A DNA stretch of 64,000 bases from Candidatus Dojkabacteria bacterium. Its GTDB lineage: Bacteria; Patescibacteriota; Dojkabacteria; JAHIVN01. The stretch's first letter is position 1. Each line of letters opens with the position of its first letter. A program made the position numbers and the translations under genes. The stretch is from NCBI GenBank assembly GCA_016932045.1, contig JAFGDO010000032.1:21599-85598 (forward strand), given 5' to 3'. Under the pieces are notes generated by a model. That model did no database searches. It had not been told where the DNA came from and saw only the letters and a list, made by a program, of their open reading frames with translations. Positions 1-64,000 of the stretch are shown here, piece after piece.

Positions 1-2140
1 CCTCTTTATCAGGTCTTTTGTCTTCACGCCCTTCCTTTGAATCCTGCTCTTTTACTCTTTTCATAGAAAAACTGATCTTTCCTTCGTCATCAATCCCTAT
101 AACTTTTACTTTAACCCTTTCTCCCTTTTTTACAATCTGAGAAGGATCTGAAACAAATTTGTCAGCCATTTCGCTAATATGAACCAGACCGGATATGGCT
201 GGTGTGACATCTACAAAAACCCCATATGGTGCCAAAGTGGCAACCTCCCCCTCATAGACTTTTCCTACTTCAGCTTCCTCTACAATGCTATTTATCATCT
301 CCAGAGCCTTCTCTTTTGCCTCCATATCAACAGCTGCTACATGCACTAAACCGTCATCCTTAATATCAATTTCAACACCGGTTTTTTCAATTATATCTTT
401 AATTACCTTACCTTGTGGACCAATAACATCTGCTATCTTTTCAGGATCAATCTTTACGGTTGTAATCTTAGGTGCATATTTGGATAGTTCTTTTCTTGGT
501 TCAGGAAGAACAGCCAACATCTTTTCTAGAACAAAAAGTCTTCCGATTTTTGCCTTTTCAAGAGCTTCCTTTAAAATCCCTACCTTTATTCCATTTAATT
601 TGTTGTCCATCTGTATTGCTGTAACACCTTCCTTTGTACCTGTTACCTTGAAATCCATATCACCATAAAAATCTTCTAGATCCTGCATGTCTGTAAGCAA
701 GGCATATTTCTTCATATCGTCGCTAGTTACAAGCCCAATTGCAATCCCAGCTACTGGACTTTTTATAGGTACTCCAGCGTCCATAAGGGCAAGTGTAGCG
801 CCGCAGGTTGATGCCATAGAGCTAGATCCTTGCTGTGACAGGATTTCAGATACTACCCTAATAGTATAAGGGAATTGTTCCTCTGAAGGCATCATCGGTC
901 GTAAAGCTTTTTCAGCCAAGGCTCCGTGTCCAATCTCTCTTCTTCCCGGATAGTAGTTGTACCTGCCAGCCTCACCCAAGGAAAAGCTCTGGCCATTATA
1001 ATGATGCATAAATCTCTTTGTTTCTTCACCTTCAAAACTTTCTAGAGTTTGCTCAAGCCTTGTTGATGCAAGAGTGACAATTGAAAGAGCTTGAGTTATA
1101 CCTCGTGCAAAAAAAGCACTACCATGGGTTCTGGGAAGTATTCCTACTCTACAATCGATTTCACGAATCTCGTCAAATTCTCTACCACTAGGTCTTTTAT
1201 TCTTATCTAGCACACCTTCTCTTACCTTTCCCTTAATTATCTTCTCTACAAGACCTGCAACTTCGGCCTTTGAATACTCACCCTCTTTCTCTTGAGTAAA
1301 TTCTTCCACAATCTTGGCTATCGCTTCACTACGTCTCTCACCTGGGATATTCCCTTTGAGTTCATAAATTGTATTCTCAAAATCCTTATCATATTTACTT
1401 GTAAGCTTCTTCACCAAGTCTTCATTTACCTCTTTTTTCTCGTAAGGAACTTTTTCAATTTTGATTTCTTTTATTACCTCCTTCTGGAACTTTATAAGAT
1501 CTGGGAAATTAGAAATTGCAAAGTCAAATACCTCTGCAATTTTTTCCTCAGTAACTTCATTTGCTCCGGCATCGATCATCATAATATCCTCGCCCTTACC
1601 TGATACTACAAAATCAAGATCACTTTTTTCTAGATCACCATTCCCCGGATTAAGTAGAAACTTCCCATCCTTTAAGCCAACCCGGATCCCTGCAATCGGA
1701 CCATTAAAAGGTACTCCACTTATACACATGGCCAGGGAAGCCGCATTAATACCTAGTATAGCAGGATCGTTCTCATCGTCATAAGAAAGAACGGTGACAA
1801 CCACTTGAACTTCCCTTCTAAAATCTTCCGGGAATAAGGGACGAAGAGAACGGTCAATCATTCTTGCTTTCAGAATAGCTTCCTCTGAAGGAAATCTTTC
1901 TCTTTTTATAAAACGTGAACCCGAAATAATCCCTCCAGCATAGAATTTTTCAATAAATTCCACTCCAAGTGGAAAGTAATCTTTATCAGTACTTTCTGAA
2001 GAAACTGTAACTGTCGTCAAGACAACAGTTTCACCCATTGAAGCCACTATTGCAGCTTTAGCGCGTGGAGCAAATTCGCCAATTTCGAAAGAAATCTTTC
2101 GATCCCCGTAGTTGCATGACTTTACTATTTTGTTTTCCAT
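1..2140 (-). CDS. pnp: Polynucleotide phosphorylase (PNPase), partial. The window edge cuts the extreme C-terminus; no stop reached at position 1
   Basis: Minus-strand translation from ATG (plus 2138-2140) gives MENKIVKSCNYGDRKISFEIGEFAPRAKAAIVASMGETVVLTTV...RSLRPLFPEDFRREVQVVV, the typical PNPase RNase-PH N-terminus. The reading frame stays open to coordinate 2 and has an S1-like basic tail. Plus-strand ORFs in this region are antisense artefacts. It is absent from the ORF track because it is edge-truncated. Confidence 0.9.
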   Translation of the reverse strand, partial: MENKIVKSCNYGDRKISFEIGEFAPRAKAAIVASMGETVVLTTVTVSSESTDKDYFPLGVEFIEKFYAGGIISGSRFIKRERFPSEEAILKARMIDRSLRPLFPEDFRREVQVVVTVLSYDDENDPAILGINAASLAMCISGVPFNGPIAGIRVGLKDGKFLLNPGNGDLEKSDLDFVVSGKGEDIMMIDAGANEVTEEKIAEVFDFAISNFPDLIKFQKEVIKEIKIEKVPYEKKEVNEDLVKKLTSKYDKDFENTIYELKGNIPGERRSEAIAKIVEEFTQEKEGEYSKAEVAGLVEKIIKGKVREGVLDKNKRPSGREFDEIREIDCRVGILPRTHGSAFFARGITQALSIVTLASTRLEQTLESFEGEETKRFMHHYNGQSFSLGEAGRYNYYPGRREIGHGALAEKALRPMMPSEEQFPYTIRVVSEILSQQGSSSMASTCGATLALMDAGVPIKSPVAGIAIGLVTSDDMKKYALLTDMQDLEDFYGDMDFKVTGTKEGVTAIQMDNKLNGIKVGILKEALEKAKIGRLFVLEKMLAVLPEPRKELSKYAPKITTVKIDPEKIADVIGPQGKVIKDIIEKTGVEIDIKDDGLVHVAAVDMEAKEKALEMINSIVEEAEVGKVYEGEVATLAPYGVFVDVTPAISGLVHISEMADKFVSDPSQIVKKGERVKVKVIGIDDEGKISFSMKRVKEQDSKEGREDKRPDKE

Positions 2141-2426
2141 AAAATTTCTGAGCTTGGAAAAAGGAGAGGGTTAAGATACTGGAATTAGAATATAATTACT
2201 TCCAAAACTTTTTTTTCATATTCTGATTTCAATATCTAACCAACCGCGAAGCGGAAATTCTCCTTTTCTCAGCCCTCTTAAAAATTTAAATATATATTAA
2301 GTTAAACTCTATTATAACAGAAATGCTCACCGAATCAAACTTAACCCCTAAGGCTCGTAAACTCAATAAAACTTTATACGTCCTTGAAAATTTGAAAACT
2401 TTCAAAAAGCTGGTATTATCATCAAG

Positions 2427-2759
2427 TTGAATTTATCAATTTTAAACATGTCACAAGTTCGGTACAAAAAAATCTTTGAAGACACATGGAAATCTAACGA
2501 GAAACTTTTTCAAAAATTTTTTCTCCTTAACAGCGAGTATATCGACCCAAAGAATAGACAACATTTAGAGCAAGAGTTTCAAGAGGTGGGAAAGAAGGTA
2601 CAAAATCTTCTAAAGGAAGGAGAGAACGAACTTTGCCGCCATATGGAAAAAAGTGAACACAGAGTTTTTAGTTCAAAACTTGCAGATAAGTATTGGGATG
2701 AAGTTAGAAAGTATTTTAAGTATATTGATCTTGTTGGGGTTGTAACAAGAAGAGCCTAG
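2427..2759 (+). CDS. hypothetical small protein (110 aa)
   Basis: Intact ORF in an intergenic position between pnp and the dipeptidase gene; no recognisable motif. Confidence 0.35.
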   Translation: MNLSILNMSQVRYKKIFEDTWKSNEKLFQKFFLLNSEYIDPKNRQHLEQEFQEVGKKVQNLLKEGENELCRHMEKSEHRVFSSKLADKYWDEVRKYFKYIDLVGVVTRRA

Positions 2760-2770
2760 CTTTTTTATCG

Positions 2771-3727
2771 TTAAAGTGAATTCCGCAATACCCTCAACCA
2801 GTTATCATACATAATCTTCTTTACCTCTTCTCTTGAGCATTTCGTTAGCAGGAAATCTTTTAGTGACTTCATAATGAGAATATCTTTATGATCACCAATA
2901 AACGGATACTCCGGCAATGGATAAATATCTGAACTAAAAGCAACATAGTTATCTCCCCACTTTCCTGCAATATACTCAACATGCCGGTAGAGATCTTCAA
3001 AAGTCCCTTTCCCACCTGTATCCGCAACAATAGGAAAAAGGGATACAACTCCATCTCTTTCAACAATAATATTGATTTCATCATCTGTCAGATTGTGATT
3101 CTTATCACAAACCTTTCTCACATTACTGTGTGTTGACACAATCGTTCCCTTGAAGTATCTATCAAGGTCTTTTACAGAATTTTCACTTAAATGAGCAATA
3201 TCAAGGATCAATCGCCTCTCGTTCATTTTCTTTACCAAAAGTTTTCCCTTAACGGTTAGCCCTTCATCTTCTTCTACTTTTCTTGCGTAAGCATAATCAT
3301 TGACATAATCCCAAGTAAAACCAAATACTCTTACTCCAAGATTATAAAATTCATCAAAATCCTCAAGTGTTCTGAAACATTCAAAGCCCTCAATAGAGTA
3401 AATGAAACCGATGCATTCTTCTGATTTGTTTTCCAAATCATCTTTTGAACTTATCCTATGTAACTTATCTGTCTTTCTGAGAATTTTCTGGTAAAAATCA
3501 TAAAAACCCTTCACACCGTCATAGAAGGTAGTCTTCAAAAGGCTTTTATCAAAGTAGAGGCTAAAACCAACTATATCAATATCTGCATCTTGCAGTTTCT
3601 TAAGTGTTACGGGCGCATCACTCTTCTCGTCCAGAAAGTCTGTATATTTATAGTTAAAACAAGCATACATGTCTGGTATATCAACATGAGCATCGACAAT
3701 TTTTATCCTATCCTTTTGAGAATTCAT
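2771..3727 (-). CDS. membrane dipeptidase-like (peptidase M19 family) metallo-hydrolase
   Basis: 318 aa ORF with an HVDIP start motif, an internal DIAH...STHSN motif and amidohydrolase-fold metal-ligand spacing typical of M19 dipeptidases. Recognised by motif memory, not by search. Confidence 0.6.
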   Translation of the reverse strand: MNSQKDRIKIVDAHVDIPDMYACFNYKYTDFLDEKSDAPVTLKKLQDADIDIVGFSLYFDKSLLKTTFYDGVKGFYDFYQKILRKTDKLHRISSKDDLENKSEECIGFIYSIEGFECFRTLEDFDEFYNLGVRVFGFTWDYVNDYAYARKVEEDEGLTVKGKLLVKKMNERRLILDIAHLSENSVKDLDRYFKGTIVSTHSNVRKVCDKNHNLTDDEINIIVERDGVVSLFPIVADTGGKGTFEDLYRHVEYIAGKWGDNYVAFSSDIYPLPEYPFIGDHKDILIMKSLKDFLLTKCSREEVKKIMYDNWLRVLRNSL

Positions 3728-3827
3728 AATAGGGTATTATATATAAGTGCAAGAGTAAAAAACAAACTATTTTAATATTTAATCAAAAGAACTTTACCTT
3801 GCGATTTTTTAAAAGACATTACTAATT

Positions 3828-4643
3828 TTATTTATCTAATGCATTCTCAATAAAATCTCTTAAAAATTCCCGATATTCTTTCTGTAATTTCTCGAAATTT
3901 CCAATCTTTCTTTTTAGTATCTTATTATACTTATAGGTAAATCGCGGTTTGCCATTATTAAATTCCTTAACCGGTTGATCCAGTAATACGTTCATCATTG
4001 CCTTTGATTCCAGTTCTGTATCTTCATATATCTTCCTAATTGGAGAGTATATTTTATATGGAATATTATATGAGACTATATTATTTAAACCCTTTATCTC
4101 CGATGCAAATGGATAGAATTCTACTCTAACACCCAGTTTAATGCTATCCACCTCAAAGCCCTGATCTTCCGCCACAATCACATACAATAGTTTTTCTTTT
4201 CTTAATTCTAGACACTTAAGTACACTTAAAATTAATTCTATGGATATTCGTGCAGTATTCCCTTGTCCAATCTCATCATCCACAAATAAAATTTCTTCAA
4301 CTCTAGAAATTCTATTAAGTTGCCTTTTCAATTCCGGTATTAGATGGTCATTATCAAATTCATTTTTCTCCAATTCCTCGCTTCCAGGATAATACCTATA
4401 AATGGGGAACTTTAGAACTTGAGGAAAGGGTTTTCCCAACCTCTTATAAATAAGTTTTGTAATCTCAACCATCCCAATACCTGAATCTCCAGCTGCGATG
4501 ATTAAATCGAATTTATACTTCTTCTCATGAATAAGCCAGCAGATCTTCTCTATGTACTTCTTTAAGTGCTCTAGAGAGATCTCTCCTACCCTATTCCAAA
4601 GTTCATCTACTGAAAGATGTGAGTACTTATTATCAATATTCAT
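3828..4643 (-). CDS. phosphoribosyltransferase-like domain protein (hypothetical)
   Basis: 271 aa ORF containing ILFVDDEIGQGNTARI, which resembles the PRTase PRPP-binding loop (acidic pair followed by small residues and T). Function not assignable. Confidence 0.4.
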   Translation of the reverse strand: MNIDNKYSHLSVDELWNRVGEISLEHLKKYIEKICWLIHEKKYKFDLIIAAGDSGIGMVEITKLIYKRLGKPFPQVLKFPIYRYYPGSEELEKNEFDNDHLIPELKRQLNRISRVEEILFVDDEIGQGNTARISIELILSVLKCLELRKEKLLYVIVAEDQGFEVDSIKLGVRVEFYPFASEIKGLNNIVSYNIPYKIYSPIRKIYEDTELESKAMMNVLLDQPVKEFNNGKPRFTYKYNKILKRKIGNFEKLQKEYREFLRDFIENALDK

Positions 4644-4744
4644 AATAAGTGATTTTATTATGTTGGAGGAATAATGTCTAAAAGGATTATTTAGTACTCA
4701 TACCGAGAGAATCAAGAACAGTATTGTTGATATATCTCAGTGAA

Positions 4745-4798
4745 GGCAAGAGGACTCGTTTGTCCGCCTCGGGTGGAAACCTCGAACCAATGGCTTAA
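4745..4798 (-). other. degenerate partial duplicate of the tRNA-Lys 3' half (pseudo-tRNA fragment)
   Basis: Plus strand reads aagaggactcg...aacctcgaaccaatggcttaa. The tRNA shows gagaggactcgaacctccaaccaatggcttaaaagg about 50 bp away. It has an internal insertion, so it cannot fold as a tRNA. Confidence 0.5.
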
Positions 4799-4847
4799 TC
4801 ATAATTTAGATTAGTAAATCCTTCTTTTGTAGTGACATTTTAAGAAG

Positions 4848-4919
4848 TGAGGGCGAGAGGACTCGAACCTCCAACCAATGGCTTAAAAGGCCACTGCTCT
4901 ACCATTGAGCTACGCCCCC
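4848..4919 (-). tRNA. tRNA-Lys (anticodon UUU)
   Basis: Reverse complement reads GGGGGCGTAGCTCAATGGTAGAGCAGTGGCCTTTTAAGCCATTGGTTGGAGGTTCGAGTCCTCTCGCCCTCA. It has a 7-bp acceptor stem, GCTC/GAGC D-stem, anticodon stem GTGGC/GCCAT with loop CTTTTAA (anticodon TTT), T-arm GGAGG-TTCGAGT-CCTCT and discriminator A. No CCA is encoded. The plus-strand ORF 4847..5146 overlapping it is spurious. Confidence 0.85.
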
Positions 4920-5058
4920 ATCGTAATAAACGAATGACGAATTACGAAATAATCCAAGTATGTTTGATTTCTGCATTCGTAACTCGAAGTTTAGCTATTA
5001 TATCAAAGATCTTTGGGATTATAAATCGCAGGACTATAAAAATCAATCCTCTATACAA

Positions 5059-5442
5059 TCACTTCCTCCTCAAATTCCTTACCAACGTTATTGCAATTAT
5101 TAGGGCGAATACAGCAAGAACTGCTCCTACTGCTATTATTAGCTGAGGATTCTGCTTAAATACCGTCAGATTAACCTCTTTATTTACTAATGGTATTGTA
5201 AGCATTAAAGGCGAATCTGTGTCGTAAGTTTCAATTTTCAGGCTCTTGAGAACCAGAGAAAATGTCTCATCAACAGGCTTTCTGTCTGGATTGAGAAGGT
5301 AACTAATGGTAGAGGGAATCAAGATAAACAACCCCAGTATACAAGCAATTACAAAAAGTTGTTTGCAATTCACCTGGATAGACGGACGAAAAGAAACTTT
5401 TTTCTTGGAAGGTTTTTTATCTTTATCGGGCATGTAAATCAA
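5059..5442 (-). CDS. hypothetical membrane protein (two predicted TM segments)
   Basis: 127 aa ORF with a Lys-rich N-terminus and hydrophobic stretches (LFVIACILGLFILIP; IIAVGAVLAVFALIIAI). Confidence 0.4.
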   Translation of the reverse strand: MIYMPDKDKKPSKKKVSFRPSIQVNCKQLFVIACILGLFILIPSTISYLLNPDRKPVDETFSLVLKSLKIETYDTDSPLMLTIPLVNKEVNLTVFKQNPQLIIAVGAVLAVFALIIAITLVRNLRRK

Positions 5443-5611
5443 TAATCAATTAACAATGATCAACCTTCAATTATCCAATTATTCAAAGATACAAAGGTTC
5501 AATGATATAAAGATAGAAGGTATGAAATAACCATCCGACTATCCAGCTATCTAGCTATTTTTGTTTAGTACTTATTAAGAATAGTTTTATCTATTTCTTT
5601 CCATCTCTCCC

Positions 5612-6679
5612 TTATAGACAGTAGTCCTGATTCTTATTTATATAACATCTCTGATTGTTTGTCTGTTCTTCGAGAGTCTTCGCATAGTGTACGTTGCCTT
5701 CCTCATCATGAAGGTAATAAAAGTAATCATTTGCCTTGGGATTTAATACTGCCTTTATCGAATCCAGCCTTGGATTGCATATAGGTGTTGGAATAAGCCC
5801 AACATTTTTGTATGTATTGTAAGGAGACTCTTTCTCTTTCAACTCCTTCGTTACAACAGCCTCCCAGTCTTTGAGCTCGTAAAGCAACGTCGCATCTGCT
5901 TGCAAGAGTCTCACACCATCCATATCACCATTCAATCTTCTCTGCAATATATCCGATATCATATATCTCTCCTCGCTCGTTCGTGCCTCCCTTTCTATGA
6001 TTGATGCAAGTATTATAACCTCATAGGCACTAAGATTTTTATGAGACTCTAAATTTATTTTCTCCGACTTTATTTTATTTTCAAATGTTATAAGCAAGAA
6101 TTTAACTAGCTCTTCAGCCGTTATATCTTTTTTCACATTGTATGTATCTGGAAATAGAAAGCCTTCTATACTCTTTCCTTCTGACTTATAATCCAGTATT
6201 TCGACATCAAGATCATAATCGTCAGGATTCCGACAAATGTCCAAAAAGGTCTCCTTATCAAACTTGGTATTATCTTCTTTTAAGAAATACTCGTCCAATA
6301 TTTCTGCTATTTCATCGTATCTCAAACCTTCCTGTATAGTAATCCAAACATCATTTCCCGCTGCTCTCTGGATAAATTCTGCAACTTCGATTACCGTAAG
6401 GTTTTGAGGTATCTTAAATTTACCAGCCTGTATCTTAGGAGCAAGTTGATTAATTTTTATATAAAAATAGAATACATCAGAACTCTTTATGACACCTGCT
6501 GTTTGTAGTTTAACGGCTATATCTTTAACAGCCTCTCCCTGTTCGATCTCAACTTCTACAATACTAGAAGAATCACTTGTCTGAGTGTTTATCTGTTTGT
6601 TGTACCAAACATAGGCCCCCCCAGCAAGAATTGCAGCAATTACAATTAAAACTACTATTATTATAAATATCTTTTTCAT
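5612..6679 (-). CDS. mltG: endolytic murein transglycosylase MltG (YceG-like)
   Basis: 355 aa with an N-terminal TM segment plus motifs GFLFPDTY, ASIIEREA, LQADATLLY and PYNTY..GLIPTPICNP, all characteristic of the YceG/MltG family. Confidence 0.85.
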   Translation of the reverse strand: MKKIFIIIVVLIVIAAILAGGAYVWYNKQINTQTSDSSSIVEVEIEQGEAVKDIAVKLQTAGVIKSSDVFYFYIKINQLAPKIQAGKFKIPQNLTVIEVAEFIQRAAGNDVWITIQEGLRYDEIAEILDEYFLKEDNTKFDKETFLDICRNPDDYDLDVEILDYKSEGKSIEGFLFPDTYNVKKDITAEELVKFLLITFENKIKSEKINLESHKNLSAYEVIILASIIEREARTSEERYMISDILQRRLNGDMDGVRLLQADATLLYELKDWEAVVTKELKEKESPYNTYKNVGLIPTPICNPRLDSIKAVLNPKANDYFYYLHDEEGNVHYAKTLEEQTNNQRCYINKNQDYCL

Positions 6680-6752
6680 GCTTTTTTGTTCGTCGAATTT
6701 AAATTTTATAGGCCGATTTTATTATTAACTGAAGTCTTAGTCAATAGAACCC

Positions 6753-7214
6753 TCATTTTAGGAACGCGCTATATTGTGGCAAAAAAGATGTACTTACCCT
6801 TGCATCCTCTTTCCTTATTTCTCTAGAATCCAAATACTCCTGTAATATTATTCTAGCTGATTCACTATCAATATTTTTGGGGTTATTTCTTTTCCTCCTT
6901 TCATATTGCCTAGCCTGTACTGTTGAGAAAGCTTCGTTCCAGAACTCAACTTCTGCTCCATTTGTTGACTCAAGAGTTCTTGCAAAGTATCTTGTTTGAA
7001 TTGATTGCTGAGTTTCTTCATTTTTCGAGCCGAGAGGCAGACCAACAACCACAATATCAATATTTTGTGTTCTCACAATCCTATGTATCTTTGAGACTGC
7101 ATCTGCAAGCGATTTCACTTTTAGAGCTGAAATAGCCATAGCTATTATGCCGGTTTCATCAGATATTGCTAAACCTATTCTTTTTTCTCCATAATCTATT
7201 CCCAAATATTTCAT
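6753..7214 (-). CDS. ruvX: Holliday-junction resolvase-like nuclease RuvX/YqgF
   Basis: 153 aa with the N-terminal GIDYGEKRIGLAISD motif and IDIVVVGLP, typical of YqgF/RuvX. Confidence 0.85.
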   Translation of the reverse strand: MKYLGIDYGEKRIGLAISDETGIIAMAISALKVKSLADAVSKIHRIVRTQNIDIVVVGLPLGSKNEETQQSIQTRYFARTLESTNGAEVEFWNEAFSTVQARQYERRKRNNPKNIDSESARIILQEYLDSREIRKEDARVSTSFLPQYSAFLK

Positions 7215-7443
7215 TGATTTACAAAAAGGCTTGAATTAATAATGAAATACTCAACAAGTTAGCTAATTATAACATTATATATTTCCGTTTGTAAGTTTTT
7301 TTCTTGAGAAGCAACGTTTAATATATAAAAGCTTATATACTAGTTGCTAGTCAAAAACTAGTATATATACCCTTGTTGACTGATGTTTCTTATGCTATAT
7401 TTTATGTAATTATTATAATCTATAAAAGAAAGGAGTTTATCCT

Positions 7444-7713
7444 ATGACTGACCTTAAAGTCGAAAAAAAAGACGGCAGACTCGAGAGTTTTGATAGGAAC
7501 AAAGTAGTAAGCAGCGCCACTAAAGCTGGAGCCAGTAACGAACAGAGTGAAAGCATAGCTTCTCAAATTGAAACATGGGCCTACGAAACAGCCGTTGACA
7601 GTGTAATTAAAACAAGTAGCATTCGGGAAAAGGTACTAGAGTTACTACGTCCGATGAACCCACAAGCTGCAACCGCCTTTGAAACATACATAAAAGAAAA
7701 AAATCAGCAATAA
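7444..7713 (+). CDS. ATP-cone domain protein (stand-alone)
   Basis: 89 aa containing KKDGRLESFDRNKVV, the ATP-cone signature seen in NrdR and RNR N-termini. An upstream TTGACT...TATATT looks promoter-like. Confidence 0.55.
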   Translation: MTDLKVEKKDGRLESFDRNKVVSSATKAGASNEQSESIASQIETWAYETAVDSVIKTSSIREKVLELLRPMNPQAATAFETYIKEKNQQ

Positions 7714-7842
7714 TATATAAAAGGATATTTTGCTCTCTGATTAGATTTATATGACTTTGGAATACTGCCTAACAAAATGAAGACAGCATACATTTTCAAA
7801 GAATAATTATAGAATTGTTATGCTATATCATAAGCAAAAAAC

Positions 7843-8001
7843 ATGAAAGAATTTCTAAAGAAAAATTGGACCCTAATAATAGTACTTCTATACTTTATCG
7901 CACCCGATCTCATTCCAGGATTATTTGATGATGTTGGACTATTGGTTGTAGAAAGAATTCTCCACTCATTTTTCAGCAAAAGAACAGAACAGGAAAAATA
8001 A
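7843..8001 (+). CDS. small membrane protein, DUF1232/YkvA-like (52 aa). It is below the ORF-track length cutoff
   Basis: Hand translation gives MKEFLKKNWTLIIVLLYFIAPDLIPGLFDDVGLLVVERILHSFFSKRTEQEK. The PxDLIPxxxDDxGLL pattern matches DUF1232. The stop TAA at 7999-8001 was verified by codon counting. Confidence 0.5.
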   Translation: MKEFLKKNWTLIIVLLYFIAPDLIPGLFDDVGLLVVERILHSFFSKRTEQEK

Positions 8002-8625
8002 AACTACCCCCAACAATTTGTGATTAAATGTCCAAAGCCGTATCTACTGCTCCTTTGGTCAACATTAATATCATAAATTACTTCACCCACTAACACAGAG
8101 AAGTACTCGCCAAACATGCGGTAATCCATGCGATCCATAGGTGTCCTTCCTAGATTTATTGTCTAAATCCCTCCCGCTAGAAATTTCCATCCCAAAAACT
8201 AATGAGTATTTGAGAATCTAATCGCAGAGGAACATTACATCTATATAGTCCAAGAAAAAGAATTTATAACATAAATAAAGATCGGAATACTAATACACTC
8301 TCATTCTATCATGCCCTTCCGATAAATCCCTCAATGCTCCTAGTCCTGTTAAAATTCAGCATTGCAATTTCCATACAAACATTTAGAATATTAGTACCTA
8401 TTATGCCTTTACATCTCAAAGGGAAAAGACTCGGAAAAATGTATGTAGAACAACAATGGATTTATCCGAAGTGACTCAAAATGTTACGTATTCCGGCTAA
8501 TTGTCGCCAAACCGTAACATCCGGTTATTTAAAGTGCCTTACTAATGAATTTAGTCCGAAAAAACATACTCCTAAGTAAAATCTTAATAGCACTAATCGA
8601 CTATATCACTTTTTAGATTTGATCA

Positions 8626-9126
8626 ATGTCCAAAACACCCTCCAAGTTTATTGAAAGTATTATCTTTTTATCAAAAAGGCTAAAAAATACCACTTTTGCA
8701 TTCCGGGGAACTACCAGTCTTGTTATTCAGGGAATTGATATGAATGTAGATGACATTGACATTCTTTGCAATAAAAAAGCGGCTTCACAAGCCAATAAAT
8801 TACTTCATGACTACTGTGTAGTGAAAGTTAGCTATAAAGAGTCCGATAAATTTAAATCATACTATGGAAAGTTTAAGATCAACGGTATACAAGTTGAGGT
8901 AATGGGAGAATGGCAAATTAGAGATTCAAAGGGAAATTGGTCTGACCCATTTAACGCCTCCAAAGATACAATTACCTTTATTCAAACGAAGGGACAGCTT
9001 GTCCCAGTTACCAGAATAGAGACAGAACTTAAGATGTTTTCACTAATGGGACGGTGGAATGCTTTTCACAAGATCAAGAAGCAAGTCACACAGATGCAAG
9101 GTACAAAACAGCAAAAACTGCTCTAG
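8626..9126 (+). CDS. minimal nucleotidyltransferase-fold protein (hypothetical)
   Basis: 166 aa containing GTTSLVIQGIDMNVDDIDIL, which fits the Pol-beta-like NTase G[SG]-x(9-13)-DhDh motif. Confidence 0.4.
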   Translation: MSKTPSKFIESIIFLSKRLKNTTFAFRGTTSLVIQGIDMNVDDIDILCNKKAASQANKLLHDYCVVKVSYKESDKFKSYYGKFKINGIQVEVMGEWQIRDSKGNWSDPFNASKDTITFIQTKGQLVPVTRIETELKMFSLMGRWNAFHKIKKQVTQMQGTKQQKLL

Positions 9127-9364
9127 ATGTATAATATTCAATCTACAATCGTCAATTCTCGATTATCCAATTACTCAGAAAATACTGAAATCAATTAATA
9201 ATCACAGCATTAAAATTAACAATATGGCAGTATAATAATATAGCCCATGACGCTTAACCTTTAGCTATCAGCTTTTATGCCTGTCATTTTTTCTCGGGTT
9301 ATAACCCTTGACTTACTGACTAGTAATAATAAAATATAGTATTAATCCTTTAACAAATTAAATT

Positions 9365-10648
9365 ATGCCCGATACAAATACAGCTTCTCAAACTCCTCCA
9401 AAGGATAAAAAGAAAAAGTCTCTAATTAAAACCTTTTTTTATATGCTTGTTGTACTAGCAATCGGATACTTTCTTGGCATTTCTTACTGTCCTGAGTCTG
9501 AAACCATCATCTCCGAAGAAGAGCTGACAGTAAAATCAAAGGGAATTATGATTCTTATTGAATATAAAGACACCGAAGGTCTTGTAAACTTTGTGAACGA
9601 ACTGTACAAAAGAGATATTCATTCTCTACTTCTGGCAAGCCCCGAATTCATAACAGAAAACTGCTACACAATAAAGAAGTTAACTGATTATAATATGGAG
9701 ATAATCGGGTCAAATATTGATGAACCTTTTTGGGACATACCGTATGAACAGCAGTATGAAAGAATCAAGACTATGAAAGAGCAAATAGAAGGATGCACAG
9801 AGAAACCTTTAAAATTTATAGGCTCAAGATACTTTGCATCTGATGAAAATACAGTTAAAGCTGCAGAAGCTTTGGGGATACCATATGTAACTGCAAGAGG
9901 AACTACAGATCTTGCAGCAACTGTTTATAAACCTGAAGAATATAATGTTCGCATTCTTTCAGTTTCAAATATTCCGAGAATCGAATTTAAATATGGGACT
10001 TTGTGCGATTACAGCTTTTATCAAAGAGCAGGAACGCCAGATGACATGTATCAAGAGCTTAGTGAAGCTATCAAAGAGGTAAAATTTACTCCAACATCCC
10101 ACACGAATATCGGTGGCTATAAAAAACAATGGTTTGAGATGTGGACTGAATTCTTTGACAACCACGAGATAGACTGGCAAACATTGGAAGAATTCATGGC
10201 AATCGATAAAACGCTTCCCATGTGGCAGATACCGATAAATAAAAACGCTCCATATACGCCAGAAAAGATTAGACCTCTCATACCCTATGAGGAGGAGGAG
10301 AATGTTCTAAATCCCTGTGCTGTTGAAGATTTACCCGAAGCAAGTAGCACCGAAACTATAGACAGTTATGTCGGAGAAAAATTTGTAATGTATCATAACG
10401 GGAAAGGAACTATGTGTCTGGAAGCCCTTGAATTCTTAGACACGGTTAATTACCCAATGGAACAACATCTTAATACTGAAGACGATTTTGAAGATGGTCT
10501 CAGGTCACTTAAGTCAATTTATGGTTCGAGTTCTGGAGTTTCAGATTCTTACGAATATTACCCTATCATTTTCATAAAGGATAGGGCATTTTCAGGATTT
10601 AACGACGACATAAAGCAGGAAATCCTTAAGCTTATTGAAGAATCTTAA
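9365..10648 (+). CDS. hypothetical membrane-anchored protein (427 aa)
   Basis: Long intact ORF with an N-terminal TM segment (FFYMLVVLAIGYFLGISY) and a large soluble domain. No confident family assignment; a polysaccharide-deacetylase-like fold is only a guess. Confidence 0.5.
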   Translation: MPDTNTASQTPPKDKKKKSLIKTFFYMLVVLAIGYFLGISYCPESETIISEEELTVKSKGIMILIEYKDTEGLVNFVNELYKRDIHSLLLASPEFITENCYTIKKLTDYNMEIIGSNIDEPFWDIPYEQQYERIKTMKEQIEGCTEKPLKFIGSRYFASDENTVKAAEALGIPYVTARGTTDLAATVYKPEEYNVRILSVSNIPRIEFKYGTLCDYSFYQRAGTPDDMYQELSEAIKEVKFTPTSHTNIGGYKKQWFEMWTEFFDNHEIDWQTLEEFMAIDKTLPMWQIPINKNAPYTPEKIRPLIPYEEEENVLNPCAVEDLPEASSTETIDSYVGEKFVMYHNGKGTMCLEALEFLDTVNYPMEQHLNTEDDFEDGLRSLKSIYGSSSGVSDSYEYYPIIFIKDRAFSGFNDDIKQEILKLIEES

Positions 10649-10888
10649 GTAAACTGCCTTGACTTTTATATATTTAAATGATATTTTTAGCGTGGTAGAT
10701 GCTTGTTGAAAGACTAAAGTGTGAGGAAGGATGCTTTAGCCTGGAATTTATTTAGTAATAAATAAATTTTGGTTCCTCAACTGTAAATAAGCGTCTACCA
10801 TTTTTTAACACTCCCACTACCCCACGAATCCGAACTGTTGAAAAGGCCATATTACAAGGGTTACTCGACCCGATATGCATAGATTTGA

Positions 10889-10918
10889 TTGACAAAAAAG
10901 GAGAATAAAAAGTATAAT
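10889..10918 (+). promoter_or_regulatory. near-consensus sigma70-type promoter (TTGACA, 18-bp spacer, TATAAT) upstream of the 10954 ORF
   Basis: TTGACA at 10889-10894 and TATAAT at 10913-10918, read directly from the sequence. The ORF starts about 35 nt downstream. Confidence 0.45.
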
Positions 10919-10953
10919 GTGAGCACTATTTAGAGATTAAAGAAGGATGCTGA

Positions 10954-11715
10954 ATGATTAATTTACAAGATACTTCGGGTTTGCCCCTTCTTTTAAACAC
11001 CCAAGACAATACATTACAACCAGCAGGAGAAATCGATTTTAATTCACTGGAAAGAGTGAAATTGGACAACATACGTCCTGTACTCCTGAATAAGACTTTG
11101 CGTTATCCTCTAGACGTTTACTCTGAGTACTACGATATATGCCTAAAAAAACATACAAAACTATTTGAAAAGCACAAGTTACACTATAACGTTATTCTCT
11201 TGCCTCCTGGCTTACTTGGCATTGAATATAATAAAACACATATTTTTGCTCCAGACAAGGACCAAAATGACATAACTGCTATCGTCGACATATTGCAAGG
11301 ACGCGGAATGATCCTTATTCAGAAAGTAAAGGAAAAAGGGGAATTAGACTTTGATACTGAAGTCAGTTTAGCTACACAATTTAAAGTAAAAAAAGGTGAT
11401 CGCGTTCCAATTCCACAGAAATACATGTATACCTTTATAAACTCTAGTGGTTCTACGCTTGTAATCGGAAGATTATTTGAAGATGACGGCAAGATTGATT
11501 ATAGAAGCATGAGACGGGAACGAGGAATGTCCTACTACTTTATCAGAAAAAATGCCAGACAGGAAATAGTAAGAAATCCACACTACAAGGAAGTTCCAAC
11601 TTTAAAGAGGAAGAAAGCAGACTATTATTCAAGAAAATACAGACTTACCTCATCAAAACCCATCTACACACAATTTACACAAAACCCTCAAAGATTCAGT
11701 TCAATGCTTGTTTAG
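10954..11715 (+). CDS. hypothetical protein (253 aa)
   Basis: Intact ORF directly downstream of a consensus promoter; no recognisable motif. Confidence 0.5.
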   Translation: MINLQDTSGLPLLLNTQDNTLQPAGEIDFNSLERVKLDNIRPVLLNKTLRYPLDVYSEYYDICLKKHTKLFEKHKLHYNVILLPPGLLGIEYNKTHIFAPDKDQNDITAIVDILQGRGMILIQKVKEKGELDFDTEVSLATQFKVKKGDRVPIPQKYMYTFINSSGSTLVIGRLFEDDGKIDYRSMRRERGMSYYFIRKNARQEIVRNPHYKEVPTLKRKKADYYSRKYRLTSSKPIYTQFTQNPQRFSSMLV

Positions 11716-11761
11716 GTATCTCTTCACTTTGATAAATATAGATTTATGCTATAATACAGCA

Positions 11762-12172
11762 AGATTAATATTAAAAGCATCCGACCTCAAAATCATTGGG
11801 GAAAGCTGCAGGAAGAACCGATTCATTGTTCAGTACTTGTACTGAGTGAGTCCTGAGTTTATCGAAGGACGAGTCGAAGTAGAACCTGCCGGGTAAGCCC
11901 GTTAAGGCTGCCGTGCCCTGCTTGTCCTGATCCTGAATTTAATGAAGGAGAAGGAAGCGAATCCCGCTTAGCCAGCCTAGTCGGCAGACAGGCGGGAGGA
12001 GTCAAAGGGAAGAGCGATTAATATGATTAAACTATCGATCCGATAAGATTAATCAATATAATCGAATTTAAGGTGGTACCACCTGAATTCAACTAATGAT
12101 TATTAATTAGGTAAAAAGGTCCTTGTATTAATATCAATATTGGTATTAGTACAAGGACTTTTTTTACTGTAT
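11762..12172 (+). promoter_or_regulatory. putative T-box riboswitch leader of ileS. It contains a GC-rich core shared with the serS leader
   Basis: Long untranslated leader with a possible promoter (CTTTGA/TTGATA ... TATAAT at 11750-11755). It is GC-rich and structured inside an AT-rich genome. It carries AATTTAAGGTGGTACCACC at 12066-12083, matching the T-box consensus AANNNGGGUGGNACC. Immediately after comes the intrinsic terminator hairpin ggtccttgta...tacaaggac plus a T7 run (about 12118-12165). It lies upstream of an aminoacyl-tRNA synthetase gene. Confidence 0.5.
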
Positions 12173-12339
12173 GACTAAATTTCCGAAACACAATAAATGC
12201 TATACAAACCATTAGATAAAAAAGGTCAAATATTCGTTGAAATTGATGGCGAAAATTAAAAAGTATAAAAAGTTTAAACCAATCTCAAAGATGTTAGAGT
12301 AAATAAGTGAAACTTAATTAAATTATAAAATTCTTAAAA

Positions 12340-15261
12340 ATGTTCAAGATACAAAATTATAAATCAGTTTCAGAACGAGAAGACAAAACAACTATATGGT
12401 GGAAACGTGAAAAAATGTTTGAGAGATCAATTGATGCTCGACCAGAAAATAATAGATACTCATTCCTCGATGGCCCTCCATTTGTAACTGGAATACCGCA
12501 CTATGCATCTCTTCTTCCAAGAATGGCAAAAGATGTTATCCCAAGATTTAAAACAATGCAAGGATACAAGGTAAGACATGTCTGGGGATGGGATTGTCAC
12601 GGTTTACCAATAGAAGAAAAAACCGAAAAAAAAGTAGGCCTGAAGAATAGAAGGGAAATTGAGACGTATGGCATTAACAAGTTTATTGAAGCATGCAGAA
12701 AATACGTTGAGGAAACATCCAGTGAATGGGGATGGTATGTTGATAAGATAGCCGAATGGGTAAATCTGAAAGATGCCTATCGTACAATGGATACAGACTA
12801 CATGGAATCTGTGCTTTGGGTATTCAAAACTCTTTACGACAAGGGCCTCATTTATGAAGGAGTTAAAACACTGCTTTACTGCACAAGATGTGGCACACCC
12901 GTATCCAAATTTGAAATAGCTATGGACAATAGCTATGCTGACATGGAGGATCCTGCCGTAACGGTAGAATTTCCCATAACAACATCAGGAAATTTTAAAG
13001 GTGCACAAATACTTGCATGGACCACGACCCCATGGACTTTACCTTCAAACAGAGCTCTCGTCATTGATCCAAAAGAAACCTATGTCCAATTTTCAGGGAA
13101 CGTCCCTGGAAATACATATATTGTCGCTAAAAAAAGATTAAAGAAAATTATGAGGAAGGATAAATATAAAGTGATCAGAGAATTCAAGGGGAAGGAATTA
13201 TTGGGATTAGAATACGAAGCACCTTTTGATTATTTCCCTCCGAATAAAAATGACTTTAAAGTATATGCATACAAAGGCATGGTAACAATGGAAGAGGGAA
13301 CCGGAGTGGTTCATTCTGCTCCTGGATTTGGAGAAATTGATACAGAGATGGGAAAGCACTATAAACTCACTACGATGTTCTCTGTTGATGATGAGGGTAA
13401 GTTTATTGATAAAGTCAGAGATTATAAAGGAATGTATGTCAAGGATGCAGATAAGAAAATCATCGGAGATCTCGAAAAGGAAGATAGGCTTTTTAAAGTG
13501 GAAAAAATCGTGCACAGCTACCCTTATTGCTGGAGATGCCAGACACCACTCATTCAAAGAGCCCAGAAGTCATGGTTTATAAATGTTCAAACTCTGAAGC
13601 CGTTGCTTCTTAGACAAGCTAAAAAGATAAATTGGGTACCAGCTAAATTTGCCAAGCGATTTGAGAATAATATAAAAGATGCACCCGACTGGTGTATCTC
13701 AAGAACACGTTACTGGGCAACTGCAATGCCTGTATGGAAGTGCGACAAGTGTAAGGAAATAGAAGTCTTTGGATCAATAAAAGAAATTGAAAACCGCTCA
13801 AGACAAAAAGTGAAAAACCTGCATAGGGATGGGGTTGATCCGATCGCATTTCCTTGTAAGAAATGTACAGGGATCATGAAAAGAATTCCTGAAGTCTTAG
13901 ACTCCTGGATGGATGCAGGATCCATGCCATATGGTCAGATCCACTATCCATTTGAGAATGAAGACTTGTTTAAAAAAACATTCCCTGCCGACTACATTAT
14001 CGAGTATGTTGCTCAAATACGCGCTTGGTTTTACGTAATGCACGTACTGTCAAATGCACTTTTAGGGGCAAATAGCTTTAAAAACGTCGTTGTAACGGGG
14101 GTTTTATGGGGAACAGATGGGAGAAAAATGAGTAAAAGCTTTGGGAACTATCCGGATCCAAAAGCAACACTAGAAAAGTACGGAGGGGACGCCATGAGAC
14201 TTTACTTCATGTCAAGTCCAATCATGCTCGGAGACGACATGAATTTCAATGAGCAGGACCTGAGAAATCAAGTCTCGACAGTAATTTTCCCTTTCTACAA
14301 CAGCTTTAAATACTTTGTTACCTACGCAAATCTTCACAAGTTTAAGCCAAATAGTGGACTAGTAGCAGGACTCAGTAACTCAAAACCTAAAAGCTTCTTA
14401 GATAAATGGATTCTTGTCCGTTTAAAGAAATTTCACCAAGAAATTGCAGGCTATCTTGAAAAGTACGAAATGCCTCCTGCCACAAGAACTGTTGCACCAT
14501 TTATCAACGACCTTTCAACTTGGTATATAAGACGAAGCAGAAACAGATTTGTAGAAGGAGACAAAGATGCACTGCAAACACTCTATTACGTACTCGTGCA
14601 AACAGCAAAGATAACTGCGCCGATTATACCTTTTGTTTCCGAAGAGGTTTATGGAAGACTCATCGCAGACCTAAATTTAAAAGCTAAAGAATCAGTACAT
14701 CTGTGTGACTATCCGGAGATCAAAAAGCTGACAGTCTCAGAAAAGAATCTTCTGGATGAGATGCAACTTGCTAGAGATCTTGCCTCACTTGGTCAAGCAA
14801 CTCGAGTTGATGCGAGGATAAAGGTTCGTCAGCCGCTGGAAAGTCTAAGGGTAAAAGGAAAAAGGTTAAAGGTTTGGATGGTTGATATCTTAAAGGAGGA
14901 ATTAAATGTAAAAAAAGTTGAAAACGCAAGAAGCTTGAGGAAAACAAAGGGCTGGAGTGTACAAGAAAGCAAGGGGTTAAAGGTTGCTCTTGACACCACT
15001 ATTACGGATGAGCTTCGACAAGAAGGACTGGTTAGGGAGCTTGTAAGAGCGATTCAAGACACACGAAAGAAATCGGGCTTTAAGCAAGAGGACAGAGTAG
15101 AGGTCTCTATTTCAACAGATAGTGAAGAAATACGAGAAGTCATCAAGAAATGGAATAAAGACATTCTCCAACAGACAAATAGCTTAAAAGTTGCTTTAGG
15201 ACAAGGTCAAAAAGAGGCAAAAGTAAATGACCACAAGGTAAGTATAAGCATAAATAAGTAA
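12340..15261 (+). CDS. ileS: isoleucyl-tRNA synthetase
   Basis: 973 aa class I synthetase with PPFVTGIPHYA (HIGH region), KMSKS (KMSKSFGNYPDP), an editing-domain-sized insertion, and Zn-finger-like CWRCQ/CDKCK/CKKC motifs. The alternative start M at 12415 cannot be excluded. Confidence 0.93.
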   Translation: MFKIQNYKSVSEREDKTTIWWKREKMFERSIDARPENNRYSFLDGPPFVTGIPHYASLLPRMAKDVIPRFKTMQGYKVRHVWGWDCHGLPIEEKTEKKVGLKNRREIETYGINKFIEACRKYVEETSSEWGWYVDKIAEWVNLKDAYRTMDTDYMESVLWVFKTLYDKGLIYEGVKTLLYCTRCGTPVSKFEIAMDNSYADMEDPAVTVEFPITTSGNFKGAQILAWTTTPWTLPSNRALVIDPKETYVQFSGNVPGNTYIVAKKRLKKIMRKDKYKVIREFKGKELLGLEYEAPFDYFPPNKNDFKVYAYKGMVTMEEGTGVVHSAPGFGEIDTEMGKHYKLTTMFSVDDEGKFIDKVRDYKGMYVKDADKKIIGDLEKEDRLFKVEKIVHSYPYCWRCQTPLIQRAQKSWFINVQTLKPLLLRQAKKINWVPAKFAKRFENNIKDAPDWCISRTRYWATAMPVWKCDKCKEIEVFGSIKEIENRSRQKVKNLHRDGVDPIAFPCKKCTGIMKRIPEVLDSWMDAGSMPYGQIHYPFENEDLFKKTFPADYIIEYVAQIRAWFYVMHVLSNALLGANSFKNVVVTGVLWGTDGRKMSKSFGNYPDPKATLEKYGGDAMRLYFMSSPIMLGDDMNFNEQDLRNQVSTVIFPFYNSFKYFVTYANLHKFKPNSGLVAGLSNSKPKSFLDKWILVRLKKFHQEIAGYLEKYEMPPATRTVAPFINDLSTWYIRRSRNRFVEGDKDALQTLYYVLVQTAKITAPIIPFVSEEVYGRLIADLNLKAKESVHLCDYPEIKKLTVSEKNLLDEMQLARDLASLGQATRVDARIKVRQPLESLRVKGKRLKVWMVDILKEELNVKKVENARSLRKTKGWSVQESKGLKVALDTTITDELRQEGLVRELVRAIQDTRKKSGFKQEDRVEVSISTDSEEIREVIKKWNKDILQQTNSLKVALGQGQKEAKVNDHKVSISINK

Positions 15262-15385
15262 GGTATAATATACAGTGAATTAAATCAAATTATTTCTGAA
15301 GCTCTGGATTATGACTCAAAAGGTACTAACTACTCTTAAGTGGCTCCGCATCTACAACGTTTGTCTGGCATCTTTATAAACTGTT

Positions 15386-15685
15386 TTGTTACTGCTTTAT
15401 TGCGGATGGTCAATATTTGTAATTACGCAGTCTGCTTTGGGAGGAGAAGATAAACCACCGATTATTTATACAATATGCGTGACTGTAATGCTTCTTCCCA
15501 TGATAGCTGTGGCTATCACTTACATCATAGGAGCATTGAAGGTTTACACACAAAAGAAATCCGTATGGGTACTTCAGATCGTACTTGTTGCAATCGGCAC
15601 GAGTTCTTTACTTACCTTAGTTCCTTGTATATTTTTGCTCATGAGTCTTTTGTCAGATGAGGTACAGGATTACTATAAAAAGTAA
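15386..15685 (+). CDS. hypothetical small membrane protein (99 aa)
   Basis: ORF with two to three hydrophobic helices (IFVITQSALGG...; VMLLPMIAVAITYIIGA; LVAIGTSSLLTLVPCIFLL). Weak support. Confidence 0.3.
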   Translation: MLLLYCGWSIFVITQSALGGEDKPPIIYTICVTVMLLPMIAVAITYIIGALKVYTQKKSVWVLQIVLVAIGTSSLLTLVPCIFLLMSLLSDEVQDYYKK

Positions 15686-15894
15686 CTGAATCTTTTGCTA
15701 TAGTAAAACCATAGCAGTTTCCTTTTTATAAATCTATAAAGTCTTTTCAGCATTTCTAGAGAGCTCAGAATTAAATTCCTATAAATTTAACGCTACACTC
15801 TAAATAAGGTAACAGAAATTGCTTTTTCTCCCTTTTTTGTGGTAAAAACGGATATAATTAAATATTTATTCTGAGGAATAGTAGGTTTTTTCAG

Positions 15895-16175
15895 GTCTTA
15901 AGCAAACCTTGCAGCTGAAAGAAGGCAGATGTGCAAAAAACCAAACGCGCTTCAGTGAAACACTACAGAGAACTCCCTTCGGGACAGTACTTGTAGGGAC
16001 ACAATTTATTGTGTCCACAAGGAATAATTAGTAATAATTATTCACAAATGAGTGGTACCACGAGGGTAAACCAGATCAAAGATCGGTCCACCCTAAAAAG
16101 CTCTCGTCTCATAACAATCCAGCCAAAGGCTGACAAACAATTGTTAAGAGACGAGAGTTTTTTGTTTTGGAAGGA
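15895..16175 (+). promoter_or_regulatory. putative T-box riboswitch leader of argS
   Basis: Stem-I-like region gcagctgaaagaagg...; CGC (an Arg codon) in a candidate specifier context; and agtacttgtag, which also occurs in the ileS leader. The T-box motif AAATGAGTGGTACCACGAGGG sits at about 16047-16067. The terminator hairpin gctctcgtctc (16100-16110) / gagacgagag (16148-16157) is followed by TTTTTT. The ORF-track start at 16009 lies inside this leader and is rejected. Confidence 0.6.
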
Positions 16176-16212
16176 ATACTGTAAAATAGTTAATATTATA
16201 AAACTAAAAAAA

Positions 16213-18783
16213 ATGAAATTTAAAGTTTCACCGGAAATATTTGAAAAGTACCCGAATCTCATAGAGGCTATCGTCATTCTTAAAAACATTGATAATACTG
16301 TGGACGGCAAAGAGATAATTGAAATATTAAGGAACGAAGAAGAAAAAAAGAAGAATACATTATCAACAATTCAGCTGTCTAGCCATCCGGCTATCCAACC
16401 ATGGCGAGACGCATTCAAATCTTTCGGCTCTAAACCGAACAAATTCTCCTCATCAGTTGAAGCATTGTTAAAGAGGGTAGTTAAGGGGAACGAATTGCCA
16501 GATATAAACCCCCTTGTAAATCTCTACAACTACTGCTCTGTTAAGCACATCCTACCTTTCGGAGGCGAGGATTTCTCAGGAGTTTATGGAAATATGGAGC
16601 TCAAACATTGCGCTGGTGACGAGGAGTTTATTCCTATCATGTCAAAAGAGAACGAACCTCCAGATAAAGGTGAGGTCTCCTGGCTGGATGATCAAGGGGT
16701 AACTTGTAGAAAGTGGAACTGGAGACAGTGTGATAGAACAAAAGTTACAGAAAAAACAAAAGAAGGGTACTTCATTATTGATGGAATTCCCCCCGCCAAG
16801 AAAGAAGATATCAATGAAGCAGCTGAAGATTTCATCAAGCTGGCTAAGAAATATTTAAATGCTCGTGGAGAAATATACTGGCTGGATAGGAAAAATCCGG
16901 AGGTTGAAGTTAACATAAAAACCAAAGTAGCTGAAAGCTCTCAGCTGCCAGCTACCAACCTAAGAAAAGAAATGATAAAAACTCAAAAGATAAATAAGTC
17001 AACAAAAGATTTCTACAAAAAGAATCCGCTTGAAGATATGGTTGATGAAAGTCTAGTAAAGTACAAAGTAAGAGACCTTGTCTGGGAAGCAATAAAAAAA
17101 GCTAAGTATGGCAAGTACTTAAAGAAAGAAGATATAAAAGTCGAACATCCGCAGAATGAAGAATTCGGTGATTTTTCAACAAACGTGGCAATGGTTCTAG
17201 CGGGTAAATTAAAGAAAAAGCCAAACTTCGTTGCCGACGTGATTCAAGAACACATACCATCAAGAAACGTTATTCAGCATGTCTCGCTCAAAGAAGCTTT
17301 TATAAACTTCCATCTAAATCCAAAGTGGCTTGCAAATGAGATAAACAAAATACTTAAAGAAAAAGACACATACGGGGACTCATTGAAATCAAGAGAATTT
17401 AAGCTAATTGTTGAATTTGGACAGCCAAACACTCATAAGATGCCTCATATAGGTCACTTATTTTCATATATGTATGGAGAAAGTATAGCGAGATTAACAA
17501 AAGCAATGGGCCTTGAGATTTTTAGAGCTAACTATCAAGGAGATGTAGGTCCTCATGTTGCAAAATGTATCTGGGCTTTTATGAAGAACAAACCAGGTAT
17601 TCCAAAAACTCTAAGAGAAAAAGCAGGGCTATTACAAAAGATGTATCAGGAAGGTGCCACCGCTTATAAAGAAGATGAAAAAGCTAAAGAGGACATAGAT
17701 AGAATTAATAAAATGATTTATCTAAAGGACAAAAAGATCGATGCTATATACAAAGAGACAAGACAGTGGAGCGTAGACTTTTATGAAGAATTCGAAAAAA
17801 GCATCGGTGTACACTACGATAGATACTATTTTGAATCGGAAGTCGCAGAACTTGGGGAAAAAATCGTTAAGGACAATATCGGCAAAGTTTTCAAAGAGAG
17901 CAAAGGAGCGGTTATATTTGAAGGAAGCAAATTTGGTCTTCATGATAGGGTATTTATCACCAAAAGAGGTACGCCAACATACGAAGCAAAGGACATGGGG
18001 CTTCAAACTATAAAGTATAAGGAGTGGCCTTTTGATTATATGATGATATTTACAGCCCATGAACAAAGTGAATATTTTAAAGTGGTTATCAAAGCTCTTG
18101 AAGAGCTTAACCCAGTATTTCAAGATAGAATAAGACACTACGGTTTTGGAATGGTAAATCTAAAAAGTGGAAAAATGTCTTCAAGAACTGGCAATATTAT
18201 TACAGGAATAGGTCTTGTTGAACAAGCGATAGAAGCTGTAAAAAAATTAATCAAAGATAAAAACGATTTATCAGAAAAGGAGAAAGAAAAAATAGCTGAA
18301 AAAGTTGCTATAGCAGCAATAAAATACTCTTTCTTAAAAAATAATCCTTTTCAAGACTCAGTTTTTGATTTTGAAGAGAGCATAAACTTTGAAGGGAACT
18401 CTGGCCCATACCTTCAATATACTTATGCCAGGGCAAAATCAATTCTCAAGGAAATCGAACAATCTACAATCTACAATCTACCTTCCTCGCCGGCAGGCGG
18501 GCAATCTTCGAAAGATTTTAACACTGAAGAACTTCTAATTCTAAGAACATTATACAAGTTCCCTGAAGTCGTCTTCGAATCGGGCATGAATCTTGCCCCT
18601 AACCTACTCTGCTCCTATCTATTCGACCTAGCTCAGAAGTTCAATCTGTTTTACAAGAAACACAAAGTATTAAAAGCTAAAAACGAAGAGCGAAAAGCAA
18701 GACTCGCAATTACTGCAGCTACAGCACAGGTGATAAAGAATGGCCTTGGTTTGCTCGGGATAGAAGCACTTGAGAAAATGTAG
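16213..18783 (+). CDS. argS: arginyl-tRNA synthetase with an N-terminal B3/4-domain extension of about 290 aa
   Basis: Preferred start MKFKVSPEIF at 16213, after the T-box terminator. N-terminal region PWRDAFKSFGSKPNKFSSSVEALLKRVVKGNELPDINPLVNLYNYCSVKHILPFGGEDF...CRKWNWRQCDRTKVTEKTKEGYFIIDG matches the B3/4 domain (PheT editing-like, Pfam B3_4). The ArgS body follows, with the HIGH motif PNTHKMPHIGHL and the C-terminal DALR anticodon-binding region. One continuous ORF. Confidence 0.88.
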   Translation: MKFKVSPEIFEKYPNLIEAIVILKNIDNTVDGKEIIEILRNEEEKKKNTLSTIQLSSHPAIQPWRDAFKSFGSKPNKFSSSVEALLKRVVKGNELPDINPLVNLYNYCSVKHILPFGGEDFSGVYGNMELKHCAGDEEFIPIMSKENEPPDKGEVSWLDDQGVTCRKWNWRQCDRTKVTEKTKEGYFIIDGIPPAKKEDINEAAEDFIKLAKKYLNARGEIYWLDRKNPEVEVNIKTKVAESSQLPATNLRKEMIKTQKINKSTKDFYKKNPLEDMVDESLVKYKVRDLVWEAIKKAKYGKYLKKEDIKVEHPQNEEFGDFSTNVAMVLAGKLKKKPNFVADVIQEHIPSRNVIQHVSLKEAFINFHLNPKWLANEINKILKEKDTYGDSLKSREFKLIVEFGQPNTHKMPHIGHLFSYMYGESIARLTKAMGLEIFRANYQGDVGPHVAKCIWAFMKNKPGIPKTLREKAGLLQKMYQEGATAYKEDEKAKEDIDRINKMIYLKDKKIDAIYKETRQWSVDFYEEFEKSIGVHYDRYYFESEVAELGEKIVKDNIGKVFKESKGAVIFEGSKFGLHDRVFITKRGTPTYEAKDMGLQTIKYKEWPFDYMMIFTAHEQSEYFKVVIKALEELNPVFQDRIRHYGFGMVNLKSGKMSSRTGNIITGIGLVEQAIEAVKKLIKDKNDLSEKEKEKIAEKVAIAAIKYSFLKNNPFQDSVFDFEESINFEGNSGPYLQYTYARAKSILKEIEQSTIYNLPSSPAGGQSSKDFNTEELLILRTLYKFPEVVFESGMNLAPNLLCSYLFDLAQKFNLFYKKHKVLKAKNEERKARLAITAATAQVIKNGLGLLGIEALEKM

Positions 18784-18826
18784 ACTATTACAGTTGTAAA
18801 TCCCCAGATAATTACCCACCACTTAT

Positions 18827-19198
18827 GTGATATTTAGTCTTGAAAAAATGAGACATACATGTCACAATAGCATTAGTTACTATCTCTTTGAAGAAAAAGT
18901 TTACATTGATAACAAAGCCGAAAGAGAGCTTAGAAGGTTCAATACAGAATTAAGAGCTGAATTTAAAGCTCTCATCGATAAATTAGCAAAGGAAGGACAT
19001 CTGAAAATACCTTTTGCCAAGAAAATTGATAAAGAGCTATTTGAAATGAGAGTAAGAATCGAGGGAGCTTGGAGAGGATTTTACTCTTATATTCAAAAAG
19101 ATACAGTAATAATTTTACATTTCTTTCGTAAGAAGTCGCAAAAAACACCTAGAAAGAAAATAAATACAGCAAGAAAAAGGTTAAGATATTACAAGTAA
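18827..19198 (+). CDS. higB: HigB-like toxin (phage Gp49/DUF891 family, RelE/ParE superfamily)
   Basis: 123 aa whose C-terminus LHFFRKKSQKTPRKKINTARKRLRYY matches the DUF891/Gp49 signature (GF.KKTQKTP..EI..A..R...Y), plus an LFEMRV core. Confidence 0.65.
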   Translation: MIFSLEKMRHTCHNSISYYLFEEKVYIDNKAERELRRFNTELRAEFKALIDKLAKEGHLKIPFAKKIDKELFEMRVRIEGAWRGFYSYIQKDTVIILHFFRKKSQKTPRKKINTARKRLRYYK

Positions 19199-19202
19199 AA
19201 GA

Positions 19203-19511
19203 ATGAACTCTAAACTTAAAACAAAACTAAGAAAATACGCAATACCCTACGAGAAAGCTTTTGTCCAGGACATGAAGAAGGCGCAGTTCAGAAGACTTGT
19301 AAGAGCAAAGAAGAGGTACTTTGAAACATTATCTTCTATTAAGAAATTGCGTAAGCAAAAGGGCTTTTCACAGGAAAAGCTTGCTAAACTTGCGGGTCTT
19401 CCACGACGTACCATAGTTCGTATAGAATCGGGTCAAAAGAATACAACTATCGATACCCTCATCAGCATCGCCTCGGCTATGGAGGAGGAGTTGGTAATTA
19501 GGTTGAAATGA
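19203..19511 (+). CDS. higA: HTH XRE-family antitoxin (HigA-like)
   Basis: 102 aa with a classic HTH_XRE, LRKQKGFSQEKLAKLAGLPRRTIVRIESGQKNTTIDTLISIASAM. It begins 4 nt after the toxin stop, in toxin-first HigBA order. Confidence 0.65.
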   Translation: MNSKLKTKLRKYAIPYEKAFVQDMKKAQFRRLVRAKKRYFETLSSIKKLRKQKGFSQEKLAKLAGLPRRTIVRIESGQKNTTIDTLISIASAMEEELVIRLK

Positions 19512-19792
19512 AGAATCCTTTTATCTATTCTCAATTAAATGAATATACTCATCTTTTGTATCCAGTATTCTAACTAATGTCGTAATATCTAGCGGTGAAT
19601 CCCAAAATAATTCTCTTCCTTTGCCAACCAACTAAATTACTCTTATAATACTTCTGTCTCTGGTTTCTGATTTTGAATTTAAGATTTGTTTGGAAATTAG
19701 GATTTAGAAATTAGGATTTTAATAGATTTACTATAGTTCAACGCTCACTTTGACAAGCTCAGTGCAAGGGGCATTGAACCAACTTTATTGCA

Positions 19793-20263
19793 ATGAAAGC
19801 TATCATCTGGGACTTCTCCGGAACCCTTTACAACAAAAAAGAAGATAAACTATTTGAAGGAGCAAAAGAGATTCTTGTAAAATGCTCAAAGAAATATAAA
19901 CAGGCAATTGTGACTACTAAGTTGTCGGACCCTGAGGGCCGTATACAACTTATGAAAAACTTGGGTATTTGGAAATACTTTAATATCGTCGAAATAAGCC
20001 TAAAGACCGAGGGGCTCTTCTTGGACATTTGTAAACGTTTTAATTGCAAACCCGAGAAAGTTTATGTAATTGGTGATGGTTATAAGTTTGGACCCGCATG
20101 GAGCCCATATCCTCGGGAAATATTCACAGGCGAAAAACTTGGAATGAAAACAATTTGGTGTGACTTTCATAAAACTCCAAAACTAAAACAGCTGATACTC
20201 GGGATTAAGTACTGGAAGAAGATCTCGAGTTTGAAAGATCTAGAAAATGTCATAGACCTATAA
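19793..20263 (+). CDS. HAD-superfamily-like hydrolase (divergent)
   Basis: N-terminal IIWDFSGTL resembles HAD motif I (DxDGTL) with the third Asp replaced; VIGDG near the C-terminus resembles motif IV. Confidence 0.4.
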   Translation: MKAIIWDFSGTLYNKKEDKLFEGAKEILVKCSKKYKQAIVTTKLSDPEGRIQLMKNLGIWKYFNIVEISLKTEGLFLDICKRFNCKPEKVYVIGDGYKFGPAWSPYPREIFTGEKLGMKTIWCDFHKTPKLKQLILGIKYWKKISSLKDLENVIDL

Positions 20264-20344
20264 AGCTATGGCCCCAATTTCCATCTAATAAAAATAAATG
20301 CTAAAATTAACCACTAGCCCAAATTAACATCAAGCGACCAGCCT

Positions 20345-20761
20345 ATGCTACACCTTGCCATCTTTACTCCTGGCTTTATAGACAAGATTTTCACTGGACA
20401 AAAGACTATCGACGGCCGTTTCTCTAAAATTAAATGTATGCCGTTCGGTTCTATCGAAACAGGAGACCTGGTACTTATGAAAAAATCCGGAGGGAAAATA
20501 GTAGGCTATTTTGTTGCTGGTAAAGTAGAATTCTTTCACGATCTTACCCCCGAAAAGCTAAGAAAAATTGTAAAAAGGTATTGGGATGAACTTTCTTTAT
20601 CTAACTCTTTCTGGATTACTAAAAGACATTCTAAATATCTGACTTTGATTGAAATTAAACGTCCCACTAAATTTAGAATTCCAATAACTGTAAGGAAGAA
20701 GGATCTGTCAGGCTGGGTAAGTCTTGGGGGAGAAAGTCAGAGGCAGATACAGCTATTTTAA
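20345..20761 (+). CDS. ASCH-domain protein
   Basis: 138 aa; IFTGQKTIDGRF resembles the ASCH GxKxxExR core. Confidence 0.45.
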   Translation: MLHLAIFTPGFIDKIFTGQKTIDGRFSKIKCMPFGSIETGDLVLMKKSGGKIVGYFVAGKVEFFHDLTPEKLRKIVKRYWDELSLSNSFWITKRHSKYLTLIEIKRPTKFRIPITVRKKDLSGWVSLGGESQRQIQLF

Positions 20762-20895
20762 GAGTTCTAATTGCAAACAGCTGAATAGCAAATAGTTAAA
20801 TAATTGCATAGTTATCTAGCTAGATAGTTTAGCCGCTTAACATATATATCATTGGACCAATTAAATCGTTTTATCGATTAGATCGTTTAGATCCC

Positions 20896-22746
20896 TTAGT
20901 AATACGGATTATCTGGAACATCATGACTTGCCGGTTTTGCGTGTACAAAATTCTTTGAGAAAAGCTTTTTCACAAACTTTACGAGTGACGTGAAAATTGA
21001 GAAAAGAATAAGAAGTACAAGTAATGTGGGTACACCCAAGAATAAAATCTTTCCATAGATGTTTAACTGGTCTACTTTCTCAGTAAGGCTATCTCTTGGA
21101 GTATAATTGTATTGGGCTAATAATTCTTTTAAAGGAGTTAAATTTTCTAGATTCACTTCTTCAACAGCTTCGATCTCAAATTTCGGGGGTTCTAAATCTT
21201 CCTCGTCAAGAATTGAGTACTTAGTAACCGAACTTGGAGTGTCAACGTTGAGACTTGCAACACGCCAGAGCACATGGTCAATATCTCCGCCAATATAATT
21301 TTTGCGTCCAGTATCGCCCCAAGTTGGATCAATCGGCACCCAACCAACATTTGGTACATATGCTTCAACCCATTGATGCCCTTCCTGATTTTGACCTTCT
21401 GACTTAGGATCAAAACCATAGCCAAATGCTGCACGTGCAGGAATTCCTTGGGCACGCAAAAGGGTAATCAGTAAGTCAGAATACTCCATACACACGCTAC
21501 TTCCTCCTTCAAGAGTTTTTAAAGCACCCTGACGTTCATTAAAAACATCTGTCTTCAGATTGTCGTAATCAACACTTTCTATGACAAAATTATAATCAGA
21601 TAAAATAATTTCGTATACATTCTCTTCCTTCCCTTTTAGTTCACTTGCTTTTTTGCTTATATTCACATCATTCACCTCCCAGTACTCAGCCTGACTTAAA
21701 AGATCCTTGAATAGAACCTTCATGTTTTCTATCTCACCATAATCCTTTTCAAGGTCGATATCTTCAATATTACCGACTTCACTGCTGTTTATCTTGTTTG
21801 GAACATTTGTCACAATGTAACCCTTCACCGCTATTTCAGTACCCTCATCTTTCGGAAAAGAAAAACGAGCAATGACATTACCCTCACTATCTTCACGTAC
21901 ATAGTCCGGTTCTGGAGTTATAGATTCAAAGTAAACATTTTGACTCTCAAGATCGTTCTCTCGCGGTAATGCGAGATCATAGAAAATATTAAACATCTTT
22001 GAGCTTAATCCTTCTGATTGTTGAACTTTCTGAGTAATTTGAAAGGAATAATACTGCCTGTCACCAATCTGTATCCATGCCGATTGTTCCACAAGTGAGG
22101 ATGAGTCAAAGGTATAAACAAGATTTCCGTTCTGTCTTACAAATGATGAAGGTTCCGGTAAAACAAAATTGGCTTCGCCCAGCTTATCTTCAATTTCAAG
22201 CACGACACTATAGCTTGTTTTCGTCTGTGCACCTGACTCAGAAGTAATAATCTGATCAAAATTCTCTGGCATACCGGGTATGTATATGTTCCAAATATTG
22301 CCGACTTTTTCAGCAAGTTCAAAATTATCATATTCCAAAACAAAGGTCTTCTCCATCCCTCTAGTGATATCCTCTCTGTATGGAACTTTCAACTCAATTC
22401 TTTCATCGTTAATTTGCATTTCAGGTTCGAGACTGTTTCCTTGTCCATCAGTCAACACTATAGTTTCTGCCACTTTTTCGAGATCCTCTTTCTTTGTCTC
22501 TGACCTCACCTTAAAACTTGAAATGATAAAAGTCTCCTCAGATGATGCTGGAATATAGTATCTAAATGCATTATTCCGGATCTTTCTGACTTCTTTTATA
22601 TGCATCAAACCACTTTGATCTACCGAATATGTAAAACTGATTGAGGTCTCAAAGTGCGCAGCACTTACTGGAGAGACGTAAACATAGGGGAATACTGAAA
22701 TTCCTAGAAGCAACCCTACAATTATCTTTTTAAGTAACTTTTTCAT
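20896..22746 (-). CDS. secreted transglutaminase-like cysteine protease-fold protein with a C-terminal TM anchor
   Basis: 616 aa. Has an N-terminal signal peptide; a transglutaminase core GGSSVCMEYSDLLITLLRAQGIPARAAFGYGF...GHQWVEAYVPNVGWVPIDPTWGD (Cys...His...Asp); and a C-terminal hydrophobic segment ILFLGVPTLLVLLILFSIF. Confidence 0.7.
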   Translation of the reverse strand: MKKLLKKIIVGLLLGISVFPYVYVSPVSAAHFETSISFTYSVDQSGLMHIKEVRKIRNNAFRYYIPASSEETFIISSFKVRSETKKEDLEKVAETIVLTDGQGNSLEPEMQINDERIELKVPYREDITRGMEKTFVLEYDNFELAEKVGNIWNIYIPGMPENFDQIITSESGAQTKTSYSVVLEIEDKLGEANFVLPEPSSFVRQNGNLVYTFDSSSLVEQSAWIQIGDRQYYSFQITQKVQQSEGLSSKMFNIFYDLALPRENDLESQNVYFESITPEPDYVREDSEGNVIARFSFPKDEGTEIAVKGYIVTNVPNKINSSEVGNIEDIDLEKDYGEIENMKVLFKDLLSQAEYWEVNDVNISKKASELKGKEENVYEIILSDYNFVIESVDYDNLKTDVFNERQGALKTLEGGSSVCMEYSDLLITLLRAQGIPARAAFGYGFDPKSEGQNQEGHQWVEAYVPNVGWVPIDPTWGDTGRKNYIGGDIDHVLWRVASLNVDTPSSVTKYSILDEEDLEPPKFEIEAVEEVNLENLTPLKELLAQYNYTPRDSLTEKVDQLNIYGKILFLGVPTLLVLLILFSIFTSLVKFVKKLFSKNFVHAKPASHDVPDNPYY

Positions 22747-22833
22747 ATAGCAAGTGACAAACTTTTTAGCAATTTGTTATATTTAAGATACCAAAGTTTA
22801 GCCAAAGTGTTAAGTTTTAAATAGAAAGAAAAA

Positions 22834-24597
22834 GTGCTAGATCGTCAGCAAAGAATTGCAGTGGAAACAATTCATGGGCCAGTTCTTGTTTGTGCAGGCC
22901 CTGGAAGCGGTAAAACTCGAACGTTGGTTGAGCGTGTCCTACACCTTCTAAGAAAAGGCGTAAAGCCCTCAAATATACTTATACTTGCATTTACAAACAA
23001 AGCGGCAAAGGAAATAAAAGACAGACTAGAGCAAAAAGTACAATCGGAACTCTCTCTTACAATTCAGGTTACTCCTTACACCATTCATTCTCTTTGTTTG
23101 AAAATTCTGAAAAAAGAAGTAGATAAACCATTTCTAATTCTTGATGAACATGATCAACTAAATGTCATTCAATTCTTAAAGAAAAAGTTGAAAGCAAAAG
23201 GCTTCAAGCAGAAAATCCTAAGCTTAATTAGTAATTACAAGAATCAAAGTTTCACCCAACTTCCTCAAGAATCTAAAACACTCTATAAAGAGTATCAAAA
23301 GTATTTGAATAAAAATAACCTATACGACTATGATGACATATTGATCAAAACACTAGAGTTACTTGAGAACAAAGAATTGATAAGAAAAAAATACCAGGAA
23401 ATGTACAAGTATATTCTCGTCGATGAGTATCAGGATATAAATGAGGTCCAAAATAAATTAATCAAGCTTCTTGCTTTGCCACAAAATAATACCTTTGTAA
23501 TAGGTGATGCTGATCAGTCAATCTATAGTTTCCGAGGCGCTAACTTCAAGCTATTTTTAGAATTTAATCAAGAATTTAAAGATGCCAAAACTATAAAATT
23601 AAGAACAAACTACAGATCCACCCCATCTATTGCTAATGCATCTTTAAGTTTAATTCTTCACAATAAAGATAGGCTAAGCAATAACTATAGGTGTTTCACC
23701 GAAATAGATTTTCCTGTCTTCGTATGCAAATGCGGAAATGAAAAAGACGAAGCAAAATTAGTTTCTGATGAAATTGAAAAAATAATTGGAGGGACTACCC
23801 TACTCCACATGGATAGTGACGTTGCAGAACAAAACGAAAACAACGAATACCAGTTCAACGACTTTGCAGTTCTTTATAGGAAGAATTCATTTGCAAAATA
23901 TTTGGAGCAGGAATTTCTCCATAAAGGAATTCCTTACCAGATCATTGGAATAAACAGCTTTTGGAATCTTCCTGAAATTCGCGATGTTATTTCAGTTATT
24001 AAGTATCTCGTTCACAAAAATAACTTTGTTTCAAAATTTCTAAATCCTCCAAATATTGATTTAGACCAAATAAAAAACATAACTGATGGTGGTCAGATTG
24101 ATGTAGAAGAATTTGTCGAGGCAAGCGGGTTAAAGACACATTATCGGGATGACAAAGAAGCACTAGAAAACTTAAGTACACTTATAGATCTTTTAGAAGA
24201 ATACAAATGCAAGAATCTCGAGGAATTGTCCTCTAGAATTGCATTGCAATCACGGGAAACTTATATAGATGAACGTGCAAATTGTGTAAAGCTTTTGACA
24301 TTTCACCAGGCAAAAGGACTAGAATTTGCAAATGTTTTTATAGCTGGTTGCGAAGAAGGTAATACACCGCTTCTTAAACATGACGCAAATATAGAAGAAG
24401 AGAGACGCTTGTTTTATGTCGGCATGACAAGAGCAAAGAGCCGTCTATACTTATCATACACACAAAACCGTTTAATTTGGGGTAAAAGACAGAAACAGAA
24501 ACCCTCAAGATTTTTGAAAGAGATTAACCAAGAATATGTGCATAAGAAAGAATTTATAAAAAGGAGAAAGAAGAAGGAACAAACTACTCTCTTTTAA
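22834..24597 (+). CDS. UvrD/PcrA-family (superfamily 1) DNA helicase, short form
   Basis: Walker A AGPGSGKTRTLVERV, motif Ia ILAFTNKAAKE, motif II ILVDEYQD, motif VI VGMTRAK. The ORF track uses a GTG start at 22834. Confidence 0.85.
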   Translation: MLDRQQRIAVETIHGPVLVCAGPGSGKTRTLVERVLHLLRKGVKPSNILILAFTNKAAKEIKDRLEQKVQSELSLTIQVTPYTIHSLCLKILKKEVDKPFLILDEHDQLNVIQFLKKKLKAKGFKQKILSLISNYKNQSFTQLPQESKTLYKEYQKYLNKNNLYDYDDILIKTLELLENKELIRKKYQEMYKYILVDEYQDINEVQNKLIKLLALPQNNTFVIGDADQSIYSFRGANFKLFLEFNQEFKDAKTIKLRTNYRSTPSIANASLSLILHNKDRLSNNYRCFTEIDFPVFVCKCGNEKDEAKLVSDEIEKIIGGTTLLHMDSDVAEQNENNEYQFNDFAVLYRKNSFAKYLEQEFLHKGIPYQIIGINSFWNLPEIRDVISVIKYLVHKNNFVSKFLNPPNIDLDQIKNITDGGQIDVEEFVEASGLKTHYRDDKEALENLSTLIDLLEEYKCKNLEELSSRIALQSRETYIDERANCVKLLTFHQAKGLEFANVFIAGCEEGNTPLLKHDANIEEERRLFYVGMTRAKSRLYLSYTQNRLIWGKRQKQKPSRFLKEINQEYVHKKEFIKRRKKKEQTTLF

Positions 24598-24653
24598 TTA
24601 ATATTTCTTTAACTATGTAACTACAAACCTCAATAGATACTTTGAATACTCTT

Positions 24654-25262
24654 TTATACCTTAATCCCCAGCTCACTGAACTTTTGTACTAGATCCGAGT
24701 AGTCCTTATACAATACGGCAATAAGACCAAAGGACCTTGCATGGGCTACATTCTCAATTCCATTATCAAAAAGGAGAATCTCCTCTGCCTTCAAACTTGA
24801 TCTTTTTAGCACTTCTTGGAACATATCAAAACCTTCAAGCTTCAACCTACCCACCTCATAGGAGAAAATTTTAACACTAAAGTCTTGCAGAAAATTATAT
24901 TTCTTATCAAGACCATTAACTCTTGCATGAAAATTATTGGAACAAAGAGCTGTAACAAGCCCTCTATCAAAAAAGCCTCGCATAAGATTTACTATATTCT
25001 CATCTTGAGAATAGCCGTTCAAGAGAACTTGAATTAGCTCATCTATTGATGCCTCAATACTCAATCTCTTTCTAAATTCATTCCAATAGTCGCGATCACT
25101 TATCTTTCCTCTTTTATAATCCATCATTGCATCTGACGAAAAGAATACAGTTCGAAGATCTCTTTCCGGGACATCATATCTTGCGACGATATTCTTTATA
25201 AAGTTCTCCTTACCATTTATAAAATAAGCCCCATCAAGATCACAAATTATACCTTTGACCAT
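24654..25262 (-). CDS. HAD-superfamily hydrolase
   Basis: GIICDLDGAYF (motif I DxDG) and downstream HAD-like motifs; 202 aa. Confidence 0.55.
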   Translation of the reverse strand: MVKGIICDLDGAYFINGKENFIKNIVARYDVPERDLRTVFFSSDAMMDYKRGKISDRDYWNEFRKRLSIEASIDELIQVLLNGYSQDENIVNLMRGFFDRGLVTALCSNNFHARVNGLDKKYNFLQDFSVKIFSYEVGRLKLEGFDMFQEVLKRSSLKAEEILLFDNGIENVAHARSFGLIAVLYKDYSDLVQKFSELGIKV

Positions 25263-25547
25263 ATTTCAGAAGTGACAATTAATGTTGAGACAATATTACA
25301 TGAATAGGAGCATAAAGTGAACTATACCATAATATAGCAATCTACAATCCTCAATTTTCAATCTACACTCTTCAACCTGCTTGCTATCCTCTACTTGTCC
25401 TGAACATAGTCGAAGGATCTGGCTATCGGTCTGTCTAGCCACTTATCAATCGTCAATTAAAAACAAGATTATCCGACTATGCCCCACCATAAGCGAATTC
25501 GCTCTACTCTATATTTTGTGGTAAAATCTTAAATCGGAATTACAACC

Positions 25548-27137
25548 ATGCCAAGAAAAACAAAAAAACAGCCAAAAGCTGTAAAAACCAAAAGTGAATA
25601 TGAGATTGCAAGACCGCCGGTAGTCACTATGCTTGGACACGTTGATCACGGTAAGACTTCCATACTCGACGCTATAAGAGGGACAAAGGTTCAAGCCTGT
25701 GAAGCTGGAGGTATAACTCAAAGCGTACGGGCTCATAAGATAAAGTATAAAACCGAAAAAGGAAATGAATATCAGATGACATTTATCGATACACCTGGAC
25801 ATAAAGCCTTTACTGAAATGCGGTCCCGAGGTGCACATGTTACAGATATAGCAGTCCTTGTCGTAGCCGTTGATGATGGAGTTAAGCCTCAAACAAAGGA
25901 AGCCGTTAAATTTGCAAAAGAAGCCAACGTTCCGTTTGTTGTCGCTCTCAATAAGGTAGATATTAAGGGAACAGATAAGAATAAAATTAAAAGGGATCTT
26001 GCAAATTTGGGCGTTCAGGCAGAAGAACTTGGCGGGGATGTAATGTTTATTGAGACATCAGCTAAAAAGCGAACAGGTCTTGAAAACCTACTTGAGGCAG
26101 TCCTGCTTACTGCAGAATTGGCAAATCTAAAGACGATAAAGCCAAAACAGGGTAAGGCTGAGGTAGTCGTACTTGAGTCAACAACCGATAAATCACTAGG
26201 AACTATTTCTTTTTGTCTTGTTAAAGCAGGTGAGATAAAAGTTGGCGATTTTGTTGCGTCAGGTGACGAGTGCTCAAAGATCCGCTCTATACTAGATGAA
26301 AATCTCTGCAACCAAACCGGAGCCAAAACTTCAGATCCTGTCTGGTTAACTGGAATAGACAAAGAGATACCTATAGGACAAACTCTTTATCTTTATCCAA
26401 GTATTTCTGATATCAAGGTAGAAACCAAAAAAATCAAAAAAAAGGAAGCAGAGAAAGAAGAAGATGAAGAATTGGATGAGGAAATCCTCGCAAATTTACT
26501 TACAGCAAGGGAGGAAGAAGGCAAAGCTGAACTGAATATAATCCTAAAATCCGAAAGTTGTGGAACTTTAGAAGTAGCTTCAAAAGAATTAGAGAAGCTT
26601 TCTACAGATGAAACAAGAATAAACATCATTGACCAAGGAACCGGAGATATAAATGAAGATGACATTATAAAAGCTAAAACATCAAAGGGGATAGTTATTG
26701 GCTTTAGATCAAAACTATCAAAGAAAGACGAGAGGATAGCAAGAATTGAAAAAGTACTTGTAAGGAACTATGAAATCATCTATGAACTTTTGGATGAAGT
26801 AGCTGAGGTTATTGAAAGTATGCGCGAGCCGGTGGAAAAAGAAGTGGAAGTCGCAAGAGCGCAAGTAAAAAAAGTCTTTAAATTATCAAACGGTGAGATA
26901 GTTGCAGGTTGTAAAGTAACAAAAGGAATAGTACTTAAGGGTTATCAGTGTTATGTGGAACGACCGTCTCTCAAAAAGGACAAAAGAATTGGTGAGGGTA
27001 AAATTACTTCACTAAAGTATCAAAAGGAAGAAATCCGAGAGGCCGGGAAAGGAACCGAGTGCGGAATTCTTCTCTCACCCCAGGTAGATATACAAAAGGA
27101 CGATGAGGTTATCTGCTTTAAGATTGAAAGGGAATAA
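25548..27137 (+). CDS. infB: translation initiation factor IF-2, short form lacking the long N-terminal region
   Basis: G-domain [28 protein letters not shown]; C-terminal beta-barrel domains; 529 aa. Confidence 0.93.
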
Positions 27138-27264
27138 TACCTCTGACACACATAATATCTTCTGAAACTAGGTGTGAATTGTATCCTCTCTTGACTTACC
27201 CCTTACCCCATGCCATAATACCCACAAGAAATCTAAATTCTCTGCCCCGGAACCTTTTTCAACA

Positions 27265-28635
27265 GTGAAAGATCTAATAAAATCATCAAAACATATCCTC
27301 ATATTGTTGCCTGAAAAAGTTTGCCTAGATACAGCAGCAGCAGCACTAAGTCTTGCACATATTGTCTCCAGCGAAGGCAAAGAATTAAAAATCGGCTCAA
27401 CTTTTCCTATTCCGCAGGAATTTGAAAAAATTCTGGATTTTACCCCTTATGAGAGTATAAATAGTTTACAGAAACGAGAAGTTGTTCTGAGTATAAATAA
27501 AAAGAAGGGTGAAGTAAAAGCCGTAAGATGGAGAGAAATCGATGATCAGATCCAATTCATCATTACGCCTGAAATGGGAGAATTTGAGTTCAATGATGTT
27601 GACCTTGAAAGTGTCGGAGGAGCTTTTGATCTCATCATTACTATCGGATGTGAAAAACTAAGCACTGCCGGAAGCATTTACTCTTCAAATCCTTCTCCTT
27701 TTTTTGATACAAAAATTCTAAACATCGACATAAACCCAGCTAATGCAAACTTCGGCAGTACAAATAAGGTTGGTTCAGAGTCATCTTTGTCAGCATGGGT
27801 TTTGAAACTTGCAGGTGAAGAAGATTTGACAGTTGACCAAAGAACTATAGAAACTCTGTTTAAAGGTATATTCTGGTCAAATGAAGGGTTTAGAAAAGAT
27901 TCCTCACTTGAAAAAGCTGTTGAAAAATTGGCAGCTTCAGAAGGAAGTCTAACCTCAATAGTTACCCAGATGTCTGACACTCTGACTGTTGCGGAGCTTC
28001 GCTATATAGCAAAAATGATCTCTAATATGGAAGTAGAAACAGAAGGCATCATACATACAAAGATCCAAAACTCAGATCTTCAAGGTGTCAGTCTAGATAG
28101 AATTATTTATCCCGAAGTCAATATATTATCAAGACTCAGTGACTACACTGTGGTTTTTGTACTTACAGAATACGAACGAAATAAGGTACTTGTACGTGTT
28201 TATGCAAGGGATGAACAAAAGGATGTCTTTAAATTATTCTCGGACTATACTCCGTTCGGGAATTCTAGAAATATTACTTTTACTGTAAAGGGAGAATTAG
28301 ACTCTATTGAAGAAAAGTTGCTCGAAAGATTAAGAGGTGCAAGCACAGGTGAAGACGATGATAGTAGGCAAGTTTCACAAGGACCAAACGATAAGGAAGT
28401 CAAAAAGGAAAATAACACAAGAAAAGAAATTAATAAGATAGAAAAAGATAAAGAAAAAACTGAAACTTATAAAGACCCACTTCCTGAGGCAATAGAGTTT
28501 CCGGAACCAGTTGAGGCTCCACCCGTTGAGTTTACGCCACAAATCAGCCCTATGTCCCAGCCCTCACCTCTTCCACAACCTCCTATAAGTCCAATTTATC
28601 CAACGCAACCTTTGCCACCGGTTCAGATGATGTGA
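27265..28635 (+). CDS. DHH-family (NrnA-like) protein, apparently catalytically degenerate, with a Pro-rich C-terminal tail
   Basis: Sits downstream of infB, where NrnA/DHH genes commonly lie. N-terminal HILILLPEKVCLDTAAAALSLAHIV resembles DHH motif I (NPDGDAIGSsLAL) but lacks the Asp pair. The tail PLPEAIEFPEPVEAPPVEF...PLPQPPISPIYPTQPLPP is low-complexity. Confidence 0.4.
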   Translation: MKDLIKSSKHILILLPEKVCLDTAAAALSLAHIVSSEGKELKIGSTFPIPQEFEKILDFTPYESINSLQKREVVLSINKKKGEVKAVRWREIDDQIQFIITPEMGEFEFNDVDLESVGGAFDLIITIGCEKLSTAGSIYSSNPSPFFDTKILNIDINPANANFGSTNKVGSESSLSAWVLKLAGEEDLTVDQRTIETLFKGIFWSNEGFRKDSSLEKAVEKLAASEGSLTSIVTQMSDTLTVAELRYIAKMISNMEVETEGIIHTKIQNSDLQGVSLDRIIYPEVNILSRLSDYTVVFVLTEYERNKVLVRVYARDEQKDVFKLFSDYTPFGNSRNITFTVKGELDSIEEKLLERLRGASTGEDDDSRQVSQGPNDKEVKKENNTRKEINKIEKDKEKTETYKDPLPEAIEFPEPVEAPPVEFTPQISPMSQPSPLPQPPISPIYPTQPLPPVQMM

Positions 28636-28791
28636 AACGGTGTACTCTGGTTCCAGGCTCTGTATGGAACTAAATTGACATAGTGCAAGCTATATAGCTA
28701 TCTAAATCTATTGAAGCACCCAGTCCATTTGACAAACAAAGCCCCTAGTCTGATATAATCAGCAGAGTTAATTTAAGCTAGAAAATATTAG

Positions 28792-29052
28792 ATGGCAGAA
28801 CAAGAAGCCGAAATAGATGGACATTATGCTCAAGTTACATCTGGATTACATGCATTAGCTCAAGAGCTTGGTGTTGAATTTACTGACTTGCAAACTCTCT
28901 ACCTTTATAGTGGCGCACAAGGCTACGGTCCAACAATTCAAGAAGCAGAAGAACGGATCGCAGCAGTAGTCGGAGGTATAGATGAGGTCGCAAACGTTCA
29001 TGCAAGGATCGAACAAATCATTGACAAAGTCAGTGAAACACTAGACGAATAG
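28792..29052 (+). CDS. hypothetical small acidic protein (86 aa)
   Basis: Intact ORF with good coding appearance; no motif. Confidence 0.4.
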   Translation: MAEQEAEIDGHYAQVTSGLHALAQELGVEFTDLQTLYLYSGAQGYGPTIQEAEERIAAVVGGIDEVANVHARIEQIIDKVSETLDE

Positions 29053-29105
29053 ACACCCAACCTAAAAAGCTACAGGCCATAAGTTACTAGATATGACCTA
29101 TATAC

Positions 29106-31334
29106 TTATTCCTCCTCCTTCTTTGATCTAGCCAGAAATTCTTCAGGATCACCAACTAGAACTTTGCGAGGTTTGCTTCCTTCCTGCTCCCCTACCACAC
29201 CGTGCTTTTGAAGCTCATCAAGAAGCCTCGCTGCTCTATTGTAGCCGATACTTAATTTCCTTTGCAGAAGTGATGCTGAACCTTTTTTAGCATTACAAAC
29301 AATCCTTACTGCATCTGCAAAATGCTCATCATCTGAAAACGCAACCGATTCAAAAGCCGAAGGAGAAGCATTCGGATCAGCTTGTCTTTGAGTTACTTCG
29401 GATGCATAATGAACTTCTTTTGCCTGGGATCGCGCAAATTTCACAACTCTTCTCACCTCATCCTGTGATACCCATACACCCTGAACCCTATATGGTTTCG
29501 CCTTATCCGGTTCCTTAAATAACATGTCTCCCCGTCCAAGAAGAGTCTCAGCTCCAACCTGATCAAGAATCACTCTTGAGTCAATCTGGGTAGCAACACT
29601 CATCCCGACTCTTCCAGGAATATTTGCTTTTATGAGTCCCGTGATGACATCTACGGATGGCCTCTGTGTTGCAAGAACAAGATGAATACCAGTTGCTCGA
29701 GCCTTCTGGGCAAGCTTTACAACAGCAGTCTCAGTCTCGGCACCCGAGGAAAGCATAAGGTCTGCCATCTCATCAATAACAATCATGATATACGGCATAG
29801 CTGCAAATCCCATCTTGTCATTGTAGTCGCTTATATTTCTTACATGCGAATATCTAAATATCGTATACCTTTTTTCCATTTCTACTATGGCCCATTTAAG
29901 AGAATTTAAAACTTTCTGCATATCGGTTATTACCGGAGTCAGAAGATGCGGTATCCCATCATAATCAGAAAGCTCCACTTGTTTTGGATCAACCATAATC
30001 ATGCGCACTTCATCCGGAGATCTCTGCATAAGAAGACTGATGATAAAACTGTTTGTAAGCACTGATTTACCCGAACCGGTTGCCCCAGCAACGAGAAGAT
30101 GCGGCATTTTCTGTAAATCCGTAATGACAACTCTGCCGTCTATTCTTTTTCCTACTGAAACCGGGAGTTTCATATTGTTTGATTTCATCTCCGAGGATTC
30201 TACAAGTTCCCGGATGTAAACCGTTTCTTTTTCGACATTCGGGATTTCAATACCTACATAACTTGTTCCGGGAATTGGAGCTTCAATTCTCACCGCTCCT
30301 GTAGGAGCTGCAAGAGCCAGTGCAAGGTCGGTTTTAAGATTTGAAATTCTTGCTACTTTTGTACCTAGTGCAATGTTTAATGCATACTGTGTTACCGTGG
30401 GACCGACCATTACATCTACAACCTTTGCCTTTACACCAAAGCTTTGCAACGTCTGTTCAATAATATCCGCGTTCTTTTTAACATCCTCAGTATCCTTTTT
30501 GGTTTTAACTGGTGGCGAAAGCAGACTTACAGGCGGCAGTTTCCAGTTCGGATAGTTCAAGGATTTATTTACAAGAGCCCCCTCTATTATTTCTTCCTTC
30601 ACCTCAGTTTTTGTTTTGATATCTTCACCTTCATCGTCTTCCCCCATTGTTTCTTCTTCCGGGATACCCTTCCCTGTGTCTTCCTCTTTTACTTCCTTTT
30701 CCTGTTCTTGTCGCAAGTCACCAATCATCCTATCTTCACTATCCGTCCTCTTCTCTTCAAGTTCCAACTGCTCCTTTTGTTTATCTTTAATCTTTTGATC
30801 CATGTTTTGAAAGGCCTCCCTAATCTTTGAGACACCTTTACCGATAAATGTAACCATCTGACCGATTGATATACCAAGAGTAAGGGAAACAGATATAACT
30901 GATAAAAGGATAAGGATTAGAAATCCTCCTTCCCTGGCAAATATATCTATTAAATAGACATGGGTAATATAATACCCGAGTATCCCTCCGCCACTACCCA
31001 CTTGAGCTTCAGCTATAGCAACATCACTATCAATAAAAAAGTGGAAAAAACCAGCAGCAGTCAAAAAAAGAAGTAGTTGTCCAACGAGCGAACTTGTTTT
31101 GGTTAATTGATATTCAACCCTAAACATTTTTAATGCAAGATTCCCAAAGAATACGAATGCAACAAGTGTGGCCTGACCCAAATACCTGCGAATCAGATCA
31201 AGTCCTGGAGAATCAATGAAGTAGCTGAGCGCCAGAAGCGCAGCTGCAATAAGACTTAGGATGCCTATCACATTCTTTGTTTCATCACTTTGAATTGTTA
31301 TCTCGCGTTTTCTTGGTCTTCCCCGTCGTGCCAC
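29106..31334 (-). CDS. ftsK: DNA translocase FtsK/SpoIIIE
   Basis: 742 aa. N-terminal TM helices, an acidic linker, Walker A GATGSGKS, and a C-terminal gamma winged-helix LLQRKLSIGYNRAARLLDELQKHGVVG. Confidence 0.9.
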   Translation of the reverse strand: MARRGRPRKREITIQSDETKNVIGILSLIAAALLALSYFIDSPGLDLIRRYLGQATLVAFVFFGNLALKMFRVEYQLTKTSSLVGQLLLFLTAAGFFHFFIDSDVAIAEAQVGSGGGILGYYITHVYLIDIFAREGGFLILILLSVISVSLTLGISIGQMVTFIGKGVSKIREAFQNMDQKIKDKQKEQLELEEKRTDSEDRMIGDLRQEQEKEVKEEDTGKGIPEEETMGEDDEGEDIKTKTEVKEEIIEGALVNKSLNYPNWKLPPVSLLSPPVKTKKDTEDVKKNADIIEQTLQSFGVKAKVVDVMVGPTVTQYALNIALGTKVARISNLKTDLALALAAPTGAVRIEAPIPGTSYVGIEIPNVEKETVYIRELVESSEMKSNNMKLPVSVGKRIDGRVVITDLQKMPHLLVAGATGSGKSVLTNSFIISLLMQRSPDEVRMIMVDPKQVELSDYDGIPHLLTPVITDMQKVLNSLKWAIVEMEKRYTIFRYSHVRNISDYNDKMGFAAMPYIMIVIDEMADLMLSSGAETETAVVKLAQKARATGIHLVLATQRPSVDVITGLIKANIPGRVGMSVATQIDSRVILDQVGAETLLGRGDMLFKEPDKAKPYRVQGVWVSQDEVRRVVKFARSQAKEVHYASEVTQRQADPNASPSAFESVAFSDDEHFADAVRIVCNAKKGSASLLQRKLSIGYNRAARLLDELQKHGVVGEQEGSKPRKVLVGDPEEFLARSKKEEE

Positions 31335-31664
31335 TCAGAACTAATTAAAAATTAAGAATTATAAATGAACAGCATAACAATACTACAATGGAACAATGAA
31401 ATAATACTACAATCTAGCTATCCAACAAATTACCTGCCTAACTATTTATCCACTATCTGTTCGCTGTTTACCTTCATTATAACAGTCAGGGCAAACTAAT
31501 CACAAGAACTACTGCTGGCATTTGAATCATAGGCCAAGTGATAATTTTTGTCTAGTCGAGAAAGGATAAACAAATGAGTCTATTTGTAAAAAAAAGATGA
31601 ATTGATTATTATAGTCGCATAAAGTAAGTTAGTTGCGTAAATATCATTACATAATTTCTTCTTT

Positions 31665-33452
31665 ATGAATCCTAAACTTATGAAAAAAAGAACTGTCTTC
31701 CCACTTCTTCTAATAGTAATTGGAGTATTAGGACTTGGGACAGCTATCTATATAGTACTAAGTCCTGAAAGTTTAGATATCAGAGAAGAGGCTGCTGGGG
31801 GAAGAATTATCAGAGTATGCTCAACAGGCTGTGATTTTGGTGATATAAACCAAGCCTTTGCAGCTGCACAAGATAATGACACCATATTTCTAGATACAAA
31901 CACATACGATGGCATGGGAGTACTCTCAAGTAGTGCCTCACTTAAGCTTCCCGATTCAGTAACGAATTTAACCATCAAGGGGAAAGGCAGAGATTCAACT
32001 ACATGGAAACTATCCTTTGATGCAGGAGGCAATGGTCATCTTTTACACATCGAAAAGTTAAACGGAGTAACGGTAAATATTCAGGACATTACGTTTAAAG
32101 AGAACAAACATTCAAACTCAAGTGTTCATATCTATGGGGACAATGCTAACTGTACTTTTAACTTCTCCAGTGTTGCAGTTACAGGAAGTAAAGCTGCAGG
32201 CATCTACTACGATGGAAAAAATACTGGAACAGTCTCGAGTTCTTACTTTGCTTCAAATGAATGGCCTGGTGTTTCTATTCATGGACAAGCCAGGGTGACT
32301 ATTACCGATAGTACGTTTGAGAAACACGAGCACCAGGGTGTTGATGTGAAGGATAGTGCCAATGCTGACATTTCAAACTGTGAGTTCACTGGAAACAATA
32401 AAAAGTATGATGAAAAAGACGCAGATAATAACACTTTTACATCTGGAGCAATTCAATTCTATGAGAACTCAAAAGGATCAATCAAAAACAATAATTTAAA
32501 TAATAATCTTGGCTATAATATAAAGATTGGCAGGGGTTCATACGGCAGCATTACTGATAGTTGTGTTGTAGAAATAATGGGAAATCGTATTTCAAATGCC
32601 AAAAATAAAAGCGGAATTACAATAAATGGCCGTTCTCAAGTTGAGGTAAAGCACAACCTAATTCTAAATAATAACGATTCCGGTGTTAATATAAGTAACG
32701 AATCAAACGTAAAGATTATTAACAATACAATCTATGCTAATGGCGATTCAGGTATATTAGTCTGGGACAACTCTGTAACTCAGGTAAAAAATAATATCAT
32801 TGTGAACGGTCAAGAATATGGAGGAATTTGTGGATGGGATTTTAGTGGTTCGATAGATATTTCCTATAACGACGTTTGGAATAACAAAGATGTGAACTAT
32901 TGTACAGGGGGTAATTCCTCGACAACTGTTTCAGCTGGTACTGGAGATATATCAAAAGATCCCAAATTTGTTTCAGCTAGTGACTTTCACTTACAATCAG
33001 ATTCCCCAGCTATTGACACTGGAGATCCTGACCCTCAGTACAATGATCCTGATGGAAGTAGGAATGATATGGGCGCATATGGGGGACAAGACGCTTGTAA
33101 ACTCGATCCAAATCTTTCCGGCTGTAGCTGTACTCCAAGCTGCACGGGTAAACAATGCGGCCAGGATGATAGCTGTGGAGGTAAATGTACAGGCTGTCCT
33201 TCGGGTCAGACCTGCAATACTACTTCCTGGCAATGTGAAGCTGGAGCAAGTAACTGTCGTATGGCTGATGTATGGGGACCAGACAAAAAGCCCGATGGGA
33301 AGATTAATATCTATGACTTTTCTTACATACAGGGAAAATGGAAAACAGCTGACACAAAAGCAGATATCTGGGGACCCGAACAGAAAGCCGATGGAAAAGT
33401 TAATATCTATGATATTTCTAAAGTTTCTGGCTGCTGGAAGGCAAGTATATAA
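31665..33452 (+). CDS. secreted right-handed parallel beta-helix protein with a Cys-rich module and a C-terminal dockerin-like duplicated Ca-loop segment
   Basis: Signal/TM VFPLLLIVIGVLGLG; repeated N-x-I/V beta-helix rungs (NNNDSGVNISNESNVKIINNTIYANGDSGILVWDNSVTQVKNNIIVNG); Cys-rich SGCSCTPSCTGKQCGQDDSCGGKCTGCPSGQTCN. The extreme C-terminus holds two tandem segments, DKKPDGKINIYDFSYIQGKW and EQKADGKVNIYDISKVSGCW, each fitting the dockerin/EF-hand-like 12-residue loop D-x-x-x-D-G-x-[IV]-N-x-x-D plus a helix. Confidence 0.6.
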   Translation: MNPKLMKKRTVFPLLLIVIGVLGLGTAIYIVLSPESLDIREEAAGGRIIRVCSTGCDFGDINQAFAAAQDNDTIFLDTNTYDGMGVLSSSASLKLPDSVTNLTIKGKGRDSTTWKLSFDAGGNGHLLHIEKLNGVTVNIQDITFKENKHSNSSVHIYGDNANCTFNFSSVAVTGSKAAGIYYDGKNTGTVSSSYFASNEWPGVSIHGQARVTITDSTFEKHEHQGVDVKDSANADISNCEFTGNNKKYDEKDADNNTFTSGAIQFYENSKGSIKNNNLNNNLGYNIKIGRGSYGSITDSCVVEIMGNRISNAKNKSGITINGRSQVEVKHNLILNNNDSGVNISNESNVKIINNTIYANGDSGILVWDNSVTQVKNNIIVNGQEYGGICGWDFSGSIDISYNDVWNNKDVNYCTGGNSSTTVSAGTGDISKDPKFVSASDFHLQSDSPAIDTGDPDPQYNDPDGSRNDMGAYGGQDACKLDPNLSGCSCTPSCTGKQCGQDDSCGGKCTGCPSGQTCNTTSWQCEAGASNCRMADVWGPDKKPDGKINIYDFSYIQGKWKTADTKADIWGPEQKADGKVNIYDISKVSGCWKASI

Positions 33453-33509
33453 CAACCTGATTTGAGATTAATTTACACTTTTTGATCTATACTTTATAAT
33501 GAAATAATA

Positions 33510-34136
33510 ATGAAAAAGATTCTGCTCACTACAACACCCTTTATCATTGTCTCTCTGTTCTTGCTCTCGCTTGCTACTGATGTCTGGGGGCAAAGTGCCT
33601 CACTTTACTTTTCACCCTCATCACAATCCGTTAGTTTAAACCAAGAATTTTCAGTGCAAGTTATGATAAATACTAGCGGAGTTAATGTTAATGGCGTTAC
33701 AGCAGATTTTACCTTTCCAACTGATCGCCTGCAGGTTGTAAGTATTGATGATGCAGACAGTGAATTTACACAGGAACTCGAGTCAACTTTTAGTGGCGGA
33801 ACAGTCTATATCTCTCGAGGTACTCCTGGAGGTGAAAGTTTTAATGGAACCGGAAATGTTGCAACTGTTAATTTCAGGGCAACTGGATCGGGAACAGCTA
33901 CTTTAGAATTTACTTCTGATGCTACTGTAACTGATACTGGGGCAAATAATGTTCTGGGAAGCACTTCTTCTGCCACAATCGCCTCTGGATCTTTACCGGC
34001 AGCCGGAGTTTTTGATAGACCGGTAACAATTATTATTGGTGCCTTTGCTTTGATACTTATCTGTATCGGAGTCATAGCTATATTACAGTATAAAAAAGAA
34101 AAAAATCATCAACTTGAGCTGACATCAACCGGTTAG
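33510..34136 (+). CDS. cohesin-like domain surface protein with a C-terminal sorting-signal-like LPAAG + TM + basic tail
   Basis: Signal peptide. Domain NQEFSVQVMINTSGVNVNGVTADFTFPTDRLQVVSID...GTVYISRGTPGG...GNVATVNFRATGSGTATLEFTSDATVTDTGANNVLGS resembles the cohesin (PF00963) pattern. C-terminus SLPAAGVFDRPVTIIIGAFALILICIGVIAILQYKKEK. Confidence 0.45.
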   Translation: MKKILLTTTPFIIVSLFLLSLATDVWGQSASLYFSPSSQSVSLNQEFSVQVMINTSGVNVNGVTADFTFPTDRLQVVSIDDADSEFTQELESTFSGGTVYISRGTPGGESFNGTGNVATVNFRATGSGTATLEFTSDATVTDTGANNVLGSTSSATIASGSLPAAGVFDRPVTIIIGAFALILICIGVIAILQYKKEKNHQLELTSTG

Positions 34137-34165
34137 AGAAATATATTATTCATTAACAAATAAAA

Positions 34166-34894
34166 ATGCTAAACAAAATTAGAGCAGTTATAGTCATACT
34201 CACCGCCATAGTATTTTTAGGCCTCATGCCGATAAATACTTTTGCTTCTGAAGCAAAGCTCGAGTTTAAACGAGTTGAAACAAATAACTCCACTTTAGCA
34301 GTCGATATCTATCTAGATACTGGCAGTATAAATATCAACGCAGTTACCGCCGATTTCACTTACCCTGCTGAAGTACTAAAAGTGAAAAATATCGATATTG
34401 AGAATTCTCTATTTTCTCAGTTTATAGAAAAAGATTATTCACAATCCGGAACTGTTTATATCTCATGTGTTTCCTTTAATGGCATATCAAGAACAGGCGT
34501 AGTAGCAAGGGTAACCTTTGAAATACTTGGGCCTGGCACAGCACAACTCGAGTTCACTCAGGATGTTGCTGTTTTAGACACGGATAGGTCTGTAAACGTT
34601 CTTGGAAGTGCTGAGCCGGTACTCTTCAACGTATCAGAGGACCTTGCTGTCCTTCCACAAACAGGCACAGAAGAACAGATTGCACTTGCAACAGGACTCA
34701 TAGCCTTACTTACTTTAGTAATGATTGCTTTGTTTGCAATTTTCGGTTTTACGATATGGGGAGGCGTATATTTCTCGCTCGGGAAATGGCAAGTTAAAAC
34801 TGAAGGGGGAATAGAGCTAGGCAAAAAAGACGGTAAGGGAAAAGGCGTCAGAAAGGCCACAGCAAAGTCACAGAAAAAGAAAAAAACAAAATAA
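34166..34894 (+). CDS. cohesin-like domain surface protein with an LPQTG sortase-type sorting signal
   Basis: Paralogous to the preceding gene (VTADFTYPAEVLKVKNIDI...GTVYISCVSFNG...VARVTFEILGPGTAQLEFTQDVAVLDTDRSVNVLGS). C-terminal LPQTGTEEQ, then a hydrophobic segment IALATGLIALLTLVMIALFAIFGF and a Lys-rich tail. Confidence 0.45.
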   Translation: MLNKIRAVIVILTAIVFLGLMPINTFASEAKLEFKRVETNNSTLAVDIYLDTGSININAVTADFTYPAEVLKVKNIDIENSLFSQFIEKDYSQSGTVYISCVSFNGISRTGVVARVTFEILGPGTAQLEFTQDVAVLDTDRSVNVLGSAEPVLFNVSEDLAVLPQTGTEEQIALATGLIALLTLVMIALFAIFGFTIWGGVYFSLGKWQVKTEGGIELGKKDGKGKGVRKATAKSQKKKKTK

Positions 34895-35097
34895 CAAAAG
34901 TAATAGGCAAAAGGTATAAGGTAAAAAGTAACCATCCAACCATTTAATTATTCACTACTTTACGACTTCACTATTCAATACTAGTCTGTTCCACTCTTTT
35001 TCTGCTTCCCTGAGTCTACCAAGGGGTTTGCTCTCTCCCATTTGCTATCATTCTCATTCTCATCTACAATTCCACTGATACTAATTACACAAAGTGA

Positions 35098-36132
35098 ATG
35101 AACAAAATCCGCAGTATCCTACAAACATATATTATTGTCGCTTTAGGAATTTGCCACGTTCTACTTATTACGAGATTTGCAATCGACTTTTTAGGAACTG
35201 ATTATAATCATCCCCTACTATTACCAATCTACAACGTCTCTAGCATATTGATAAAACCCTTTGAAGGATCTTTTACGGCAACTGAAGTCGATGGAAGTAT
35301 CCTAAATTATGCTGCCGCTTTGTCTATAGTTGCCTTCATTTTCGTCACTGTTTTTTGTCTCTCTATTATCAGAATAATCTTCAATGAGGACCTCACCAAA
35401 AAAACTTCCAAGCTTGTGAATTTAATATTCATTTCTCTTGAAGTTCTATTGCTCCAGAGAACTGTACTAGAACTTCTAAATGCTCAAACAAGTTCTTATC
35501 TTAGTTTCCTCACAGCAATATCCACTATCTTTACAACACCCATCTCGTTATTAGCCTCAATAACAGGAGAACTTGTAATCGAACTGCAACTTGCGCTCTC
35601 CATGTTACTTTTGGGACTTGTGTGGTTCACAGTCTACAAGTTAGTTGAAGGCGCAGTTCAGGCAGCAGAACGGCTTAAAGAAGAGAAACCCCAGCAAAGG
35701 AAAGTTGTGTATAGAGGACGGGAGATAAGTACTCCAGCCATAGTTGAACCCGAAAAGCCCGCTCCAGAAAAATGGGAACCACAAAAAGAAATACAACCTA
35801 CTCAAGTTCCAGAAGCTCCACAAGAGGTTGAGGAAGTACAGGAAATTGAAGATATAGAACCCGAGAAACCGCTTATTCTTGATCCGACACAAATCCCACA
35901 AGAACCTCAGATATCTTCTGAAGCACCCTTACAGGAGACAAAAGTAAAATTTGTCGAAGAACCTGAACCTAAAAAGAAAAAAGAAATACCTTTCCTTGAG
36001 AAACTTAAGGAAATAAAAAAATCGATCGATGAAAAGATCATATCTGATTCAGAGCCAGAAACGACTAGCCCATTCGAGAAAAAAGGAACCAGCAAAAAGG
36101 GAGACGACACTCAAAAAAGCCCCTTGGGATGA
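35098..36132 (+). CDS. YggT-family-like integral membrane protein (two repeats) with a Glu/Pro-rich C-terminal extension
   Basis: RFAIDFLGTDYNHPLLLPIYNVSSILIKPFEG resembles the YggT motif; a second hydrophobic repeat follows; the tail is EPEKPAPEKWEPQKEIQPTQVPEAPQEVEEVQEIEDIEPEKP. Confidence 0.4.
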   Translation: MNKIRSILQTYIIVALGICHVLLITRFAIDFLGTDYNHPLLLPIYNVSSILIKPFEGSFTATEVDGSILNYAAALSIVAFIFVTVFCLSIIRIIFNEDLTKKTSKLVNLIFISLEVLLLQRTVLELLNAQTSSYLSFLTAISTIFTTPISLLASITGELVIELQLALSMLLLGLVWFTVYKLVEGAVQAAERLKEEKPQQRKVVYRGREISTPAIVEPEKPAPEKWEPQKEIQPTQVPEAPQEVEEVQEIEDIEPEKPLILDPTQIPQEPQISSEAPLQETKVKFVEEPEPKKKKEIPFLEKLKEIKKSIDEKIISDSEPETTSPFEKKGTSKKGDDTQKSPLG

Positions 36133-36221
36133 AGTAATTTTTACTCAATAACTGCGTTATAAATTTTATAAAGTTAAATATCCCAAACTCAGCATCCTTT
36201 AATTTAGTTAATAATTCTTTT

Positions 36222-36413
36222 ATGACTGAAGGATATTATCCAAGGCGTCAACCCACGCGAGAAGAAGCAGCTGCCGCCAAACAAGCACAAATGGAGAAAG
36301 CTCGTGAACTCCTAATCGCACAGTTACAAGCTGAAAATCCAGGATGTGAAATAGTATTCAGTGGAGGAATGATTCAAATCATCCCTCCTGAACAAAACCC
36401 TCCACAGGAATAA
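36222..36413 (+). CDS. hypothetical small protein (63 aa), paralogue of the next ORF
   Basis: Shares the L-Q-x-x-NPGC-x-I pattern (LQAENPGCEIVFSGG) with 36482..36760 (LQKLNPGCRISVWRG). Pro/Gln-rich C-terminus. Confidence 0.35.
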   Translation: MTEGYYPRRQPTREEAAAAKQAQMEKARELLIAQLQAENPGCEIVFSGGMIQIIPPEQNPPQE

Positions 36414-36481
36414 ACTCATCAGAAACTTCCTTCCTATAGTCCATATATTAATATTCTGATCTTTCCATGCTGTAATCTTTC

Positions 36482-36760
36482 GTGCTTAAGAGCGTTAAAC
36501 AGGCAACTATTAAAAATATGGGATTAACTATGACTGAAGAAGGGCCTGACAATGAACAACCTACTCTACCAGAAGGAGCTGTCCCTAGTATGGTAGCTTA
36601 CTTACAGAAATTAAACCCGGGATGTAGAATAAGTGTTTGGCGGGGTGTTGGAGACGAAATGCTGTATAAAGCCATTCCCCTGCCCTCGGAACCTCAGCCT
36701 CCTCCAGAGCCTTCTCAAGGGGAAGGTAAGAAAGGTCCAATCTATATACAAAGGGAGTAA
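36482..36760 (+). CDS. hypothetical small protein (92 aa), paralogue of the previous ORF
   Basis: NPGC motif and a Pro-rich tail PSEPQPPPEPSQ. Confidence 0.35.
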   Translation: MLKSVKQATIKNMGLTMTEEGPDNEQPTLPEGAVPSMVAYLQKLNPGCRISVWRGVGDEMLYKAIPLPSEPQPPPEPSQGEGKKGPIYIQRE

Positions 36761-36800
36761 GTAGGACCCACTTGTCTCACCACCCTGACATACCAACTAA

Positions 36801-38327
36801 TCACTTCACTTTTCGCTTATCTTCATTTCTCTTTCGCCATAGTCTCCAATAAAAGAATACAGGAAACACGACAGTCATAAGAGACATACAGCAAAACCCA
36901 TCAATAAAAACAACCGCTTCATCCTGAGATAAGAATGCAACAAGTATCCCAAAAGGTACAGCTAAGAATAATGAAAGTGTAAGCGAAACTAGCCATACCG
37001 AAGGTATCTGAAGCATGTAAAGAATCACACGGACAGATTTTCTCCTTGCCTTTTTAAGAAGTATTGTTGAAACAGCTATCCATATTGCACTTCCCAAGAA
37101 CAAGAATAACCCTACGCCTATAAACCAAACCATTCCAAACTCGTATCCACCATATCCACCATAATCAACAAGGTCCAAAAATCCCCCAAGAACTAAATAG
37201 GGAAGATACACAAGCAAAACAAAAGGAAGCTCAACCCACTCAGCAAAACTCATGCTGCCATCATTTACTCCTTGATTATCCTTCGCGTCTGCAAATAGTA
37301 CATCATCATCCATCACCTCATATGATAAGTACCCGGCATATAGTTTTGAAATGTACATATCTTTTTCTGGAGTATACCAACTCCCCTTCCCCACCTCTTT
37401 TGTTAATTCTTCAATCTCACTCTTTTTAATCTTTGCGGCATAAGATGTATCAAAATAAGAGCATTCCTCATCATTTTCTCCGTTGCAATAGTCCCTATCA
37501 TAATTATCAACATAAACTTTATGATCATCAAGCACATAGAGCACAACAGATATATCGCGCGAAGCGAGGCCTGTCATCTTCATAGGGTAAATCATATCCG
37601 TCGTCTCGAATGTAAATCGCAAAGGATCCACGGCTCCCTCCTCAAGTTGCTTTTCAACACCGCCCGAGTCAGAAAATTTATTGTTTACCTTAACTGTAAC
37701 AAAGTACCAGTCATCGTCGATATAATCTTGAAAGATTGGTAAAGCATCATCCCACAATTCAGACTGAGATTTTGTAGAACTGAATGGATAATAATCGCCA
37801 TCAGTTTTCTCTCCACTTGGAAGGTTATAATTATTATCTTCCATCCAGTCCCTCAAATCCTCAGGATCCCCGGCTTTCAAAACTGCATAGTCATAAATTC
37901 CTATACTCTCCTCTTCTATAACTTCAACCGTCGTTTCCTCTCTACCAGCATCCAAAGGTGCAGCAAATTCTGCGACACCATACATGGGACCAATGTATCC
38001 ATCACCTCGAATCTTATCAAGTAAATTCTCTTTCGGTCTTGTCAGCTCAGAAAGGTCCTTAAATACAGATGAATCTACCTTTGATATTTCAGGCCTTTCA
38101 GGTAAAGGTACTACCCATCCAAAATCCGAGGCTTTCCCTGAAAAGCTAATGGAAATAACCAAGTCTTCTGTGCCGTCTTTGTAAATAATAAGTGCCTTCT
38201 GTTCAGTTTCATAAACAGGATAATAATCAGGAGGAAGAATCATGCCGTCGGCTCGTACAGGAATTCTAAGTCCTAGAAAAAGAACCCCTGCTGCAAGAAG
38301 AATGGAAACAAGCTTTTTCGCTTTCAT
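36801..38327 (-). CDS. secreted/membrane protein with an N-terminal signal peptide and a C-terminal polytopic membrane region (hypothetical)
   Basis: The ORF track starts at 38381, but the likely start is MKAKKLVSILLAAGVLFLGLRIPVRADG (signal peptide). Acidic extracytoplasmic domain; C-terminal TM helices GMVWFIGVGLFLFLGSAIWIAV, VWLVSLTLSLFLAVPFGILVAFL and MSLMTVVFPVFFYW. Confidence 0.5.
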   Translation of the reverse strand: MKAKKLVSILLAAGVLFLGLRIPVRADGMILPPDYYPVYETEQKALIIYKDGTEDLVISISFSGKASDFGWVVPLPERPEISKVDSSVFKDLSELTRPKENLLDKIRGDGYIGPMYGVAEFAAPLDAGREETTVEVIEEESIGIYDYAVLKAGDPEDLRDWMEDNNYNLPSGEKTDGDYYPFSSTKSQSELWDDALPIFQDYIDDDWYFVTVKVNNKFSDSGGVEKQLEEGAVDPLRFTFETTDMIYPMKMTGLASRDISVVLYVLDDHKVYVDNYDRDYCNGENDEECSYFDTSYAAKIKKSEIEELTKEVGKGSWYTPEKDMYISKLYAGYLSYEVMDDDVLFADAKDNQGVNDGSMSFAEWVELPFVLLVYLPYLVLGGFLDLVDYGGYGGYEFGMVWFIGVGLFLFLGSAIWIAVSTILLKKARRKSVRVILYMLQIPSVWLVSLTLSLFLAVPFGILVAFLSQDEAVVFIDGFCCMSLMTVVFPVFFYWRLWRKRNEDKRKVK

Positions 38328-38559
38328 GTAAGAATTTATAAGAAGTAGAGTTAATAATTTGTAGCACAGGTAAAGAAACATTACAAGAAGAAGAAAGAAT
38401 AGCTAGATAGTTGAATAGTCCCACTTTTAATTATTAATTTTTCATTCTTAAATTAAAATGTTTAGCACTCACTTGACACGAGTGCTAAAATTTATTAAAC
38501 TAAAAATGCTGGTAGTATCAACTATTAGCATATTTATATAAAATTTTATCCTTAATTCC

Positions 38560-38988
38560 ATGAACAGATTATCCGTATGGAATCCTTGGAGACATCTTCC
38601 AAGAATGAGAGACCTAATGGACGAAGACTGGGATATAGTAGAATTTCCGGAAAATGAAATTGATATGTATGAAGAGGGAGATAATGTCGTAGTGAAGATA
38701 AAGGCTCCGGGGTTTAAAGAAGAGAATATTGACATCACAATTGAGGATGGAACAGCTGTCATAACAGGAAAGATTGAAGAGGAAGAAGAAGAAAAGGACA
38801 AAAAAAGGAAATATTACAGAAAAGAATTCCGCTCTCAATCTTTCACAAGACGAGTAGATCTTCCTGTAAGAGTAAAGGCCGATCAGGCAGAAGCAGACTA
38901 CGACAATGGCGTTTTGGTTCTAACTCTTCCAAAAGCGGAGGAAGCAAAACCTCAGGCCGTTAAGGTAAAGACAAGAAAGACGAAGTAG
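38560..38988 (+). CDS. small heat-shock protein (Hsp20/alpha-crystallin family)
   Basis: 142 aa. VVVKIKAPGFKEENIDITIEDGTAVITGK ... FTRRVDLPVRVKADQAEADYDNGVLVLTLPK is a typical alpha-crystallin domain. Confidence 0.85.
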   Translation: MNRLSVWNPWRHLPRMRDLMDEDWDIVEFPENEIDMYEEGDNVVVKIKAPGFKEENIDITIEDGTAVITGKIEEEEEEKDKKRKYYRKEFRSQSFTRRVDLPVRVKADQAEADYDNGVLVLTLPKAEEAKPQAVKVKTRKTK

Positions 38989-39067
38989 AAAAAAGCATAA
39001 AAAATCTAAAGCCACTAGCTGTGTACAAAATTACTCGAAGAGGATCTTATCTTTAAATGTATCCGTT

Positions 39068-39247
39068 TTAGGTAATAGTTGCATTCTCTTGTGCAATTCT
39101 AGCTGCCTCATCTGACATTAGCCCTTCTCCCTCTCGAGCAGCATCTATAACCCTATCTATATTTTGTTCTGTAACAGGAACACCCATTCCTTCCAACGCA
39201 GCAACGGCAGATTCACGTGCAGGATCTTGTCTTACTTCTTCTGTCAT
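39068..39247 (-). CDS. hypothetical small protein (59 aa; just below the ORF-track cutoff)
   Basis: Hand translation MTEEVRQDPARESAVAALEGMGVPVTEQNIDRVIDAAREGEGLMSDEAARIAQENATIT. Co-directional with, and just downstream of, the sigma/anti-sigma pair. Coding-like composition. Confidence 0.4.
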   Translation of the reverse strand: MTEEVRQDPARESAVAALEGMGVPVTEQNIDRVIDAAREGEGLMSDEAARIAQENATIT

Positions 39248-39275
39248 ATCGGTAATTATTTAGATATAAAATAAA

Positions 39276-41114
39276 TTAATACTCTACTCTCTTCATGCTG
39301 GAAACAACTGCATCTATGAGCCTGATTTTACTTTCTGTTTCATCAGGAACATTAGTCAATTCTTCAATATTTCCAACATCTCCTACAAACATTATCACAA
39401 AATACTCACCACCAATTGATACCTTTGGATCCACTACTGTAAGATCACCTCCAAAATCACCATTGATATAAAAGATTCTACTAAGTGAATAATTACCTCC
39501 CCAGTTAATCCAGGCTTCAATTCTCTTATATTCGAGTCCATCAATTTTTATAGTCGAAGTTCTATACTCTAAATTCTGAGAGTCATATGTTGAAGCAAAA
39601 TCTGTCCAGCTACCCTCAACATCTTTCCACTTAAATATTTTTACAATACCATACTCACCGGAAAGCCCGGCATAATAAACTCCATAAAATTCTACTTCAT
39701 TTATCTCTGTTGAATACGTCCATACCTTCGGAGCCTTAAGTGAATACATCCAGGTATAGTCATAAATTTCTTGGAATGAATTCTCTTTCGTAATTTGAAA
39801 ACTATTAATAATCTCCCCAAAGACTTCATTCACATCTGCATCACTGGTAAGCTGATAAATTATGAAAAGTCTATTCGGATAGGCATAAAGATACTTACCG
39901 TCACAAGCTGGAGAATTATACTTGTCAACACTCACTCCACCAATAACTTCAGTTGCCTCAAATGAAAATTCATTCTGCTCATCAAAGTATCCGTAAGAAT
40001 AAATTACTCTAAGCGGGTCATCTGTACTGTTGACCTTCTTAACCCCATATTCTGCATAATATTCTGAAACGCTCCTTTCCACTACAATCCAATCTTCTTT
40101 CGGATACCTAAGACTAAATCCAAAATCATCCCTCGTGAATTTAATCCACGAGGTAGTTTGGCTATCATCTTCACTCCTTTTATGTACCTTCACAGTGGAC
40201 TTTATAAAATCATAGATTTCTAGTCCCTCCAGATCCTGCGTATAAAAAACCGATTTCACGAAGTTAGTTTCATCTTCATCCTTAAACTCATCCAAAACCA
40301 CATACTTGTACCCATCGGTATCTTCAAGCCCTCTATATTGTACACTCTCAACTGAAAATACCTCTGCTTTCTCTTCGATCTCCAAAGTACCAAAGTAGAT
40401 GAACATTTCAGAATTTTCATTGTATATTCTCACTGCTCTATGCAAAGGATCCTCACTGTCAAGATCACTGACACTTTCAAATTTCCAGTTCAATGGATAA
40501 GTAAACTCAAAACCCCGCTCAAGATCTGTATAAGTCTTCCATTCCTTTATTTTCTCAAGAGCCGTTTGTTTCTTTTTAAGATTAATATCAAGGTTTACTG
40601 ATTTCCCGGCTTCAAGTTCAAAGGTTGTTATATACTCCTCGTACTTTTCCAAAGTAACTCTCATCTCATACTTACCAGCCTTAATCTCCCTCTTAATAGG
40701 CACCTCACCTAAAAGAGTAAAGTCCACGTACTCTCCCCCCCTTAATTCGATCTTGGCTCCCTCCGGATCAGAGCTAACATATAGAATTCCTTTAGTCGGA
40801 GCTACTATCTCCCTAAGCTGTGGGACTGCAGCAAAGGCCAAACCGCCAAATAACAACACCCCAAGAAACGAAGTCAGAAGTGCAACCTGCCACTTTGCTC
40901 CTGTAAAAACCATTTCCAAAAAGCCTTTCTTCTTCTGTCCCGTACGCTCAAGAATAGCTTGCTTTTGATCAAGTTCTTTAGCTTTAATAGTATTCTCAAC
41001 TAGCTTGTCCAGGTTCTTCTTAAAGGTGTGATCCATGGTTGCTTCCTGTCTAAAAGATTCTCTTAAAGCTTCCTCGAGTCTTTTTAAGTTGTTGTCTTCT
41101 TTTGCATTATTCAT
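39276..41114 (-). CDS. membrane protein with a PEGA domain; putative anti-sigma factor partner of the upstream ECF sigma
   Basis: 612 aa. Cytoplasmic N-terminus, one TM (WQVALLTSFLGVLLFGGLAFAAV), PEGA domain GILYVSSDPEGAKIELRGGEYVDFTLLGEVPIKREIKAGKYEMRV, then a large extracytoplasmic domain. It sits immediately downstream of the ECF sigma gene on the same strand. Confidence 0.55.
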   Translation of the reverse strand: MNNAKEDNNLKRLEEALRESFRQEATMDHTFKKNLDKLVENTIKAKELDQKQAILERTGQKKKGFLEMVFTGAKWQVALLTSFLGVLLFGGLAFAAVPQLREIVAPTKGILYVSSDPEGAKIELRGGEYVDFTLLGEVPIKREIKAGKYEMRVTLEKYEEYITTFELEAGKSVNLDINLKKKQTALEKIKEWKTYTDLERGFEFTYPLNWKFESVSDLDSEDPLHRAVRIYNENSEMFIYFGTLEIEEKAEVFSVESVQYRGLEDTDGYKYVVLDEFKDEDETNFVKSVFYTQDLEGLEIYDFIKSTVKVHKRSEDDSQTTSWIKFTRDDFGFSLRYPKEDWIVVERSVSEYYAEYGVKKVNSTDDPLRVIYSYGYFDEQNEFSFEATEVIGGVSVDKYNSPACDGKYLYAYPNRLFIIYQLTSDADVNEVFGEIINSFQITKENSFQEIYDYTWMYSLKAPKVWTYSTEINEVEFYGVYYAGLSGEYGIVKIFKWKDVEGSWTDFASTYDSQNLEYRTSTIKIDGLEYKRIEAWINWGGNYSLSRIFYINGDFGGDLTVVDPKVSIGGEYFVIMFVGDVGNIEELTNVPDETESKIRLIDAVVSSMKRVEY

Positions 41115-41188
41115 TAAATCTTCTAAATATTTAACTTAATATAATTTGCTAAGTAACAAGTAAATGAATCAGTGTTGCACAACTTTTG

Positions 41189-41746
41189 CTATATACACAC
41201 CAGTCCCTTCAAAATCTCAAGTCCACGGTAATACTGCATTTTCACCGCGCCCTCCGTCCTTCCAAGTAATTTTGCAATCTCTGAAAAGGTTAAATCCTCG
41301 GTATGTCGCAAGGTAAAAATATTGTTCAGTTCTTCAGGCAAATCTCCAGTTTTCTTATTTATCCTCTCTATAAGATCTTCTTTTGTTACTTTCGAAAGCA
41401 CATCTTCTTCCTCTTGAGCAGGAGGAAAAGGCAAAGAATCTAAAGAAACATCTCCCCTTTTATTTTTCCTATAGTAATCAATAATTAAGTTATGGGCAAT
41501 CGTGTAAAGCCAAACAACAAATGGCTTATTTTGATATTTGAATTTCTCAAAGTTTTCAATCGCTTTTACAAAAGTTTCACTTGCCACATCTTCTGCCAGC
41601 TCCTTGTTTTTACCTAATCTGTGGTATGAGTATCTATAGACGGCCTTAACGTATTTCTCGTAGAGAAACTTAAAATTGCTTATATCCGCACGTGCGGCCT
41701 CAATCAATTGTTTTTCGTTAACTTGGTCGTTTTGCACTGATATCAA
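41189..41746 (-). CDS. ECF-type RNA polymerase sigma-70 factor
   Basis: 185 aa. Region 2 (FKFLYEKYVKAVYRYSYHRLGKNKELAEDVASETFVKA...VWLYTIAHNLIIDYYR) and region 4 HTH (LTFSEIAKLLGRTEGAVKMQYYRGLEIL). Confidence 0.85.
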   Translation of the reverse strand: MISVQNDQVNEKQLIEAARADISNFKFLYEKYVKAVYRYSYHRLGKNKELAEDVASETFVKAIENFEKFKYQNKPFVVWLYTIAHNLIIDYYRKNKRGDVSLDSLPFPPAQEEEDVLSKVTKEDLIERINKKTGDLPEELNNIFTLRHTEDLTFSEIAKLLGRTEGAVKMQYYRGLEILKGLVCI

Positions 41747-41963
41747 TAGTGATAATGCTGTTATTATATCCGAAAATTCGGTCTATTGCTATTATATTTT
41801 TAACGAGAAAACACACCCCTAAGTAACAATCCACAAGGAATTACAGCTCTATAGCCATCCAGCCGACTTACAATATACCTATTTACATTCTCAAGCTGGC
41901 TTCTATAAGTTAACCCCTTCTTCTAACCTTCCCCTTATTTACATCAGATGTTAATATGTTTAT

Positions 41964-43217
41964 ATGCAAAAATACAGTTATAAGAAAAAAGAAGTAGACA
42001 CTCAAGACGTATCAAATTCTAATAAAGATGTAGACAAGAAACGTCATATCTTTAGGATCGCCTCATACTTCTGCATTGGGATTCTCGGCATAGGCACTGG
42101 ATTTCTTGCAAATTCTCTATATTGGAAATACGTTGTTCTAAAGGATAAGGAAAAAGTTAAAGGTATACAACACAGCATAGAACAGATACTTGCAGAAGAC
42201 GAAGAGGAACAAGAACTTATAAATTTAGACGATGGTCCCATCCGCTCACCTTTAAATGGGATAGAACTTACAGATGCAAAATACGAAAAAATAAGCCAGC
42301 ACATACCTCATGCTGTCATGATTTCAAACAACCAGTCTGCACGAGTCGAGCAGTACGGCCTAAATAGCGCAGATATTGTGTATGAAGCCGAAACCGAAGG
42401 AGGGATAACACGGTTTATGGCTATTTACTGGAGTAACCAGGAAGGATATATCATCAAGCCAATAAGGAGTGTACGAAAGTACTTTTTTGACTGGGCTATT
42501 GAATACGGAAACATTCCAGTTACTTTTACCGGTTTTGCAGATACTGATAATTACAACACAGATGCTTGGGGATTTTATATAGAACAGAAAATTAGAGTCA
42601 CCTACTTTGACTGGCCATTTTTATGGGATGACGCTTGTATTTCTCAACATCCCAGAATGCACTGTAAGAGAACCGCCCCTGAGCTTCTTTACCAAGTATT
42701 TGACAAGTATGGCTGGTCTTTTGAAAGTTGGGAAGGTTTTGTAAATAAAAGCGAATGGAGTTTTGACAAAAATCTACCCGGCAACGCAGAGTATATAGAT
42801 ACAACCGAATTCTCGTATGATTTCACATGGCCCAATGAATGGAGCTCCCGCTGGACCTATAACCAGCAAAAGAATCTGTATGAAAAACACGATCCAGATG
42901 AGGCACACATCGATATGCAAGACAACGAGGTTATCACAGCATCAACAGTAATAATTCAAAAAACAAAGAGAACATATACATACGATGAAGAACAAAGAGT
43001 TGAATATGAAACTGTCGGTTCCGGGGAAGCCTATATCATAAGAGATGGCAAGCGTATCGAAGGCGTCTGGGAGAAAAAATGTCATAAATGTAGAACCAGA
43101 TTTTTTCACGTGAAACACCCCTCTGGCAATTCTATAAATATAGAAATACCTCTTAAACCAGGAAAGATATGGATCGCCGTTGTCCCCCAAGACAAAGAAA
43201 TTCAATGGATAAACTAA
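41964..43217 (+). CDS. DUF3048-family (YerB-like) membrane-anchored protein
   Basis: N-terminal TM; SPLNGIELTDAKYEKISQHIPHAVMISNNQSARVEQYGLNSADIVYEAETEGGITRFMAIYWS matches the DUF3048 N-domain signature. Confidence 0.6.
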   Translation: MQKYSYKKKEVDTQDVSNSNKDVDKKRHIFRIASYFCIGILGIGTGFLANSLYWKYVVLKDKEKVKGIQHSIEQILAEDEEEQELINLDDGPIRSPLNGIELTDAKYEKISQHIPHAVMISNNQSARVEQYGLNSADIVYEAETEGGITRFMAIYWSNQEGYIIKPIRSVRKYFFDWAIEYGNIPVTFTGFADTDNYNTDAWGFYIEQKIRVTYFDWPFLWDDACISQHPRMHCKRTAPELLYQVFDKYGWSFESWEGFVNKSEWSFDKNLPGNAEYIDTTEFSYDFTWPNEWSSRWTYNQQKNLYEKHDPDEAHIDMQDNEVITASTVIIQKTKRTYTYDEEQRVEYETVGSGEAYIIRDGKRIEGVWEKKCHKCRTRFFHVKHPSGNSINIEIPLKPGKIWIAVVPQDKEIQWIN

Positions 43218-43301
43218 ACACCATACACATATTTTAATGCAAAAACACGCCTGTAATTTTGTAGTGTAAGTTTTTCATTAAGACTTTGTTAAGTCTTCGG
43301 T

Positions 43302-43943
43302 TTGAAAAGCAAATTTGGTTTTAGTATAACTATAGTAATATTGACTGTTAATTATTTCCGTGCCTTGAAAGAAACACTAGATAGAGATCAACAGCATAAC
43401 TACACAAGGAAACCTGAAAAGGGAGTATATACTGAACTGCAACGTGCATTTGGTATAGCACTTCTTGCTATCACTGCAAGTATAATAATATCTTGTACTC
43501 CAATTGACATACAACCAAGTAAGATTACACCGACATTGAGACCTCCAGTTCAAAAACCTACTACTCCACTTATCCTTCCCACACCTACCATACAGATTCA
43601 ACCGGTATTGATTCCAACAACTGTTATAGTGCCCACTTCAACTCCACAACCAACTGCTATAGCACCTACTTCAACTCCACAACCAACTGCAACATTAGAA
43701 CCAACCAAAACACCCTCTTTTTCCGATGAAATTATATCAATCATGGAGGAAATGAGCACAGAGGAAACGATATCTGCGCTTATTGGATCAAAAGTTCATC
43801 TTACAGATTCAGAAACGAAAATAGTACACGGCGCAGGAACTTTTCTTTTTCTCAATGGAAAGTTCGTGATAGCTTCACTTGAACATGTTTTGAACAATTT
43901 GAAGGGAAACGTATGGAATCTGCGAACCTACAACAGTCGGTGA
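43302..43943 (+). CDS. hypothetical lipoprotein-like protein with a Pro/Thr-rich linker
   Basis: Hydrophobic segment ending in IISCTP (lipobox-like) and repeats VPTSTPQPTAIAPTSTPQPTATLEPTKTP. The true start is uncertain. Confidence 0.4.
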   Translation: MKSKFGFSITIVILTVNYFRALKETLDRDQQHNYTRKPEKGVYTELQRAFGIALLAITASIIISCTPIDIQPSKITPTLRPPVQKPTTPLILPTPTIQIQPVLIPTTVIVPTSTPQPTAIAPTSTPQPTATLEPTKTPSFSDEIISIMEEMSTEETISALIGSKVHLTDSETKIVHGAGTFLFLNGKFVIASLEHVLNNLKGNVWNLRTYNSR

Positions 43944-44058
43944 ATTCTGCACAAGGGCTTCTGAAACCGTATTTGGAGTTAGTATAGACAAATTTGAGCA
44001 AGGGGGAGAATACGCAACTCTACCAAGCGGCACTAGCGACGTAATTAAATATATCACC

Positions 44059-44442
44059 TTGACAGATGAAGAAGTCTTATCGTTATTAGAACACGGTATA
44101 TACCCCCAATTTCCGGGAACCTCGGTTAGTGAAGGCGACCTAGTTGCTTTTACTTATTCGTGGAACCGGAAAACGGCTATGGAGATTTCCAGAGTGATAT
44201 CTGTTCAACATGGTAAGATTGAAATGGAGGGATTATCTGCGGAATCTGCTTGGGAAGCGTACGTTCTTGGGCGTGCTTCAGGAGCAGCAGTTTACAGAGT
44301 CGTAGAAATTGATGGCAGTTATTTCCCAGTTAAGAATTCTTGCATCGGGATGGTTGCAGGCGGCATAATGGGGGGAAACGATCCAGTTATAGCAACTGTT
44401 TTGACTTTTTCAGATTATTACTCTGAGAATAGTCAAGAATAA
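44059..44442 (+). CDS. hypothetical protein (127 aa)
   Basis: Intact ORF; no motif. Confidence 0.4.
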   Translation: MTDEEVLSLLEHGIYPQFPGTSVSEGDLVAFTYSWNRKTAMEISRVISVQHGKIEMEGLSAESAWEAYVLGRASGAAVYRVVEIDGSYFPVKNSCIGMVAGGIMGGNDPVIATVLTFSDYYSENSQE

Positions 44443-44800
44443 TATAAACAATTGGAGTAAATTTCAGTAAAGATCATTCAGTCAAAACCTCAAAAAAACA
44501 AGAAGAAACTACTTTGGAAATCCGCTTATCTGGTTGCAGATAGCGAAATTAAAACTAGGTCCATCGGGATAAGATAATTACTAAATCAAAACATTTTTTA
44601 TTTCCATCGGCAATCTTCTGGGAAGTCAATAAGTCTAAGTCATGTGTATAAGCCGCAAAGTTTCCCTTTTTTTAAAATAGTAATGGTAATTTAATTGTGA
44701 ATTTCACTCACATTACTCATATTGAATATACCATCTGGTAACGGCATCTGCTATAATAATCGTAAACATTACTGCAAAATAATTACTTCGAATTTCCAAT

Positions 44801-45814
44801 ATGCTCAAACTAGGCGATTTGTTTAAAAGTGAAAGAAAACAAAAAGGCTTGAGTCTCTCTCAAGTAAGCGAAAGTACAAAGATACCTCAAAGACTCATAA
44901 AAGCTCTGGAAAATGGTGACTACGATCAATTTTCATCCGAAGTTTATCTCCAAGGATTTTTAAAAAATTATGCCAAATTTCTAGGAGTTAGCATAAACAA
45001 AGCACTTGCAATTTATAGAAGAGAACGGAAAACTCTCAATGAGGAATCACTTGACGACGCGCAGAAACCCATTCAAGAACAGAAACCCATTATCACTCCC
45101 GGACGATTAGTACTCACCTTAACAGTTCTGATCATCGTATCTGTTATTTCTTTTATTGTGATACAAATCAACAAGATAGCACAGCCCCCAAACTTAGAAC
45201 TAAGAGAACCCATAAGTGGCACGGCACCGTCTGAACTTTATGCTGAAGTTACAAAGAACAGTATCACTTTATCTGGCAAGGTCGAGGTAGGTAGCAAATT
45301 GCTTATAAACGGAAGTGAGGTCAATACGAACAACCTACAGGAATTTCGAGTTGATAATTTTAAACTTAACCCGGGAAGTAATGAAATTTATATCGTTGCA
45401 GAGAGTTATTATTTTTCTAAAAGAAGCGAAATAAAGCTTACTGTCCTTGCAAAATACACAACAAGTGAACAGGACGAAACAGAATCCGAACCCGACACAA
45501 CTACCGAAGAGACAACAGAAAGTGGAGGAGATGGTAATGAGCCGACAGACGTAACACAGCACGATAAGATGCAAATAGAAATTGAGGTTGGACCCGAAAA
45601 CGCGTGGATTGTTGCCACTGTTGATGAAGTAACAAAGATATCCGACGTAGTTCAACCAGATACTACTTTTTCATTTGAAGCTAAAGAAGTATTCACAATA
45701 TATTCTCCAAGGCCACAGATGGTAAAACTTAAGATTAATGGAGAAGAGTATACTTTTGGCTCACAAACTGCCGCTATTTTTAAACTTGTGAATGGTAAAA
45801 TAGTACAGGAATAA
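44801..45814 (+). CDS. rodZ: RodZ-like cytoskeleton-associated protein (HTH_XRE + TM + C-terminal domain)
   Basis: N-terminal HTH LKSERKQKGLSLSQVSESTKIPQRLIKALENGDYDQF...YLQGFLKNYAKFLGV; a single TM LVLTLTVLIIVSVISFIVI; a beta-rich periplasmic C-terminus. Confidence 0.65.
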   Translation: MLKLGDLFKSERKQKGLSLSQVSESTKIPQRLIKALENGDYDQFSSEVYLQGFLKNYAKFLGVSINKALAIYRRERKTLNEESLDDAQKPIQEQKPIITPGRLVLTLTVLIIVSVISFIVIQINKIAQPPNLELREPISGTAPSELYAEVTKNSITLSGKVEVGSKLLINGSEVNTNNLQEFRVDNFKLNPGSNEIYIVAESYYFSKRSEIKLTVLAKYTTSEQDETESEPDTTTEETTESGGDGNEPTDVTQHDKMQIEIEVGPENAWIVATVDEVTKISDVVQPDTTFSFEAKEVFTIYSPRPQMVKLKINGEEYTFGSQTAAIFKLVNGKIVQE

Positions 45815-45895
45815 AGCTACCATGAAAATAAAAATTCGCTAAATTCTGCCAGTATTAGGCCCGAAACCTATGCCTTTTAGTTCTGAACAAATATC

Positions 45896-47677
45896 ATGTC
45901 CAGGAATCAAATTGAAGAAATAAAAGACCGACTAGACATACTTGAAGTCGCCAGATCTTACATTACAAACTTCAAAAGAAGCGGAACAAACTATTTTGCG
46001 CTTTGTCCATTTCATCAGGAAAAGACTCCTTCCTTTTCCATAAACCCTGAACTTGGGATATATAAATGCTTTGGCTGTGGCGAGTCCGGAGATGTCTTCA
46101 CACTTATTGAAAAGATGGAGGGAGTAGAGTTTTCCGATGCCTTAGAGATAGCTGCTAAAAGAGCTGGAGTCAAGCTAGAACGCAATTATTCCGAGAAAGA
46201 CAAACATATTCACGAAGAACGACAGGAAATACTTAAGATAAATGCCCTTGCTGCAGAATATTACAATTATATCTTATGCAAACACGGCCAAGGAAAGAAG
46301 GGTAGAAAGTATGCTCGAGAAAGAAAAATTACAAAAAAGCTAATTGATGAATTTAAGATTGGGTATGCGCCGCGAGCCTATACCAATTTATTAAAGTTTC
46401 TAAAAACAAAAGGTTATACACAGCAGAATCTCATAAAATGGGGCTTAGTAGTGTCTGGTAGTGGTAGAGTGTATGATAAATTTAGAAGCAGACTTATTTT
46501 TCCCCTGATAAATCATAGGGGAGACATTGCCGGATTTTCCGGAAGGACAATTCTTAAAAACACGAAGGCTCCAAAGTATCTTCACAGTCCTCAAACATTA
46601 GCATTTGACAAGGGAAAGTTTTTGTTTGGTTTAGAACAATCAAAATCTGCAATAAGAAAAAGTAATTTCGTTGTGTTTTGCGAGGGACAGCTTGATGTTA
46701 TCTCCTCTCACAAGACTGACGTCAAAAATATAGTTGCTTCTCTTGGGACATCATTGACAGATGACCAGCTAACACTAGCCAAAAGATACACGAAAAACAT
46801 CTACTTCTGTTTTGACAACGACTCAGCAGGCGAATCCGCTTTAATCCGTGCTGCGAACATGGCTCATAAATTAGATTTCAATGTTAAGGCTGTAAATATC
46901 CCTGAGGGAAAAGATGCTGATGAACTCATTAATACAAACAAAGCCGAGTGGATAAGAACGGTCAAAAAAGCAGAGCCAATAGTCGACCATATGATGAGGA
47001 GGTTATATCGGCGGCTCGATCTTTCAAAACTCGAAGATAAAGAGGAATTCTCGAAAATTATCCTCCCGCTGATTGCAACAATACCTCAAAAAATAGAACA
47101 GGCACATTACCTGCATAGAGTCTCACTGATATTAAACGTTGATGACAATATACTTGCTGAGGAACTAGAGTCTATACAAAGAAGTTCTGATATAGTACCC
47201 AAGGTAAATACAGAAAAGATAAAGGCAGTACTGAAGTCTCCTGTCAGCGTAAAGGAAGAATATTTACTCGCACTCATACTGCAGCATTTACAATTTCTTG
47301 AAGCTTCATTAAAGAACATAAATCAAACCTGTTTCTCTTCTCCTCTAGCCAGAGAAGTATTTTCAAAACTTAAAAGGTACTGTGCCGAAAAAAAACGTTT
47401 TTCTCTAAAAAACTTCACATCTGGCCTTGAAGAACATGAGGTCAGTTTTGTTCAAAATTTACTACTTAAGAATCTGGATAAGTATTTTGAAGTTGAAAGT
47501 GAAATTTTAGCCGAAATAGAGGGAATTACTAAAATTCTTACTAAAAGTTTTCTGCAAAATGAAATAAAAAAAATGAAGGCACAAATAGAACAGGCAGAAA
47601 TCACAGAAGATAAGGCCGAAGTAAGAAATCTCATAAAAAGACTCCTTGAGGTTACAGAAAAAATAGGAAGTTCATAA
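45896..47677 (+). CDS. dnaG: DNA primase DnaG
   Basis: Zn-ribbon CPFHQEKTPSFSINPELGIYKCFGCGESGD; TOPRIM region VVFCEGQLDVIS...DNDSAGESA; 593 aa. Confidence 0.9.
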   Translation: MSRNQIEEIKDRLDILEVARSYITNFKRSGTNYFALCPFHQEKTPSFSINPELGIYKCFGCGESGDVFTLIEKMEGVEFSDALEIAAKRAGVKLERNYSEKDKHIHEERQEILKINALAAEYYNYILCKHGQGKKGRKYARERKITKKLIDEFKIGYAPRAYTNLLKFLKTKGYTQQNLIKWGLVVSGSGRVYDKFRSRLIFPLINHRGDIAGFSGRTILKNTKAPKYLHSPQTLAFDKGKFLFGLEQSKSAIRKSNFVVFCEGQLDVISSHKTDVKNIVASLGTSLTDDQLTLAKRYTKNIYFCFDNDSAGESALIRAANMAHKLDFNVKAVNIPEGKDADELINTNKAEWIRTVKKAEPIVDHMMRRLYRRLDLSKLEDKEEFSKIILPLIATIPQKIEQAHYLHRVSLILNVDDNILAEELESIQRSSDIVPKVNTEKIKAVLKSPVSVKEEYLLALILQHLQFLEASLKNINQTCFSSPLAREVFSKLKRYCAEKKRFSLKNFTSGLEEHEVSFVQNLLLKNLDKYFEVESEILAEIEGITKILTKSFLQNEIKKMKAQIEQAEITEDKAEVRNLIKRLLEVTEKIGSS

Positions 47678-48336
47678 GCCTATAAAGATACTGTTTTCAC
47701 GATACTGGGACATTCTGCATATCAATGCACCCCTGTCTTATTTTCATAAGAAATTCCCGTAGTTTCTGTCTCAGCGACGATTGTGCTTCAGGTTCACCGT
47801 CCTCAGGTATGCCAACATTATCCAAAAGTACCTCAAGTTCTTCTTCGCTTACCTGCAAATTGACAATCTCCTCATCCCCTTTGACTGCCTGCAACTTTTG
47901 GGCTAACGGAGTACCTTGCTGTGATTGAGTAATAAGATTTAAAGCCTCTCGGGCTTCGCTTGTCGTGATACTTATAATACCGCGTTTAATTTGAATACTT
48001 GAATAAACTAAGTTTTATGCAAATATTCTACTAGTTTATTCCCAAAAAACAAAGTCGCGGAAACATACTCTTTATACAACAAGCCACCCATCGGGAAGTA
48101 AGCAAGTGTCTTTAAGCCTCGTCGGTAAACCGATTTTCCTAAATTGCAGAACTATCTTTCCAGTTGTATAATCTGGTAACCCCAAAGTATTTTCCCCAGA
48201 AAAAAACATGATTAGGTTATCTGAATAGTCCAATTTTGAAAAGGGTTATTCGGTATGCTGTCATCTGTTTGCTGTTTTCTTTTTAATTAGAACCAAATAG
48301 TCTCACTTTTAATTATTTAATTCTTAATTAATTAGA

Positions 48337-49857
48337 GTGGTTTCAAAAGTTCTATCCGCTGCAGTTATCGGACTTGATGCTCAGCTTGTGCATGTTGAGA
48401 TACACTTCTCTAAAGGAAAAAGTAAGTTCTTTATTGTCGGACTTCCTGATAAGGCATGCTCAGAATCAAAAGAGCGTGTCAGTGCAATTATTCAAAACTT
48501 TCTTGGAAGAAGACTCCCCGCAGGTACGTTTACAGTGAATCTGGCTCCCGCTGATATTCAAAAATCCGGACCCGTTTACGATTTGCCAATTGCCGTTGGG
48601 ATTTTAAATTGCATTGGTGAGATAAACCTTAAGCCGCAGAACAAACTTTTCATTGGAGAGCTCAGTTTGGATGGAAACACAAGACACACCAACGCAATAC
48701 TTCCAATAGCCGATCTTGCAAAAAAGAAAGGAATAAATGACTTGTTCGTGCCCAGCATAAATGCGGAAGAAGCAAGGCTTATCCCTGGCCTAAACGTTCT
48801 TCCAGTAAAGAATTTAAGTGAGACTGTTAAACATTTAAATGGAATAAACACTATTCAAAAACCCAAGTCATATCCCCGGAGTGTTCCACCGGAACAGGGA
48901 TGGGGTGAGTATGATATGTCATACATCCGTGGTCAGGAACAAGCAAAAAGGGCACTTGAAATAGCAGCAGCTGGGAGACACAACTTTCTGATGTCCGGCT
49001 CGCCAGGATCAGGCAAAACAATGCTTGCTCGAACTTTACCAACAATTCTTCCTCAAATGACCGTTGATGAAAGTCTTGAAGTAACAAGAATATACTCAGT
49101 AGCAGGAATGCTAGAAAAAGACCAGGGGTTATGTATGACAAGACCTTTCAGAAAACCGCATCATACAATAAGTCACGTCGCACTTGTTGGCGGCGGAACT
49201 GTACCAAGACCAGGAGAGATTTCCCTTGCACATAGGGGAGTTTTATTTCTTGACGAATTCGCGGAATTCTCAAATAAAGCCCTAGAATCGCTCCGTCAGC
49301 CCTTAGAAGATGGTCTGATAACAATTTCAAGAGCAAAAGGCACATTAACTTTTCCCGCAAATCTTATGATGGTTGCAGCAATGAATCCATGCAAATGCGG
49401 CTGGCTTGGCGACTCAAAACGAGAATGTACTTGTACGCCAAATGATGTGACAAGATATCGGAAAAAAATATCCGGTCCAATCCTTGACAGGATAGATATA
49501 AAGATAAATGTAGAGAGGGTAGAGTATGATAAACTCAGTAGAAATCAAATCACGCAAACATCAAAGCAAATACAAAAAAGAGTAAGCAATGCAAGTAGAA
49601 TTCAATTCAAAAGATTCAGGGGAACAAAATTAAAATCAAACAGCGACATGAGCCAAAGAGAAATAAAAAAATATATAAATCTTGATAAACAGTGTTTACT
49701 CCTGCTTGAGAAGGCTATGAATTCTTTTAATTTTTCTGCCCGCAGTTATTTCCGTCTTCTTAAAGTTGCACGAACTATTGCCGATCTAGAAGGGTGGGGA
49801 AGCGTACAAGAACAACATATTGCCGAATCACTAAGCTTTAGAATGGATGAACTTTAG
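48337..49857 (+). CDS. YifB/ComM-family Mg-chelatase-like AAA+ ATPase
   Basis: 506 aa. N-terminal Lon-like domain AAVIGLDAQLVHVEIHFSKG...GLPD; AAA+ Walker A SGSPGSGKTMLAR; Walker B VLFLDEFAEF; C-terminal Mg-chelatase region. Confidence 0.8.
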   Translation: MVSKVLSAAVIGLDAQLVHVEIHFSKGKSKFFIVGLPDKACSESKERVSAIIQNFLGRRLPAGTFTVNLAPADIQKSGPVYDLPIAVGILNCIGEINLKPQNKLFIGELSLDGNTRHTNAILPIADLAKKKGINDLFVPSINAEEARLIPGLNVLPVKNLSETVKHLNGINTIQKPKSYPRSVPPEQGWGEYDMSYIRGQEQAKRALEIAAAGRHNFLMSGSPGSGKTMLARTLPTILPQMTVDESLEVTRIYSVAGMLEKDQGLCMTRPFRKPHHTISHVALVGGGTVPRPGEISLAHRGVLFLDEFAEFSNKALESLRQPLEDGLITISRAKGTLTFPANLMMVAAMNPCKCGWLGDSKRECTCTPNDVTRYRKKISGPILDRIDIKINVERVEYDKLSRNQITQTSKQIQKRVSNASRIQFKRFRGTKLKSNSDMSQREIKKYINLDKQCLLLLEKAMNSFNFSARSYFRLLKVARTIADLEGWGSVQEQHIAESLSFRMDEL

Positions 49858-49981
49858 CTGAACTTCAAAACTTAAATACAGGCCAAAGGGCTTAAGCCCC
49901 TTGGTCTTTTTATAAATAAATCTCACCAAAAAATACATTTTCTGGTAAAATAAGGATAGATTACAATAATTAAAAGCTGAA

Positions 49982-50563
49982 ATGGATAAAGTATTGCAAA
50001 TCGGAGAATCTAACCTAGAGAAAAAATCAAAACCGGTTAAAGACATAAGATCAACAGATACTCAAAAACTGATAGATCAGCTTTTGAGCATCTGTCAGAG
50101 TGAGGAGAAAAAGACCGGAGGATTGGCTGCACCTCAAATTGGTGAAAACATCCAAATTTTTGTTGCAAGAAGGGCTGATATTGAAGACAAGTATCTAGAC
50201 AAAGATAAAAAAGTCCCTAAAGAAATTCGGGAAAACTTATGGGAAGTAATTATCAACCCCGAAGTATTGGAACTAGGGAAGAAAAAAAGTACTTATTGGG
50301 AGGGATGTTTAAGCGTAAAAAATGGAGAAGTATTTGGCCCGGTGAAAAGGCCATCTATGGTTAGAATCAGGTACAAGGACCGCACAGGAAAAGAAAAGGA
50401 ACTAACTGCAAAGAACTTCTTTGCACATATAGTCTTGCATGAACTAGATCATTTGAAAGGAATCTTATTTGTTAAGTATATTGATAAGCTAACAAATCTT
50501 TGGAAAAGCAGAGACCTGGATAAATACTTAGAAGAGTATGGTGACTTTCCTGAGGTAATCTAA
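49982..50563 (+). CDS. def: peptide deformylase
   Basis: Motifs GLAAPQIG, EGCLS and HELDHLKG (metal ligands). Confidence 0.9.
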   Translation: MDKVLQIGESNLEKKSKPVKDIRSTDTQKLIDQLLSICQSEEKKTGGLAAPQIGENIQIFVARRADIEDKYLDKDKKVPKEIRENLWEVIINPEVLELGKKKSTYWEGCLSVKNGEVFGPVKRPSMVRIRYKDRTGKEKELTAKNFFAHIVLHELDHLKGILFVKYIDKLTNLWKSRDLDKYLEEYGDFPEVI

Positions 50564-51021
50564 TTCCTATATATCAAACACTATTTCAAATCGTAAAAAG
50601 ATTCATTAGCACTTCGCTAAAATACATTAAAATTTAGTCATTTTCTCCACACCATCTCAACTATAGGGTAGAAGTATTAGTATACATTGCATCGGTACCT
50701 TGTTTGGTTAATATGTCTCCAGTGATAGATGTCTTTGTATAACCAAGCTTTTACTTTTTAGAAAATACTTAACAATATAAGCTTGTTACAAAAACACAAA
50801 TAATCATATTCTTTTAAATCGTCCATAAATCGCCTATTTATGGCAACTTTCCCACCTTTATGCGTATCTTGAGTTAAAATCTTACTATCTTTAAATTTAG
50901 CTGTTTAATGTAGTAAAGTATACGAAACCCTGATGTTCAATCATAATCCCATCAAAATTATCCTTATAATATAGGCACTATTAATTTACAATTGAGAAAG
51001 ATATTGATACTATAGGGATTC

Positions 51022-51050
51022 TTGACATAAATCGAGTTTACGCCTATATT
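51022..51050 (+). promoter_or_regulatory. sigma70-type promoter (TTGACA, 17 bp, TATATT) upstream of hup
   Basis: TTGACA at 51022-51027 and TATATT at 51045-51050. The RBS GAAAGGAGGA lies just before the ATG at 51169. Confidence 0.45.
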
Positions 51051-51168
51051 ATAGTATAAACCCAAAGTCCTTTATAAGGACCTTAAAGAATTACTGTCCG
51101 TTTGGGCACCGTGCATTTTAATTAATTTTCAAATGCATGGAATACTAGAGAAAGGAGGATAAGCACAT

Positions 51169-51441
51169 ATGAATAAGCAATCGCTTGTAAACATGTTGGC
51201 TGATAAAACCGGCATGACAAAGAAAGGTGCTGCTGAGGCATTAGACACAGTTCTCAATGCAGTAGTTGATGCACTTCGAAAAGGTGAAAAGGTAACCATA
51301 ACTGGTTTCGGAACCTTTGAAGTACGAAGCAGGAAAGCACGAACTGGTCGAAATCCTCAAACAGGAGCTGAGATCACAATTCCTGCAAGGAAAGTAGCAG
51401 CTTTCAGAGCCGGAAAAGCTCTTAAAGACGCAGTTAAATAA
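51169..51441 (+). CDS. hup: DNA-binding protein HU
   Basis: 90 aa. [28 protein letters not shown]...[44 protein letters not shown] is a canonical HU/IHF fold. Strong Shine-Dalgarno. Confidence 0.9.
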
Positions 51442-51462
51442 AAGCCTTTAGAATAAAGACTT

Positions 51463-51498
51463 TTTTTGACCCTGTAAAAAAGCAGGGTCTTTTTTTTG
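51463..51498 (+). terminator. rho-independent terminator after hup
   Basis: Hairpin gaccctg-taaaaaag-cagggtc (51468-51489) followed by TTTTTTTT (51490-51497). Confidence 0.6.
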
Positions 51499-51523
51499 TA
51501 TGAAGGGAAATATGTAAATCGGC

Positions 51524-52603
51524 TTAGGCAAGCCCCCTAAGAAACGCTGGGTGACAAAAATTACCAAGCATTGAGTGTGTTCCTTCACAGGCAGTCCAGC
51601 AGTTAGGACATTTCTTAAGATATATAGTCTTAAGTAAATTTTTGTACTTCTTGCTACTTATAATCTTCCTTAAATCGTAATCAAAGTCTCGGATATTACC
51701 CAATTTTGAATTCCAAATAATACAAGGATATAAAAAGCCTTGAGGATCAAGAAATACTGAAGAAGCTAATGATTTACAGGGTAGGGGAGTAGTGCCACTT
51801 TCCAGGTATTCAATGGCTAAATTTTGAAATATCCTCTCTGCCATTGCAGCTACACCACCCATTGCGTTGTAATGTTTCAAAAAAAATCTCAGGTCCCGCG
51901 TTGCTAGTTTTGTATACTTATTCTGAACTTTTTTAGCAGTGTTATCACCATAATAATGGCTTGAAGTATTAAATGTATTTATATGAATATCGTTGACTGA
52001 AAAGTCTGATATTTCCTCACTCATCTTATTTACAAAACTTTCAAACTTCCCGGCACTCTCTGGATAAATAGTATATCCGATCTGTGCCTTCACTCCAGGC
52101 AACTTTCTTAATTCCTTGTAAGAGGTTACGGCTTTTGTATACGCCCCTTTTAAGCCTCTAAGTTTGTCGTGAAGAATACGTTCACCATCCAAACTTACTG
52201 TAACCATAAGAAATGGAATTTGCTTTTTGCTGAGTTTCCTGGCCATATCTACTATCCTCTCCGTTAACAACCCATTTGTTGTCATTGTTAGCATATACAG
52301 GTCCTTATTAAATTCAGTAATAATGTCAAAAACCTTTTCTATGTCCTCTCTCAGGAAAAGCTCCCCTCCCGTTAGTGTCATCCAGTTAAATTGATAGTTC
52401 TTAAAAAATCTCTCTATTTCATACAACACTAGTTCATCTCTGGGTTTAAGCTTCCAGATATTGCAGTTCAGACATCGGTGGTTGCATCTATATGTCAAGG
52501 CAAAGTTTAACTTATAGGGCCTTGAAAGAGGCAGATTCGATCTAAAAACTTTCCTATAGAATCTAAAAGTTTTGTTCATTCTTTTATTCTCTAACTCAGG
52601 CAA
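51524..52603 (-). CDS. radical SAM enzyme with a C-terminal SPASM/twitch-like Cys cluster
   Basis: CNHRCLNCNIW (CxxxCxxC) near the N-terminus and C-terminal cysteines (...PLPCKS...YPCIIWN...CPNCWTACEGTHS). 359 aa. Confidence 0.75.
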   Translation of the reverse strand: MPELENKRMNKTFRFYRKVFRSNLPLSRPYKLNFALTYRCNHRCLNCNIWKLKPRDELVLYEIERFFKNYQFNWMTLTGGELFLREDIEKVFDIITEFNKDLYMLTMTTNGLLTERIVDMARKLSKKQIPFLMVTVSLDGERILHDKLRGLKGAYTKAVTSYKELRKLPGVKAQIGYTIYPESAGKFESFVNKMSEEISDFSVNDIHINTFNTSSHYYGDNTAKKVQNKYTKLATRDLRFFLKHYNAMGGVAAMAERIFQNLAIEYLESGTTPLPCKSLASSVFLDPQGFLYPCIIWNSKLGNIRDFDYDLRKIISSKKYKNLLKTIYLKKCPNCWTACEGTHSMLGNFCHPAFLRGLA

Positions 52604-52642
52604 AACAAATCATATCAATTTAATCTGCAGATTGGAAATCGA

Positions 52643-54169
52643 TTAAGGAGCACAATAAATCTTGGGATTGTAGAATCCATAGGCATCTTCACCAGGACCA
52701 ACTATTTCTAAAAGTAACTCCCAATTTTCAGGGATTTCATGATTTTGTATAAAGAGAGGAAACCTGCCCATCGTTTCTAAATGCTCAAATGATACTCTCG
52801 AACCATCAACTATCACGTAAGCATCCTTAATGTCCTCTGGCAAATTAACCGAATCAATATTGTATGTCTCATATCTATATCCACTATAGGTGTCTATATA
52901 GGCAAGTGTGCCCCAATCAGTATAGATCTTCCTTCGGGGCTGAGTTTCAAGATACTCATAAGTCCTGTGAAAATCATAAAAAGAGATCTCGTAGACTTTC
53001 CACGACTTAACTAAATAGTAGGGAGTAGTAAATATCGTTACAGTCAATGCGAATAAAGAAACGTACCAATAATAAACTTTATGAGCTTTGAATTTAAAAT
53101 CCTTCAAAAGAAGCACTACTGCTCTAGATATCAACAGTACAGTGAACGGAACAAATCGAATCAGATACCTCATCCACTTAATCATAGGCCTTCCGGTTGT
53201 TGTCATAATCCCGAACTGCATATAAGCAAATATCGATAAAACAAAAACCGCAAATACAAGAGATTTTTTATCTCTTCTGTAAATCAAATATGGTAAAAGC
53301 AAAACAAATAGATAGGCAAATAAACCAAAATGGCCCTCATGTGAAAAGAAATTTGGATCAATAACACGGAATAAAACTCGCGGATAATAATTTAGCGCTG
53401 TATTCGTATTTACTCGTATCTCCTCCTCATGCCCGACTTTAAGCCGCCATAACCATTCATGCCTATAAAAATAATAAAGAATATTTTCTGCCATAAAAAT
53501 AGGTAAGAAGCCTACTAATATGAGAATATACTCTTTCCTAAACTTCCTATTGAGTATTATATATATGACAAAGAATGGTGCTAAAAATACACCTGAAATA
53601 TTCGCAAGATAACTGCAGCCCCAAAATACTCCAGATAGTAATAGCATAATGTTTGAGGAAATTCGGAGCCCCAAAAATGGTGATTTCTTTTCAGCACATA
53701 AAAATGAATATATACTCAAAAGCCAGAATAAGGTTAAGGGTATACTTGGAACAAGTTGAGTTGCATAAACAGCTTCAAGAGGAAAAATCGAATACAAAAA
53801 AGCCGACAACAATGCCGTCTTCTCACCAAAGATAAGCTTTCCAATTTTATAAGTAAGAATAATGCTAAGTAGAGAACAAAAAAGCGGGAAAGTTCCAGCA
53901 TTGACATTAGAAGCTCCAAAAATTCTATAGAGAATGCTTAGTGGCACAACTACCATAAGTCTTAAAGAAGCCATAATTTCAAAGGGGTAGGCTGAAAAAC
54001 CATGATTAGCAAAATTCCAGGCTGTATTAGAATAAACAAAATCATCATTACCCCCGATACCAACAAAGAAGTACAGACGTAAAAAAAGTGCAAAAGCCAA
54101 TATAACTATTAGCTTAAAGTCTATATTTTTTAATTTAATGAGAATTTTTTTAGTCACTTCCTTCTTCAT
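52643..54169 (-). CDS. GT-C fold membrane glycosyltransferase (PMT/ArnT-like, GT39/GT83-type)
   Basis: 508 aa and polytopic. The first periplasmic loop carries GGNDDFVYSN (acidic DD/DE motif), and the architecture matches PMT_2-type dolichyl/polyprenyl-phosphate-sugar-dependent transferases. Confidence 0.55.
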   Translation of the reverse strand: MKKEVTKKILIKLKNIDFKLIVILAFALFLRLYFFVGIGGNDDFVYSNTAWNFANHGFSAYPFEIMASLRLMVVVPLSILYRIFGASNVNAGTFPLFCSLLSIILTYKIGKLIFGEKTALLSAFLYSIFPLEAVYATQLVPSIPLTLFWLLSIYSFLCAEKKSPFLGLRISSNIMLLLSGVFWGCSYLANISGVFLAPFFVIYIILNRKFRKEYILILVGFLPIFMAENILYYFYRHEWLWRLKVGHEEEIRVNTNTALNYYPRVLFRVIDPNFFSHEGHFGLFAYLFVLLLPYLIYRRDKKSLVFAVFVLSIFAYMQFGIMTTTGRPMIKWMRYLIRFVPFTVLLISRAVVLLLKDFKFKAHKVYYWYVSLFALTVTIFTTPYYLVKSWKVYEISFYDFHRTYEYLETQPRRKIYTDWGTLAYIDTYSGYRYETYNIDSVNLPEDIKDAYVIVDGSRVSFEHLETMGRFPLFIQNHEIPENWELLLEIVGPGEDAYGFYNPKIYCAP

Positions 54170-54182
54170 ACCTTATCACTGT

Positions 54183-55829
54183 TTACTCTAAATTATCAGT
54201 TGACTCACTTTTAATTCCTTTAATCTCATATAAAACATATTCTGTTCCCCTCGTTTTCTGTTGGATGACACTTTCAAGCTCAAAATTCTGTAGAACATAA
54301 TTTTGGCAAAAATCAGCAATACTAGATTGTTCTGGTGAAAGAGAACACCAAAAGCCAAAGTGAAAATAATATTTCTCGCCTTTATTGGTATCTAAATAAC
54401 TTTGAACTAAAGCCTTATCATAAAGAATATCCGTTGATTTTGTGTTAATTTCATCAATATGATAACTGAATCCAGTATTTGTAAAAACGTAGTCATCTTC
54501 ATCTATATGATTCTTTATATCGTTACCTATAAACTCTATATCCCAAAGTGCCTGCCAACCTTCTTGACCTCGATATTTCATTCTCGGAATCAAAAGTACT
54601 CCATTAACTAAAATTGGGATAACAAGAAATAAAATTGTCCTTGTATCTCCGAACTTTTTCATAATGTTAAATAATCCTATTGAGAGACTGACAATAAACG
54701 GCGTTATGGAGGTAAGAGCGTAACGTATGTCCGCACCATATCTATAGGAACCTGCATAGAAGAAGAGGTATACACCAAAACTAAATATAAATGCCAAGGA
54801 AAAGAATTCTATAATCCTAGATCTTTTCGAGATGAAAATACCTAAAATTAATAATAGTGCTAATATAGGGAATTCTTTATTTTGAATAAAAAATCCTATA
54901 TTTGCATTAAAATTTCGAACAAAGTAAGCAGTGCTAAAGGTAGCCCCATCCGTGGCTCCCCACGGATCGTTTCTGACATGTAAATAGTGAATTAGAATTG
55001 GTATCAGTAACAAGAAACCTAGTAGCAAATATGACATTGGGACGAAGGATTTCTGCTTAATTATAGAGAGTGAGATCTTATGATAACTAACAAGTAGATA
55101 GATAATTGGAAACACAAGAAGCACAAATTCGTATCTTGTGTAAACTGATAATACGAATAGAAAAATTCCAAGTCCTAAGAAGTCTGCCTTTCGAGTTTTT
55201 ATAAATACCAAGAATGCAAGTAAAGTGGCCGTTAAGTACAAGGAACTTATCGGCTCTGCAGCTGCAGAATTATGCCAATGTGCAACAATAGGAATGAGAG
55301 AGTATAAGAAAACAGAAAATATACCAACTTTAAAATCCTTTGTTACTATATATGTAGTAATAAATATCAAAATTATAGAAACAGCAAAAACTATATTGTT
55401 AAAAAGAAATGCGTTTGCACGAGATACATCAAAGATTCTAAAAAACATAGAAAGAGAAAGAGCATATCCTGGAGGTTGCTTATTTAACAACCATGTATTA
55501 CAGAAATATTCACCGTTCAAAAAATTACCATCAGTACAATACTGATTACGTTCGAACGCAATAACATTTTGTGCAGTATTTATATATATATCCTCGTCGT
55601 ATAAGATTCTCTCAGATTTCGGCGAAATAAAACTATTAAAAAAGACCAATCCCGTAATTATTAGTAACAAAAATATCAACTGTCTCTTTGTAAAATTCTT
55701 TGTAAAAAAATTCACAATCAATCGGCTATTCTTTAGGAAGATTATAAGAATAAGCGTGATAAGGATGTAGAAAATTAGAGGCTCATACTTTTGCAAAAAA
55801 TCTCTAACAGCGAGGCTTTCGAAATTCAT
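54183..55829 (-). CDS. second GT-C fold membrane glycosyltransferase (PMT/ArnT-like)
   Basis: 548 aa and polytopic. An early loop carries ILYDEDIYINTAQN (DE motif). Similar topology to the preceding gene. Confidence 0.5.
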   Translation of the reverse strand: MNFESLAVRDFLQKYEPLIFYILITLILIIFLKNSRLIVNFFTKNFTKRQLIFLLLIITGLVFFNSFISPKSERILYDEDIYINTAQNVIAFERNQYCTDGNFLNGEYFCNTWLLNKQPPGYALSLSMFFRIFDVSRANAFLFNNIVFAVSIILIFITTYIVTKDFKVGIFSVFLYSLIPIVAHWHNSAAAEPISSLYLTATLLAFLVFIKTRKADFLGLGIFLFVLSVYTRYEFVLLVFPIIYLLVSYHKISLSIIKQKSFVPMSYLLLGFLLLIPILIHYLHVRNDPWGATDGATFSTAYFVRNFNANIGFFIQNKEFPILALLLILGIFISKRSRIIEFFSLAFIFSFGVYLFFYAGSYRYGADIRYALTSITPFIVSLSIGLFNIMKKFGDTRTILFLVIPILVNGVLLIPRMKYRGQEGWQALWDIEFIGNDIKNHIDEDDYVFTNTGFSYHIDEINTKSTDILYDKALVQSYLDTNKGEKYYFHFGFWCSLSPEQSSIADFCQNYVLQNFELESVIQQKTRGTEYVLYEIKGIKSESTDNLE

Positions 55830-55843
55830 TTTTCAGAATGAGT

Positions 55844-56539
55844 TCAAAAGAATAAATACTTAACAAGAGAAAACAGATACCTGTGTGCCTGTTTTAATAC
55901 ACTGATTCTTGAAGTTCCATACTTCCTTTTATATTCGTGAGTAGGAACTTCGTCAATTCTATACCCCTTTTTAAGTGTTTTCATAATCATTTCCTGTTCA
56001 ATTGTCGTAGAATCCTCCTTAAGGTCTAATTCCTTCAGAACCTTTCCCTTAACAGCACGAAATCCATTCTGGCTGTCACTTAGACGAACATTAAATCGCG
56101 CGTTAATGCACCAAGTCACAAAAGCCGATCCTGCAAGACGTAAGAATTCATCAAAAGTTCCATGAAGTTCATCAGAGCCGCCAAGCAATCTGCTACCAGT
56201 AACATGATCCGCCTTGGATTCAAAAATAGGTTTAACCAGTTTAGGAATTTCATCTGGATCATGCGAACAATCTGCATCCATAAAAACAAACACCGGATAA
56301 TTCTTCTTTTTAACTGCAATTCGTATCGCATTCCCTTTTCCTTTACCTTCATCATATAAAATGCTAGCCCCAGACTTACGTGCTATCTGAACAGTCTTAT
56401 CTTTTGAATGACCGTCCACTATACATACCTCAGAAGCATATTTTTTAGCACGATTCACAAGATCCCCAATAGTCTTTTCCTCATTAAGAGTGCAAATGAC
56501 AACCCCAATATTATTTTTCCACTTGCATGACCTAGGCAT
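55844..56539 (-). CDS. GT2 polyprenol-phosphate sugar synthase (Dpm1/Ppm1-like; dolichol-phosphate mannosyltransferase family)
   Basis: 231 aa. VVICTLNEEKTIGDLV ... VCIVDGHSKDKT ... VFMDADCSHDP (DxD) is the typical GT-A DPM-synthase pattern. Confidence 0.7.
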   Translation of the reverse strand: MPRSCKWKNNIGVVICTLNEEKTIGDLVNRAKKYASEVCIVDGHSKDKTVQIARKSGASILYDEGKGKGNAIRIAVKKKNYPVFVFMDADCSHDPDEIPKLVKPIFESKADHVTGSRLLGGSDELHGTFDEFLRLAGSAFVTWCINARFNVRLSDSQNGFRAVKGKVLKELDLKEDSTTIEQEMIMKTLKKGYRIDEVPTHEYKRKYGTSRISVLKQAHRYLFSLVKYLFF

Positions 56540-58267
56540 TTACTTCTTTGTTATTAAGTAATTGTTCATTATCAAGCAATCAACATCTGATTCGACAAGC
56601 ACCTCGAGGGCATCAGAAGGGCTATTCACAATCGGATACCCGTGCAAATTAAAACTCGTATTTAGAATCACACCAAGGCCAGTTCTCTTCTTTACCTCCC
56701 TAATCAATTCATGGTAAACCTTGTTATGGCTTAATACAATTTGCGGTCTACAAGATCCGTCAATATTTATTACACCATTAAGATCTTTTCTTTTTTTATA
56801 TTTAACAAAATACCCCATTGTCATGAACTCGTTTGGAGTTCCCTTTAACTCAGTAAATAACTTTTTTGCATCTGCAAGTAACATGGAGGGACAAAATGGT
56901 TGATACCAAACACGTTTTTTTATCTTTAGATTTAAGTCGTCCTTTATGCTCTCAGAACCAGGAAGGGCCAAAATAGATCTATGCCCAAGCGCTCTTGGAC
57001 CAAACTCCATGTTACCTTGATACCAAAGAACTATATTCCCCTTTGCTACCAAAGAGGCTCCTGTCTTTACTGGATCAACTTCCCGTAGATTCACTTTATA
57101 TCTTTCTATTTCCTCTCGGATTTGATCCTCTGGAAATTCTGGTCCCAGAAAGCAATCCCGAAATTTTACCTTTCTTATTCCCTGATGTTTATAAACGTAA
57201 AATGCTACTGCACCAAGTGCTAGACCTCCATCTCCCATATGTGGGAAGATAAACATATCTGTAACCTCATTTAGTGACATTATTTTATGATTCAACTTTA
57301 TATTTGCAGCAACTCCACCAGCAAAAACAATTTTATTATAACCCGTCTTTTTAAGCCAAAATCTTACAAATTTTAATGCATAATATTCCAAGGTCTTTTG
57401 AGCCAAATACGCGAATCTTTCAAACGGGTATTTCCACAGTATCCTTTTCAACTCTTTATACATACAGTTAGAACTATATTTAGCTCTAAGTTCTCCTTTC
57501 TGAAAAGTAAAAAAGCTCATGAGCGGATTCTCTTCTTTTTTAATGGGTATAGAATAATCTGCAAGGGCCATAGCCTTTCCCTCATCTTCAAGCTCTCTCA
57601 TATTAAGCAGATTTGTCACATGCTCGAAAAATATTCCCAACGAATGACGACCAGACTGCTTATGCACCAAATTAAGCTCTTTTCCGTCCGCCTCCCAAAC
57701 AGAACCGGACAAACCATCGCCAATACCATCAAGTGTTATCACGAGACACTTTTTAAATTTAGAAGACATATAAGCACCATATGCATGAGCAGTATGGTGA
57801 TCAACGTTTACTAGTGTTTCTGGATCTATTCCCACGTTCTTCAGGTTCTTTTTAATAATGAAATCTGAAATAGCCCTAGAGAGCAAATTAGGCGAGAGTT
57901 CAGTAAAAAAGTACTTAAATCTTTTTTGAAAATTCGTAAAAGACCCTGGATAGATTTTTTTTCTTCTTATCAGATAATATTTTTCTTTAAGTCCTGGAAT
58001 TAGCCTTGTAAGTGTTTTGGCAGGATCAGAAGTAGAATATGCTGCTATTTGAATTTCACCTGGATCTATCTCCAAATACTTTAAGCCTCGTTTAATGGAG
58101 TTGAGCGGGAACCCAACCTCAAGTTTCCTTCTCGTAAATCTCTCTTCATTAGCTGCAAATAATATCTCACTACCTCGTAAGAAAGCAGCTCCTGAATCAT
58201 GTCCATCCCATATCCCAAGTGTTATATTTTGTTCTATATTTTTCCGCTTCATAAAGGATAAGTACAA
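56540..58267 (-). CDS. carbamoyltransferase (NodU/CmcH family)
   Basis: 575 aa. N-terminal NITLGIWDGHDSGAAFLRGSEILFAANEERFTRRK is the ASKHA/Kae1-like carbamoyltransferase N-domain; the C-terminal YrdC-like part contains LNTSFNLHGYPIV. Confidence 0.75.
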   Translation of the reverse strand: MYLSFMKRKNIEQNITLGIWDGHDSGAAFLRGSEILFAANEERFTRRKLEVGFPLNSIKRGLKYLEIDPGEIQIAAYSTSDPAKTLTRLIPGLKEKYYLIRRKKIYPGSFTNFQKRFKYFFTELSPNLLSRAISDFIIKKNLKNVGIDPETLVNVDHHTAHAYGAYMSSKFKKCLVITLDGIGDGLSGSVWEADGKELNLVHKQSGRHSLGIFFEHVTNLLNMRELEDEGKAMALADYSIPIKKEENPLMSFFTFQKGELRAKYSSNCMYKELKRILWKYPFERFAYLAQKTLEYYALKFVRFWLKKTGYNKIVFAGGVAANIKLNHKIMSLNEVTDMFIFPHMGDGGLALGAVAFYVYKHQGIRKVKFRDCFLGPEFPEDQIREEIERYKVNLREVDPVKTGASLVAKGNIVLWYQGNMEFGPRALGHRSILALPGSESIKDDLNLKIKKRVWYQPFCPSMLLADAKKLFTELKGTPNEFMTMGYFVKYKKRKDLNGVINIDGSCRPQIVLSHNKVYHELIREVKKRTGLGVILNTSFNLHGYPIVNSPSDALEVLVESDVDCLIMNNYLITKK

Positions 58268-58343
58268 TTGTATGGTATTATATAAAAACGCAAGAAAATA
58301 TTGAAATAAATTTGAGGGCAGACAGAAGGATATATATGAAGTA

Positions 58344-59468
58344 CTAATTCCTTCTTATCTTTTTAAGCAGTTTCTTTTCAAACAACTCTTTTTTCTTACC
58401 CTTAGAAAATAATGATAAGAACCTTAGTCCACCTACTGCAACTTTTTCTCCAATAGGAACAAAAACTGTCCTTCCAAGATTAAAAACATAAGTGACTACT
58501 CCTAACATAATAAGTGTGACAGCAACAAGTGAACTATCTCTTGCATCATCTAGTACACCTGTTGGTGGAAGAGAAGTAATAGCAGTTGTTAGAGAAGTTG
58601 TAAAGGTAGTTGTTAAAGATGTCGTTCCTGGCGTTGTTGGTATAGTTGTTCCTGGTGTTGTTGGTATAGTTGTTCCTGGCGTTGTTGGTATAGTTGTTCC
58701 CGGTGTTGTTGGTATAGTTGTTCCCGGTGTTGTCGGTATAGTTGTTTGCCTAGTTGTTGTGCTGGTTGTTGTTGTTGTCGTTGTAACCTGCAAAGGACAG
58801 CAGCACCCTACATATGCATTGTTGCAATCAGAACAACCTCCAACTGCTCTTCTTGCTCCTGCTGTACTGCAATCACATTTGTATTCATCTGAATTACAGC
58901 TATAGTCGCAGTTACACAAATTTCCTCTACATGTCGGGCCGCCACTCCCACAGAAAAGCATCCCTCCATTTGGACATACAGATGTCGGATTTGCATCCCA
59001 TATGATGCTGTGAGTACAGTTGCCAGCAGTACAACTTGCTGTTGTAAGACAACATCTATTGCCAGGGCTACCGTTCCAGCCACAAGTGCAATCCCCTCCA
59101 GCTGTCGTTGCTTGAGTAGTCGCAGCAGTCGTTGCTTCAGCACACATACCACCTGCACCTGTAGGCTGACAGTTGTGCACATTATCGGTACACCAATCAT
59201 TATTATCATTCTGCCACGCATCTCTTTCGCACGTTTCGCAGCAGTTTCCATCCGGTTTAGGATCACTACAGAATGTTTCTGTGTATCTAAAATGGGTATA
59301 GCCTGCATCTTGACAAGCACCAGCTGCACTAAGTTCCGGCGTAACTGCTTTCTCCTGGCTCAATCTCCAGCCGATATAAATAGCAGCACCGGCAAGTCCT
59401 GCAGTAATAACAAAAATGATAATTAATACTAATCGTGACTTCTTACTCATAGGAGTAGGTTCTGACAA
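58344..59468 (-). CDS. Cys-rich secreted surface protein with a (T)TIPTTPG tandem-repeat linker and a C-terminal LPPTG + TM sorting-signal-like segment
   Basis: 374 aa. N-terminal TM/signal; roughly 40 Cys in CxC/CC-rich modules; a poly-Thr run; six-plus PTTPGTTI repeats; then SLPPTGVLDDARDSSLVAVTLIMLGVVTYVF followed by a basic tail. Overlapping plus-strand ORFs (58492..58905, 58814..59005, 59010..59426) are alternative-frame artefacts of this gene. Confidence 0.6.
   Translation of the reverse strand: MSEPTPMSKKSRLVLIIIFVITAGLAGAAIYIGWRLSQEKAVTPELSAAGACQDAGYTHFRYTETFCSDPKPDGNCCETCERDAWQNDNNDWCTDNVHNCQPTGAGGMCAEATTAATTQATTAGGDCTCGWNGSPGNRCCLTTASCTAGNCTHSIIWDANPTSVCPNGGMLFCGSGGPTCRGNLCNCDYSCNSDEYKCDCSTAGARRAVGGCSDCNNAYVGCCCPLQVTTTTTTTSTTTRQTTIPTTPGTTIPTTPGTTIPTTPGTTIPTTPGTTIPTTPGTTSLTTTFTTSLTTAITSLPPTGVLDDARDSSLVAVTLIMLGVVTYVFNLGRTVFVPIGEKVAVGGLRFLSLFSKGKKKELFEKKLLKKIRRN
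58627..58746. repeat. 24-bp tandem repeat (about 5 units: cctggYgttgttggtatagttgtt) inside the Cys-rich protein gene
   Basis: Direct reading finds units at 58627-58650, 58651-58674, 58675-58698, 58699-58722 and 58723-58746, with degenerate flanking copies. Each encodes TTIPTTPG on the minus strand. Confidence 0.8.
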
Positions 59469-59653
59469 TAATTCAATATAGCAAATTCTTTAACTTCACA
59501 CAAGTAAAGTACTTGTGTCATCACTGATATGTTATTTGTGCTAAGATATTAGCACTGATAAAAACTTTATTCAAGACTTAAATGAGTGATCTAATTGATT
59601 AAGATAATTTAAATGACCCGAATCATCCAGATCACATAGATCCTTTTGATCTT

Positions 59654-60955
59654 CTACTTTCCTCTTGGCTTAATCACTTCCTGGCTGACCCATTTCTGTA
59701 ATACTTTAGGGATCTTTACGCTCCCATCTTCTTGCTGATAGTTCTCAAGTATTGCGATAAGAATTCTTGGTGAAGCAATCGCTGTATTATTTAAGCAATG
59801 CGCATACTTGATATCCCCCTTTTTATTTTTGTACTTAATATTCAATCTCCGCGCCTGCCAATCACCCAAGTTAGAACACGAATGCGTTTCTCCATAAGCT
59901 TTCCTGCTCGGCATCCAAGTTTCAATGTCATACATCTTGTATTTTCCAGCCCCCATGTCACCTGTACACATCTGAATTACCCTATGTGGTAACTCAAGGT
60001 CATTCAGGATCTCTTGAGAGATATCTCGAAGTTTTTCAAACCATTCGTTCGAAGTTACATAATCATTCTTACAGATAATCACCTGTTCAACCTTTGCAAA
60101 TTCGTGAATTCTGTACACACCCTTCGTATCTTTTCCATAGCTTCCGATCTCGCTTCTATAACACTGAGAAAATCCGCACAGTTTAATGGGTAATTCTTCT
60201 TCATCTAGAATCTCATCTGCATGATATCCGCAAAGTGTAACTTCGGCTGTCCCGATAAGGTTTGTACCCTCTTCTTTTTTCTCGTCCAATTCCAATTTTC
60301 CTGCAGGTAAAACCCTGTAAATATTATCTCTGTCAAAGGGAAACCAGCCTGTACCAAATAAGGTAAAATCTTTTGCAAGGGTAGGAGGGATCATTGGAGT
60401 AAAGCCATTTCCAAGCAATTTCTCCAGAGCATACCACAAGACTGCAAGATGAAGCAGCACACCTTCATTCTTCAGAAAGTATCCTCTAAATCCTGAAACC
60501 TTTACTCCTCTATCTAAATCCAGAATATCCAAAATCTTTCCAAGCTCAATGTGATCTCTTGGTTTAAATTCGAATTTAGGTAAATTCCCGACCTTTTCAA
60601 CTTCAACATTCCCACTCTCGTCTTTACCAACAGGAGTATCTTCGGAAGGAATCTGCGGAACATACCACATCAGATTTTCATACTCTTTCTTTACCTTCGA
60701 GAACTTTTCTTCAAGACCAGCTAGTAACTTTTTAATCTCTTGTCCGTTTTTAATTAGCTTCTCGTCTCGTTTCCCTTTTTTCATAACCTGAGCTATCTCA
60801 TTTCTTTTCTGTCTAAGCTCGTCAATCTCGGTCTTCAAAGTTCTTCTCTTTGTATCTAGATCCAGAAGGTAATCCAGATTCAGGTCAATGTTTTTATCTC
60901 GAATCGCATTACGAACTTTCTCTTTATTTTCACGGATGAATTTTATATCCAGCAT
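59654..60955 (-). CDS. serS: seryl-tRNA synthetase
   Basis: 433 aa. N-terminal coiled-coil MLDIKFIRENKEKVRNAIRDKNIDLN...; class II core with FSQCYRSE (motif 2 region) and GETHSCSN...R (motif 3 region). Confidence 0.93.
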   Translation of the reverse strand: MLDIKFIRENKEKVRNAIRDKNIDLNLDYLLDLDTKRRTLKTEIDELRQKRNEIAQVMKKGKRDEKLIKNGQEIKKLLAGLEEKFSKVKKEYENLMWYVPQIPSEDTPVGKDESGNVEVEKVGNLPKFEFKPRDHIELGKILDILDLDRGVKVSGFRGYFLKNEGVLLHLAVLWYALEKLLGNGFTPMIPPTLAKDFTLFGTGWFPFDRDNIYRVLPAGKLELDEKKEEGTNLIGTAEVTLCGYHADEILDEEELPIKLCGFSQCYRSEIGSYGKDTKGVYRIHEFAKVEQVIICKNDYVTSNEWFEKLRDISQEILNDLELPHRVIQMCTGDMGAGKYKMYDIETWMPSRKAYGETHSCSNLGDWQARRLNIKYKNKKGDIKYAHCLNNTAIASPRILIAILENYQQEDGSVKIPKVLQKWVSQEVIKPRGK

Positions 60956-61159
60956 GTTAATTTAATTAATAATTTAGAATTAAGAATGAATAACAAGACT
61001 ATCTAACTATCCAGCTATCCGACCGTTCAGCCATCAATAATACTCAATTTTCAATCTATTTTTCCTGAGCTCTTGACATGAGCTTGTCGAATGTTGCCGA
61101 AGAACAATCTTCAACATACCTTATGATAATTTAAAGCACTGTCTTTCTCCTTCCATAAT

Positions 61160-61450
61160 AACACAAAAACCCTTGTCAAAATACCGATATCCGATATTTA
61201 AACAAGGGTTCTTCGATTTACTCAGAACGGTGCCACCTTTATCTTGATTGTTTAATCGCTCTTCCCTTCGACTCCTCCCGCCTGTCTGCCGACTAGGCTG
61301 GCTAAGCGGGATTCGCTCAGGGCACAGCAGCTATCTCGGGCTTACCCGTTGACTTTCATCAATTACACTTAGTAGTAAATATTACCAAGCTTGAGTGGAT
61401 TCAAGAGAACTTGACTACCTAATCACAGTAAAAAGGCTTTCTGAAAGTGA
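61160..61450 (-). promoter_or_regulatory. putative T-box riboswitch leader of serS; shares the GC-rich core with the ileS leader
   Basis: On the minus strand: the conserved core GGGTAAGCCCG...CTGCTGTGCCCTG-AGCGAATCCCGCTTAGCCAGCCTAGTCGGCAGACAGGCGGGAGGAGTCGAAGGGAAGAGCGATTAA; then AAAGGTGGCACCG (plus 61228-61243), a T-box-like motif; then terminator hairpin aacccttgt...acaaggg + TTTTT (plus 61165-61210). It lies about 190 nt upstream of the serS start. Confidence 0.45.
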
Positions 61451-61547
61451 AGTTCAATTTACTAGCTCATTTAAGAATATTTAATTATAATGCTATTATA
61501 ACAAACCTGTAATTAAATAAACAATTTAATTAAACTATTGTTTCCTT

Positions 61548-62837
61548 ATGAGATTTTATGCTGATCTTCATATACACTCGAGATTTTCGAGGGCGTGCAG
61601 CAAACAACTGACCTTGTCCGAAATCTACAAATGGTGCCGATTAAAAGGAGTTTCCGTTATCGCTACAGGTGATTATACGCACCCTGAATGGCTAGCGGAA
61701 ATTAAGGAACAACTATCGGAGAATAATAATGGGTTATATGAACTTGATAAGAATCTAGCAAAAGAGATCGATAGCTTAATTCCTGAGTCTTGCAAAGGAC
61801 CGGTTAGATTTTTACTGAGCACTGAAATCAGTTTGATCTACAAAAAGAAAGATCGAGTGAGAAAAGTGCATAATGTAATATTAGCACCAAGAATTGAAGT
61901 CGTTGAAAAATTGAATAAAAAACTTGCCAAGATCGGCAATCTTCAAGCTGACGGTCGACCAATCCTGGGTCTTGACGCAAGGGATCTTCTGGAAATCGTG
62001 CTTGAAACAAGTGAAGAATGCATACTCATCCCGGCTCATATCTGGACACCCTGGTTTTCAATCTTCGGAGATAAATCAGGATTTGATTCAATTAAAGAAT
62101 GTTTTGAGGACCTTTCGGATCATATTTACGCAATTGAAACTGGTCTTTCCTCAGATCCCGCGATGAATTGGATGATTAAAGAGCTAGACAATATTACTAT
62201 TATTTCAAATAGCGATGCCCATTCCCCTGAAAAAATTGCACGGGAAGCAAATATATTCGACTGTAAATTATCGTTTACAGAAATAATAGATGCGATCAAA
62301 AAGAATGATAAACGTTTCAAGGGCACCTTGGAATTTTATCCGGAAGAAGGTAAATATCATTATGATGGACACCGATCCTGCAATGTAAGACAAGATCCAA
62401 AAGAAACGATTAAAACTCAAGCGATTTGCCCAAAATGTAAAAAAAGACTAACTGTAGGAGTACTGAATCGCGTCTTCCAGCTTGCACAAAGGAAACGGGG
62501 TGAAAAAAGTCCTAACGCAAAACACTACTTCAATATAATTCCTCTAAAGGAAATTCTTTCAGAAATAATGGGGAAGGGGCCGGCTACAAAAACTGTAAAT
62601 GATGAGTATTTTAAAATTCTTGCAAGATTCGGCAGTGAGCTTGGAGTGCTACAAGAAATTCCTGCAACAAAACTATCTAAACATTCCGATATCCTCGCTC
62701 AGGCTATCAGTAGGATGAGAGCAGGTAGTATAGATATACAACCTGGCTACGATGGATTATATGGCGAGATTTCCATTTTCGATACTCTAGAAAGAGAGCA
62801 ACTCGAAAACCGGAAGCAATTGGGATTAGCAATATGA
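61548..62837 (+). CDS. EndoQ-like nuclease (PHP domain + zinc finger; TIGR00375-type)
   Basis: 429 aa. N-terminal MRFYADLHIHSRFSRA (PHP metal-binding HxH), further His/Asp motifs (ATGDYTHPEW; IPAHIWTPWFS; SNSDAHSPE), and a CPKCKK Zn-ribbon embedded near the C-terminus, as in archaeal/bacterial endonuclease Q. Confidence 0.5.
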   Translation: MRFYADLHIHSRFSRACSKQLTLSEIYKWCRLKGVSVIATGDYTHPEWLAEIKEQLSENNNGLYELDKNLAKEIDSLIPESCKGPVRFLLSTEISLIYKKKDRVRKVHNVILAPRIEVVEKLNKKLAKIGNLQADGRPILGLDARDLLEIVLETSEECILIPAHIWTPWFSIFGDKSGFDSIKECFEDLSDHIYAIETGLSSDPAMNWMIKELDNITIISNSDAHSPEKIAREANIFDCKLSFTEIIDAIKKNDKRFKGTLEFYPEEGKYHYDGHRSCNVRQDPKETIKTQAICPKCKKRLTVGVLNRVFQLAQRKRGEKSPNAKHYFNIIPLKEILSEIMGKGPATKTVNDEYFKILARFGSELGVLQEIPATKLSKHSDILAQAISRMRAGSIDIQPGYDGLYGEISIFDTLEREQLENRKQLGLAI

Positions 62838-62996
62838 CAATTTTTGGTCTCTTCTTGCTGTTCGCTAGTCGCTATTCTTCTATAGCTTAAAGCCGATAGC
62901 TATAAAACTATTTAGCTGTACAATTATGCAAAAAAAACCTATGGCTTTTTTTGTCTTTTGCTTCCTTTTTCAATATACTGTTGTCTAAACACTGCC

Positions 62997-64000
62997 ATGA
63001 AAACAGGTTTTGATCAAACACTAAAATTCTTTAAAAGTTTCACAATAAGCGATATCATCGGCTTTATTATTTTCTTATTGATTCCGCTTGGCCTTTTCGC
63101 TACTGACTTTATATCTCAATACAGAATCTACTTTTACTCTTTGCTCGCTGTTTTTGTTGCTATCTATACGCTTGTCGGCCAATTCTTTTTTGAGGATAAA
63201 ACAACGGGGAAAATTGGAAAAAAATTCTTGTCACTTACTGTCATAAATACACTAATTATTTCTTTTATAAACTTTACAGGGAATATTACAAGTCCGTACT
63301 TCTTCATCCTTTACTTCCTAATCTTTACAGTCTCGATATTTACATCTGTTGAAATGCTGCTTTTTGAATGTTTGATCATTTTCCTTTCCATTTTAGTTTC
63401 CGAAACGTTCAAATATGATTCAATTACCATCCTCCTGCAAAGTATAAGTTCGCAGGAACTTTCAAATCTTCTTTCTATTGTCGCCTCCCTGCCCTTGGCA
63501 ATAGTGATTTCAAGCTTTACCCGAAGCCTGCAGAGGAAGCAGGAACTGCTACTCCTGTCACGGAAACTCCTTATGATAAGAGACATAGAAGATGAGGTTC
63601 TGCTTGAAGAGATAAATCAAGGTATCATAGTACTTGACCAAGAGCTGACCATTGTAAAGATTTCCCGCTGGATAGAAAATAAGTTTAACCTTACTGCGAA
63701 ACTAATTCTGGATAAAAAAATTACCGAACTGACTTTCTTTGATCCGGTTTCAAACAGGAGACTTCTTCCATCAGACAATTTCTATAAAAATCTCCTAACC
63801 ACGACTCCGAATGAACTTAACTGGCGAATTCTTTATAAGAATCAGTATGGTAAATTCATCAAATTTGTCATAAAACAAACTCCGCTTCTTGTAAATAATA
63901 ATAAGCCCATTGGTTTTTTGCTTCTTGTAAAAGAGCCTCCCAAGACTGTGCAGGACTTGGTTTCTTCTTTTAACCAGGTACTGAGTTTCCGTTTGAGTTC
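62997..64000 (+). CDS. membrane sensor-type protein, partial (continues beyond the window end)
   Basis: ATG at 62997. The frame stays open to 64000 without a stop (checked codon by codon over the last 300 nt). There are four hydrophobic helices, then a coiled-coil/PAS-like soluble region (LLLSRKLLMIRDIEDEVLLEEINQGIIVLDQELTIVKISRW). The minus ORF 63311..63586 is antisense noise. Confidence 0.5.
   Translation, partial: MKTGFDQTLKFFKSFTISDIIGFIIFLLIPLGLFATDFISQYRIYFYSLLAVFVAIYTLVGQFFFEDKTTGKIGKKFLSLTVINTLIISFINFTGNITSPYFFILYFLIFTVSIFTSVEMLLFECLIIFLSILVSETFKYDSITILLQSISSQELSNLLSIVASLPLAIVISSFTRSLQRKQELLLLSRKLLMIRDIEDEVLLEEINQGIIVLDQELTIVKISRWIENKFNLTAKLILDKKITELTFFDPVSNRRLLPSDNFYKNLLTTTPNELNWRILYKNQYGKFIKFVIKQTPLLVNNNKPIGFLLLVKEPPKTVQDLVSSFNQVLSFRLS

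Follow-up and report, generated by a model that had tools for sequence, protein, structure and literature searches.

A carbamoyltransferase and GT-C gene cassette in a Candidatus Dojkabacteria genome and its possible role in the O-glycosylation of poly-Thr exported proteins

The window analyzed here, a 64-kb stretch of DNA from a Candidatus Dojkabacteria (CPR) bacterium, carries six closely spaced minus-strand open reading frames (ORFs) at exactly the coordinates given in a previous sequence-only reading of this DNA, and ORF, Pfam and NCBIfam annotation agrees with the gene content proposed there. The intergenic spacing among the six genes is 0 to 76 bp. A G+C-rich hairpin (51468..51489, not assigned to a strand) forms a terminator-like site between the convergent radical SAM (rSAM) and HU genes and likely marks the end of the transcription unit; no comparable site was found among the six genes. 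The cluster genes are presumably cotranscribed; promoter and terminator scans did not show that the gene at 58344..59468 shares an operon with the others. The 64-kb window yielded no flippase, no sortase and no source of carbamoyl phosphate.

The gene at 58344..59468 encodes a Cys-rich, poly-Thr surface protein, likely initiated slightly internally at 59450, to judge from its homologs, and is a candidate for the glycosylation substrate. An N-terminal transmembrane (TM) anchor is followed by a region with 27 Cys within residues 52 to 224 and by a Thr-rich linker at residues ~228 to 299 (more than 70 residues, more than 55% Thr). Within the linker, a poly-Thr tract precedes five TTIPTTPG units, beginning at residues 242, 250, 258, 266 and 274, which are encoded by a 24-bp tandem repeat at 58624..58746 (TRF: period 24, 5.1 copies, 94% matches). 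The protein has no family match in Pfam or NCBIfam, and its own family is small, with 14 representatives at E<=1e-10 in a search of 1.84 billion proteins. Of the 62 ORFs in the window that are 120 aa or longer, no other is poly-Thr. A feature absent from the sequence-only reading is an LPPTG sortase-type sorting motif at 58557..58571, followed by a hydrophobic TM segment (residues 314 to 332) and a long K/R-rich basic tail; TLPxTG is retained in most members of the family. Two more LPxTG-like proteins are encoded in the window, at 33510-34136 and 34166-34894.

The neighboring gene (56540..58267, minus strand) encodes an O-carbamoyltransferase (CT) of the TobZ/NodU/GdmN class, composed of a Kae1-like N domain and a YrdC-like C domain (Pfam Carbam_trans_N 98.1 bits, Carbam_trans_C 191.6 bits), with a likely ATG start, placed by comparison with homologs, at 58252. 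Its best PDB matches are GdmN and TobZ (~1e-62), and NovN is also among the closest solved CTs. Sequence identity of the CT stays above 50% across many phyla, and its His/Asp positions are invariant. It is followed on the same strand by a soluble GT2 of 231 aa that has no TM segment (55844..56539; Glycos_transf_2 83.1 bits), which is predicted to synthesize a polyprenyl-phosphate-sugar in the manner of Dpm1, AglJ, PpgS and ArnC: it scores best in NCBIfam against AglJ, Dol-P-hexose transferase, PpgS and ArnC, and its best PDB match is the Pyrococcus Dol-P-Man synthase 5mlz.

Two minus-strand genes encode GT-C glycosyltransferases. The core GT-C (54183..55829; PMT_2 40.8 bits) has about 10 TM segments and a C-terminal soluble domain, and its AF2 model (pLDDT 90.5) displays a generic GT-C fold. 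The accessory GT-C (52643..54169; PMT_2 54.7 bits, PMT 26.9 bits) belongs to another subfamily, whose relatives are confined to some loci (L003, L014, L019, L041, L056, L060, L061, L063 and L071). Acidic loop-1 motifs previously noticed in both enzymes are borne out, since D78-E79 of the core GT-C (encoded by 55593-55598) is invariant in 43 homologs and N-D-D immediately follows TM1 of the accessory GT-C. Their proposed identity as protein O-mannosyltransferases (PMTs) is not: PMT_2 is the only hit of the core GT-C, which has no PF02366 match, PMT_4TMC was found in neither enzyme, and neither matches a solved PMT or ArnT in sequence. By sequence and modeled fold, the two GT-Cs are not assignable to PMT over ArnT, and neither property distinguishes a protein-acceptor GT-C from one that acts on a lipid or glycan.

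The last gene (51524..52603, minus strand) encodes an rSAM enzyme whose C-terminal domain is a partial SPASM/twitch (Radical_SAM 38.6 bits, SPASM 26.1 bits). Its CX3CX2C motif, CNHRCLNC, is encoded by 52463-52486, and homologs suggest that the true start is probably the ATG at residue 9 (52579); the public gene call of 301 aa does not contain the motif. The top neighbors in a fold search include the RiPP/protein maturases SkfB, anSME and SuiB, with SkfB tied with BlsE, and the NCBIfam matches are ranthipeptide and sactipeptide maturases, all far under their cutoffs. An alternative B12-type rSAM found in the cassette elsewhere is closest to HpnJ and AprD4 (PDB 6fd2, E 4e-37). Both the SPASM and the B12 type have sugar-modifying relatives, BlsE for the former and HpnJ and AprD4 for the latter, although all scores are under the equivalog cutoffs.

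Relatives of the CT occur in at least 440 species genomes from more than 12 bacterial phyla and the DPANN archaea; hosts of the cassette include monoderm CPR bacteria, diderm bacteria and archaea. In the 35 loci that extend 5 kb or more to either side, the core GT-C family accompanies the CT without exception (35 of 35), the Dpm1/AglJ-like GT2 is present in 26, and an rSAM in 27 (16 B12-type and 11 SPASM-type, never both together). The rSAM is paired with the GT2 alone in an archaeal locus. No further neighbor family is conserved around the cassette, which is apparently an undescribed, widespread gene set. The Cys-rich family is missing from most of the genomes that carry it (hundreds, in many phyla), and on another Dojkabacteria contig (L002), whose end truncates the downstream side of the locus, there is no poly-Thr or Cys-rich family neighbor in the 10 kb upstream. 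Because the cassette is so widespread in genomes without this family, the earlier suggestion of a system dedicated to the adjacent protein does not hold.

A broader link to Thr-rich proteins is nevertheless supported. With a poly-Thr protein defined as having 14 or more T within 30 aa, such proteins account for 22 of 320 genes at positions 1 to 3 from the cassette and 1 of 278 at positions of 4 or more (Fisher p=1.4e-5), in loci that are phylogenetically nonindependent, one CT cluster with several phylum labels contributing six positive loci; none of 320 genes inside the cassette is of this kind. After clustering of the CT at 70% identity, the association is found in 12 of 40 clusters; about 70% of cassette lineages have no poly-Thr neighbor within three genes, and L093 to L095 have none. 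The poly-Thr neighbors are mutually unrelated and possess signal peptides; they include GH10, GH12, GH16, GH62 and FecR-domain proteins, lipoproteins and an archaeal Cys-rich protein. The same link emerges from gene order in three syntenic relatives that retain PHP-serS-CysRich...HU-pdf-yifB, where the slot after the Cys-rich gene is occupied by a true PMT with PMT_4TMC (L087) or by a PF10131 membrane protein and a GT2 (L088 and L089). In L003, an extended run of GT-C, GT2, rSAM and CT genes has a member of the Cys-rich family at its head. The outcome for the sequence-only reading is mixed, because PMT identity and exclusive pairing are unsupported whereas the poly-Thr enrichment and the slot in the relatives favor the Thr link that it proposed.

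On balance, and with modest confidence, we favor a lipid-phosphate-sugar-based extracytoplasmic O-glycosylation in which a carbamoylated, rSAM-tailored sugar is attached to poly-Thr tracts of exported proteins. The domain assignments agree with the general mechanism envisaged earlier, a polyprenyl-phosphate-sugar GT2 feeding GT-Cs, with a cytoplasmic CT. The analysis establishes what the domains are, that the cassette is conserved, that CT and core GT-C are paired, and that poly-Thr neighbors are enriched; we infer the donor sugar, the sequence in which it is tailored, the rSAM chemistry and the protein acceptor. On the cytoplasmic side of the membrane, the soluble GT2 would place a sugar on polyprenyl phosphate, and the ATP- and carbamoyl-phosphate-dependent CT would O-carbamoylate that sugar or its nucleotide precursor. 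The rSAM enzyme would also act on this sugar, by a reaction such as dehydration, deoxygenation, decarboxylation or oxidation. Once the product has been flipped, the core GT-C would use its outward-facing DE loop to attach it to the Thr hydroxyls of poly-Thr linkers in exported proteins, and the accessory GT-C may attach a further sugar or act on other acceptors. The adjacent Cys-rich, LPxTG-like protein is likely a substrate, though not the sole one.

The same carbamoylated, rSAM-tailored polyprenyl-phosphate-sugar could instead be used by the GT-Cs to decorate a cell-wall glycopolymer, lipoglycan or membrane lipid, as with ArnT, YfhO, GtrC and AftB, the Thr-rich neighbor being coincidental. 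We consider this unlikely, but it deserves real weight: PMT_2 is common to ArnT, JGI labels the homologs Ara4N-transferase-like, and the majority of cassette loci lack a poly-Thr neighbor, as most cassette genomes lack the Cys-rich family. However, CPR bacteria, diderm phyla and DPANN archaea have no envelope polymer or lipid in common, which favors a protein acceptor, and a coincidental neighbor leaves unexplained both the concentration of unrelated poly-Thr secreted proteins close to the cassette and the replacement of the cassette by other GT-C systems, including a true PMT, beside the same protein in relatives. By analogy with moenomycin-type tailoring, in which a lipid-phospho-linked sugar is modified by a carbamoyltransferase and a B12-rSAM enzyme, the end product might be a free or lipid-anchored carbamoylated glycolipid or phosphoglycolipid that is not transferred to a macromolecule. 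CT and rSAM tailoring is typical of natural-product pathways, and the nearest solved CTs (GdmN, TobZ and NovN) are antibiotic enzymes. This scenario is nonetheless very improbable, given that the invariant partner of the CT in all 35 loci is a GT-C with an intact DE loop, that GT-Cs move sugars from lipid-phosphate-sugars to acceptors outside the membrane, and that lipid-synthesis or export genes are not conserved nearby.

It is also conceivable, albeit improbable, that the cassette O-glycosylates proteins generally and that the 58344 protein is no substrate, its position beside the cassette being due to an insertion hotspot of variable content that separates serS-CysRich from HU-pdf. The interval from the Cys-rich gene to HU does vary among four relatives, as is typical of a recombination hotspot, and L002 and L093 carry the cassette in other contexts; yet each alternative filling of the slot is also a GT-C or GT2 glycosylation system, and the long Thr-rich linker of the 58344 protein is matched by no other ORF in the 64 kb. 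The least credible scenario, to which we assign hardly any weight, is that the rSAM/SPASM enzyme is a peptide maturase that forms thioethers or another crosslink in the Cys-rich protein, the glycosylation genes being functionally separate. It would account for the structural likeness to SkfB, anSME and SuiB, for the subthreshold maturase matches and for a neighbor with 27 Cys. Against it, the rSAM family accompanies CT, GT2 and GT-C in 21 loci without any Cys-rich family member, an HpnJ/AprD4-like B12-rSAM substitutes in 39 loci, the rSAM is missing in relatives that retain the Cys-rich protein, and export takes the Cys-rich domain out of the cytoplasm, where rSAM enzymes reside.

An experimental precedent for the proposed O-glycosylation of poly-Thr proteins comes from streptococci, where GtrB/PgtC2 and the Pgf cluster (PgfS, PgfE, PgfM1 and PgfM2, beside LPXTG adhesins) O-glycosylate Ser/Thr-rich extracytoplasmic regions (PMC12041528). 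In GtrB/PgtC2 and in the S. mutans Pgf system, whose associated adhesins are Cnm, CnaB and CbpA, a GT-A/GT2 enzyme makes the polyprenyl-phosphate-sugar (PMC12041528) and one or two GT-Cs glycosylate the Ser/Thr-rich tracts, as would be the case for the cassette. Like the cassette, the Pgf cluster encodes a sugar-tailoring enzyme, and like the Dojkabacteria locus it adjoins LPXTG-type surface proteins with Thr-rich regions. The window GT2 also has a weak match to PgfS (E 4e-5). The systems differ in that the Pgf GT-Cs are YfhO-type rather than PMT_2-type, and tailoring is by an epimerase rather than by CT and rSAM; Pgf occurs in Firmicutes, whereas the cassette, known here from sequence alone, is present in many phyla and DPANN archaea.

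The actinobacterial Ppm1/Pmt (GT39) pathway also pairs a Dpm1-like GT2 with a GT-C bearing Asp-Glu in loop 1, and it targets Thr/Pro-rich linkers of secreted proteins, as proposed here. It differs in its GT-C domains, PMT_4TMC being absent from both window enzymes and PF02366 from the core GT-C, and the additional CT and rSAM genes imply that the sugar is not plain mannose. In ArnC/ArnT and the related pairs LgmA/B, PpgS/Rv3779 and CsbB/YfhO, which modify lipid A or the cell wall, as proposed for the cassette, a GT2 forms the polyprenyl-phosphate-sugar and a PMT_2-type GT-C transfers it outside the membrane. The Arn sugar is formylated in the cytoplasm, a counterpart to carbamoylation, but the cassette is without ArnA, ArnB and ArnD partners and is associated with poly-Thr proteins; since the host is a monoderm CPR bacterium and the cassette occurs in archaea, an acceptor common to all hosts cannot be lipid A. 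The CT shares its two-domain architecture and conserved metal-site His/Asp residues with TobZ, NodU, CmcH and GdmN. Whereas the known members of that group tailor antibiotics or Nod factors, the CT subfamily described here is always paired with a GT-C.

We tentatively propose that a carbamoyltransferase (CT) and a core GT-C, usually accompanied by a GT2 and by a radical SAM enzyme of either of two interchangeable types, constitute a protein O-glycosylation system spread across bacterial phyla and DPANN archaea. This system would place a carbamoylated, radically tailored sugar on the poly-Thr linkers of exported proteins, and would represent a third lipid-phosphate-sugar lineage beside PMT and YfhO/Pgf. 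We found no description of this cassette in the literature, and it is apparently undescribed so far.

The six minus-strand ORFs of the window were found at exactly the coordinates assigned to them by the sequence-only reading, and each of its gene assignments was confirmed by Pfam and NCBIfam. They encode a radical SAM enzyme (51524-52603), an accessory GT-C (52643-54169), the core GT-C (54183-55829), a GT2 (55844-56539), the CT (56540-58267) and a Cys-rich poly-Thr protein (58344-59468). The host is a Candidatus Dojkabacteria (CPR) bacterium, and the CT is 100% identical to its public protein, P0001. The public CT gene starts five codons downstream of the start of the 575-aa ORF. All six genes run in the same direction with intergenic gaps of 0-76 bp and end at a hairpin that the convergent HU gene shares. 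We infer that they are co-transcribed; promoter and terminator scans within the cluster gave nothing informative. The flanks are housekeeping genes, including serS, pdf, yifB, dnaG and several aminoacyl-tRNA synthetases. The 924-aa arginyl-tRNA synthetase (16009-18783, plus strand) is an unusual fusion, with an N-terminal B3_4 domain (PF03483, 77.9 bits) normally belonging to the PheRS beta subunit. The window also encodes a small cupin-type glucose-6-phosphate isomerase (PF06560; 10954-11715, plus strand), a mostly archaeal type found here in a CPR genome.

The CT is a two-domain O-carbamoyltransferase of the TobZ/NodU type, with both Carbam_trans_N and Carbam_trans_C present. It matches GdmN and TobZ in the PDB (~1e-62), the metal-binding residues H152, H153, H156, D175 and D341 are invariant (alignment A1), and it scores below the NCBIfam NodU equivalog cutoff (105 bits versus 1000). 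The GT2 is a soluble protein of 231 aa (PF00535, 83.1 bits) with a DAD motif at the DXD position of the catalytic domain. Its nearest named NCBIfam relatives are the polyprenyl-phosphate glycosyltransferases AglJ (146.7 bits), haloarchaeal Dol-P-hexose transferase, PpgS and ArnC, none of which is matched at its equivalog cutoff, the ArnC match being weak (32.4 bits versus 529). The best PDB match is the Pyrococcus Dol-P-Man synthase 5mlz (E 1.5e-11, residues 10-225). By these matches the GT2 is a predicted polyprenyl-phosphate sugar synthase of the class containing Dpm1, AglJ, PpgS, GtrB and ArnC.

The sequence-only reading had compared both GT-Cs to protein O-mannosyltransferases (PMT, GT39) and ArnT; PMT identity is not supported. 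Both are polytopic and match PMT_2 (accessory, 54.7 bits; core, 40.8 bits). The PMT domain PF02366 is matched by the accessory protein at 26.9 bits against a cutoff of 22.7, lower than its own PMT_2 score, and is not matched by the core protein. The C-terminal PMT_4TMC domain (PF16192) is absent from both, and no specific sequence or fold likeness to solved PMTs was found. Searches of all PDB sequences with phmmer, using both proteins and a 43-sequence core GT-C profile, matched no glycosyltransferase, and a choice between PMT and ArnT therefore cannot be made at the sequence level. None of the partners of the lipid A Ara4N transferase ArnT (GT83), ArnA, ArnB and ArnD is encoded in the cluster or the 64-kb window. 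The acidic loop-1 motif of the earlier description stands in the core GT-C as D78-E79, invariant in 43 homologues; its outward orientation is a prediction from the K/R-rich loop preceding TM2. The accessory protein belongs to a separate subfamily found in only some cassette loci.

The radical SAM enzyme carries the CX3CX2C motif as CNHRCLNC (encoded at 52463-52486) and matches PF04055 (38.6 bits) and PF13186 (26.1 bits, a SPASM-like tail). It reaches no NCBIfam equivalog cutoff, the best match being the PTO1314 family (73.9 bits versus 306). The public gene call (8871-9776 of L001, the locus with the window's own genes) is a 301-aa protein that leaves out the motif. Because homologues are 350-354 aa in length, the true start is probably upstream, at the ATG of residue 9 in the 359-aa ORF. 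In other cassettes the same position is held by a B12-type radical SAM enzyme closest to the sugar-modifying HpnJ and AprD4. HpnJ acts on a lipid-linked aminosugar and AprD4 is a sugar diol-dehydratase. The occupation of one cassette position by two radical SAM classes with sugar-modifying relatives, together with the cytoplasmic, cofactor-dependent nature of the CT and radical SAM enzymes, argues that both would tailor the sugar before it is flipped across the membrane. RiPP-type action of the radical SAM enzyme on the Cys-rich protein was considered and rejected as the main reading. In one archaeal locus the radical SAM enzyme pairs with a GT2 alone: the archaeal-looking contig L094 (8001-9885 and 14783-17062) has a SPASM-type enzyme and a GT2, with CT and GT-C not adjacent; a gene for an S-layer protein (PF05124) is located about 5 kb away from this pair.

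Scanning one genome per GTDB species with the CT alignment detected relatives in 440 genomes and returned 80 loci, and identity of the CT to proteins of many phyla exceeds 50%. Bacterial loci come from Planctomycetota, Ignavibacteria/Chlorobiota, Verrucomicrobiota, Acidobacteriota, Thermodesulfobacteriota, Nitrospirota, Spirochaetales, Lysobacteraceae, Bdellovibrionales and WOR-3, and archaeal loci from Aenigmatarchaeota and Woesearchaeota. To determine gene content, six-frame ORFs of the loci were searched by phmmer, the queries being the window proteins and their Acidobacteria/Aminicenantes counterparts; counts refer to the 35 loci in which the CT is flanked by 5 kb or more on either side. 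The core GT-C family is present in 35/35 of these fully flanked loci, the GT2 in 26 and a radical SAM enzyme in 27, of which 11 are SPASM-type, as in the window, and 16 are B12-binding, never both. Pirellulales-type loci have the five-gene set of the window but with two core-type GT-C paralogues. Gene-context look-ups of cassette relatives gave the same gene content. A fifth conserved component, such as a flippase or acceptor, was sought by all-versus-all clustering of neighbours, which yielded only antisense shadow ORFs and one FecR/poly-Thr family from approximately nine Thermodesulfobacteriota loci. Six loci (L006, L014, L018, L027, L040 and L072) labeled WOR-3, Pirellulales, Spirochaetales or "uncultured bacterium" form a single CT cluster (>70% identity); their surroundings include secreted glycoside hydrolases that carry poly-Thr linkers along with odd SWWGGG/Cys-rich modules. 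This suggests recent horizontal spread of the cassette along with CAZyme genes, or mis-binning.

The candidate substrate in the window, the Cys-rich protein, matches no Pfam or NCBIfam family. It has an N-terminal TM anchor, 27 cysteines that all fall within residues 52-224, and a Thr-dominated linker of about 70 residues; a 24-bp tandem repeat (58624-58746, minus strand) encodes the (TTIPTTPG)x5 within this linker. Absent from the earlier description is its C terminus, where the motif LPPTG precedes a hydrophobic segment and a basic tail of about 42 aa, unusually long against the short tail of sortase (LPXTG) substrates. The motif is degenerate in some homologues, and no sortase gene was found in the 64-kb window. 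Elsewhere in the window, downstream of a beta-helix/NosD-like protein (31665-33452, plus strand), lie two small proteins whose C termini carry LPxTG-like signals: LPAAG in one, which also has a weak cohesin match (33510-34136, plus strand), and LPQTG in the other, whose basic tail is very long (34166-34894, plus strand); the combination of LPxTG, TM segment and long K/R tail is thus used repeatedly in this genome. The family of the Cys-rich protein is a small one. It has 14 representatives (E<=1e-10) in a set of 1.84 billion proteins and occurs in no other cassette locus except L003. Set against the wide distribution of the cassette, this contradicts the proposal that the system is dedicated to the neighboring protein.

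Metagenomes scanned with the Cys-rich family yielded syntenic relatives, three of which (L087, L088 and L089) keep the order PHP-serS-CysRich...HU-pdf-yifB-dnaG without the cassette. Among these three, the slot separating the Cys-rich gene from HU differs in gene content. In L087 (11160-15877) it encodes a bona fide PMT (PF02366, 101 bits; PMT_4TMC, 90.3 bits), alongside two proteins without annotation (552 and 451 aa). In L088 (3022-6540) and L089 (11211-14731) it encodes a 943-aa PF10131 membrane protein, which we take to be a member of the Pfam GT-C clan, and a PgfS-like GT2. In L003 a Cys-rich family member heads a longer cluster of PMT+NPCBM GT-C, GT2, radical SAM enzyme, CT, GT2 and core GT-C. 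Different GT-C systems therefore alternate beside one poly-Thr surface protein, and the slot looks like a variable glycosylation hotspot. Three further loci (L090-L092), matched only at the N-terminal anchor or tail of the Cys-rich family and with no glycosylation genes seen, were set aside.

In the main rival explanation, the biochemical front end is unchanged and the acceptor is something other than a protein. Two observations weaken it: the cassette is present in monoderms, diderms and archaea alike, and poly-Thr ORFs (at least 14 Thr in 30 residues) are enriched near the cassette across 82 distinct loci. Such ORFs make up 10/122 genes at position 1 from the cassette, 6/107 at position 2 and 6/91 at position 3, versus 0/76 at position 4, 1/67 at position 5, 0/135 at position 6 or beyond, and 0/320 inside the cassette (positions 1-3 versus 4 and beyond, Fisher test p=1.4e-5, with phylogenetically non-independent loci). 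The rival stays under consideration because of this non-independence and because most loci lack a poly-Thr neighbor, 12 of the 40 CT clusters (70% identity) being positive; the loci anchored on radical SAM enzymes (L093-L095) have none. The neighbors are unrelated, and all have a signal peptide or lipoprotein signal. They include the enzymes GH10+CBM60, GH12+ricin, GH16+CBM6 and GH62, FecR-domain proteins with C-terminal poly-Thr, poly-Thr lipoproteins and a Woesearchaeote Cys-rich poly-Thr protein. What they have in common is a Thr tract and no domain. One conserved Thermodesulfobacteriota family, with signal peptide, FecR-like domain and C-terminal poly-Thr tail, lies directly beside the B12-type cassette, usually divergently (L039 4868-6487, L046 301-1326, L047 6387-7703, L050 6840-7883, L057 5396-6505 and L062 13748-14758).

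The enrichment and the syntenic relatives together support a link between the cassette and Thr-rich proteins. The sequence-only interpretation is partly supported: its idea that Thr-rich linkers are glycosylated gains support, and a private PMT system for one protein does not. The best-supported model is a putative lipid-phosphate-sugar O-glycosylation pathway in which the GT2 would load a sugar onto polyprenyl phosphate, the CT and radical SAM enzyme would tailor it, and the core GT-C would pass the tailored sugar to Thr tracts outside the membrane; the accessory GT-C may lengthen the glycan or broaden the acceptor range. On the genomic evidence, it is plausible that this widespread cassette O-glycosylates poly-Thr linkers with a carbamoylated sugar.

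If this model is correct, a CT beside the core GT-C family would be a single gene signature by which protein O-glycosylation could be recognized in hundreds of lineages that are uncultured. Among them would be CPR bacteria and DPANN archaea, in which the cell surface mediates an episymbiotic lifestyle, and the cassette would be a candidate for archaeal O-glycosylation machinery. Carbamoylated, radical SAM-modified sugars would join the known chemistry of prokaryotic glycoproteins. The model would also account for why these groups tolerate poly-Thr linkers in their surface proteins and secreted glycoside hydrolases, because glycosylation guards against proteolysis, as it does for Ser/Thr-rich regions in streptococci. 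Glycan diversification resembling that of O-antigen loci is suggested by the exchange of GT-C systems at a single slot beside one surface protein.

The proposed pathway would work like actinobacterial Ppm1/Pmt, and is closer still to the streptococcal GtrB/PgtC2 and Pgf systems, in which a GT-A Und-P-sugar synthase, a tailoring epimerase and two GT-Cs glycosylate Ser/Thr-rich extracytoplasmic regions, the Pgf-type genes adjoining LPXTG adhesins (PMC12041528). The likeness to Pgf is one of mechanism and layout only, the window GT2 matching PgfS at just E 4.3e-5. In contrast to the YfhO-family GT-Cs of the streptococcal Pgf and GtrB/PgtC2 systems, those of the cassette are PMT_2-type, and the cassette differs further in its carbamoyl and radical SAM tailoring and in its cross-domain distribution.
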